Shown here: piece by piece, positions 1 through 64,000 of the stretch | Position numbering within the stretch: position 1 is the first letter of the stretch | Layout: every line of letters begins with the position of its first letter | From: Tubulanus polymorphus | Taxonomy: Eukaryota; Animalia; Nemertea | Length of the DNA: 64,000 nucleotides | Reading direction: 5' to 3' | Assembly (NCBI RefSeq): GCF_964204645.1 | Contig: NC_134025.1 | Coordinates: forward strand, 5,332,001-5,396,000 | Notes under the pieces: generated by a model | Told to the model about the DNA's origin: nothing | Databases searched by the model: none | What the model saw: the letters and a program-made list of their open reading frames with translations, nothing else | Translations under genes and position numbers: made by a program

Positions 1-944
1 TGCATGGTCGTGCGCACCTTAGTTATCTAAATAATTCGCCCCCGAAATTAGCTTCGAGACTCCAATCATTTGACAAACCGACCATGAATGATTACCCCAG
101 GCCTAATACAATCAAAAGCCTCAGCAAGTCGCAGTGGCCACGAGCCGAGATCCAATAGGTGGAATCTGTATCCAATCTATTTTACTATTTTTCAAACCCG
201 CACATCTTGCTGCACGCCAGGCGATTCTGTCATACGATCTTGTTTTTTCTTAGGATATTTTGCAACCAACATATTACTGATTAAATTCTATTATCAATAT
301 CTAGAGGACACAGAAAATGAAAAGAAATAGTTTTTTAGAAATACTCTCATCAAATCCTGGCCAATATGTTAGGGCTCTGTGCCGTGGCGATAGATGGGAT
401 TCGAACCTGAACTGTTAATCACGGACGGAGCTAGTCCCCCGAAAAGCCAGACTGACATTTTGTTACATTACGTGTGGAGCCATAAACAATTTTGTTTTAT
501 TTTCCTTGGACCCGAAGAAATACGTTCCTAACGTCTTCAAATACCAAAAGGATCACAGGTTTGAACACACGATAATAGCCTGATATTCCTCCATTTTATT
601 GTTAGGTTAGAAATAGGGTCTTATTGAACATAGTCCAGGGCTTGTCACAACAACAATAGCTAGCTGGGGTCTAAAATCAAAAAATATTCCATCCATAATC
701 CATTTCGATGGAAGAAGAAGAAGTTGAAGACGAAGAATAAGATACTAGACACTATAACAAGGGGGTGGACGTAGTACCACATAAAATTCATTACCTGGAA
801 GAATGATACCTGGAAGAATGTATGAAATATTTGATTTTGGCCCAAGCTATTGCGGCATTAATGTCCCTGAGAAAAGAAATGATGAATTCAATTTATTGCA
901 AATACTGGTTAAAAGGTGACGTACCGGTATCTTCCTTTTTAGAA

Positions 945-2354
945 ATGAATAATGAAAAGCGAAGGAGAGCAAGAGTTCAAGGAGGGTGGTGTCCTCCCAC
1001 AAATGTGCGGTCCGATAAGGATAAACCAAAATCTCAGCCATGCCCAGCATGGACAAATAAGACAGTTGATAATCCACAGAGCAAAAATTTCACATTCGAA
1101 GAACCTGAAGAGGTAATTTGCAATTTGATTGACATATTCTTTATCATTTTTTGTTTTGACAAAAATGATTTGATCTATTCATATTCTGTAGGTAAGAATG
1201 AAGCCACCAGAAAAAGTTTTGAGGTAAATCTTAAAATAGCTGAAGATAATCATAATGCCACTCACTGCAACCGTACTATTTCAGTTGAAAGTATTTCTAT
1301 TGTATTAACTATTCTAGTAAAAGTGGAGTTTATGATCTCAGTGAAACTTCAAATGGGTTATCAAGGTATGATTTGGAAAATGGTGCTTTTCAGAAATACC
1401 GGTTTAAAATAAAAAATCGCTTAAATGTTTGCAATATTATTGAGTATTTTTAGGATTCGTTTATTCACCGATTTTTTTAAATCCGACCAAGCCGATTGGA
1501 TGTTTGAACAGCTCCTCGATGAGCTTCCATGGAAACAACGAAGTCATCGGTTTCAAAGTGAAAAATACTTAGAGCCTCGGTTGACTGCATGGTATGGAGA
1601 ACTTCCATATACATACTCGGGCACAACTCTACAACCAAATCCTGAGGTAAGTCATCTCTAAAACTCATGTACCGGGTTCTGTTATTCAAATACAGAAGGC
1701 TATAAACTGCTTAATTCAGATGATTTGGGACAGATGAAATTGATCGGGTTTATTAGAAATCATATTTCAAATGAAGCGACTAAACGGATTAATTAATTTT
1801 CATATTTTCAGTGGTCACCTGCGCTACAAGTTATCAAACAACAATTAGAAGAGAGAACTGGTTATACTTTTAATTCCATGCTTGCAAATTTATACCGAGA
1901 TGGACATGATAGTATAGATTGGCATTCGGATGATGAAAAATCATTAGGACCAGCACCGGTCATCGCTTCATTGTCATTCGGTGATTCTAGGAATTTTGAG
2001 CTACGAAAGAAACCACCGACGGTCTGTATACACGATTCGAAAAGCATAACGGCAATTCAAAACATTGAATGAATTTCATTTTATAATTCATAATGTAGGC
2101 GGAGAATGGAGACTATACATATATGGAACATGTTAGAGTTCCTGTTACTCATGGCTGTTTGATCATTATGGAAGGAGCTACTCAAGCAGATTGGCAGGTA
2201 TAATTTAAAACATCCGATTAGCTCGATATCGTATATAAGATGTTCTATCTGTAATAGAGATGTATTGTTCTTGCAGCATCGAGTTCCCAAGGAGTATCAC
2301 GACCGTGATCCACGTATCAATCTGACATTTAGAGTAATATACAGTGAATCATAA
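945..2354 (+). CDS. ALKBH3: Alpha-ketoglutarate-dependent dioxygenase AlkB homolog 3 (7 coding exons)
   Basis: Exons 945-1112, 1192-1223, 1318-1365, 1454-1646, 1812-2021, 2099-2197 and 2277-2354 join in frame with GT-AG introns. Protein has MNNEKRRRARVQGGW, PRLTAWYGELPYTYS, NLYRDGHDSIDWHSDDE (HxD iron motif), MEGATQADWQHRVPKEY and RINLTFR, all matching recalled vertebrate ALKBH3. Confidence 0.96.
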
Positions 2355-2815
2355 CATTTATGAAAAAATGTACGTCGTATTATCTATATTGGTCACCTGA
2401 TAGAAATTGCTTTATGGTTTTAGATTTTATGCGCTAAATTATATGGCTAAATTTTCTTAAATTTCATGTACCGGTATGTAAAAAGATCTGTGATAACCTG
2501 ATTAATTATTGAAACAAACTTAATTAACTTTTCAAGGTCAGATGAATCCAATGGGCAATGGGTGTTATTTCATTTTATGTTTCATTATGTTATTTTTTGA
2601 AGCTTTACTATATTTATGCCTTCAATTATCAGAATAAATTAAAGATCTATAGTGAATATGATTGATGTATTTGTCTATTTAATTATCGGTGTTTACTTCA
2701 TGGAGTGACATGTGTTCAATCTGTCAGAATCATGTTGCGTGTTTGTAAACAAATACGGCCGCACGGAAATTAACGAACCAATCCGAAGATCGCGTGCGAT
2801 GTCGCGAACTGTCAG

Positions 2816-2904
2816 TGACGTCACTACCGGGATTTACGAGAATTCCCCTAGCCGAAGTGACAAATGACGTCACTACCGGGAATTACCGGAATTCCCTTAG
2901 CAAC
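2816..2904. promoter_or_regulatory. CCDC81 proximal promoter: duplicated 37-bp module with CRE sites and an RFX X-box-like element
   Basis: Direct repeats at 2816-2852 and 2865-2901 (33/37 identical) each begin with TGACGTCA. ATTCCCTTAGCAAC at 2891-2904 resembles an X-box. The module ends about 120 bp upstream of the ATG. Confidence 0.6.
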
Positions 2905-3020
2905 GTTTATACATGGTTGACACAAATCGAAGGGCATTACTCGATTTACTGAACATAAACTGTATTTAATTCGCCTTCGAAGGCGACGTTGGGGGAAATT
3001 TGGGATTGTATGGCGATAAG

Positions 3021-6000
3021 ATGACCGAAGTTATGCAAGGCTTGGTCCATGAGGCCAAACGGTCAAAATTCTCGACGATTGGACCTGATTTAAGCGAAGA
3101 TGGTAAGATTAAGAATAAAAAAGAACAAAATTAGACCTCTCACACTCAACTCAAGTTAATTAAATGACTGAAACTGACTCATGATGTACGACATGTCGAT
3201 ATAGTATGTGATCCTTTCTCGTAGTCTGATTTTGAGTTGACTTAAAAAACTTTTTCGCAATGAGAAATAGAGGTCTACAATATCTAATTACGTTTCAGAT
3301 GTTGTTCATGTATGGCAAAATGTTTCTGAATTTATTGAAAAGCAGATGTCAAATTCTAAGGTAAATACATTTTCTGAAAGCTTTCTCCACTAAAATGAGA
3401 TGAAGATTGCTTAATGTTTAAATCGATATTCTTTATTGAAGGGTGTACACATTCCAGGACTGGGCACATTCTCCTTCAGCCAAAAGAAACTGGATATTGG
3501 CAACAACAAATACATTCTCATCCAACGACCGTTATTCATGCTTTCCGAAAAATTCGCCCAAACTCATGGTCTTAATAATACAAAGCATCATACTCCAGGT
3601 AAAACCTTTAAGAGTTATACTTTGTAACTTTTTAGCAGGTGAATTAATTTGAGGTGGTTTGACTGAGTTACGCCTATAAACTGCTTACACTCCTATTGTA
3701 CATAGGCCTATAATGTATTTAACTGACTTGTGGCGCTTTTATGAATACCTGTACATACTAGGCTTTAAAGAGTATTGATTGACTACGTTTTATGACCACT
3801 AGTCTACTGTTACTGGTGTTGTCTGTCAATTACCACATTCAAACAAAGAAGATATATTATCAAGTTTACTTGGTCAATCACCTTATCTCACCAGCTTGTT
3901 TATTTAATGTCGCCAATCACTGGACATACTATCAAGCAATATCCAATACAAATAAAGGCTAATGTAATATGAATATTGATGAATATCTTTCTCCCATACA
4001 GGCCAAATACCTATAGTTCAGCTGAACTTCTCTGCGCTAGCTGCTGAGAGTCCTTTCGATAGAGATACAGTTGAAAGTTGTGTAAAAGAAGTATTACTGG
4101 CCCTCAATCGGTCTGTGGCATCAAAACGCAATGTTGAGTTTACATTTAATGGTATTGGTCGTCTTCAACTCAAAGAGTCTAAAGTCAAAATGAAATTCTA
4201 CAAGGAATTTCTGAACAGTATGGACGGCTCTGGTCGATTAGTTGAATCTTTGAAGAATGTAAGTAAACTCGTTGTCACTGATATAGCCTATATGACGGTT
4301 GATAAGATATGGATTTCGAATTGAACCATTAATAAATCATGATGATGTATTGTTGAATAAATTTTCAATTCAGAGACCAGGAACATGTGACTCTGTTATG
4401 ACTGACAGACCACTAACTAGATCTAGCAACAATACTTTAATCCTTCCAAGGTAGGTGATTTGATTTCTTTTTTAAAAATATTAATACTTAAAACCATTTT
4501 CACTAGTTAAAAGGTATCCAATTTCCCATCATTATTTAAGAAGATTCAACATCTGTTGTACCTGTAAAAAATCAAACAGTTTCATAGTAAAATCTATTTT
4601 CTTTAGTAGACCAATGTCAAGCCCCACTATGTAAGTTTTATACTATTTATCATAGTTTGTGTCCTTGCTGTCTGTGATTGAATCTATACTGCATTATATA
4701 TAATAATCCCTTAGTTTTACTCTTAACAACCTTATCTATTTGCTGTTCATATAGTCTTATTCATATCTATTCTGGAAATAATTCCGATTCGACCCTTGGC
4801 TCTCATGTTGAATTTCCCTTCTCAGATTCATGTGGAAATTGATAGAATCTAATATCATCGTTTATAACCTGTTGTAAATCTCCTTAAAAAATGCATGATT
4901 TCATATCCCCGAGAAATGATTTCAATTATAAGGTCGACTTGAAGTTAGATTTGTTCGTAACCGATGATGAATTATTTTTTCTGTTAAGGATCTCGCAAAC
5001 TAATGTAAATGAAGATGGTGTAAAACAACAGACAATGCCCACAATTGATGAAGATACTGAACTTGTGCAGCAAACTGCTGAAATATTTCCTGACAATCTG
5101 GATGATTGCACAGCTCAATTGCTTAATGTTGAGCACGAAGAAACTGATCGACCAGGTATATTGAAATATTAGTGGTCAGACTGCATGTGTATTAGGTATT
5201 TATGTATAAGGATAGACCTATTACAAAAGACCTATTTACAACCCCTTTCTTATTTACTTAACTATATTAATGACCTTAATTGGAAATGTTTTACCTTTAA
5301 ACAACTGAATACGTTCACAAATTCTTAACAGTAAATTGTTATTGTTCTTGAAAATAACATTTGTGTAGAATTATTCAATCCTATCCTCTACCCTATACAG
5401 TCTGAAATTAATTTATTCCTATTTACTTTTGCAGAAAGTCCACAATTGAGCGTAGTTGGAAGTGGCCGAAACTCACGAATGGTTGTTCCAATGGCTCAAG
5501 CAACTGCTGTTAGTCTTAATGATGAGATCATTACTGGTAGAATGTCAAAAGCTAGCATACTCAGCAAATCAAGCCCAGCTCCTTTCATGTTTACTGAGGA
5601 AGGGTAGGTTTGATTTGGTCAGGCAAACAAATTGGTCTGATTGGAAAGCTTTAATTAGGCTCTGTTAAAAATTGGCTGGCCTTTGCTGACATACTCGCAT
5701 GTCGGTAGGAATTCAATTTAGTTCCATTTTAAATATTCATTAATCTTTTCTGTTCACCGAGACATGTTTTCAGACTGGGTTCATTGTCTCGCACGCTATA
5801 TTGTTCATCTAACACCCATCGGGTATGAATAAAACATTCGGTCTAAATTGTTTCCACCCGTGGAAGTTTATATTGAACTCGTTGTCAAGGGATGAATAAT
5901 TTATCTAATTGGCGAGTCCTTATAAAGGAAGGGAAGTCAGAAGTTGTTCAGATAGTTATACAACCATCTCTGTATATGTAGAACCCTGTTGCAAAATATT

Positions 6001-8321
6001 TGTCACAATGTCAATGTTTTTGGATTATGGTTGTGATGGTATATTTGAAAGATCATCTACTTCTTCATCGTTTAAGTTAGTCTGATGATTTTCATGGTAT
6101 CGAAAGTCAGTGGATTTATTTATTATTGTGCTTTTTGTTTTTAGTGGTTTAAAGATTCCTTCTCCACCTGCTGAATTGAAGCCATTACTAACACCGAATC
6201 GACCACGAAGTCTATTAGATGAAACAACACGACCTAAAAGTGACATCGCTCATGGATCTAGATTGTTGCCGCTACCGCCCTCTCCGCCTAAATCGGCGTG
6301 CGGACATAGCAATGCTGGACAAGAGCTGTGTTACTTATGCCATCAACGAGAGAAGAAAAACATTCCAGTATCATTTACGGAAGAAAGGGAACAACGCGAA
6401 AAAGAAGAAGACCGACTTCTGCAACAGTATCAACATCTTCAAGATACTGAAGCTATGTTGAAAGATCAGGCTGAACACGTAGCGAGGAGGCACGAAAATC
6501 AGAAAATGGCTGCTTTTAATCTTGGTGTAGCCGAGGGCAATAAGGATAAGGTCAAACAACGCCCAAATTCATTCTATGTAAGTGCATTGAATAATATGTG
6601 TGCGATAAATATATGATAGGTAGTTTGCATTTGGTGTGATGTTTTTTCTAATTTTTATCTTTTAGTCATCATATATATTCCAAAAGCGTCCACTCACTCC
6701 ACCTCGTTATATTAAACAAGATGAATTGCACAAGATGCTTGGTGGTCAGGTAAGTAAGACTGCATATAAAATGTTGTGCAAGCCATTATTCCATTACAAG
6801 GCAATCGCCTTTCATTCATAAAATCATTGATATTCTAGGTCAATGCCAAGCGTGACAAATTTGTTAAAACGAGGGCTGATGAAAAATTCCTCGAGCGTCT
6901 AGAACAAGTTCAGTTAGCTGAAGAGTAAGTCATTCAATCTACACCAATTCACGTATCTAGGTTTTTCATGGACACGCATTTATATATATGAAATAACCAT
7001 ACATGTACTCATCTAAAATACCATGTACTCATCTAAAATTCTATTGTAGTCTTGCTGCTCAAAGGGAACAATATTTACGCGATAAAGTCGATCAACAAGA
7101 TCAGTACAAAAAAGCATTATCAGCTCAGGTATTTGATAGAACATCATCTCTAAGATTCCTTCTCTTACTCTAATTTCACCATCTCTATGAATCTTTTCCC
7201 CTATGCTTTTATCTAATATCCTTCCTTATAAATGCTTTAATGAGATTTATCCTACAGATTGATATCCGTGATCGGATTCCTCGTCTGCGCCGACTTTCAC
7301 CTCTTAATCTGTCTAATTCACCGACTAACTTTGAAAATAAGCCTCCGGTAATCACTTCGTTATGTGCACTAAGATGTACACCCATTGCATGCCAGTTAGC
7401 TTGCTTGCTTTTCCATATTACTTTTCAATTTATTGTTCATAAGGGAGATGGAAGAATTTTTTGGTTACCAGTTGGTTACCCATGAATAAAATTATAAAAT
7501 AAAATTATCTAAATACTGCTAAACGCTAAGAATTCTGAAGTTTTGGCATTCTTTTCTTTTACTATTCCATCTCTGTTTGAATAAACCATTCTGTTTTATT
7601 TATTCATCTATTTTCCATTTTTAATCAGTTTAAGCCATTTTATTGTATCCTCTAAAATCATTCAAATCGAATCCTTCCATTACATGAGGATCAAATGTAA
7701 CACGAATTTTCGCTTAGCAGCAGGTAAGCATACGAGCATTTTTCATTGTATAATTTCAGCTAAAATTCAAACCATTGCCATTACCCCCCCGCGAATCAGA
7801 TTCCCTAGAACCAATTTTTGGCAAGAATGATGTCAATAATGAGAAACTGCTTGACCAGAGGGCTAGAGCTAATGATCTCTACAAGGAACAACTCGATGTT
7901 GTCGCACAAAGGAAAAGAGAAGCGATTTTAAAACGACTTCAAGATCAAAAAGAGGAAGAAAATGTCCTCAAAAGAACAAAAGATGAGTGAGTATAAGTGA
8001 ACCATTTACGATGTTGTTAATGGAGAAAAATATTTAAATCATCGTCTTGTTTTCAGGCTAAAACAGGATCGCGCAACGCGATTTGACCGCTACTATAGCA
8101 ATCGAAAGAAACTCGAGGCCGATTGGGCGAAATCATACAAGATGAAACTCAATCGCGAACGTGAAGAACGCGAGTACAATTCCACTCCGGGAATACTCGT
8201 CCATGAACAATGTGACAAATACCATCGCTGTCGACAATGCAAGCGCCAGTTAATCAATTGTGGCGAATCAAATATCTGGTGTGACTCTCGATATATTCCT
8301 GGATCACGACTTATCGTGTAA
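3021..8321 (+). CDS. CCDC81: Coiled-coil domain-containing protein 81 (N-terminal HU-like domains; centrosomal/ciliary)
   Basis: Approximate exons: 3021-3102, 3299-3360, 3442-3598, 4002-4258, 4374-4450, (4607-4630), 4989-5155, 5435-5603, 6145-6577, 6666-6749, 6839-6924, 7050-7128, (7258-7347), 7760-7985, 8057-8321. Motifs GVHIPGLGTFSF, IGNNKYILIQRP, NVEFTFNGIGRL..KVKMKFYKEFLNSMDGSG, QELCYLCHQR and C-terminal IWCDSRYIPGSRLIV match CCDC81. Confidence 0.93.
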
Positions 8322-9489
8322 TGCCAAAAACTGTTTGTTGTTTGATTAAAGCTGAATCGTGACTCTATCCACGAAATATTTTAGTTGATTATCAATGGTA
8401 ATTTCACCCAAATTGTGCGTATTAATTTGCAAAAATTTGAACCATTTTCCAATACCTGCTGGAACATGATTGTCCTAATCTGCTGATTATCTTGTTTGTG
8501 TATCATATGAACATGTACATTATTTACATCTGTGATTAAATAAATTTTCATTACGTTTATAAAAAGATTTACATTATTAGTGATACTGAAATGAAGACTG
8601 GAATGCAAGCTATCTGTGATTTATATAAACATATATATTGATTTCGTGTGCAGACATTTTCATTTTTGATGTTTTAATTGTGTTATGAAATAAACTAGAT
8701 CGATTACACTTTATCAATCATTTTCATTTATACAGGCGCATATTGGTGGAATTTGCAACCAGTATGAACATATCACTGTTGTTATTAATAGGTTGATAAT
8801 AAATATTTTAGTGGAAAGTATTAAGTCAATATCTAATTAGCTTGTCTTATTTTGGGACGGATTCAGCTATTTTTAAGGAGATACTTTTACATTAAGAGGA
8901 ATGGTGATTCGCCGCAAATCCAGATATAAAAAATGCAGTAAAGGATAAAGATCATATCGTCCCGAGTTATATATCTCTTGACTTATGAAAACACTGATAC
9001 TAAAATTTAAAGAAACTTATTTATTCATAGCAAATTTTAAGAAAAAGCACGTTTATATAATATGTTATCCATGCATATTTATTAGTACAGCACCTTCTGA
9101 AAAAATTGCAATACACAATATTTATCACATGATCAACAATAACTCATTCGATACAAAGTGTATGAAGAGTATTGCTTCAGTAATACCTAATATTTCCTGC
9201 ATATATGAAAAATATTCATGTATAGAAAATAATGTTTTTTGAAAAGAAAATAATTGAGCTTGAATATTGCATTATCCATATAAAAAACATCTGTTAAAAT
9301 TATGGTACTTAGCGCAGCTATGGTTTGAATAATTATAAGTAAGAATTTAAATATAATCTGTTATCTGAAAGTTGCAGATATTGTATAAAATCATTTAAAG
9401 CACCAACATGATACAAAATTATTACGGGCCTACTACATGAGTGACTTTTTGGCAAGTATGTTCTCTAGAGTACTTATTGACTTACAGGC

Positions 9490-12400
9490 CTAGTAGTATT
9501 GCCAGTCCTCTGAGAAGAATGTTAAGACAAAAATATCGGATTTGTACTTCGGCATTTGCATTTCACGCGGAAATGCTTTGGTCAAACGCATAAGATTTCT
9601 GTATCCACGACCTACAGTCAATATAGCTTCTTTAGCATGATAATTCACTTCTTCAGCAGTGCTACCATTCTGTTTCGGAATTACATCTATGATCGGTATC
9701 GACAGAATTGAGTTGACATAGTTTTCACATCTTGAGTGACATCGAATAGTAGTTATGGGTCTCATGGTATTCTTATCTGCTATGATGATGCAGCCCCAAG
9801 TTGTTCCAATGTATACTTCATTGTAAAGTACATTCAGTGCAGTCACTTGACAATGAGCGGCTGTAAATGAGTTACATATACGGTAAATCTCACTGTAATT
9901 TACTAAGAAAATGACTGTGACAACAAATCAAACAGCCAATACATCATATATACCTTGAAGTCTGCCATTGTTTATGTGTTTCTTAATGATATCTTTATTC
10001 TCAATTGGAATGCATTTCGAGCAATCTAAAACCGCAACCTTCCAACGTCTTGTTCCATCCCAACGGAATACATGGTTTCCTAAAATAGATAAAGTGCCAA
10101 CTCATTATTGGTGTTGTCAAAACTACCATAGAATATAACAGAAATCTGCTGATAATCTCACCACTAGTGGTGAAATATCAGCAGATTTCTGTTATATTCA
10201 AATTTAATTGCTGAAATATAAAGAGAAAATTCTATTAAATTTACCAGGACAAACATACGACCACAGCGATTTGTTATCATCTGGTGAAGAAACGATGAAG
10301 TAACTCTTGACATGCTCATTGATGGGATTGAAATGATTCAAGGTTTTCAATGGCTGTTTCGTATCGTCATAATTCCAGATTTGTATAACTCCTCTATCCT
10401 GCCCACACCATATTTCCAGCCTTAAAATGAAAAATGTGCAACAGTATTATTATACAAAATTACATAAATATTCACTTTTTTCTTTAGAATATGACAGTTA
10501 ATGATGAGATCCCTCCTTGCATCGAAGGTGATTGTATTTCTAGTACTATGGAAGCTCATGTAAATACGATCATTGTTTACAGTACCTTTGTTCCTCAGTA
10601 AATGGAAATACAGCAAGACATAAATTTGGTTTTCTTGTGTCTCCAAATCTCTTTAAAATCGGTTCTTGATCAAGCCACTCTTCAAATAACATACACGCAT
10701 CACCAGAACCAAAGGCATTACAGACAATAAACTGGCCATCTGTCATTGTCAGCAAGACCTGTTGCCGGTCTTTCAAGAACAACATGTTGGTTGCATGATA
10801 GGTAGGGTTTTTGTCGACACTCAATGAAAAAGAAAACTTTTCTTCATATTCCTCAAGACTGAAAATAAAGAATGGTACATTTGAGTACAGGCGGTGACTG
10901 CAGTGAGTGTATATAATCATATAATTTTGAATAAAGCTCAATATGGACCTACCAGTATATAGACAATGTGCCTCTCTGGCTTGCACACCACATATATTCA
11001 TTCACCTGGCACATAGTGCAAACCTTACAGTTTAACTCAGTCAGACTCTGAAAATATATAAGTTACTAAACCAAGCTCATAAAATTATGAAACAGTACGC
11101 TGAGTGGTAGAAAGAAATCCCCATACCAGTATTTATAGGTAACAAGCCAACTTAGTTCTACCTGCTCTGAATCACACAACATATATTCTCAATGAATTTG
11201 AAAGAAGTTACATTACCATAATTGTCCGAGGTTGCTGATTTTCATATGAAATAACTTCCAGAGTATCAGAATTTGAACTTGAGGACGCAAGCCATAAATC
11301 ACTAGTAACATCAAAATCATCATCTAGAAGTCAAATTAAGAAATTGAAAGTACCGTAAAAAGTAGCAGGAATTCTATACAAATAAAATGACCAAGAGACT
11401 AATTTACCATCTGGTAATGTCCTTATGACAGTAACTGCAGAATTGACATCGACTTTTGTGGGGAACGACACAGCTGACATCATGTGACAAAACTGAGGAT
11501 TCTTGGAAATTTGATGAATCTCTTTCGCGGATGGTCTATCATTAGGTTCATCGCACCAACACAGAGCCATCAAATCCAAAATGTGTGTAGGAACATTCCA
11601 GCACTGGAATAAACCCATGTCATCACCTCATTTATATTGACTGCATATCAGTTTGGTTTTTTCTCTTGATACAGTGGCGCAGGAACCGTAGCGACTACAG
11701 CGGCGAAAGCCACGTCAATAATTTACTGAATAACGTTTCTATACTATGTTTTTGACGAAATTTAAGTAAATTCGCTGCAGCAATATTAGGATCTGTAAAA
11801 AAATGGCAATTGGCCGCGGCAATCGAAAATTGCTTCCAATGCCCCTGTGATATTCCACATTTAAACATTACCTTGTTAGATAGAAAAGGTCGAGCATTAT
11901 TCAGTATAGCTGCTTTAGGCTCCTCATTTTCATACGGCTGGCGTAGTGTCAATAGTTCATATATGAACATTCCAAATGAAAAACAATCGACTTTTTCATT
12001 GTAACAGTCTTCACCCATGTGTCTAATGATTTCAGGAGCCATATAACCAGCAGTTCCCGCATAGCCTTTAGAGCTTTGGGTTTGAATAAATCGACTGATA
12101 CCATAATCGGACAGTTTCACACTTACGGCCATCATTGGATCAAAATCCTGATGTGGTAGAGGCATCGACCAAACCATGACATTGCTCGATTTCAAATCAC
12201 GGTGGTGGATACTCTTCGAATGTAGGTATTCCAAAGCAGATGAAATCTGTAACCAGTATTAGAGATCAGTAGACTGAATGCGTTGATGTATTCAAAATGA
12301 CAAAATCGGTAAGAAAATATTTTTCTTTACCTTGATGATTATTTGACTAATAGCAAATACAGGTAAAGATGCGCCATTCCGCATAAAGTTTTTCAGAATG

Positions 12401-15400
12401 CTGGACAGCTCACCACATGGTGCTAATTCAAGAATTAAACTGACTGGGTGAACACATAAGCCAATATACTTGACTATGTGCTCATGATTTAGCTGGGTCA
12501 TAATGCTGCATTCATGACGTGCAAACAGATATGATTCACAAGCTCGACGTAAAGGATCTCTATTCAATCTGTCCAATTTGGCCTGCAACAAACCCATACT
12601 TTTCCATTAACAAGCAGTACAAAATGAATGACCAATCATGACTCAACTGCTTTCTTACGGTACCTCATATTCATTGCGCGCTGTAGCATCAGCAGTTCTA
12701 CCTGGGTGTACAAGCTCAATCAATTTCCATGCAACTTCCACAGAAGTTTTCTCTGTTTTCTATAATACAACAACTAAACCCTGGATTCACTTATACCAAG
12801 GTTATGTGGAAATAATATTCACAAAAATATTATACATACATTGAGCGTAGCCTTATAAACTACGCCAAATCCTCCACTGCTTAAAAGCTTCTCCCGCAGG
12901 AGTTTCTTATTACTGATCAGTTGGCTATCGGGGAGATCCAGAAAAGCCTGAAATACATATATACTGGCATGCTTATAAGCCATTATAATATGTGGAACAT
13001 TACATCGAAATGAAAACATTTTGTGTTGTTCGAAAAACAATGCCTTACTAAATCAGGTGCAAAGTGATACCAGTTTCGAATGTCAACTGTACATGGATCA
13101 GCTAGAGAATCATGCACTGGACAAACAACAGAGCGGCATGATTGGACGTGGTCTATACAGTATTCTACCGTAAAAACATACAGGTTCTTGGTTTGCTTTT
13201 CACTACAAAGAAATGAATGTCATACAGTTAGACACATGTCGTGTATGTATTACAATGTATCGCGATTGAGACAAAGTGGTCACTTACTTGTTTTGACAAT
13301 CATCATATTTTTCCGAATTCAAATCAGCTTGGTCATTCTTGTTGAATATTGAACTAACTCCTACTGTTAACTTTTCACTTAGTTCATTCTGACAGGTATG
13401 TTGCATGCAACAATTTATACAGGGTACAATTCTGAACACCATATTCATCCCATCACTCATCTGTCTGAATCGACCATTGACATTTGGATACCAGTCCTCA
13501 AGAAGGTTGTCAATGCACAACACAATATTTGCTAGGATCTTGGTGGAGTAGCAGTGATCTTGGTGGATGAAAATAGGCTTTGAATTCTCACGATAGAACT
13601 GCATTTCATAATGTGGAATCAGAATCTCAAGGACTGAATACTTTTTTAAGTTCAAACATTGATGCTGGCTTGAATTGTCAGTATCCACGCATAAGACCAT
13701 ATTGCGCTTGTGATAGTCAAATAGAGGACTGCATGTATCAGAAGTAATCTCTCGCACCAAAACAATCGAACGACCAAACAACACTAGTTCAAGACCAGTT
13801 TGATAGCAGAGCCACTCTGCTTTTCCAGATGATGGAATCAAATTTTGAATATCATCTGGAATGACATAGAGCTGAGAAATATTTGATGTCATTGGTTCAT
13901 CGCCGAGTAGTCTTGTAATCAACCGTGGCCAAAATCCACTCGGAAAGTATGACATTAGATATAGCCGAATCATAGATGCTGCTGGATTGAGTTTACATGT
14001 TTTCTTCAACATGTGTGAAGCTGCTTCAATAGACACACCACTTGAAGACCTTGGCTTCAAATCTGAAGCCACCGGCAAAGGAACATAGAATTTCGTTCTT
14101 TTCTCTCGTGAAGAACCAGATAACCTGGTTACTGCTGTCAATCTTGAAACATCAATTGACTCACATTTGTAAGGGAAAACCTTGAGTGGAATCTGAAAGT
14201 GACGAGCGATACATTCACACAAATGAAACCTTAAGATGGAACATCTAAGATTCTAAACCATGGTGATTTTCAATCCGACTTCTTTTGCATTAAGGTTTAT
14301 GAAGCACTTACCCAAGATTCTGCAATCCCAGTAGGGTCATTACTAGACAGCTTATCTATCAATTCTAATTCTGTTGGTAAAAGAGGCGCGATAAGGAAAT
14401 GCGACTCATCATACTGTAAAGCCAGTTCAAATTTACTCAAAAGACTGATCACGTATTTGTGCATATCCTTGTGATTGTACTTTGAGTCTTTGAAATGCAG
14501 CACCAGATTATCAATGTGCATCTTCCCTGAAATCAAAGAATTAGGAAAAATCAATTCAAAATGATAAAAAGAGTGCAAAGAATAGACATGTGGTAGATAC
14601 ATTATTTTTGTCATCAGCTAGATAGATAGCTTACAGAGAAGAAAAAGTAGGATAAAACCAGTAAGTGAACTTACAACTTTGACCAATGGTTGGAGACATC
14701 ATTGTGGCTAACATATCACATAACCACTGTGGGTCCAAAAAATACCATTTGCTCAATGACGGATCATCGTAATGAAGAATTACACCTATGAATACAATAT
14801 GCTACTTATCTAAATTACCTTTACTACATATACCGACTTTGCCTTAAATGTATCTGATCTTTGCATTACCATATGAATTCAAGAACTTTGTGGCCTGTCT
14901 GAGTTCATCAGGGTCAAATGACTTGCGTTTACGTATGCGCATTTGGTCTTGGATTTCAGCTCTAACAAAATAAAAACATTTCTTAGGCCTGGATGATTGA
15001 ATGTTTTAAATGGGATGTCAAGTACCAGAATTCGTAAGCCTTTATGGAGACCTTTGATAAATGCTTTGTACTTGTGACCCAAGACTAATCAAAGTATCGA
15101 CTCTATCTATATACCCACTTGTATCTACTTTCTTCAACAATTGGTATCAATGATTTTTTGGATCTATCATTACTGATTGCAACAACAATGTCTTCAAGAT
15201 CAACATACGATTGTGGAATTTTTTGACCAAGAAGCGGTTGTCCAGTCCCATCTATAAAGGTAACATTGTAATCTAATTTAATCTAATTTAATGTACATGT
15301 AAATGGAAGATATTGCTATATCATTTAAAATTACCTTTTTTACTTTTAATTGTTGTTTGAATAAGTGAGGAAAGTTGATCAATCATCTTATTCCCACCAA

Positions 15401-18400
15401 AGATTGAACTTTTGCAACAAATTTCAATATGGCCAACAACAACTGGAAGTCCCTCCCTTGAAGGGTCTGCAATCTTCACAAATCTCTCATTAATTTCTTT
15501 GTCAATGGATATTAGAAGATTTTCCACCTTGTTACTCGGGATCAAATCTTTGTACGTTCCCACAATAATAACTGGAGAATTTGAAGCTCGTGCCTAATAT
15601 GAAATAACATACACGTACCGGTAACAAAACAGAATACAAAATTCTGAAGTTGAATGTGAGATATAAATTCTGGAATATACTGTTCATTGCATTGATTTTT
15701 CATATGTTACTCTTAATAGGGTATACTCAGATCATAGTATACCGGTATAAGAATATAAACCAGTATACCCTGGTATAGACACAAGATTTCTTCCATAACT
15801 ATTTTTAGCAAAATGTAACTTTAAATAAGAAATTTACCTGTATGTTAACAAGCCACTGGTGGACATCCTTAAGACCATCATCGAGATCTTGTGAGATATT
15901 CCAAACAACTACATATAGAGCCCTTGAGGAAAGGAAGTACTGATGGGTTGCATAAAAATTTTTCTAAAAAAAAAAAACAATACATGTACATGCATATGCA
16001 ACATAAAGCTTGGATTTTTTATTGTGAGTGGTCAGCGTGAATTAAGAAGTGGTTTTTGTAAGCTTTATCAAGCAATTTCTAATGTGTATGGATTAAAGAA
16101 ATATACCTGGCCTCCAAAGTCCCATGTGCGAATATGGACCTTATCGTGTTTCATAATAAGAGTATTAATGTCAACCCCATCGGTAGGGACATAATTCCCT
16201 GACTTTTCTTTTCTCTTCACTTTTTCAAAACCTAGGCGTTCAGCTCTAGTCTTGAACGTGTAAAATAAACATATGCATGCATTAAATAATGTACAAGTAT
16301 GGATAAACTAAGACACAGTTGAGATTAATTGGTCAAAACGGATTTAATCAATGGAAAAAGAACCTTCGACACCTTTTGAATAATCTTTGAATTATGCTCA
16401 CGATGCCTCAGCTGTTCAAGCATTGCTGTCTTTCCAACTTTCTGTGGTCCAACCACCATCATAGTAAGTCTATTGTATACAGTTTCCCTACAAGACAGAA
16501 TATTCAAGACTCCTAAAATGTAGGTTTCTAGACATTAATTCTCAAATGTATTATTCGAATACGAAAGAATTCATTTCCTAACTCACTGTAAATGCAGCGA
16601 CTTCAGATACCCTCGAATGAGGGACGTTTCACTTTTCTCCTCAACCAGATGTTTCAACTGACCGGTAAGGAAGTGGCAACCTCCCAAATCAATATTCCAC
16701 AAATTAGGCAACTCTCCAATTTCAGTGGGCAGCTGCAGATGAATTAAAAGTAAATTCTGATGTAAAATTACAAATCCATTCACATAATTCCCCACGATTG
16801 CCATATCAACAAATGTCAATGAACTATTTTTCCGCACGCTATGCAAAATAGAGCACAAAGAGACAATCAGTTGGAACATTGTATCAATTAGGCAAACTTA
16901 ATTTAAATTTCATCTGTAATGAATTTATAAACAGGCACTGGTATCAAAAATGCATTCAATCAGTACAATACATTTGAAAATGCTTACAGTTTTGATCATT
17001 GTCTGTTGAAGAAGTAACTGATTTAATGATTTCATACGTCCAATTTCCTTAGGTAATTCTGTTAAATTTGGATTCTGACTAAGGTCAAGAGTTGATAAGT
17101 TTGGAAATAAGAGTGGCTGAGACTTCATTAAATCCGCATTAGGTGGGAGCTAGAAAGATAAATTATATATAGAATGGAGTCCTAAAGAGCACATTTTTTG
17201 AAATTGATAAAAACATAGTTTATGTAACAATTCAAAACCATTTATGACCGCAAGAATTACCTGTTCCGTTTGAGACCATTTTGGATTAGGATCCACTACA
17301 AGTTGAATATGGGAAAGCTGCCTATTGGCATTCAGGGACAGAGTATGTAAATCTTTAAACACATCCTGTGACCGGTGCAGGCATTTATAATTCAGTCGGC
17401 TGACTCTTTCCGATTCCATACTACACCTAGATCTTAATTTGGACAAAAATACAGATATAGCCTACCACACTTTCTATGCAATCTACAGTGAAAGTTGCAT
17501 AAATCTAGGATCCATTTCATACACAGGTAGTAAAGTATTAAAACTTTTATGAGGCAAAAATGTACAGCAGTAGTTAACCAGAAAGCTGTATCTATATGTA
17601 TGTACATTATCAAATGTGGATGTGCAGATTAATGAGAAAATTGAGATATTACATCCAAATGACTTACCTTGCTGTTGATGATAGCGTGCTTGATCTCTTC
17701 TTCATTTCCTTCTCAAAACATTCCAAGTCAATGTAAAACATTCCTGGATATGACATGATTTCAGTTATCGAATTACTAGAAAGGTCTAATTTCTCAATAT
17801 TTGGAGGATAACTGGATGGATGGCCAACTTCAGTCAGATTGTTGTGACTCATATTGAGTACGGTCAGCTTAGAAGCCAAACAAGGTAAACTTTGTGGTAT
17901 CTTCATGAATTTGTTATGTGACAAATTCAGTTCAGTAAGTTTAGAATGAGGGCTATCATCTGCATTAGGGAGTTCATTTGAGTCTTCTATATGAACTATT
18001 CTTGATTCCCAAATGTTATGTCTTTCAATGTCTTTCCAGTTCAAAGTCTTTGACATGGAGCGACTACTGGCTGAAAATTGTTGTCTTGGAATACTAGATG
18101 TATCTAAGCGTGTATCTTCAGTATGTGCTGTTGTGACTAGAGAATCATTATCTGTAAGTTCTATTTCTGGTAGATTTCCACACACATTTCCTTTGAAAGA
18201 ACAGAACTTCTTTTTTGGCAAGTCACAAAGCTGATTTTCTGATAAGTCCAGCTCTTTCAAACTTGGAGCTGTCCACATTTCCCCAGGAACTTGTGTAATT
18301 TCATTATCTGACGCATCAAGTTTAGTGATAGCCGACATGTGACTGAAGAGCCAACATGGTAGAGTTTTTAAATGATTCTCCGCCAAATGTAATTCTGTCA

Positions 18401-20973
18401 AACAAGTTGGGTAATAACCAGGAAGGAATTCTGGCAATTCCTTAATTGCATTTCCCGATACATCCAGCACATGAAGAGAAGCCAAACTAAAGATATAATC
18501 AGGAATATAATGAAGACGGTTGTCAGAGATGCATAAACGTGTTATGCTATACAAGGCAAAGGTAGATCCAATTGATTTGTTAATTCCAGGATTATGATGT
18601 GTAGCTGCATCAATCAACCATTCTTTCAGCCATTCTTCTTTTTCGATGTCTCCCCTTTCAATTCGCAATTTAGAAAGAGGTAAATTATCATTGCGCCAGT
18701 TCACTGCAACTGGAACTCTAGGATAGACCTCATCTTTGAATTGTGTAGATGGAATACTTTCTGTTATGGCATTCATATCCTCAGATTTTTGCAGCAATGC
18801 AAATTTGAGAGCTTGTTTGTTGATATGGTATTCTTCATCTTTAAATGTTTTGTACTTCAGTAATGTTGAAATCATGTTTGGATGAGGCCGACTAATAGCG
18901 ACACTTAATTGACAATCATCATAATCTTGAGCTCTATGCGCCAATAGCAGATCCATCATATCCAGGTCACAATTCCATGCAGCCACCAACAATGGTGATT
19001 TCAGTTTTTCTCCATCAACCTGTGATTTGTTTGGGTCAGCACCATGCTTTAACAAAACCTCAGCAACTTTCATTGACTGACGTTTCACAGCAGAAAACAA
19101 TGGATTTTTGCCATTGTAATTCGGTTTGACTGGATTAATTTTCTTGGCTGGTAAATCAGGTAATTTGATATCGTCTATATCATCTAAAGAAATTACATCG
19201 ATCTGACCTTTCTCACTCTCAGAATACTCTGATGAAGGATTTTCCAATTTGCTGTCTTCAGATTGAAAACATTCATCAGAATCTTCGAGCATGCTAAAGG
19301 CATCAGGCTCTTTATCATCCTTTGAAATTACTGGAACTTGAAAACTGAGAAGAACATCAGCATTTTCCGCTTGATTATTTTCGCACGCAACTTGCAGAGG
19401 AGTTTTCTTCTCTTTATTCTCTGTGTTGATATCGAATGGAAAGTAGTATTCATCATCATCTATAGTGTAGATGTGCATGTCCTGATCATAATTTCCAGCA
19501 AGTTGATAGTCCAATAAATATTTGAGTACTTTTGGATCACCCTCAGAGGCTGCTATGTGAACTGGTAGGCATCCGAAATTATCAGCTATATTTACACTGG
19601 CTGGAAATCTCTGCAAAAATTTAGTTCCTTTATTCATAATACACCTATTATATATGTTTTCTATGTAAATTGTAGGAATTGATGGAAAGCATTTTCTAGT
19701 AAGATAGAACTTGAATAGTGAACTTACAGACAACAATACATGAAGCAATTTCTTTTTGTGTTTACAAGCAACATGAATTGGTAACTGGCCAGTTGTTGCA
19801 TGAGCAATAGATAAGTCTGCACCTTTTCCAATGAGCAAGACAACAGTATCAAACATATTTGCATCGCAGGCGCTGAAATCAAGTACCGGAATTAAAAATA
19901 AAATGATGTGGAGATATAGAAATTAGACATTAAATTAAACTAAAAACATACTTATATAGTAGAGTTGCTGTGTTTCCTATTTGTTCGTTAATAAAAGTAT
20001 CAAAATCAAGTATTTGGTCGGCCAAATCATTAGCAGTTCTCACATCACCATTTCTGCATGCATCAATGAATTCTGTAATCAATCAAATGAATGAAAATGA
20101 ATACACTAAAATAGGAGTAATGATATTGACACATTTGATAAACTTACGTTGTTTGCAACTATTCAGTTTTTCAGTTCTTTGCACTAAAAATCAAATAAAA
20201 AGTACAGGTCATTAGTTACACTCATAAGCCTATAGCCACATGGTCATCGCATTCAACAAATTCTGTAGCATGAGTGACTCACTTATCTCTTCTTGGATGA
20301 GATTGATGATATCATAATAACCATTACATTTTGCTATGTCTTCAGCTGTCAGTGAATCGCCATTTTTCAATGCCAGGTCAATGTCATACAACAACAAGCA
20401 TTTCACCAAATCAAACTTATTTTTTGTGACAGCTAAGTGCATTGGTGTCTAGGGGAAAAATATACAAAAAATTGAATATAGAATTTACAAACATAGGAAC
20501 AGTGAGAATCAAAACACCTGACTCGAGACAACAGAGTAATTCTCCGATCTCACCATATCTCTGATAAATCCACAAGTTTCTTCATCGTAAAGATCACTTG
20601 CCAGATTTGGCTCAGCTGAAAAGGTAATAAATCATGAATAATAGATGTCATCAATCTGACTATATCATAGGGAACAGGGTGTATCACTATCTTGCAGTTC
20701 AAACTTATGCAATCAATGAATAAAGGGGAATCAGTGTAGGACACATTTTACATGAGACTAAAATACCGGGAAACTCTCACCTCCACATTCTAGCAGTTTC
20801 TTCAAACATCGACTGGAATTATGCTCTATGGCTTTTAATAAAGGGGTGAAGCCATGGTCATCTGGACAGTTGATTTTTTGAAGTGATTTTTCTTGTGTTA
20901 AACAACGTTTTAGGAAATCAAAGTCATCGTATTTTGCTGCCTGGTGCAAAGCGTCACACGTGAATTCATCCAT
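9490..20973 (-). CDS. LRRK1: LRRK1-like ROCO kinase (ankyrin, LRR, Roc GTPase, COR, kinase, WD40-like C-terminus), multi-exon
   Basis: Ankyrin repeats (HGFTPLLKA, GCLPVHIAA), LRRs in the large exon 17668-19610, Roc P-loop VVGPQKVGKT (about 16440), WDFGGQ, COR YLMSYFPSGFWPRLITRLL, kinase VAWK / HRDLKSSN / KLSDYGISR / GTAGYMAPE. DYGISR plus ankyrins without armadillo repeats favours the LRRK1/LRK-1 type. Confidence 0.9.
10131..10199. repeat. Near-perfect 69-bp palindrome in an LRRK intron
   Basis: GAATATAACAGAAATCTGCTGATA...CACCACTAGTGGTG...TATCAGCAGATTTCTGTTATATTC. The arms differ only by a small internal mismatch/indel. Confidence 0.9.
11672..11847. mobile_element. Small non-autonomous DNA transposon (CAG...CTG ends, 5-bp TSD TGATA) in an LRRK kinase-domain intron
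   Basis: Left end CAGTGGCGCAGGAACC versus reverse complement of right end CAGGGGCATTGGAAGC (11/16 match). TGATA lies directly on both flanks. Confidence 0.6.
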
Positions 20974-21106
20974 GGTTGTATTGCCAGTTCAAAATTAGAT
21001 GCATCATACAGAACTACACAACTGAAAGTGGATATTATGCTGCCCTCTATATATGATAAGATAGGTTTTAGGGACCACAGATCTCATCGACTAGGGGGTC
21101 GATCTA

Positions 21107-21210
21107 ACTGCAGTTTGGGTCACCTATCCACTTGGTGGCACTAGTGTTATTAAAGAATAGTGTTATGGTAAGGTTAGGTACATAACCATTAGGGACACCT
21201 AAACTGCAGT
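21107..21210. repeat. Short imperfect inverted repeat (possible MITE remnant) upstream of the LRRK ATG
   Basis: ACTGCAGTTTGGGTCACCTA ... TAGGGACACCTAAACTGCAGT. Confidence 0.4.
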
Positions 21211-21364
21211 CATACCTTAAATTGATTTTCATTTTCAAAAAGTCGAACCGAACGAACGTCGTTCACATTCCACATGTTCCATAGAGGCTTAAGATCCATT
21301 AAGAAAAATACACAGAGATAAGGAATAATTACGCAAAAACAAACACCTTTTTTCAAACCTTACC

Positions 21365-21781
21365 TAACTAGTCGGTTATTACATAGAACTATTCCGTTAT
21401 AGTTCTACGGACTTGGGCCATAGTCCTCGAATACGCACTCGCAGTATCATTGGGGATTCCCCAGATTTGTTTCCGGGTTCATCGTTGGCGTAGATTTCTC
21501 CGTCGTGATTGAATTGGTGTATGTTGGAAAAATGTTGTAGAAATGTTGTTAAAATGAATTATGAATATCATCATTGATACTGAAATAGATATTCCATAGA
21601 TATTTTGAATAAAAAAGATATTCTAAGGGATTCGAATCGAATCAGCTATAGCATGACGTCACGGATTATGTATCATGTAAGATAATACCCGCTCGTCTAC
21701 TTGTGACAGATACCCGGAAATGAACCAAAATGAACGGAAAATAATGTTTTGGCATTTTGAAACAGCTCAAAATAGACTTAA
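21365..21781. promoter_or_regulatory. Putative bidirectional promoter and non-coding first exons of LRRK1-like (-) and BORCS5 (+)
   Basis: Minus-strand donor (CTTAC at about 21359-21363) and plus-strand donor (GTAAGT at 21782) face away from each other. The interval is locally CpG-richer, with TGACGTCA at 21655 and ETS-like CCGGAA motifs. Confidence 0.55.
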
Positions 21782-21824
21782 GTAAGTCTTTTAGGTCATT
21801 GTTCTAAAAAATCATAGTGCAAAT

Positions 21825-22045
21825 CAGGTAAAAGTGCAGATCCGCACCTCTCCGCGTAAACGGTTCAATCAATTACATTAAAATCATTGTTTCAGATTCA
21901 AAATGTCATCAGCAATTCAGTACATTGCCATTGGCTAATTTTAAGATATCTTCACTACTAGAGAGAGTAGAAAGATTTTAGCCTGGATTCTGTCATTCAG
22001 CAGATTGCGTCAATCACGAGAGGTGCGGATCTGCACTTTTACCTG
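21825..22045. mobile_element. 221-bp MITE with perfect 28-bp TIRs and 5-bp TSD (CAAAT)
   Basis: CAGGTAAAAGTGCAGATCCGCACCTCTC at 21825 and its exact reverse complement ending at 22045. CAAAT on both flanks. Confidence 0.92.
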
Positions 22046-22812
22046 CAAATCATTATTAGAATCAAGGCATTTCGAGAAATTGATTATGTTCAGGCGCTCT
22101 ACAAATTTTTATTTACTCAGTGAAAAAAGTGGAGTATATCTATTTTCATTTTGCCTTTTAGCTTATTAATTATATTAAGTAGAAGAATTTGGTATTTAGA
22201 GTTTAGTATAAGCTATTTTGCCTTTACTTAAAAAGATTAAATGTTTACAATTAGGGTTTAAAAAAGGGTTATTTTTTAGGATCAGTATTAATTAGGGTAA
22301 TAGGGTTAGCCTAAAGCAGTTAGGCCTACTAAATCAATAAACGATGTACAGGTTCCTCTTCAACATTTTCTGGAACCATACCAATGGCCAGATACTGATA
22401 GACTAGGGTAAGCATTAGATTTAAGGCTTATGGGAAGGTCTATGGTTGGGGCTAGGTTGAAGCGAAGGCCATAAGTAATTGTGAGTTCTGGCAGCTAGGA
22501 ACTATTATTATGGTCTTGTGGACGTGGTAGAATGCTACATTAGCACACATGTAGGTGGTGGGTTTCAGTTCCAATTTATCATGATCTCTGATGTTTTTTT
22601 AAGATTTCGTTAGTCTAGCTCCTTAGTATTTATGTCACGTGTGCAACATTAGTAACCAATCAATAAGCTATTGGCAAAATATATACGTTCTACTATTCAA
22701 ATAAGAATTTCCATATTTGTTACGTTTTTGAAGAGTCGAGAATTTAAGACTAAAATAAATGAAGGATCACATTTTTATTTCATTTGATAATTATGAAATT
22801 GATTTTACAGCG

Positions 22813-24624
22813 ATGGGGGCAGATCAGAGTATACCGGGAATGCCGTCTACTAACCTCAAATCACAACGAGATGAAGATATTCCTTACACATCTTACTCTA
22901 TCAGTAAACCAATTGATGGAGGTCAGTAGTGCAAGGTGTGCTTGTAAATATGAATAATTATCTTTTTTTGTAGATTGCCGGTAATTGAATGTTGTTGCAA
23001 TTTCGTTGTTGATTTATCCACATTTTAATTTTGTTGAATATTTTGCATTTCTCAGTGCCTAATATCGATGACAAGGTTTTGCCGAAAGGTACATGTATGA
23101 CAGAATAACTGGCACCATAATAGAAAATGCCGCCTAAATATAAAAACCTTACATATATTTATTACACAGTGTCATTCTATTTCCATCCTCTTGGGTTTAA
23201 AGGTTCTTTTTGATAATTCCATCTTTCATATCATATATAATTTCGAACCTAAAATTTAGTGAATTTGAGAGTAACCTTGCACTTCACAGTATAGACTAAG
23301 CAATTATAGTCATACACTGATAGGCATGCACAAAATTTACTTAATTGCTACTTCATTGCATAACTATGAATTTCCTTTGATTTAAGATTTAACCAAACTC
23401 CTAACTTTTCGCTCATAGTAAGAATTTAAATATAGAACTTTTCAATTCAGTGCAATCAACTTGAAAATAATGTCATAATGATATTGCTGGCTTTGATTCA
23501 ACTCGGTGTAACAATCAATTAGGCCTAGCTGTCCAAGAAGAATCGTTCATAAATTATGATTTAGTCTGAAAAACCAGTTTTGTGTGGTTGGTGGAAGTTG
23601 GTTGATGATCCTGGCAGATTTGGTTTTTGAATGGATGATCCTGCAATACTGCTATGAATGAATAATTTATTCCATTCCATGTTCCGTAAACTCGATTTCA
23701 TTGAATGCATAACTGATGATTTCATTGCGATATATAACTGCTTTTTGATGCATGCATTCAATCTATATTTATAGAATGCATTTTGGAAGCGTAAACTTAG
23801 TAATTTGAAGTTACACTGTCTGTATAATGTGCATTTTTGAAATAGTTTTTTCTATTCTTTGGCTTTATATTAACTCAATTGTAGTTAAAATGTCCTTTTA
23901 AGTATATTGATAATGTATTAAGAATGCATAGTGAAGACTCATACGTATCTTATCACATTTCAGACACTCCCAGGCATTCTCCTCGGATGCACCTTAAATC
24001 TCGCGGACATTCTCCTTCTGGCCGTGAAAAAGACACAAGTACGACACATAATCCTTTAAAACACGATATAGTCGTTGTAGCGGAGGGAAACTCAGATACT
24101 AAATACTCTGATAATGAACTGAAAAAAATCGAAGACATTCCTGTATTCTTGCCAATAATGAAAACGTCATTGAATTTGCCCAATATGCGAGATGTGGACT
24201 TATTGGATAAAATCGATGCTAGGCAAATGTTACTGCTTTGTGTACGGTACCAGGAACATTTGAAACACTGCGCAGAGGCGACTACATTCGATCAAAATGC
24301 CCTATGTGTTAGAATCAAAGAGGTATGTTTACTAGTTTTACCCCATTATGAAAAGATGGTCACGTATCCGGTTTCAGCAATCATGTCGGTTGATTTTTGC
24401 AGATTGATTTTGCCATTCAAACACTGAATAATATGTTAACTGAACGACAGAAGAAATACGCGAAATATGCGGAACAGATTCAAAAAGTTGGCGAAGTGTC
24501 TTCAGTGCTGACACGTGTGAAAATGCATGTTGATGAACTAATCCCATTAATGGAACGATTAAATAGTGTTTTACCTCCCGAGGAACAACTCGAACCATTT
24601 GTTATGAAACCACCGAGGCCATGA
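22813..24624 (+). CDS. BORCS5: BLOC-1-related complex subunit 5 (myrlysin/LOH12CR1/SAM-4)
   Basis: Exons 22813-22921, 23964-24322, 24403-24624. N-terminal myristoylation motif MGADQS. Also DIVVVAEG, LCVRYQEHLKHCAEATTFDQNALCVRIKE, ERQKKYAKYAEQIQKV and LPPEEQLEPF. Confidence 0.95.
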
Positions 24625-25761
24625 TCATTGTTAGAGATGGATATATTTTCCACGTTAAAAAATGGCAGAAAATCTACATTGCTTAGATTCTGGCATATGC
24701 AAGGATGATTATGACCATCAATGTATATGGCTGTATTGGTTCAAATAAACATTATCCAGCATAAGTACAGTTTACCAGTTTATCTGTTCTTTAATCATAC
24801 TACATGAATAAGGATATGAAATAAAATGTATGAATTTGTTTAACTAATGAATATCTTTTTATTCATGGTGCGGGTATGTATCTTTAGTTTCACTATCAGT
24901 CATGGAATACCGGAGCCAGCTTCTTGTACCTAGTCAGATGCAAGGCCATTCATAGAATACTCTTGCACAATGTTGTTTTAAGTCTTTACTGGTATATCAA
25001 TAAGTGGACCATCTATTTTCCGCAGATAGGTGGCCAATTTAGGAAAGCAAACATACTTTGTGAATCGCCAGAACACAATTTCTACTTCTGTTGAATTTAA
25101 TACAACACTTCATTAAGTGTCGCAGTCTTCCTCATTTCAATCCTTCTACATTGTACCTCCAAATTAATGCTGGTCGAGAGTGCTATGAATATGGGGAAAT
25201 ACATCCATCCTCGTTAACAACTGTAGAAGATATGCACCGTTCAGGAAATGTCAATCTTTGGCATTTATTTTCTGCATGAACTTATCAAAGCAATTTCCGT
25301 TAAAACAACTTTCTGAACCAGCAGCATTTATATATATATATATTACATTACTAAGAGTTACAGCTTATATTTATTAAAAAGGCGCTGATCAATTTTGACA
25401 AACCACACCAATTATGGTCAATTACAATTTAGATACACAAATTTTCGAAAGCCGAATATAAAAATGATAGAAGGAGATAAGCAATGAAGGGCAGACTTCA
25501 GTCATTTCGCACTGGAAAGTGAGTTAAAGTTGATCGGGCAGTACAGCTATTAGGCAAGTCCATTTGTTTTATAAGCTCAGCTGTATTGTACATATACACA
25601 AAGTACACGTACAAATGTACATATTAATGTCTATCACAGAAGTCTGCATGCAATGGACAGAAATAATATCATCGAGTCTTCTGTTCCTGTTTGAATCTTA
25701 ACGTAAATACTGTCTGTAACATATGGAACACAAACACTGATGAAAATCTACTACGGGTGTA

Positions 25762-28358
<2,597 letters not shown>

Positions 28359-28683
28359 TTCAGCTAATGAAATATTTTCCTACAAAATTACATACGAGAT
28401 TGTACATGAATGGCGATACAAAAAAATTCAAGTACATTGCATCTCACACTGTTCAGATTCAAAGTGTTCAATAACATAGCACAGATATATACAGAGCAAC
28501 ATCTTCGTTTATCAGGTGTCTGTCTTGAACCTATCGTATTAGCTTTCTATTAACAAAGACTGTTCACATGAATATGTCATGATAAATGGCAAATCTAAGT
28601 GCTTCCATGCTCAATATGTACAGCGGAATTAATAAATTTTTTTCTTTTCCATTACCGGTATCTTAGCTGAAAGCCATGAACTA

Positions 28684-28877
28684 CAGTAGACTCCACCTAT
28701 AGCGGTACAGAGGTCTATTCGATTATCTGTTCAAACCGGTTGAATCAAAAGATTTCTGTCCCTAGTATTTGTGAATGTAAAAAAAAAATCTGAAAATCTA
28801 TACTGGTATTTGTCTATAATGGTAACATTTTGCCCATTTCAGCATACCGCTAATATCTATATAGGCTGAGTCTACTG
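28684..28877. mobile_element. Tc1/mariner-pogo-type MITE with TA TSD in a taxilin 5' intron
   Basis: TA|CAGTAGACTCCACCTATA ... TATAGGCTGAGTCTACTG|TA. Confidence 0.8.
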
Positions 28878-31099
28878 TACTTACTCTTAACTCAGAATCA
28901 AAAGATGCTTGCCACATACACAATATCTACCTATAGGTCAATAATATGTTTCCATACCTCTTGGTTTAATAACCCCATAGCATAAGTTTGTCCCTTCCAG
29001 TCAGATAAGGTCAAATGATCAGTTAAATATACTATAAACAATTAATACCTGTCTAAGCTTGAGTCTAATCTGCGCAGTTAGTAACTCAATCCAACTGTTA
29101 TTGTCTTTTTAACATTACTCTAATTTGCAATGATTCTATTGTCCTTTGCTGCAATTAACTCGAATGTGTTTAAACTCGGTGTCGAGTCAACTGTGTTTCA
29201 GCGGGATTTACTCAATAATCCGAGTATAATAGCTAAATCGTGCATTTCATCACCAGTAACAATCACTTACATTAGATTACCAAATTCTATACAGCCCGTA
29301 TAACAGGTAACCCCAGTTTCAGTAGAAATTGGGGTAATGACACTTAATAGAATATTGCATATGCAGCAAGCCATTTTTGACGACTGCTTTGTTTGAGATC
29401 TAGCTCTTAACTTAACCGACATACTACACACACACTGGGTGAGGCAAAATATATGAATCAAATATAATAAATTCTTCAATCCTTAACAAATAGGCCTATA
29501 CAGCCTATACAATAGGCCTATACAAATGTATTTTCAAGTAAGAGAAATTTTTGATCACCGAGTAAAAATGAATGCTGAATAGGAGATACCTTTTCTAGTT
29601 AATAGTACTAAAATACATGTCTCTCAATAGAATTTGGACTTCAGACCAGACTACCAGATATCTCTAATTGTAGTAGTTTTCACAAAAATGAGAGTTAATA
29701 GTAAATACTGACAACAAAATAGTATTTGAAAATAAACTAGACATTAGTTCAATTTTGAGAATATTTTTATGTTTTTTGAGTAATTAAGCTCTTAAAAAGA
29801 GTAAAAACCTCTCTCAAATAGTAGTCATAATCAGGTCTGGGACTTGTGTAACATGTCGACTAAGTAATCCATGCAGCATGCATACTAAGTAGAAAGAGAT
29901 ACCAACGAGATGAATTCATGTACCTACTTCTGGTTTAGTATCTCCCCAAAATACACGTTTAATTGTAGACCACATGTAACTCACAAAGTACAAAGTATAT
30001 TCACACTTGCTAATCATTGGTGAATAATTAAAGAAGTTTTTTTTAAAGTAAAGCGAAGAGAAATGAATGTAGTTGTTTGATAATTCACTTCGCAGCCGGC
30101 GAGCCACAACCTACTCCACACTATCCTGCAGCAGTCTATTGCAGCTGATAGTAGTTGAGCACAACGGTGCTATATAGGTAGATAATAGATAAATATAGCT
30201 CACATTTAATACGCAGCATGAAAGAGGTAAAAAAGATATGGTTTTTTTGCCAGTGCAGAGAAGTCAGAGATGGAATCAAATAACATAGAAAAAATACTAC
30301 AAAGACCAAAAGATTGTCCAAGTCCAAAGTAGAACATAAAAAATGCAAAACAATAAACATTTTTGTAAAAATTAGTCTGAGGGCTTTGAATATAATATAA
30401 TTTCAAGAGAAACCACTATCTTCAAACAAGAATGGATAATGCAAGAGATTGGGATAGGGTTAACCTAGTCTAGTACCAAAAGTATATTAATGATCTTGAT
30501 ATTATAGTTAATTAGCTGTTGTTCTAGAGGTAACACAAGATTGTCTGGTAGACTAGGGTTTAAGGGTGGGTACAATAGGGTTTGGTCAGTTAATGGGTGC
30601 GAAAAATCATTAAGCTTTGATAATCTGATGGCTTATTTATATCAAATTGTGAAATTAGCAGTGGGTCATGAGTTGTATAGATAACTACAGGATACTAAGG
30701 TAAGCTAAGGACAAGTAATAGCACAGGGCATGAAATTGAAATCACACCCAAGAACAATAATGGCAGTACCGGTATAAAAAAGCTATTGAAAAGTTGGTAT
30801 TTTGGATGGGCAGTAGCCTATATAGTGGTATGCTGTGTGCGCAACAAGGGAATGGCAATAATGTCCCATGTGTAAGGCAATAATGTCCCAGACTCCCATG
30901 TGTAATAGGGTCAGGGACCAGCGGCGGCGAAGTCCAGCAGTAGTGACCCTCAGCAGCAGTGACCCTCGGCCTCTACTACCTCAGTCAATGCAGCAGAGGC
31001 AGCCAGAGACAGGTCCAGAGTCAGAAGAGAGGAGACGACAGAAAGCCACTGATTTTTCACATCGTCATTTCATTATCATTTATCAGTGTAAAATAGGCT

Positions 31100-31487
31100 C
31101 ATGACATGAACATTTTTCCCACGTCAGATTTTCACAAAATCATCGAATAAAGCTTATATGCACTCCTTATTGGAGAGATAATTTGATTGATTTACCTTGG
31201 TGATTAATTGCTGTAAACGCGTGTGAAATGTGGATTTCCCTGGAATTCGCTTCCGTGTTCAGGCCAGTACTGCAAAATTTACAATACTGAATGTTAGGAA
31301 ATTTATAAACATTTCGATCGTAAATAAACGCACATCTCAATATGTCAGCTGTTATACAATTCATAGATCAAACTTTTGATGTAGATTTGAGGATGAATAA
31401 GCTTTTATAATATGAATAATGAATTGATTGATGAATTTACGAATGTTTTTCTAAGATACAAAAGTTAGGCGTTTGTAAACCACTGTC
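31100..31487. promoter_or_regulatory. Putative bidirectional promoter, taxilin (-) / RABL3 (+)
   Basis: Head-to-head genes. CpG-containing interval between a probable minus-strand first exon (donor near 30980) and the RABL3 ATG. Confidence 0.45.
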
Positions 31488-33334
31488 ATGGCTGCCATTG
31501 ATCGGGTTCGTGTACTAGTTGTTGGAGATTCTGGTAAAATGTCGCTTTATTTCACTAGCATTCACAGGAAAATTAATCTTAGGCATAGCTTCGAAATAAT
31601 CTTATCATTAGAATGTAGAATTTAAGAAATAGCTCTGCCAGAATTTCGAATCTTGCGTATTTCTGTTGGCCAAACAGCTAAGTTTTCAATTGTTTGCACT
31701 AGGTGGCGACACACACTGGTACTTAAAGATTTGCGGGCTCTTGCTATTTTGACATTTGCAAATATTTTTAGGCGTTGGAAAAACATCTCTCGTGCATCTG
31801 ATTTGTGCCAATGCACCTATCGGCAATCCGTCCTACACTATTGGCTGTTCTGTTGAAGTAAAGGTACATGCTTCCTGCTATTTATACTAATTAATGTTTT
31901 GTAGTTCATTACGAATGAGTGTGAGAATATTAATGCAGGATTTGCACTTTCATTAAATTTTGCTTGTATATTCCAGTTGCACGAATACAAAGCTGGCACC
32001 CCAGAGGAAAAATCATATTTCATCGAACTATGGGATATAGGAGGGTCTGCTGGCCACAAAAATAGTAGATCAATCTTCTATCATCCGATACATGGTAATT
32101 TCATATTCATTTTCTCTCTTGCTATTATTAAATATCAATTATGGTATAGTGCAAACAATCAATCGAATGACACGAAATTAGTTGTAGTTTTTCTATGAAA
32201 TGTTACATTTTCAACTAAAGATTCAACATCTTAAATTGCAGGTATAATTTTAGTCCACGATTTAGCGAATAGGAAATCACAAATAAATCTGCGGAAATGG
32301 CTTTCTGAATTACTCAGCAAAGATCATAAGATACCTCAAGATGGGTGAGACTTTGATGATTACAGATTACAAAGACTAAGGCCTCAATATCCTCTTGGAG
32401 TTTTTGTGACAAGGTAATAGTTATTTTTTTCTAGCAATGACTATGATCCAGAACAATTTGTTGGAAATCAGATTCCAATATTGATCATTGGCACGAAATT
32501 GGATTTGGCACAAATTGTTCGTGATAATGGGCGAACAAGGGCATCATCCATTGCAGACGAATGTTGCTCCGACGAAGTTTTTGTGGTAAGTTTAGTTTTG
32601 TTGGGGATGCACCAAGAATCGTTGAGATAAGTTTAATGTATAATCACTTAATTGCCATTGTCGCAATTTAATTTGAATTTTAGGATTGTAACCAAGTGCG
32701 CCATCTATCGGCTGGGTCGAGTAATGCTGTCAAATTATCAAGATTCTTCGACAAGGTTTGATGTTGAAAACTTTTCATGAATTAGAAGTTATTTATATGT
32801 CGGAATTGAGGGTTCAATAGAATTCTTAGATAAAGATTAGCTATAAACTTTGAAATGTCACTCTTCAGCAATGCCTGATAAGGCTTATGGTATAATCAAT
32901 ATTTTTTATTAATCATTTAATGGGATTGTACATTTATTATAAACCTATTTGATATCAGCATGAAATAGAATTTTGTGCACCTATTTAACTTTTGATATAT
33001 TTTTCAGGTCATAGAAAGAAAGTTCTATTCGAGAGAAGGAAGTATGGTGAGTGTTGATAAGTATGTTTTTATTGTTTAAAGAAATTTAAATTGTAAAGGG
33101 CTCACAGGCACATATCGAATAAGATTTTCCCGGGAGGGGCACATTTGAACTACAGTATATAGGATCCTTGCGCCATAATGGTTTATTACTGTTATCATTA
33201 TTGTTATAATCAGATTCCGAAATTATGTCTATTAATAATTCTGAAATTTTTTTTTTTCTCAGGGGCCAACATCGAGTACAACATTCCAAGATCGACGTAG
33301 ACCCTACCCACACAAAAACTCTTATTACGAATGA
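31488..33334 (+). CDS. RABL3: Rab-like protein 3 small GTPase
   Basis: [16 protein letters not shown]|[20 protein letters not shown]|[66 protein letters not shown]|VIERKF. Last exon 33263-33334. Confidence 0.95.
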
Positions 33335-34480
33335 TATCGAGGATCTATGTAAATTTGAACGTGTGCTGCTTGTTGTGGATGTAGTGTATGAACTAGTCAT
33401 GGTAAAGCGAGCGTGCAATAGCCGAGTCAAAAATATCTGATGACTTGATAATGATCGACTTTTTAGAGAATGAATCACTTGAACATTGTTGTACATACTG
33501 TATTTGTGTAGTTAAATGCATACAGTACAGGAAATAAAATTATTTTCCATAGCAGCCATATGTATTTACTGTGTTATTTGAATACCAGGTTAGTGGCTTT
33601 GCTTCAGTATTGGCTAAAAAAATCATACCTTGTTTCTCCTATTCAGCCGGGTGATTTTGAAAACTGCAATAAAATTTTATTATCACTTCATTTCTAGAAA
33701 ATGTTATATACAGGGGGTACTGTAGATAGGCAGCCGGTCAGGTCAACTTTTTAAGCTCGGCTAAAATGAGAAACGTGGTATCGATCTTTTAACCCAATAC
33801 GTATATATAAGTGAACAGGTCCCGGAACAAGTGGACACTGGTGCGATGTTCGAGCATACACGTATTTTGTCGTAATTTCGAGGGGTCGATTTTTTTCATT
33901 CATGTCTGAACATTAAAAGTTTAATTTCGAGATAAGGACCGAATGAAATCGATTCAACAAGTCGCAGACAATTTCGAAACTATCAAATGGCAACAAAAAG
34001 AGAATATTATGTTCACCTTATCGGATGGCAATGATTATTGGAAATACTAGTACTCGGGCTTTTCAAAGAGCGATTTTTATTTTGGGATAAAAACTGCAAA
34101 CTATTGGATATTACCGGTACTCTGAAATTAGCATAAGTACATAACACAGTTTTTTCCATGAGTCTAAGCGTAAGAATTAAAAGATAACTGGCAGAAATTA
34201 CTACGTGTACATATTGCTATATTCCTTAGTGAGTATGTAACATGGCTTAATTCGTTCATTTTCGATGAAAATATAAATATCTTATGAAATCGTTCAAAAC
34301 ACGAAACAAACTATGGAGTTTCAAAAAAAAAATCAAGATAATCTAATAAATCATTCAATATACGAAATTCAATATACGAACAACTAACACCATTGAGTAG
34401 GTTTTAGAAATGATGATCGAAGTTTGTTTGACCGACAGAATTCTCCTAAAAATACTGAAGCAGCCGCAAGCCACATAACA

Positions 34481-34678
34481 TACAGTATGAGTAGACTCCG
34501 CTCAAGTCGGATCGTTTAGACTGCGCCCAAGTCGGTACTTTGGGGACGGTAAAAATGTGTCCGACTTTAAGGATACCGAGTTGGATTTCTTAAAAAGTGT
34601 CACAAAAATATTTTAACGAAAATCCGAGTTGAACGGTTATCTGACGGATCCTCGGGGCTCGGGCGTAGTCCTCTTGTA
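34481..34678. mobile_element. Degenerate MITE-like element, possibly related to the 28684 element
   Basis: Begins TACAGTATGAGTAGACTCCGCTCAAGTCGG, contains internal inverted AAGTCGG/CCGACTT/CCGAGTT motifs, and ends GTAGTCCTCTTGTA. Confidence 0.35.
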
Positions 34679-35207
34679 TTATAGTGCATAATAGAAGCTA
34701 TTTGATACATGCAGTTAAATACTAACATAAAGATATATTTCTCGCCAATTTCAGAGTTTTATACACATCGTTCTGCAAAATTCCGCTAAATCATCATTCA
34801 TTTTTGCGCACATTTCGCTGGCTATCTATTTTGACTAATTCATATATGTTCAACTCATCTACGTATTATCGCGAACGAACTCGCAAGCATTTTCCAATTG
34901 GTGGATATTATATATTTGAAGCGAAGTTATATAGGTCTAGATATATATGTACTAATGATCTTAAAAATGTTTCATATTCGGCCTTGGCCCGAATACCTAT
35001 ACATTTACAGTTCAGCTTCGAAATATGAGAAAGTTGATTGATAATAAATGGATTGTGATATAAATTAGCCTTAATATAAATATTTTTATCGGCTGGATGC
35101 TACGTGAATATAAACTTTGTGTATATCAGTATAAGCCGTGTATTGAAATATGTATGTAGATAAAAAAATATCATGATGAACGATGTGCTCTTGGTCTGCA
35201 AATCGGT

Positions 35208-36289
35208 TTAGGTTAAAAGTGATTTTTCTTCAGCGTTAACTTTCTGAGGTATGTTGTACACGATCTCAACCTGAATTTTCGGGCGACAGCATGTTAATCG
35301 ACAACAGAATCCGGCTTGTACAATACACGCGATGCAATTTATACTTAAGAACACGCAACGAGCGACGAAAAGCGTTGCGTGATGGTTTTTGATGGCTTCG
35401 AATTCGTCTATGGGAGTTTTCTGGTATATCGTCATGCCTTCATCGTTCATCTCGTATCTTCCTGCATGATTCCACGCGTCGCCGAATTCTCGTATGACAT
35501 CGGTAGAGGCGAGCAACATCGCGGCGAAAGCCGAACCCATAGCGCCGATTATGGAAAAGACTAGACATGTGACATGTAGAGCCATGCGCGGAAATCGCCC
35601 GGCAACAAACGTGAAAATGGCAGTCACGAAGCAAAACAGCGTTTCTCCGTAAATGATGCTGGTGTCATTTTTTCTGTCTTTTGGATCCCCTGACATATAG
35701 ACGCTGTCGATGATCACCAAGGAAATACCACACATCAGTTGTATTGTACCGATGATGATGGATTTGCGGAAGAAATTCGACACACCTTCCCAATTCCCTG
35801 AAAAATAACGAGTCAATATGGTGTCTCAATATCAATAACGACTGGGATCGTGGACTGGTTGGCTCATTAGTGACCATATTCAATATTTAAATGTACATTA
35901 TTTTCTGCCAACCAAAACATTTTTTCGTGAAATATATTGTCAAGATACTAGTCCACGTAAATGTAGCTTCTTAGATTCTCAGAATTTCAGACTCGCAGAT
36001 CGCTTGGCCACCATCAGCGCTTGCAGTGAAAGTTTATTTTCTGTAAGATTTCCGTAAAATTTGCCCCCTTCCAAAAAGCTGATTCCGCGCCTGAATACTG
36101 CCATATATGCGTAGGATAGAACGAATAGAACTGACCTTGGCGAGGTTTCGTTAATACATTCACATTGCCAAATTCTGCAGATGAAATCTGAATGTGAAGT
36201 TTAGCTTCCGAATTTTGTTGTTGGGCTGTAACTTCATTTGAAATCTGGTGACCGTTACTTAACATTTCTTCTTTTTCCGCTGTTGTCAT
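35208..36289 (-). CDS. Four-transmembrane protein of the MS4A/CD20-like superfamily (2 coding exons)
   Basis: Exons 36289-36136 and 35797-35208 join in phase 1 (PRQ-G-NWEG). Four hydrophobic segments: IIIGTIQLMCGISLVII (CD20-like GxxQ motif), LFCFVTAIFTFVAG, HVTCLVFSIIGAMGSAFAAMLL, and VFLSINCIACIVQAGF followed by a CC..CC cluster. Confidence 0.72.
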
Positions 36290-37698
36290 ATCGGAGTTCT
36301 TCACTCTCTGAAAAGAAACCGAGAATGCATTTCTATTTACACAATTATAGTCTTACGTTATAAGAAAGTAACAAGGGATTCTACGAAGAATCTCTGATAA
36401 CGGGTGCTTCGAAGACTCGAAGTTTTTCCATCTAAGACAATAAATCCCGTACAAAGTCGAATATCAGATTTTACGCGTTTAGACATACCTACTTCCTATG
36501 GACTAAAAAACCCTCTATCACAGGGGTCTGGTTTTACGTACGAAGTCCTGCTGATAACTGACATAAGTGCATTATATACACCTGCGACACCAGCTGCTTC
36601 AGAAAATTATTTTTATATATTTTCATCGACACAGATAGGAAAGCACAATGCATTCAGGATTAGGACAACCAGGTCAAAAAATACCAAAGTACTCGATATC
36701 GGTCAGAAATGTCATTTAAAGCAAAACGACTTTAACAGTCGTCTTTTTTTCTGTTGAATTTAATGTGAATAGCAATTTCTATGAATAATCTTATATTGGT
36801 CTCTTCTTTCGTAGTAGCGCCATGTAGTCTGCAGGTCACAAAAAGCATATCAACAGCTTGGCCTAGTCATTTACTACACAATGTTGCTGTCTTTGTAAAC
36901 CGGTATTCATCGAGGGAGAGACAGTTGCAGTATATGAAAAGAGACCCTCGTTTCAGGGAGGTGTGAGCGACCAACTCTTCCCGCTCTGATTCGATTGTCC
37001 AAATGGACTTCGTTCGTACGTCACTTCGAATCTCTTACACCAGGATGTTAAACGTTCACACCGATTGTATGTATATATATGTCACAAGAATCCACGTCTA
37101 CTTGTCACAAAGCATCAAACCAAAAATTGAAAGTGATCAGCAGAGCAGTGGTAGTTATATTTGCATGTGTTCTATCCTATACGTACCGATCGAAAAATGC
37201 ATAGTCCTCAAGCAAAAAAAATTATCAACTCCTCATTTTTGCACTGCGCTAGAAACACCACCAGATTTTTTCATTGTCAATCGTGAACTGGCAGCGGTCT
37301 GGGGTGGAAGGTCCCTCCAACCCCCATTTTCTAAACATAATATTTTCATTACGTTGTTTCCCCAAGATGCCATTCTAGGGTGTATTTTTTGGGGTCCAAA
37401 AACATATCGCGTCACTATTTCGTGATAGAAGTTCATAAATTAGGTCCCCAAAATTCCTGGATCACAGAAGTAATTCCTGAATACAGTGGATACAGTAACG
37501 GGGATTCTTTTCCGGAATTTCAGTACTCTATAGATCACCTATAATAAGAATTTCCATTAGATATTCCAACGCAATTTGTTTTGTTTTTTCACCGTTTATC
37601 CAGGCCGACCCACATTGGCGCGTCTGTTGTGCTGCTGTATGATACTTTGGTTCAGAGTTTGCAAAAAACGGTTTATTCACAATAGTGTGAGTCTGAGC

Positions 37699-40600
37699 AT
37701 GAAAATGTGGTTATCCGTTGCAAGCATAGTTCTAGCAATAATTCTAGTGAAACCTGGAAGCGATGCTAAAAGAGCTGCAGGTAAGAAGAAATATTAAGTA
37801 AAGGATAAAAGTATTTCAGAACGTGTTTTACCTCCAGCATAATTTCCACGAAACCTGATTTTCATTAGCAATTTCAACCTAACAGATCTTACAATATATA
37901 CATAGGAAGCTCCCATCAGAATGTACCCAGAACAGATACTAGTGTGTAGGCAAGCGTTTTGTTCATCTCATAATGGTGATGATATCCCCTTGCTCATTTG
38001 GCTTATTTGAGACCTTTCTTGGTTATATATCGTCCCTTTGCGTAATCTACCCGCTGGCTACATCATGATCATAAAAGTATATTTAAATTACCTAGTACAG
38101 CTGATGATCCTAACGACTGAGTTAATCTGAAAGAAATTTGGAAATCCTAATTATCGTCAATTGTCGAGCTAAATTGTTCGTATTACATTTCTTCTAGACG
38201 ATTTCCAAGCTGACTCACCAAAACGATCCGTCAAAATAACGACTATTTTGGTAAGCCGTAACTTTAGTAGGAATGGTACAATCCTCTTTTGAAAATTATG
38301 TAAATCGCACCGATCTGTCAAACATTCAGATTTATGGTGTCGGCGGCGGAGACGAGTCGCGCATATTGAGTAAAACGAGTTATTCATTCGCTTAATGATT
38401 TATTTTCCTGTTTATAGTATAAAAGAATGTAAAAAAAACGACGAAAAAAGTTTAATTTTCATAACCTATATATTGAGTTTTCTCCCAAGATCGAATCGGT
38501 TGTAATTTCTGCTGACAAATGATTTTTTATACGTCCGTACATGATGGCAAACGATCGCACTAGCATGTTTGCAATGTCCTACATCTAATTCTTAAAAAGT
38601 ACGCATCTGATGTATGAGCACGCTCAAAGTATATGGGAACGAAACAAGACGTTCATGAATGAAACGAATTTGTGAAATATTTTGCCGTTCCATTAAACTT
38701 ATTTCATCTTTTTGTATTTCAGGCGGAACCGTTTATGATGAAGCGGAAAGACGGCGCTTACGAGGGCTACATCGCTGACTTGATCGATCGAATTTCCAAA
38801 AAAGCCAATTTCAATTACGAATTTCAGATTACGGCTAATGGAAGATACGGCGTGATTGATTCGAACACAGGGCTTTGGAATGGAATGATTGGGGAACTCA
38901 TTAACCGGGTTGGTCAAAATAGATATAACATTTTAACCCCTTCTACACGGAGTTCCTGAAGTTGATTATTGAGTTTCATTCCTCCCACGCTCATTTTGAA
39001 AAGATGTAAATTCTATGTCGCATGACTTCTCTTGAAATCTGCGAAAAGGTGTAGGAAATAAGGAGAGAATTAAAATGTTGCATAATAATCACACGGAGTT
39101 AAAACATCGTTTCAGAAAGTGGATATGGCAGCTGCTGACATGACAATAACTTCACAAAGAGAACGCATTGTTGACTTCAGTACACCGTTCTTGAACACTG
39201 GAATTGGCATCCTGATGAAAAAACCCGCTTCAGCTCGGCGTTCCTCGTTTGCCGTGTTTCAACCATTCAGGGCAGAATTGTGGTTTGCCATTGTAGTGGC
39301 TTACGTAGTAATGAGTATCGTTCTCTTCCTTCTGGCGAGGTTCGGTGAATGGCAACAATCTTTGGACGGAAAAGAAGAGAACAGATTTTCCTTAGCGGGC
39401 AGTTTTTGGTATCTATTTGGATCCCCGGGAAATGCAGGTAATGCTTTCTCATTTACTCCAAAGCAAGGATTATTATTCTTTTTGATATCTATTTCCTTTC
39501 ATTTTCTATCAAAGGTTGTAACCTGGTTCCGAATTCTATATCGGTGCGGATCATTAGTTCTACATGGTGGATTTTCTCATTTTTCGTTTTGGGAGCTTAC
39601 GTGGCAAAACTATTTCCGTTTCTGACTCCAGAACGTTTAATGACGCCATCCACCTCACTCACCGCTGAAGACTTGTCAAAGCAGACTTTTATCAAATATG
39701 GCACAATATATCGTGGATCAACATGGGAGTTTTTCAGAAACGTAAAACAAAATATGATTTATTCAAGCCCAACGCACCTGACGTCAGGGGAACACGAAAT
39801 ACAGAAACACGGAATCAAACAAGTTTGATCTTGGAAACATTATTACCCGAAACCATGTTTCCCGCTTCTCGTAAACGCACACGAAATAGGGAAACGCTCG
39901 GGAACATGTTTTTGTCTCCTGTTTCTGTTTCCCATGCGTCGTGTGAGTTGGGTTTTACGAAATGAGTGATTTCCATTTCATCATCTTCGTTGCTTTTTTT
40001 CAATGTTTTTTCTTCGATCGTTTCAGTCCCGTGTTGAGGTATATTCGCGAATGTATAGATTCATGGAAAGCAGCCGACCATCGGTTTACGTGAACTCTAC
40101 GAAAGAAGGCATCGAACGCGTAAAACGAGGCTACTACGCATTTTTGACCGAAGCACATACCATTACATACCACACGCGAAGGGATTGTTCATTAATGCAA
40201 GCTGGGGGTTATCTAGATTCCAAGGGCCTAGGATTCGCATTTCCAATAGGTATAACCTTCGACAATTTATCATATATGTATAAGCGACTAGATTAGTTGG
40301 AATTGCAATGACAATTTGTTGCTCAATAGATACGTATCTAAGCCCGGCGCACACCTTTACGATTGGTCGTATGATCGCATATTTTCGTATCATCGTAAAA
40401 GTGTGAAATGGCATCCGGAACCGATTTCATCGTATCATCGCATGCGATCATACGATGGTCGTAAAGGTGTGCGGCACAGACATATTATTGACTGATAGGT
40501 ATCTACAGTGCGATATGTATATATTTACTGAAAGTGATTTATTTCCTTATTCTCAAAACATGCTTTGCGTGCAAATTCTAACAGCTTTCTTATGTATGTC

Positions 40601-41106
40601 TTATTCTATATCAAGGATCTCCGCTGAGACAAAATGTATCATCAGCAATATTGATGTTGGCGGAAAGTGGCGTCTTACAGATGTTGTACAATAGATGGTT
40701 TATCGAGCCCGCTAGATGTGAAACTGGTCAAGACAGTTCAGACTCCTCTGGATTTGTAATAGGAGCTCATGGTGTCCATCCCTTATTTGGTATTCTACTA
40801 GGCGGATTGGGCCTGGCGGGCATCGTTGCCATATTTGAAATGCTTTGCATAGCTCGTAGAAAGTCAAAACAAAACAAGGTTTCTATCGACATTCTCTCAA
40901 ACTTCGTGGTGAACTCAATGTTTTCGTAATGAAACTGTTACCGAAAGATAAGCGAATACATTTAAATATATTTTGGTTTTTAGGTGCCATTTTGCGACCA
41001 GGTCTCCTCGAATATGCGTCAGTTGGTGGCATCGTGCTGTTCATCGACACGAATACAACAGATGGCGGCATTTGACAATTCTGATAAACTGACAGAAATT
41101 TCATGA
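37699..41106 (+). CDS. Divergent ionotropic glutamate receptor-like subunit lacking the amino-terminal domain
   Basis: Exons 37699-37780 (signal peptide), 38198-38250, 38723-38908, 39116-39437, 39515-39741, 40027-40249, 40616-40878, 40984-41106, all in frame. S1 (KITTILAEPF, YEGYIADL, WNGMIGEL, TITSQRERIVDFS), M1-M3, S2 (KYGTIYRGST, YAFLTE, DCSLMQAGGYLDSKG) and M4 are present. Confidence 0.9.
39765..39955. mobile_element. MITE-like element with imperfect TIRs (PIF/Harbinger-like ends) in an iGluR intron
   Basis: Left AAGCCCAACGCACCTGACG..GGAACACGAAA versus right reverse complement AAACCCAACTCACACGACG..GGAAACAGAAA. Internal repeated GAAAC/GTTTC motifs. Confidence 0.65.
40341..40476. mobile_element. 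Palindromic MITE-like element in an iGluR intron
   Basis: CGCACACCTTTACGATTGGTCGTATGATCGCAT ... ATGCGATCATACGATGGTCGTAAAGGTGTGCG, about 32-bp inverted arms. Confidence 0.75.
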
Positions 41107-42697
41107 GCTCGCGTCGCGTTCATCTCGCAATTATCCGTAGTTAGCTGGATTTTTCTTCGATTCTACGCGCAATAACAACAACTCCTAAAACGAAATTCAA
41201 AACTTCAAACTCGGTGTAGTTTTTATCAAAATTGACATGCGCAACGCATGAATAAAATTTAATCAAGTATGTACATATACACGCGGAATATAATCGGGAA
41301 TCATCAAATATGGCTATAACAATATGGAAGCAGGAAATTATGGAAAACGATCTTTTTTTTTCAAAAACTTTCACGTGAACGTGGACAAAATATAGGTGTA
41401 ATCATGATACATAAGAAGTTACATGTATTTCTACTTGTTTTTTTATTATTCATCCATGCGCCTAGAGTACAAATTAGTGCGCGAGCGTTTGTTGGTGGAA
41501 AATAACTTTTTTCCAATAACGAATTGAATATAATCATTATATAAACATCCCGCATTCAAACCGGACATCATGATATCATCGACAAAATATTCTGTGTGCA
41601 TTATGCGTAATCCCTCAAAAATATGAACAAAGATGAATAATAGTAATTTTCAAACGAAAATGCGATTATTACGTTGAACTTTGAAAAACTCAAACCCAAC
41701 TCGGTATAAGGCAGAGAAGTAGGAACTCCCATGAGATAACCCACTAAACTGCTCGTATCGAAATCTTAACATGCTTGCGATTCCAAACTTGACTAATTTC
41801 AGCCTTCCCGACAATATCTAATTGTCTTTGTATCTAATAACGCTAAATCTAAACTATATAGGCGCCTGTTATTCATCGTCTCCTCATGAGTGAAACGAAA
41901 ATCTTGTTCGATTCTACTGATGAAAATTAAAGCATGCAATTTAAACCATCACATATTGAGCAAGAGCGATGAGTGGAATTTCACCGGTAAGCTCTATGAT
42001 TGTATAAACGCGTTCATTATACAAATCCATGATGGTTATAGGTGTTTAAGTCTAAGAATCTAGAAAAATAAACAATATCGATGCCCGTTTTATACATATA
42101 CGATGCACCTGCGTATTATATCATAATGTGAAGATATCGATCCGATTGTTTGATACTCAGAATAACGATCCGAGAAAATTAATCTGATATCAGTTTCAAA
42201 CCCGCACAACTCACAGAAGACGGAGTTGTGAAATTTGATGGGCAGCGGATAAAAAATTTGCACGCTTTTTACTCACACCGCTGCAGTTATTCAAACAGTC
42301 TTAAATGTTTCGATGGAAGATATGAAATTACTCTTCACGACCAGTCACTCGGTCATCTCATTACAATAGTCGAAAAAATTGATCCAAACTGTACAAATTA
42401 TTTACAATCATACATAGAAAATAAAAACCTCTTCCCCAACTGCGCTCGTTCGGTTTTCATTCTAAACATCGCTTTATTATTTTTGTTGAAATAAGATCAG
42501 TCGCATCGATCTTGGTTCAACGTGCCGATTTAAGAAATGTTCCATCGCGTTCGCTAACACTTCGTGACAATCATGGCCGCGCCATTATCGCCATAATCAT
42601 AGTCTGCTCGCCCGAAGTCGTTAAACTCGTGGCCCTGAGGCCAGTACCCACGTCTGCTAATATTATCTTCGATGCTTAAATCGGCACTACACCGCCG

Positions 42698-45600
42698 TCA
42701 TGCGTACAGTTCTCGACCCGGCACTGCCGTGTGGCTGGGAACTAGTCCGGTTAATGGTACGGATAAATTCATCCCATTGTCCATGATATCATTTTGAGTA
42801 GGTCTTTTCTTAGCCGGCTTTTTGGACGAACTAAAACAGCGAATTGCGAAACGGAATTCTTTGCCCATTTCGGTACATATGGAATCCTGAAACGATTCAT
42901 TGAACCAGCATGTGTGAATAATCAGAAAATTGGAAAATATACGAAGGATAATATGTGTAGTGGACATTGATTTACCTTTTTATACCCTGGATCCACTCTT
43001 TGTCCGTACAAATCTATATTATTCTACAAAAAGACATTTGAATGAAAATGAGTGTCTCTTTCAATGATTTAATCATTCTGTGTTCAAAATCAATTTAGAA
43101 TGAAATAACAGCTTAACTGACTTCGTACACCTACCTTTTCGGCACGCGCGTTTTTGCGAGCTTTCCAAACAAATTCCATTATTGCTATAATTACAGATAA
43201 GAAGAGTCCAGCGACTAGAACAACAAATACGCCGCCCACATTTTCTACTCCAAGTTCATTCGCGTTCGCATCTTTCGGTTCGGCATTAGTGCATTTACCG
43301 CCGCCATCTTTTTCCTTCCACCACCGATTGTACAAAAAGTGAAGCTTTTGCGCTTCTTGTAATTTCAGAATGCTATCGGAAATAGCATCTCGATAAGGAG
43401 AACCTACGGATACAATTCAAGTAAGGTGTCAGATAATTAGATTTGAAATTAGAAAAAAACGAATCTCTTTTCCTAGTAACTCACCCATTGGGGTTCCTAT
43501 ACCATAGCCTTTAGAATCGAGAAGTCCGCCAACTTGCATAAGATCACATTGTCTTTGCGTGAAATATTCGTTCATAGTAGACTCCAATAGATAAGCGTAG
43601 TCACCGTTTTTAACTCTCTCTATGCCATGCTTCGTGGTGTTTACGAATACCGATGGCACTTCGTTCGCCATGAAGTTCCACATCCGTTCGTAGGTTGGGA
43701 TTTTTGACGACTGGAATTTTGATCGAAAAATCAGTTGCAACGGATTTCATTCATATGATTGGGGGATTCAACACATTTTCGTAAAAGAACAACTTACCCT
43801 GAAAAATGAAAAGGTAGAACCTCCCCAAATTGTGCCATATTTGATTTCAGTCTGCTTGGAGAGATCTTCGGCACTCTGAATCGGTGATATCATTCTTTCG
43901 ACAGTGAGGAAAGCGGCAAGATTTGCCGTATATGAAGAGATCATAATGAGCGTAAAGAACCACCATATTCCACTGACTATACGCGTTGAAATTGCTCTTG
44001 GTGCAACTTCAGAACCTGTAAGATAAGTCTTGTTTCAATCCATTTCCTAATGGGATACAATTATATCTTTCCGAGGAAAGACCAAAACAACAAATGAACG
44101 TCTCATCACGAAGGGGTTGGCGTGGATATGTTGAAAATAACAGTAATTATCAATATAGTATAGGTTCGTTGATATACATGTATCATTCAATGATTTCAGG
44201 ATCCTTCATGGTTTTCCATTACTGATTACGTATTTGATGACTATATATACTATATTAAGTTGGCATGATAAATGTCAGTAACTACACCCACCTTGTTGCA
44301 TGAGAGATCCAATTGTAAACCAGAGACTATTCAATATGGTGAATTGATTTTCTACGACATCCGAATCAGGATTGCACGGATGTGGATTATACCATTCATA
44401 CGGCGTAAATCTGGCGATAACGAAAAGTATTATGCTGACAATCGTGTACGCCGCTAACATATAGATCCATACATCGATAGACAACGGCGACAGAAACGAA
44501 AACAAACTAGGGTTCTTCTTGACCGGCTTCATGAAAATGACGCTGATTCCCAGGTTCATGAAGGGTTTCGTGAAGTCTATCACTTGTTCTCGCTGGTAGC
44601 TGATCGTAAGAGAAGCTACAGCCAAGTCGGCTCTCTGAATGATAAAACATGGAAATCATTTCTTATTAACATTCCTGAACATCATATTTCAACGACTATT
44701 GATGAAAAATTATGATTAAAATCAAGTTGATATTTCCTATAAAATCATTATATACACTGTCCAGAAAGACGTTACTTCTTAGGTAATTTACACATATTTC
44801 ACAAGCTGATTCATCATATATTCATCATATTCTGATAACTCAATATACGGTATTTCATTGGGGATTTTTATCAGACGTAGAAAAATACCAACGGGGTATT
44901 CAAGTGGTCCGCTATACGCTGTACGATCTGCACTCGGGATAGAATCAAGTGCTGCAACTGCTCTTTTTCATCGTTTTCATCGTCGGATCGCCAATGAAGA
45001 GGCATCTCTACGACGCATGTTGACATGAACATGGTATCAATGACGTTGCTCCAAAAACCTCGTCTCCATTGTAGTGAATTTACCGGGTTTTTATTTCAGA
45101 TCTATCCCTTACCTTATCAATCAAATCACTAACCATACCATTCCATTCCCCGTTGTCCATTTTCGCCCCGTATTTCTTGTCGGCTACAAGCTCGATGGTG
45201 TAGTTGAATCCAAGATCTGCGGCAATCTCTCTTAGCAAGTCAACACAGTAGCCTTTGAATCGTGCATTTCCTTTCAATGGTTCGCCGTTGATTGGTTCAC
45301 TTTTCATAACGAACGGGTCATCCTAATTTTGGTGAAAATACGACAGAGACAATTATTTCGATTGAAATCAAAAAGTTGTTACGATATGATATAAACTGAA
45401 TCTTCTATTAACACTAATGCTCAAATTAGTCCCGAGGATTGAACACCTATTCTAGGAATACAATGTGTTTCTTTGAAATACGGTTTCAGATTTTGAGGAT
45501 TAATCATTCGAGCAGAATCAAATTCTATTTTGGAAAGTATGAATGGTGCAGCGACGCGATTTTACGATTCAGTCGTCACGACATGTTGATGTGAATCGCA

Positions 45601-48600
45601 GTTTCCTCGTAGCCAATTTCAGCGAATTTGACAATGAATATACCTGGTAATAAGATAAAAACCCACTATCTACAGATTAAAAGAATTTAAAAACAAGAAT
45701 TTATTTATTCAATCTAAAATATATATAAGACACGACGTTTCGATCTCACCCTAGAGATCATCGTCAGGTGGCACCAATTCTTGTTTTTAAATTCTTTTGA
45801 TCTGTAGATAGTGGGTTTTTATGTTATTATCCGTTCACCACGTTTGAGTGTGTTTATCGTTCTAATATACCTGGTGTCGTTCTTACCAGAATAGTCGTGA
45901 TCTTCAGCGTTTTATTTTTCAACGAATTCTCTAGTTCGTGGCGATACGTAGAATATTCCTTTGATATATTGAGACCTTTGCCCGTCTCCCAGACACCGAT
46001 CTTTAATTAAAGGAGAGCACGCAGTTTTACAACGCTTGTACGTCAATATTTGACTAAACAGTTTGATGTGCGGAATATTAGGATAACTTTTCGTTTAAGT
46101 AAACGTAGGTCGTGTATAAATTGGCAGTTAAATCAAATTGTTAGGACAAGTAGAGAGATATTTTATGGGTTTGTCACGTTTATAGCAGCTATGAATCTGC
46201 GGCGGATGGCGATCAATGCATCTATATATCGGGTTTATGACGTCAATGGATTCGGAATACCTCGTTCAGTATGCCCTTTTTCGTCAGTTCAACTAGCTGC
46301 AACCGGAAATGAGAACGGAGACCTTTACTGTCGAACTTTATGTCTCCCGTTAGTCCTTTAATCTCCGCCTGAAAGAACATAGACGCGTTACACCATTTTA
46401 CACTCACAGAACAATGAGACGCTAATTAGAAGGAATAAATTGGAAGACTATGTACTGCTTCATTGAGTAAATATAGTCAAGTGGAATACGTAGTGCGATC
46501 GTAATGACTATATGTATCAAATATCTGGTAGTCTATTTAGATCGTCCGAAAGAAATAAACCAAAATATTTTATGAACCACACATAAAAATTCACACGTAA
46601 AATATGCAGTATTATATTGGCTAAAATCAGCAATAAATCTGTAAAAAGAATAATTGAATAGATATTATTGATAGTTGAATGAGGAAATGTTTTTAACGTA
46701 CCATTTTCAAATAGTTAAGTAAACTGCTGCCCTGTGACCAGGCGGTTCCAGCACTACACGACTGCGGGGTTACAGTAATATCCAATGCACCCGATAAAGC
46801 GTCCAAAGCTGTGGCAAACAGATGGACAGCGTCGTAGATTAGGGCAGTTTCCGTCTATAAAAGAACACTTTTCATTTATTTGGTGATACACGATGTTACG
46901 AGGTATTTGAGGGTATTTCAGAGGTTTAGGGGAAGCAGGGAGTTGGCTCCCAGAATAGAGTTAGCAGGATCAATACTTTCGAGACTTCAGTCGGCTGAAC
47001 CTCATTTCCCGTCATCAGTTCGTCATTTGCTAAATTCAATAAAGTCGAAATTTTGAAATTACCGACGAACACGCGATATCAATGGAAGCGTTTCAATTAG
47101 GTTTTACTGCTATCTACCAGTTATTACTTGATAGAAAGATGAATAGATAAAAACCTTCATTCCAACTGGGTTGCAAATTTCAAATTCAAATACGAACGAT
47201 TCTATATCAAATTCATTAATAGTCAATCTAATGTATCATTTCAGATATGTTTTCCACTTCTAGATTAAAAACCGTGTTTCCATCAACATTAAAACAATAG
47301 TCAAGTGCAAAATATGGAAAGTCGAACAATCATGCGATGATTTTACTCCATTATAGAGCGAAAATTGAAAGTAAACGATACATTAGCTAATAAAGAACTG
47401 AGTGCTGCGAAAACAAAATTCAATTTTCTGCTATTCAGTCCACGATATCGAGAAACAAAAGGACAAGCAAAAAGTCTGAATGAATATCTTTTTTTCTAAA
47501 ATAGAATTGAACAAGTATATGATAATAGAAATCAGAACAGAAATTGTAGATATCTATAGCTAATACTAATATAAACCGTAATCTGTGCTTTGAGAGATAC
47601 ACCTATCTCTCTCTCTGTAAATATATATATATACAGTCTAATTCATTATTAAGACAACACCACCAACCGTTTCTGTGAAGCCCGTTGATGAAATATTCTG
47701 TACAGCGAAAAAAAACAAAGGAAAACCAAAGCATAACTGGCACTGCATTAGGTTTATTACTACTCGCCTTCGGGTTGACTCCATATGTTAGAATATTATT
47801 GTTCATACATTATTCAATTTTTATCTCACGTTCCTTAGCTTTAGCCCGAAGGGAATTGAGATTTTCCAAACAAGAAAGAAATGTTACATTCTGTTTCCAA
47901 ATCTTATGTCGGCGCTTTTGATAATTCATCGAACGGATATATATCTATCTTTGCAGGTATGAAATATTTATACATGTACTGAAAGCAGTAGTGCAACTTA
48001 ACGTGACTTGGGCTTACCGAGACCTGTGAAATATGTCACCCATTATAAACGCACGATATTGTGTTACTGAAGTGCAAGTCGCAATCCAAAAACGTATGGT
48101 TTACGAAATCTATTTGGAACGATTCCATTTTGTTAAAAGTTTGATCGATTATCAGTATCAGATATGATTTATCTAACAAGGTTTCTACCTTGATTGTTGG
48201 TTTGCCCTCCATCGGAGAAAATGATCCGCTCATTTCTTCCAGCATCCAGTCACTCGATACGTCAGACACCAACGAGTTTTGAGGGTCAATGATTCGGTAG
48301 GAAGTTATATTCGCACCAACGTCTTTGAAATCATTCAGATCCAATATTCCCATATCCTGTCATCAAAAATGAGAAAGAAGGCTTTAGAACGGGTCGTATT
48401 TTTGGCTGAGAAGACGAGAGAAAATGACGTCATCATACAATCTACCAAAGTGGCGTAAGTGGGCCGCAAAACAGACAAATCATGACGGAGTCATTTGAAA
48501 TTACGCCCAAGTTATCATCATTATCATCAAAAGCACATTTGAAAGTGATTATGTTTTTTGTCATGGATAATGATGTCTTTCTAAGCACAATGCGGCGTCG

Positions 48601-51600
48601 GATGAATCAAAAGACTCGCACTCACGATAGGACTCTTAAAGCACTTATCTCTTTGGATGTATAATACTCACCAGCGTCGTGAATAAGTAGTGATAGTAAA
48701 ATGTCAACATTTCCAGTTGCAGAGCCTAAAAAAGACATAACTCATAAGGTTTCAAAGACTCATCAGTTCAATAAAATCGGCTAAATGGCAAATGGTGACG
48801 ATATGACGAATTGATCTCACGATCTGCTTAGTTAAGTCACACATAAAGTGTCAATTTACAAGCAGACTTATAATACACGTTGATTTGAGGACATGTACAC
48901 TGCTTACAAGACTACTTATAGCTACCGGCAGTTCAGATAGGAGTGTTATCCAACATCGACCACTACTAGCAATCAGTGTAATGGCCATATATGACAGTTT
49001 ACCTTGCAGTCAAGATGACATCAAATATTGGATACGTTAGAAAAAACTAGCACTACATTATCGAATCATGAATAAACCTTTAAGGATAAGTGTCCAAAAA
49101 TGGTAACTACCTCGCGCAGGACTTGTCTTATTTTGTCAACGCGACAATCAACGATTATTTTCGTTTCACCGCGGAGTTTCAGCTCTTTGAGTAATGGTTT
49201 ATATTGTCCATTGACGGCCTCTAACTTCCGAACAGTAATTTGGTATTTGCTCGAACCATTTTCCTTTTTCTTTTTATTGTTCGGATTTTTTGCTTCCAGT
49301 ATCGAGTGTAACCGTATTAAACCTGGAATGATATGTGCATGGGCATGATATTCATTGATCATGCTTTATATACATTTATTACATTATATTCATCTTAATA
49401 GAATTTCCAATTTGTTATTCTCTGCAAATACGTAGTCATAAAAGTTTCCGTGCGAATGACGGTCAAATAAATTTTCGCCTGAGATAGTTTGGTTAAATTA
49501 AATTAATTGCACACGGTATTCGCTGATTGCAGTTGCGACAGAGACGGTAATTAGTTTGTTGTCAAATTTCAGACGGCAAATGCAGCGCGGTGAAACAAAA
49601 TCCACATGGAATGATCATTATACTCCGAAAAGCATTACCGCTTCGCACGTGAATTCTCGCAATTTCATACCTCAAAGAAAGGTAATCGGAAAGAAAATAT
49701 TGACAAGACTAAGACTGTGCTTCTTCGTAGGCAACGACTTGACGCTTACCTTCGTTATCTTCGTACAAAATGGTGAACTTTTCCCACTTCAGTTCTTTCA
49801 CGATATCTACGTACGCTTGGCTTAGCGATGTGTAATGAGGATACAAATTAACAGAATAAAAATCTTTAAAGTTGCGGTAACTCCAGCGTGTTTCGATGTG
49901 CGGCACTTCCAGAGCGTCGCAGATCGACTGAACATGAGCGGACGACAGGCTGGACATCGGCCCAAATACGGAAGCCATGCCACTTTGAAGTAGATGACAA
50001 GCTGCAAGAATAAATGAACACCATGAATGAACTTAGAAATACCAGAATAATGGAAACTAATCAAATATAACATATATTTAAATGCATTACTTTTCAACTC
50101 ATTCTCATGCTTATCAGGAATCGTGCTAAGAAGGGCCAACAAATACGAAATTGTTTTCATTCAAGTATAGTAGATAAAGAATCAATCATAGATAGATAGA
50201 GAAGTGAGAACTTTTCAATCATTGTTTATCATACGTATATACATATATATAGATTCAATTTCTGTCTGTCGTCGGGCATTGATGCATATTCATCGGAGTA
50301 AATATTCATTCGTTCAGGGATCCTAGCGCCGACATTTACTTCATCTCCGGGGATTCTCAGGTCTTTTTACGACTAATGGGAAAAAAGATCGATGCGCATT
50401 TTCGTTTCTTACCTTTTCGAGATGTATGGAAGCTGTCATCTTTCGGCACCTGGGCTATTTCCGCTAGAAGCCTCGTATTCTTCAGGATATCTCGTCTATC
50501 ATTGATCTTATCAGTGGCATATTCAAATGCTTTTTTCTGACCTACGTTGTGATGTTCGAATATTCCACCTACGCGTTAGTAAAGGATACGATACTTTTAA
50601 TGTTTTTGATAATACTTGTGAATGAAGCTTGCAATTAAATACGATATGATTTTAGTTTTCCATCTCATATCCCAGCACGATGATTAACGTAAAACGATAT
50701 ACATAAAAAAACATTATCAGGTACAGATAATGCATTATTCCATATCGAAAGAGAACATTTAAGGGTTTACTTGGGATTTCATCAAAACGTACGTATGTAT
50801 GAAATTTTATTGGCTCATGATAGAAAAGGCGCATATATACAAGTCGTTTTTGATGAGTTCAGTGATAAAAAAAACCTTTTATTATCAATGACCATCAAGA
50901 TACTCGTCAGAGCACACAAAAGGCTATTACCACCGTATGCATATAATACAAACGAGCATTAACCAGTTCACATTTCAGTTCATCTTGATACGTAGCCTAC
51001 TTAAACTCCCGAAAACGAGAGCTGAATAATTGTAAAGAAGATTAGCCGAATACAAGATTAATTCGGTCGAATTAGTATGGAATTAATCATGACATTCAAT
51101 GAAATCATTACTGTTCATTTTTATTGGCAATCATTTTTTGCTGAACGGCGTTCGTCAGCCGTAAATTGACGTCGAGCAATTCCGTCAAATTCATATGACA
51201 GCCAGGCAGCGGTGAATGATGTTTTGTCGCTAACGCCAATCAAATACGTCGTTATATTGATCGAATCAAAATCGTAATTCTCTGTATAACTATTGCGTTT
51301 TCATCTATCGTTCGATAAATGCGTATAAACATTAACGACTTATGTGGTGTGTGCCGATATAATTCACCACATTGCAAAGATCCAGAGTTGTAAAATATAA
51401 AAACATTTCACAAGTTATTCTATTCAGCCTTCTTTGGTGCCGTTTATCGGAGTGACGTCACAGCGCGTCATAGTGGCCTTATCGAGCGAAGTAAAAAGTC
51501 GCAGTTGACTGCCATTAGAGGAACAACACACGTGCCTATCCAGCCACGATCTAATAATTGTTTCTTCTACGGCAAAGCTCCGAAATCAACGCCCGTCCGC

Positions 51601-51775
51601 AAACAAGTGAATCGGAGGGATAAAATTCCAATTAACCTCGGTCGTTTGGCCGGTTGAGAGATCACGACTTACCGATTTTGATGACTCGCTGTAATGCCGC
51701 GGATACACTAACACTGAGTAGCACCATTAGTAAGCCAATACAAATATTTCGCCACATCTTAGCCATGGAAGACAT
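42698..51775 (-). CDS. GRIK2: Kainate-type ionotropic glutamate receptor (GluK-like), full length with ATD
   Basis: Exons 51775-51673, 50568-50413, 50001-49750, 49322-49111, 48725-48672, 48356-48189, 46854-46702, 46368-46261, 46000-45887, 45322-45113, 44635-44292, 44015-43798, 43710-43485, 43403-43135, (43023-42976), 42886-42698. Kainate hallmarks: [80 protein letters not shown]. The symbol is approximate (co-orthologue of GluK subunits). Confidence 0.93.
45649..45863. mobile_element. Penelope-like retroelement remnant (inverted partial pLTR arrangement) with 12-bp target duplication
   Basis: AATATACCTGGT at 45637-45648 and 45864-45875. About 52-bp inverted arms at 45650-45701 and 45776-45828. 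Internal hammerhead motif plus AATAAA on the minus strand. Confidence 0.8.
45729..45772 (-). ncRNA. Minimal type I hammerhead ribozyme (PLE-type)
   Basis: Minus strand reads GCCAC-CUGACGA-U-GAUCUC(UAGGGU)GAGAUC-GAAACGUC-GUGUC: conserved core, 6-bp stem II, palindromic ACGU in place of stem III, GUC triplet, and 4/5-bp stem I. Confidence 0.75.
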
Positions 51776-53382
51776 CGCGATGTTGCCCGATTTTCAGCAG
51801 TCTCTCTTGCTTATGTGTTGAACCAATGCATCGTGTTATAGCTTATATCGGATGGGATCTAAAAAAGAAAAACGATAAACGATAATCGAAAAACATTCCT
51901 TTAATGAATTTTTGATAACATGTGACTGGTACGCCGGCAAAATGCCTGAAGAAATTGATAGAGCATTTACCCCTAAAGAAAAGCGAGACGATAAATTACT
52001 GAAATGGCAGATTTGTATTTGGTACTAAACACTTCAGGGATAACGTTGAACGAAGAGTATATTCCACTTTCCCACGATCTCTAACATTAAATCCCGAAGT
52101 TTAAGCACATTTTTGCGAGTAGAGGAAATTTATAAATCCTATGAAATAATGTGCAATATTTCCTCAAAGTTTCGTATTTTATATGTTACAATTGATCGCA
52201 CATTGTATACTATTTTACGCAGAAGTTAATTTGATATAAGTAATGGATTTTACATTACTTAGCCGATATCCACCATCGATGAAACATGCGCTGAAGTACA
52301 TTTAAGTGAAAATTACCAGCTACGGGGGAATGTGATTTAAAACTCAATATGTATGTGTACATTATGTGTTTAGTAATAAACACTGGTATAGATGAATCAT
52401 TGGTGGTTGTCCTTGGTAATATACATATTCGATATCGTTCGTTCTTCAGTCATAATATCACGTCTGTTGCCGGAGGCGTTTGTGTCACTTAATCCCAGCA
52501 GCGCATCTTCCGCATCGACGAGAACAAACGAAGAGCATATAATAAGCGCGGCTATCATTCCATCACTTCATTCTTTATGGACACTTCGTATATATATAGT
52601 AAATGTGAAACAAAGGTGTATGGTTGATAGCGCAGTATTCTCACCAAAAAACCGCATCACCGTCACAATATAGTACAGGCTGGTCCAGCGGAAATGACGT
52701 GTAGCCACCACCGAATGAATAGTTGATTGACAATACCCCCAAGTGAGGTTCCGGTTACAATATAATATTGCTTATTGCCAATAAAACACAGGCTTAATGC
52801 TAAACTGTAGTAACATGTTCGCACCGCAATATTGGAAGCAGAATCAACAACAAATCGTCTTCTTTTCAACCGTACGTTTATACCCGTATAATGAAAGTAT
52901 ATCAACGGTGAATTGAACGAGTCGGATATTACTCTTGACATAAAGCTATCGATAACCGGGACATCTTGTCCACGGTGTTCATTTTGAGATTTAATTAAAT
53001 AATTTACCACCATGCTAGCAATTGATTATACAATATCTGCACTGTGGCAGATACAGAGAATGTTGGATGATGCCATCTGCGGCCAATGCACCTTTTTAGA
53101 TTCGAGTAGGTTGGGAGCGCTAACTGAACAAACTTATACGTAGTTAATCTAATTTAACTAGTTTTGGCGAGTAAGAAAGCCTACATTTCTGTTCTACCGA
53201 ACTAAACTGGGGCCAAATTGTAGAATATCGGGTACCGGGTATAGTGCAAGGGTGTATAGGAACATATTCCATACGTTCGTAGTGATTCGGTTCTTGACGT
53301 GATAAGACCCACCGACTGTAAACAGGTGACATGGTATACTGGGCGACTGATGGACGACTGGTCGACTGGATGACCATCAGCA

Positions 53383-53470
53383 TCGCCATCTCTGCCATCA
53401 CCTTCTCCAGCATCACCATCATCAACATCTCCACCATTACCTCTTTTAGCATCACTGCCACAGCATCAAC
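53383..53470. repeat. Degenerate (CAT/CAC/CAG)n low-complexity tract
   Basis: CCATCAGCATCGCCATCTCTGCCATCACCTTCTCCAGCATCACCATCATCAACATC... Confidence 0.6.
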
Positions 53471-56400
53471 ACTTGGGCCCTAAACTGGTATACATGGCAA
53501 ATTCATCTAAGACATATATTGGATGCACTGGTGGTGAGGAACAAACTCGGCAAAATAAAACCCCAGTGAAAGGCGTTACGTATATACGTATCTAGCTATA
53601 TAGCACGGCGGAATCCCGGCAGAAAGAATGACGCAGATAATTAATGCTATAATTGCATCTGCATTAATGACTATTCGCTGTGTGTTTCGAGATGCGCCGA
53701 ACGACCCAAAATACATCACGATCGCATGCATCATTCCGTAAAACGACTGAACATTCTGATGAAGACCGATGCCGTGCTTGAAACTGAAGGTTTACGATTT
53801 CGGATTATGATTCCGAACGCTGTACAATCAAAATCGTAAGACAAATAGTTGAAAAATTTGAAATTGATTTGATTCTATTGCGGTACTCTCCCCCAGTCTC
53901 TTGCTGCCACTATGATTTTCACGAGGGGAATCCAAGTACGGCGAAGCGCGAACGCTGATTTACATGCGCCGCACATAGCGGTCATCAACAAGTGTAACGG
54001 TAATACAATAAGATGGATCAGTCCGATTTATCAGAGAGCTGTAAATAAGATTTACAACGGCTTTATAGCGTTCATTATAGGCATCTTCGTGCCGGGATCG
54101 GGAATTCATCTTGGCTCTGAAACCACACAATCGGCATCAAGATACAATTCTGCACGGAAGTTTTGAATCACGATTATTCCGTGAACATCATTTGAGTGAA
54201 ATGAAACAGCCTTTAGGCGAATGAAGCGAATTGCTATTCTAACTGACAATTCTGATATATACAAGTGCATCTACGACGCAATACATAAAGCTTCGACGAC
54301 ATCGCGACAACGCGACCTTTCAACCTATGCATCAGAATATGAATTATCGTCCTCGTGAATGAATCCAATCAAATGAGTTATAAATTGAAACGGGTTCAGT
54401 CTGTAATCTCTTCTGGTTATGGAAGATTATGCCTGCCATCATTTCATTCGAATGTTGAGATCAATACGATCTTGCTGGAGACGAATGACAGCTGTGTCCC
54501 TTCTGTATTCTATTATTCTTCTCCGTTGCTCAGCAATATTACGCCGAGACTAGCTGAGGCACATTGTCAGTCGAAAAAAAATCCCTTCTCTTGTTCGTTT
54601 TGTCTGACAGCACCACATCGCTTCGGTCGTTTCCGGTTCGACGATTAGCGTCGAAATCGGGGAAGAATTCACGAAATGATGTACCGTATCTCATGATAAA
54701 ATCTCTGACCAGCCAAAATGCATCAATTCGCAAGTCAGGTGATTTGTGTGCGAAGTGCAAAAGATGATAACAAATAAATTGATATGGAAAAACAAATGGT
54801 TGTGGAGTACCGATAATCTCAGAAACAAGTTACCAACAATCTTTTAGCGTCGAATTAAAACGACCAGTGAAATTCTGCCATATGCATGATCTTGATAAAA
54901 ACGGATATCGTTATATCGAAAATCAAAGATTTTACCCGAAACAAGTGGCGATTTTATAATCTCACTTCTTCATAAACGATTGCACGTAAGAATTGCGCAT
55001 CATGGAATGTTAGATTATCGCAAATTGAGGGTATACCCAGGGGCAAATCTGTACAGCATAACGAGAAACCATTGGACATACATGTCGCATAATTCTTGCC
55101 GAGTAACTGGAGTGCCTCGAGAGCATCGAACGCCTCAAGTGAATGAAACTTCTCCACTTTCATTTATACGTACAGCTTTAAGTTATACACAATTAAGAAA
55201 TCGAATTCGCACGACTCATGAAGTGACGTCCCAAAGTACAAAATTCCCTTGAGTTATCAATATTCACCACACTTCATATGTGTTTACTGTCAAGAAGCCT
55301 TGGCTCATCTCAAATATTTTAGATTCTTTTGCGAAATCCTATATTTCCTACACAGATGTGTACAGGCAGCAGCATTTGTATGTATCGTGTATGAGAAAAA
55401 TTATGAATATCTCAGATTCTTTATTGGTCGCCCTTATGTTGCTATGACATTCTAACTATAGCATGTGCGAAGCTCGGTCGATTTTCATTGAAAATAAAAC
55501 CTACTTGTAGAACATTTTCTTTTTTTCTCAAAACAACGACAACATATGGCTCCAATACAAAAGTCCCGCAACTTCACCCAGTACCTCATACAATACACAT
55601 ACTATATTGCGGGGCAAAAAATCGAAAATATCAATCATATGACAGAAAGGCGTGATGTGGAATGAACAGTCCAAATGACTTTTTCATTTCATATTCGTAC
55701 GCTACAAAGCGACAACTGCCTTTTATTTCTCAAACAGCATATACCGTAAAATAGAAATAAATACGAAATATTCAGAATGAAGTCTGTCTAGTTTATTCCG
55801 GTTTTTATCACAATTACAGTACAAATCTAGAAACAAACAAATTACGAGAGAGAAATGTTCATACTTTCAAATCTTAGCCCTAATGATGGGCAGGTCGGCA
55901 AGCATATCAATAGTGACAACTATAACGAGGAATGAATGCCACCTGATGTCGAATTCGTAAAAATGAAATTTTCAACTTTATACACCACGGTAGGTACGTT
56001 CGCGATATATGTTCATCTCTAAATCCAAGAAACATAACAATTAAGTTCAGACAAGTAAACACAGCGAGTAATGTGTTCCAAGATAACCGAGTAGCTGTTT
56101 TCGATTCTAGTCAGACCAGTTAAAGATAAAGTATATAACTTATTCACTTTCCACTACACAGGCATATGTTCTGTTGGAATGCATGCATATGCAGGTGGCA
56201 TTACCTATGTCGAAGAAGGTAAAAAACAAAATATACAACGAAAGTGACATAAACAAAGAAAATGACGAAAAACAAAAGGAATAAAAAATTCTCCATAGAA
56301 ATCTTTCCGCGAGAAATAAACTGATATATCCTCGTACTGTATATAAAAAAAAAGTAAAAAAGGGAAAAGTAATTTACTGAAAATAGATTAGTCGGTAGTT

Positions 56401-59400
56401 TGGGAGTGCCTCAATATCAATTAGGTGTAAGGTTATCTTAAAAATAGTATGTTGTATATATATTGCTATATTTCTACATGAGAAAGATAAATACCATCAG
56501 TAATTCGCGATGAATTTATGTGTCACTCTCATATAAATATTAATGGTAATATTGCTATTGATTACCACTCTGATCCGAAGACATTAAACATAGACGGCAT
56601 GCAGGTAATGATATCTTCCCGGTGACACCTGACGTGTGGACAAAGACCGCGTTTATATAGATTTTCCCGTTGATGGCAAGCCATCATCTCCCAGTACCCA
56701 GTGGAGTCAGCTGCAGGGAGAGCGAACTGCCTTTAATCAGCAACATGATGGGGTTTGCATTGCGTATCGGCTCAGGGAGAGCAGGTGCATTATCAGTCAT
56801 AGATACAAGCTTAGGTGAATCATTTAGCCAATTGAGGAAAGACACTCCTGTCCATTTGAATTCGTTTTTTCTAATTCGTCTATGTCTTATCCTAATCGAT
56901 GGTTCTGTTGTGCAATCGTTACTTTTGAGTTCCATAGCTTGAATGCGGTTTACATCACCATGAAAAATAATCATGTTGAATCGAATGTCCCGACTTCGGT
57001 TTTCAGGATGAAATGCTAACGTTATGAATAGCTCGTGTAAGGACATACCGGCTTCATCATCAGTCTGCCGTATTGAATTTCTTTTGCAAACTATAAAGAA
57101 AATTTGTATCCATGGTGACGGGACGCAGCTTTGTCACGAATTTCTTTTCTTCCGTCAGAAAACTTATGTTTAATCTACCACGGTCGAATGAAAGCTCAGC
57201 GATTCGCATCGTCGACAATTTGTCTGTGGTTATTTGAAATAATATCGTTCATCTTAAAGAGTTTCCCATACGGATGTCAGGACACCGCACGGTTTCTTTG
57301 AATCCTAGGATTGAAAGTAGAAATTTCAGAACTAAGATAAAAAGCTCAATCATTTCGTTAACACACGATACCATCATAGAGACACTGAGCGCCGTTTTTT
57401 TCATAGTTCTCCTCGAGCTGACAGTTGGAAATCTGAACCGGTCGCAAATGATTTTTCTTCTCTTGAGAAGCTGTGGCATTTACCAGAATCTTCGCGACGC
57501 ACGAAAGTCACCGTTCGATCACAGAATCGTAGCTATATATGGAGAGAAACTAATTTGTCGGCGATGAGCAAATCCATTTATGTTTCAAACTGGATTGCAT
57601 CGGCCCTGTCATACAGTTGTATATACGTACATCGATACATCGAAATAACGTCGTCGCCGGATTCATCCGTAATGTTTTCCATCAGTAGCCACCGATATCG
57701 CAAATTTGATCATTGATTGTGCGGAAAGATGAGACGGCAAACGAAAATTTGGATTGGCATTTCCTTCATGTATAAATAGAAATATTAAATCAGATAATTC
57801 GATGAGCGTGGAAGAAGGCGTTGGCTTGGAAAATACAATGTTTTTCTCTAATAAGCTTTTATATATATCCAAAGATATACAGGCCTACTAATATATATAT
57901 GTATACTAGCTTATAATAGTATTAGTTCAATTGTAAATATATTCATATTTGATATAACTATATAAAATTAAATCACATAGTGTAACGGCATGTGGTACAC
58001 GATAAGCTTGCACAGACTTCAACACACATTTTAATACATGTATATATACAAATATAACAAAGCATTTGGAAGCATAATATGATAAACAGTTGTATGTCAA
58101 TAGTTATTAGACGTATATATTAATGTTGATGGGCTCTTTATCTTTGTACCAAGTTCAATGTAATGTATTTCATATGGAGCCCGTAACTTAAAGCTTTTCA
58201 CGTACGTGTAAACTAAGAAATAGTATATGAAATCAAAGATAACAAAAAACTTCAGTTCGCGAAAAGTCTTTCGAAATTTATAATTAATCTGCACGGTGGA
58301 GTATCATGTTCGATTTAATCAGCGCCAATGGGCTGAAAGATCCCGAGGTATACAGAACATACATCTTTATTTACAGTGAAAACATGGCAAGTTAGAGAGC
58401 AAGGTGTGGGATTCAATGAAGAGTAACGATGAACAGATCAGGTGGTTACTTAACCACCTAGTTAAAGATCTTCATTTCCAATCTCAAGTAATTTAGAAGT
58501 TCCAGGCCCGCTAACTTTGCGCAGTTTTTAAGTTAAATAATCATTGTACTGATTTATGACTTTTAGCAGGATATTGCAGCGACTTTTACCCCAGATGATT
58601 TGTGTATTCCATCGTTGAATTTTAAACAGTAAATTATACGTAACCATAATTTCTAGAGAAACATTCAGTTTCATCAGTTATTGTCCAATAGAGTCTCTTA
58701 AACCGGATAAGGATGAAATAAAATCATGAATCTAAATGCAACTTGCGTCGGTTTTATGGCGAGATTTGTCAATCGTGATATGGCGAGCCTTTAACGACGC
58801 AATTTAATATTTGATAGTGCAGTAAACGTTCCTGTGGATAGTTTTATGTTAAATTGATACCTAAAACCGTTAATACTTGCTGCACTCAAACCATATGTGT
58901 ATGTATTAAATAGATGCATATGATCCCGTTTTAATATGCCTTCGTCATAGTAACGATATGGCTTCATGGCTAGAACTGTATTAGTCAAAAGTTACAAATT
59001 CCTCCATTCATCAATTTTTCAAATATAAATTCAAAACACAGCATCTGCTATCTAGACATTTATGGGATTTTCGCCCACCTTCTCGGTATGAGATATCAAA
59101 ATTCTTATGGCTTTACGGAGATGCGATAAGATGGTTCATTCGAGAAGATAATCTCGCCAGTTTATTTGGTTTTTACCTTCGTTGTTGAGTAAAAAGACGG
59201 TAAAAATCATCTATTCAGGCCTTCGCGATGGTCGCCGTAGGAAGCTAATCTATATTCATGAAAGAATGTCTCAAACATTTCCAAGGATATACACTACTCG
59301 AATAGAGAAGATCGCTGTAGTTGTTAGTTATCTAGAATTGTTTTAAGTTATAAAATTCATTTAAGCCGTGAAATGTAGTAAGCGTTTCCACGATCATGGA

Positions 59401-62400
59401 ACCGTCATTATCAGCTTAAGTACTACAGATAAGGCTCGAAGCACACAATAAAACCTTTTCTCTATCAGCCATAATATTTCACGGTTTGCTGAGAAAGGTA
59501 TGTAGGGAAGATTCGTAGTCCGAACGTCGAAGAACACGAAGCTTCTGAAATTCATCGAGTAATCTCAAGGATCTCGGGATTTACACGAGCACGATTAGTT
59601 CACCCAAGTAACTATATCTCTTGGTTGGATTTTTGTAAGAACGCATTCGCGAAAAAGAAAACGAATGAAATGTTAGGAACTTTATCACATCTAGTACATA
59701 ATATAACATCTCTAATTGCTAAAACGAACGTGTTTCTATCGGGTCTATCGTTCCCGATATCATGTACGTTTGATGTTATATAAACTCAACGCATGTGATC
59801 ATTCGATCGTCTATGATCTGGAGAACGCATTAGGTTTTAGCCCTAATTACACGCTTGTTGACATTCGAGTCCAGGTGACGGATCGTGATATCGACGGTAG
59901 CGAGGTATCAGGCTCTTCGTCGGAGCGAAAAATCTAATCAAAAATGGTCAAGCGAATCCAGTAGAAGTCGTGTTTGTCGCTGACGGCTGCTGTGCGCCGG
60001 GTGCTAATTGGGAAAGCACATGATTTATTCACAGTTAAAAGAATCAATCGGAAATTGTTGAAATTCAATAAAAGATATAAAAAACTAGCCTTCAGAGTTA
60101 TTTAGAAAATATCTCCAGGGTACTGAGAAAACGTGAGAGAAAATTTAGATACAAAGAATATTTTTGATTTTGCTATTTTACGGTTCTGTGTATTTCGTCA
60201 ACAGCTAAATACAGATATGGATTCCAAGCTTCAGCATTGGAAAAATATTCCCAAGTTTAGTTTTGGAGTAATTTGAATAATGAAGTATATAAGCCATGGT
60301 GAAGACACAAAATCCGACCCGAACGACCAACTTAGTATGACCTCAAGAAAATAATCTGGAAATCAATGGATGCTTTCGACACGAGAAAATACATTTCCAA
60401 GACAAGACGCTACAGATATAACTTCACAGCAAAATGCTATATATTTCTGATGCTGCAATAGGAAAAGCACGTGCATATTATATAAGCCACTTCATTATCT
60501 GAGAATTTGCTACCGTAAAACTCGCTGGCGAGCGTAACACGTTATCGCAGTAGACAGAATCCCAGGTGATTTAGCCAACTCTCTTCACATCAAACCACGT
60601 AACAAACGAGAGCGAGGGAAATAGAGATAGTGACTGTAAAAACCATTCGGATTTAATTCCCGTTCATCAAAAGAGAAAACACCTTTCATTCCAAAAACAT
60701 CGAACGATTTGAACGAAGCCAAAGGCTATAAAGCTTAACGGTTCGTTTTTGGCTTAAAATGTAGGCTAATAATTGTACTTGTTAGTTATTTTGAGTTTAA
60801 TATCTGCGTTACTTGTAAAACAAAAAAGTTGAATGTAAATCATTTTTCAATAGTGTTACTTCCTGAGCATCGCAAAATTATTTTAGATAATCTATTTACT
60901 GGAAAAAAAACTGTTTATAGAAAAAGAAGAGCTGACAGCTCAGTATCTAAAAGACCGACGCTGGTGAAAATCTCTTTTTTTACGGTAAACACATTAAAGG
61001 CGGATGCGGAAATTTACCGAGTTGTTAGCATCAGCGCTGGGGCACCTCGATTTATCAACAGTTTAAACAAATGTTGAGTTTCAAGATAACTTATAAACCC
61101 GACAGAGAAATTCTACTTGTGCAATCAATTTTACAATGAGAATCATCCACTGGTGTCCAAAAGACAGACGCTTGAATCGCCGTCCTAGTTACGAATCATA
61201 TTGATACCTGCACAACCTAAATTCTTTTTGCGAAAAATCTTTGAAAGAGAAGAAGTACGTATTGGCCAATACTTTTGAGAATGTTGTAAATAATGTTTAT
61301 AGTATCAAAGAATGTAAAATATTCATAAAGTATGCGGTCTATGTAAAATATTGCAGATGTATTATTTCTTACCTATTGTGTTCATTACATATCACATGAG
61401 AATCTATCCATAGAAATAACCACCTTAAAAAACGTCATTGCGTCTTGTATATACATATATGTTTTTTGTTTCAATCCGTATTGCACATAGCATCTTCCTC
61501 TATTTCTTCAGCAATACAGAACGTGAGCAAGCTGTTGAGGAAGGTATGTTGAAGAGAGATAACATATTTAAGTCATGTGATAACCTCCTGTTGGGATTGA
61601 ATAGAAACAGGTAGACTCAGACAGGATTACCCACAAAACGGGTGGAGAGAACTTACGCTCACAAACCAAACATATGGCCGTATGCGTTAAGGGTAGATAA
61701 ATAAATATCCCGGGTCCAGACCGAAGTGAAAAATTGAAGATCTTATTGTTCAAAGACTGACGTTGATAAAGTTTAAGCTTAAGAGGAAAGTTTTTATAAC
61801 GTCGGATAATCTTATTTCCCCATGGGTATCAATTAGTATAACGATAAGTGAAATCCCGTTAGGCCAATGCGAGCTAAATCAGTCCGAGATTACGTTTCTT
61901 CCCGTGATGAGCACCAAATTAGAATAAAACCTTTTCACTAAAAGGTGAGTATAAATTTCTCTTGATTGGACATATGGTGAACACACGAAGTTACAAGTCT
62001 ATATTTTATGCGGGGAAATGACCTGCAAAAGAGTTAGACAAACATGGCTTGAACAGCGATGAAATATGCTATCCAGTAACCTTTTTAACCCTGTAAGTGG
62101 TTCGTCTAATAGTAAAGAGAATCTGTCATATAGTGTTGGAGCAACATTACTGAAATTGCGTAGTCAGGCGGTGACCCCGTCATCACCAGCCTCCAAAGAC
62201 AGATCGAAGAGCCACTTGCTTATGAAAAGATGATAGATGTCAACAACGCGATAATGAAGGAAAGTTAACTCCATTATCATACAGCAAATATGATTTAAAA
62301 AATCTTGAAAGGAACATGAAACATCAGGCCTTATGCCGACGCATGAATTCTATCAAATAGGAGAAGTTTATGTACTGACTAACACCTCGCCGATGATCAA

Positions 62401-64000
62401 TCCATGGGGGTTATTCGCCGAGTATACGCATGCGTAATATGGGCCGTCAAATGGCAGTCACCCATTTGGTGCTCCAGACGGTACAAATATGACACGCCGT
62501 GACGTCACGCGAATAGCTAGGACTGAATTTAACGTGATTGTACAGGGTGGGCTGGTAGTATAGAATAATTGCCACTTGTTCGAACAAGACTAGTGACAGT
62601 GATAGAAAATAGTTTAGACGCGGGTGTCCGCAGATGAATAGTGATTGATGATTACATAGAGAATTGGGACATGATTAGCTTGTATCTCATTAAGATAGGC
62701 CTATCATTAAGATCGCGCTTTATGGCCGATTACCCCCGCAGATTCTTCAGTCGGGCCATTTATTTGAAAACTGTGCAGCACCAACAACCGCGTGGCCAAC
62801 CAATAAATACATCCGATGTATCGCATCGAAGTCCCGAGGCAGTGCGAGATTGGAAGAAGACTGTTTGATTATTAGTAGTTTCTTAAGTCGTCGGTAGCGT
62901 TTGGGGGTCGTATTTTTACCGGCCCACACACATGATAGCAAACAATGCGGTTTCTGAGGGCAATATCGAAGCTAAGTGGCTTCACTTGTCTATGATGGAG
63001 AATACAGACCAATAATAAACAAAATACATGGACGAAGAGGCCTATAATTTAGCGCATTGGACATGCGAAGTAACATCTTCCTTGTCGAAAACCTAATTTT
63101 GTATAATCTTGATAACAATTTAAAACGTGTTAAAAGTGTTTACAAAAAAATTTGTTTTTGATAAAGAACATGATAAAAACAGAAACGTAATACTGTAAGC
63201 CTACGTTACATTTTGTTGTACACCAAATGGTCAAATAGAACTAAACATTTACGTAAGATCTGTTATATCAATTGATATATACTCTAATTTGTTAGTCTTA
63301 GAATTGTGATACAAACCTTGATCTGAATTGAATATTTTCGAAAATCCAGTTAGAATCCATAGACAAATATTTAAACGGTGATATATTCCATTTCGAATAC
63401 GCTGTATATATGTAAATGCACGCAGATGACTCAAGTATAAAATTTCAGTAAAACTTTCCGTACTGGGTAACGATCTGTGTCGACAAGTGTTGCACGCTAT
63501 ATGATTTATTAAACGAAGCGTGAAGAAAGCAGTACCAAATCAAATGACCGACGTTTCAACAGTGCGCGCATTGATAAAAGGACAGGGGGGTCATCTGTAT
63601 TGTAATTTTTATGGACTAGTTGGTCGCGAGCAATAGCGACCCTCGCTGGAAATCTGTACAACAAAAATGACAATAGCAAAATGCACAGTTGCTACTGATA
63701 GCTGGCCAATTCGTAATCATTACATCGTCAGCGCAGCTCGTCGACTCGACAACGAACTTAAAACTGAATAGCATTCCACGTACTTCAGATTTTGAAAAAA
63801 TCGCGTTTAATCAAAAGCTAATGTGGGGTTGTGTCTATTTATCTTCGCATGAATACATCTATGAGATGCTTTGAGTCAAGCGATTTCAGTCAATATGTCT
63901 CGTGTTTTTGCCCAACTTAATCCGATGCGAAAATAGCGCGTCGAAGAAAACGTTTGAAAAGAAGTTCCCGCGAAAATAATACGAATGCGCTCCTATTTCT

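Follow-up and report, generated by a model that had tools for sequence, protein, structure and literature searches.

A window of 64 kb of the Tubulanus polymorphus genome (the whole stretch of DNA analysed, 64,000 nucleotides, to which all positions refer) holds an ionotropic glutamate receptor (iGluR) gene that lacks the amino-terminal domain (ATD) and has an altered filter and gate. This short iGluR raises the questions of whether it is an intact gene, from which receptor lineage it descends, and what a receptor with a preserved ligand site and a rewritten channel might do. The gene lies on the plus strand at 37699..41106, and its 8 exons, all bounded by GT..AG introns, form a coding sequence of 1479 nt that specifies 492 amino acids with 0 internal stops. 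The features of the locus are listed below, with residue numbers (T480, R485, S654, T655, E705, A622 and so on) in GluA2 numbering.

35208..38250, minus strand: antisense gene encoding a hydrophobic membrane protein of 247 aa, no family detected
37699..37780, plus strand: exon 1 (coding part), which holds the start codon, a hydrophobic signal peptide and a phase-1 donor; joined to exon 2 by an X4 contig (37656-37778)
38198..38250, plus strand: exon 2 (53 nt), in which a short linker leads into S1 (splice joints)
38723..38908, plus strand: exon 3, S1 lobe, including the Tyr equivalent to Y450 (splice joints, GluA2 alignment)
39116..39437, plus strand: exon 4, T480/R485 motif (39137-39163), M1, the M2 helix and the greater part of the pore loop
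39419..39516, plus strand: rewritten pore loop G-S-P-G-N-A-G across intron 4, Asn at the Q/R/N site
39515..39741, plus strand: exon 5, encoding M3, the gate and the first part of S2, which includes the GST motif (within 39712-39723)
39595..39621, plus strand: gate AYVAKLFPF, canonical at 4 of 9 residues, with Pro in the lurcher position
40027..40249, plus strand: exon 6, part of S2, including the residue that corresponds to E705 (within 40141-40152)
40616..40878, plus strand: exon 7, end of S2 and M4 (splice joints, structure model)
40984..41106, plus strand: exon 8, a short C-terminal tail that ends in the stop; the spliced contig runs on to 41360
42698..51775, minus strand: full-length kainate-type iGluR, 16 exons, 940 aa, with ATD and canonical pore and gate, tail to tail with the short iGluR

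The initial annotation had proposed an ATD-less chain of eight exons with an open frame, and splice joints, RefSeq and Pfam all bear this out. Contigs of run X4 contain all seven exon joints with the introns skipped exactly, and contigs of runs X1-X3 contain none of the seven; X4 is one run of one study and is not recorded as RNA, the splice joints being the evidence of transcription. One X4 contig of 1630 nt starts at the end of exon 2 and reaches 41360, and another of 153 nt carries exon 1 from 37656 and only 30 letters of exon 2; no single contig spans exons 1-8, and the contigs cannot show the transcript start. The predicted protein is identical to residues 21-512 of RefSeq XP_074643820.1 ("glutamate receptor 2-like," Tubulanus polymorphus, 512 aa), which exon 4 alone as the query retrieved at 100% identity. 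The RefSeq model begins 20 residues earlier, at an in-frame ATG at 37639 whose context is poorer (T at -3, versus A at -3 for 37699).

The search for an ATD covered the 64-kb window and the X4 contigs. Pfam matches to the protein are limited to PF10613, PF00060 and PF00497, with none to the ANF_receptor (ATD) domain, and a tblastn search of the window with the neighboring gene's ATD gave a best E of 1.7 outside that neighbor. The X4 contigs have no loose ends in 34600-39200, and no upstream ATD exon is therefore seen, in agreement with the chain as first proposed. Exon 1 sits inside an intron of the antisense gene, whose spliced 5' leader extends into exon 2. The second haplotype has four coding differences in the short iGluR gene, two of them residue changing, and two in the neighboring kainate gene, both silent, among the 40 differences listed of 47, totals that are too few to judge. 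The short iGluR is a real, intact and spliced gene that has already been annotated automatically and is uncharacterized.

The ligand site of the encoded protein is conserved. Alignment with GluA2 shows that Y450, T480, R485, G653-S654-T655 and E705 are all kept, as had been claimed for T480, R485, S654/T655 and E705, and that changes in the ligand domain fall at P478 (to D), L704 (to T) and Y732 (to L). S1 and S2 retain 35 of the 38 columns that are conserved at 90% or more in 139 reference rows. In the available text of PMC13648236, every glutamate-selective receptor of the alignment has Gly at the first GST position, and the positions of P478 and Y732 vary among such receptors, making glutamate the likely ligand predicted from the sequence.

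The channel has fared differently, with only 12 of the 19 conserved columns of M2, M3 and the gate kept, versus all 19 in the neighboring kainate gene. Asn occupies the Q/R site behind Pro-Gly, and in M3 and the gate T617 has become Val, N619 Lys, A621 Phe and A622 Pro, with a second M3 Pro at V626, four residues past the one at the lurcher position; the pore GSPGNAG and the gate AYVAKLFPF thus stand as originally read. No paper on the N619K change was found in the literature search. AlphaFold2 returns a normal LBD-M1-M2-M3-M4 layout (mean pLDDT, 84.1; pTM, 0.68) in which M3 ends just past the first Pro of the gate, and Foldseek matches the model to AMPA and kainate structures. The difference between the retained ligand domain and the eroded M2, M3 and gate was counted as support for binding without gating.

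With its S1-M1-M2-M3-S2-M4 architecture and its closest similarity to AMPA and kainate receptors, the short iGluR falls in the AKDF subfamily. It resembles canonical kainate and AMPA receptors (the neighbor and GluA2) in identity across the domain that binds the ligand (LBD) plus the membrane region (about 40-42%), glutamate contacts, intron positions and fold, but it lacks their ATD and differs in the filter and gate (4 of the 9 residues of SYTANLAAF, Asn at Q/R). Against the neighboring kainate protein the identity is 42%. Exon 2 is the counterpart of the 3' end of the neighbor's last pre-S1 exon, and five of the six downstream introns coincide, the other being shifted by a codon; such intron positions may be ancestral to the iGluR family (PMC2924276, in the part available). 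Matches at four-fold sites between the two genes number 27 of 68, indicating that their split is old. A recent tandem truncation of the neighboring gene was considered as a source of the short iGluR and is ruled out by these four-fold sites and by the rejection of a constrained clade uniting the short iGluR, its paralogue, the neighbor and a second Tubulanus kainate gene (p-AU, 0.002).

Relatives were sought by an exhaustive search of 50% cluster representatives, in which P0007 was the one clear outlier; word-based protein searches were insensitive (1 match in 150 candidates and 6 in 7998). P0007 and P0165, which lie on another contig and are 48-49% identical to the short iGluR, are paralogues that likewise have no ATD and bring the family to three ATD-less genes in Tubulanus. 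All three share the pore pattern F-G-x-P-G-x-A-G, with G-F-P-G-K-A-G in P0007 and P0165 (that is, Lys at the Q/R site), and the gates of the paralogues are degenerate in a different way from that of the short iGluR. In Lineus longissimus the short form is tandem, with two units within one gene model. Further short forms with signal peptides occur in Glandiceps talaboti, Ptychodera flava, the frog Ascaphus truei ("glutamate receptor U1-like") and unnamed records, and chordate "glutamate receptor U1" clusters, which we take to be vertebrate kainate-binding proteins, ranked first among the ESM Atlas look-alikes of the short iGluR. A furin-type R-x-[K/R]-R stub is present in the Lineus, Glandiceps and frog forms and absent from the short iGluR.

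Loss of the ATD coincides with decay of the gate. In a census of 152 classified proteins (2 of 154 rows being unclassified), 0 of 13 short signal-peptide forms retained at least 8 gate residues, versus 82 of 90 full-length receptors, and Q or R occupied the Q/R site in 0 of 13 versus 72 of 90, the rows being related and hence not independent and the census rule leaving P0071 and the second half of P0008 outside the short class. Ptychodera P0148, like the short iGluR, carries Pro at the lurcher position. Another short form, P0090, is nested among kainate receptors and has the same change at T617; it represents a separate loss of the ATD, showing that such traits can converge.

In the best tree of all five analyses, the short iGluR groups with short, gate-degenerate receptors from Lineus, acorn worms and frogs, with support ranging from 55 to 97. 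Three (or two) delta-like rows served to root the trees, which comprise no identified IR, Zeta, Epsilon or NMDA and no full-length Phi rows. The short-receptor branch receives 0.97 in a FastTree of 151 rows (12 near-duplicates or fragments plus P0109, P0153 and P0031 having been dropped), an SH-aLRT of 93 in a quick PMSF tree of 65 rows, where it comprises 14 of the 15 short rows and a tick protein, and 97/92 in a careful PMSF tree of 28 rows. P0031 was restored, trimmed, in the 65-row and long-branch control sets, and the 28-row and 27-row subsets were chosen by hand. Support is lower when only ligand-domain columns are used (75/78) and in the control in which other long branches were added and the paralogue was removed (55/87). 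In this control, an exclusive clade of five short rows is not rejected (p-AU, 0.40), six other divergent rows are placed on the kainate side, and the tick protein, which has an ATD remnant, joins the short receptors as it does in the 65-row tree. The short iGluR lies outside the AMPA clade in all trees and outside the kainate clade in the best trees, with a constraint that puts the Tubulanus pair with the kainate rows yielding a borderline rejection (p-AU, 0.050). Vertebrate U1/kainate-binding genes occur on the same branch in the five trees, never as a supported sister pair of the short iGluR. One old lineage of short receptors is favored, not proven, because of the range of support (55-97), the borderline kainate test and the separate loss in P0090.

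Kainate-binding proteins measure about 50 kDa, have a full membrane region without an ATD, bind kainate and glutamate with high affinity, and are not known to pass homomeric current; they are an orphan group whose origin and function are unclear. The short iGluR matches the kainate-binding/U1 proteins (e.g., Ascaphus truei XP_075460993.1) in its order of signal peptide, short stub, LBD, M1-M4 and short tail, in a length of about 480-490 aa without an ATD, in having neither Q nor R at the filter tip, and in a hydrophobic residue at T617. It differs from them in that identity is only about 35%, in being a protostome protein, in having the pore G-S-P-G-N-A-G rather than one of the Leu-Gln type, and in a gate that is altered further (Lys, Phe, Pro).

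The Phi (GluF) class, as defined in the available text of PMC6307864, lacks Q586, has weaker gates in some of its proteins, and is called lost in vertebrates and protostomes; other sources, to the extent available, report Phi in mollusks (PMC8437780) and lophotrochozoans (PMC12226733) and describe Phi receptors as uncharacterized (PMC10861852). The short iGluR is Phi-like in its lack of Q at the Q/R site and its lowered gate conservation, a feature not exclusive to Phi, and in grouping with the short receptors of Ptychodera and Glandiceps. Among the rows that group with it, P0148, P0124 and P0173 resemble GluF_Pfl by eye, and P0148 corresponds, on inspection by eye, to the Ptychodera gene whose number adjoins that of GluF_Pfl, with which it shares the pore motif (supplement of PMC12226733, in part). 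The excerpt of PMC6307864 gives GluF_Pfl as 472 aa with a 50-aa "ATD"; unlike the short iGluR, 10 of its 14 original Phi proteins have an ATD of at least 331 aa. The same excerpt states that sequences with fewer than 4 gate residues were discarded, a filter that the short iGluR barely passes and its paralogues would fail. Named Phi proteins are absent from the trees, and Phi membership of the short iGluR is consequently indirect.

Tuning IRs likewise lack a full ATD, have divergent gates and form an expanded family, but IRs are defined by a divergent LBD missing some or all glutamate contacts (PMC2924276, as available), whereas the short iGluR keeps T480, R485, S654, T655 and E705 and finds its top matches among AMPA/kainate-type proteins. 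Its N-terminal stub is about 40 aa, versus about 200 aa in most IRs according to the same partial source. IRs are reported as sister to Delta in the accessible part of 10.64898/2026.09.30.755715; the short iGluR goes with kainate-type rows, away from the delta-like outgroup, in trees that contain no IR. The initial annotation was right to put it on the AMPA/kainate side of the family. A search with IR25a and IR8a motifs identified no IR sequence among 284 proteins.

Taken with a probability of roughly 0.5, our preferred reading is that the gene encodes an intact ATD-less subunit with a conserved clamshell and a degenerate pore and gate, likely an old Phi/KBP-like member, which is predicted to bind glutamate without opening on its own. 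At comparable, roughly even odds, the protein would sit at the membrane, bind glutamate and stay silent as a homomer, acting as either a brake on partners or a glutamate buffer. The GST motif, R485 and E705 suggest that the LBD clamshell closes on glutamate, and the substitutions in M3 (T617 to Val, N619 to Lys, A621 to Phe, A622 and V626 to Pro) would uncouple or plug the gate of a homotetramer. As a brake, it would damp the current of canonical AMPA/kainate subunits by joining them through contacts of the LBD and membrane region; as a buffer, it would soak up glutamate at the membrane.

The main evolutionary rival, which we consider rather unlikely, is that the Tubulanus genes lost the ATD independently, starting from an old nemertean kainate-type duplicate, and that their grouping reflects long-branch attraction and convergence, ATD loss and gate decay being repeatedly coupled. 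The low support in the LBD-only and long-branch control trees and the borderline kainate test (p-AU, 0.050) are in its favor, but the short iGluR groups with the short receptors in the best tree of all five analyses, and the kainate side is where the six other divergent rows fall. The tail-to-tail arrangement with a kainate gene and the coincidence of five of six downstream introns also fit, although common introns may be family-ancestral (PMC2924276, as far as available) and descent from the neighbor's lineage is rejected. Convergence has a precedent in P0090, a separate loss with a similar gate change, and the Tubulanus pores have Asn or Lys at Q/R, versus the Leu-Gln of most other short forms. 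The independent origin put forward in the initial annotation is weakened by the ATD-less paralogues and by the grouping with ATD-less receptors of another nemertean, hemichordates and amphibians; it retains some ground in that the placement is not firm. For the same reason, the short iGluR comes close to lying inside a described ATD-less clade without firmly doing so, and the clade is not described as ATD-less in the papers found: the term ATD is absent from the main texts of PMC8437780 and PMC12226733, and the literature search, with most subscription papers outside it, returned none that deals with iGluRs of Tubulanus, with loss of the ATD in Phi or with a link between Phi and kainate-binding proteins.

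The main functional rival, possible but doubtful, holds that the short iGluR is a working cation-channel subunit that, like a tuning IR, supplies a ligand site to a heteromer (e.g., in chemosensation), with the filter-tip Asn passing calcium. Tuning IRs have divergent gates and still conduct in heteromers (10.64898/2026.09.30.755715, in the portion available), and all membrane segments and the M2 helix are kept in the structure model, but the gate retains only 4 of 9 residues, and two prolines and a Phe occupy the position predicted for the bundle crossing. The Asn of the Q/R/N site is of the NMDA type (PMC12226733), yet the Lys that the paralogues have there speaks against a conserved cation filter. 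A channel can be opened rather than shut by changes at the lurcher position (PMC10861852), and the expansion to three genes in Tubulanus and the tandem in Lineus would suit tuning subunits, but the gate varies even among the paralogues. This rival and an independent nemertean origin can both be true. That the gene is a decaying duplicate, still transcribed, is highly improbable: its long branch and two residue-changing haplotype differences would fit, but all 8 exons read through without a stop at identities of 42% to the neighbor and 49% to the nearest paralogue, the LBD retains 35 of 38 conserved columns, splicing is exact, and the 27 of 68 matching four-fold sites denote an old split.

If the preferred reading is extended to the family, a bilaterian-old lineage of ATD-less, gate-dead receptors may bring together the kainate-binding proteins of vertebrates and the Phi-type genes of hemichordates and nemerteans, a proposal that we advance only tentatively. 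Were it true, Phi would not have been lost in vertebrates, kainate-binding proteins would be older than vertebrates, and a dedicated non-conducting subunit for sensing glutamate or acting as a decoy would have been retained since the protostome-deuterostome split. If the short receptors are one lineage, the puzzles of the kainate-binding proteins and of Phi merge and become testable in several phyla. Even if they are several, the gate decay in all 13 short, ATD-less forms points to a path, taken more than once, by which an ion channel becomes a non-conducting glutamate binder. The natural Pro at the lurcher site offers a ready-made gating probe, and the value of the short iGluR gene lies in the wider group of receptors that it exposes.

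The second exon of the ATD-less receptor gene (38198-38250) is overlapped by the 5' leader of an antisense gene, and the two genes form a head-to-head overlap:

35208-38250, minus strand: spliced antisense gene, with splice joints in contigs of sequencing run X4 (38126/38219, 36307/38092 and 35796/36135)

The product of the antisense gene is a hydrophobic membrane protein of 247 aa, which may be MS4A-like; searches of Pfam and PDB with this protein returned zero matches. Within the receptor gene itself, allelic differences occur at positions 40037, 40720-40721 and 40728 in runs X1 and X3, with those at 40720-40721 and 40728 present in X4 as well. These differences alter two residues and leave one codon silent.

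The region from 800 to 33000 constitutes ordinary housekeeping gene surroundings, presumably including a taxilin-like and a RABL3-like gene, along with the following:

within 800-33000: 2OG-Fe(II) oxygenase (AlkB-like)
within 800-33000: CCDC81-like gene
within 800-33000: ankyrin-LRR-kinase gene (Roco/LRRK-like), open stretch of 752 aa
within 800-33000: LOH1CR12/BORCS5-like gene

A repeat of very high copy number (45648-45865), for which the X1 bin depth is approximately 60,000 and loose ends are numerous, lies inside an intron of the kainate-type neighbor.

Among the short receptors of other animals, the Lineus longissimus gene model (XP_064648822.1, P0008) spans 989 aa and contains a signal-like stretch in each of two receptor units, and it appears to represent two tandem ATD-less receptors joined by annotation. 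Short receptors of Lineus, Glandiceps and the frog (P0008, P0124, P0173 and P0126) carry a furin-type R-x-[K/R]-R motif between the signal peptide and S1, but this motif is absent from the N-termini of the Tubulanus short receptors.

A receptor of the tick Ixodes scapularis (KAM7307429.1, P0031), whose ATD is partial and whose gate is degenerate, joins the branch of short, gate-degenerate receptors; it may be a Phi-like gene of an arthropod or else a long-branch artifact. In another compared protein, P0090, S1 begins almost directly after a signal peptide and the first strand of the ATD, and the gate position T617 (GluA2 numbering) is occupied by Ile. Nested among the kainate receptors, P0090 represents a separate ATD loss.
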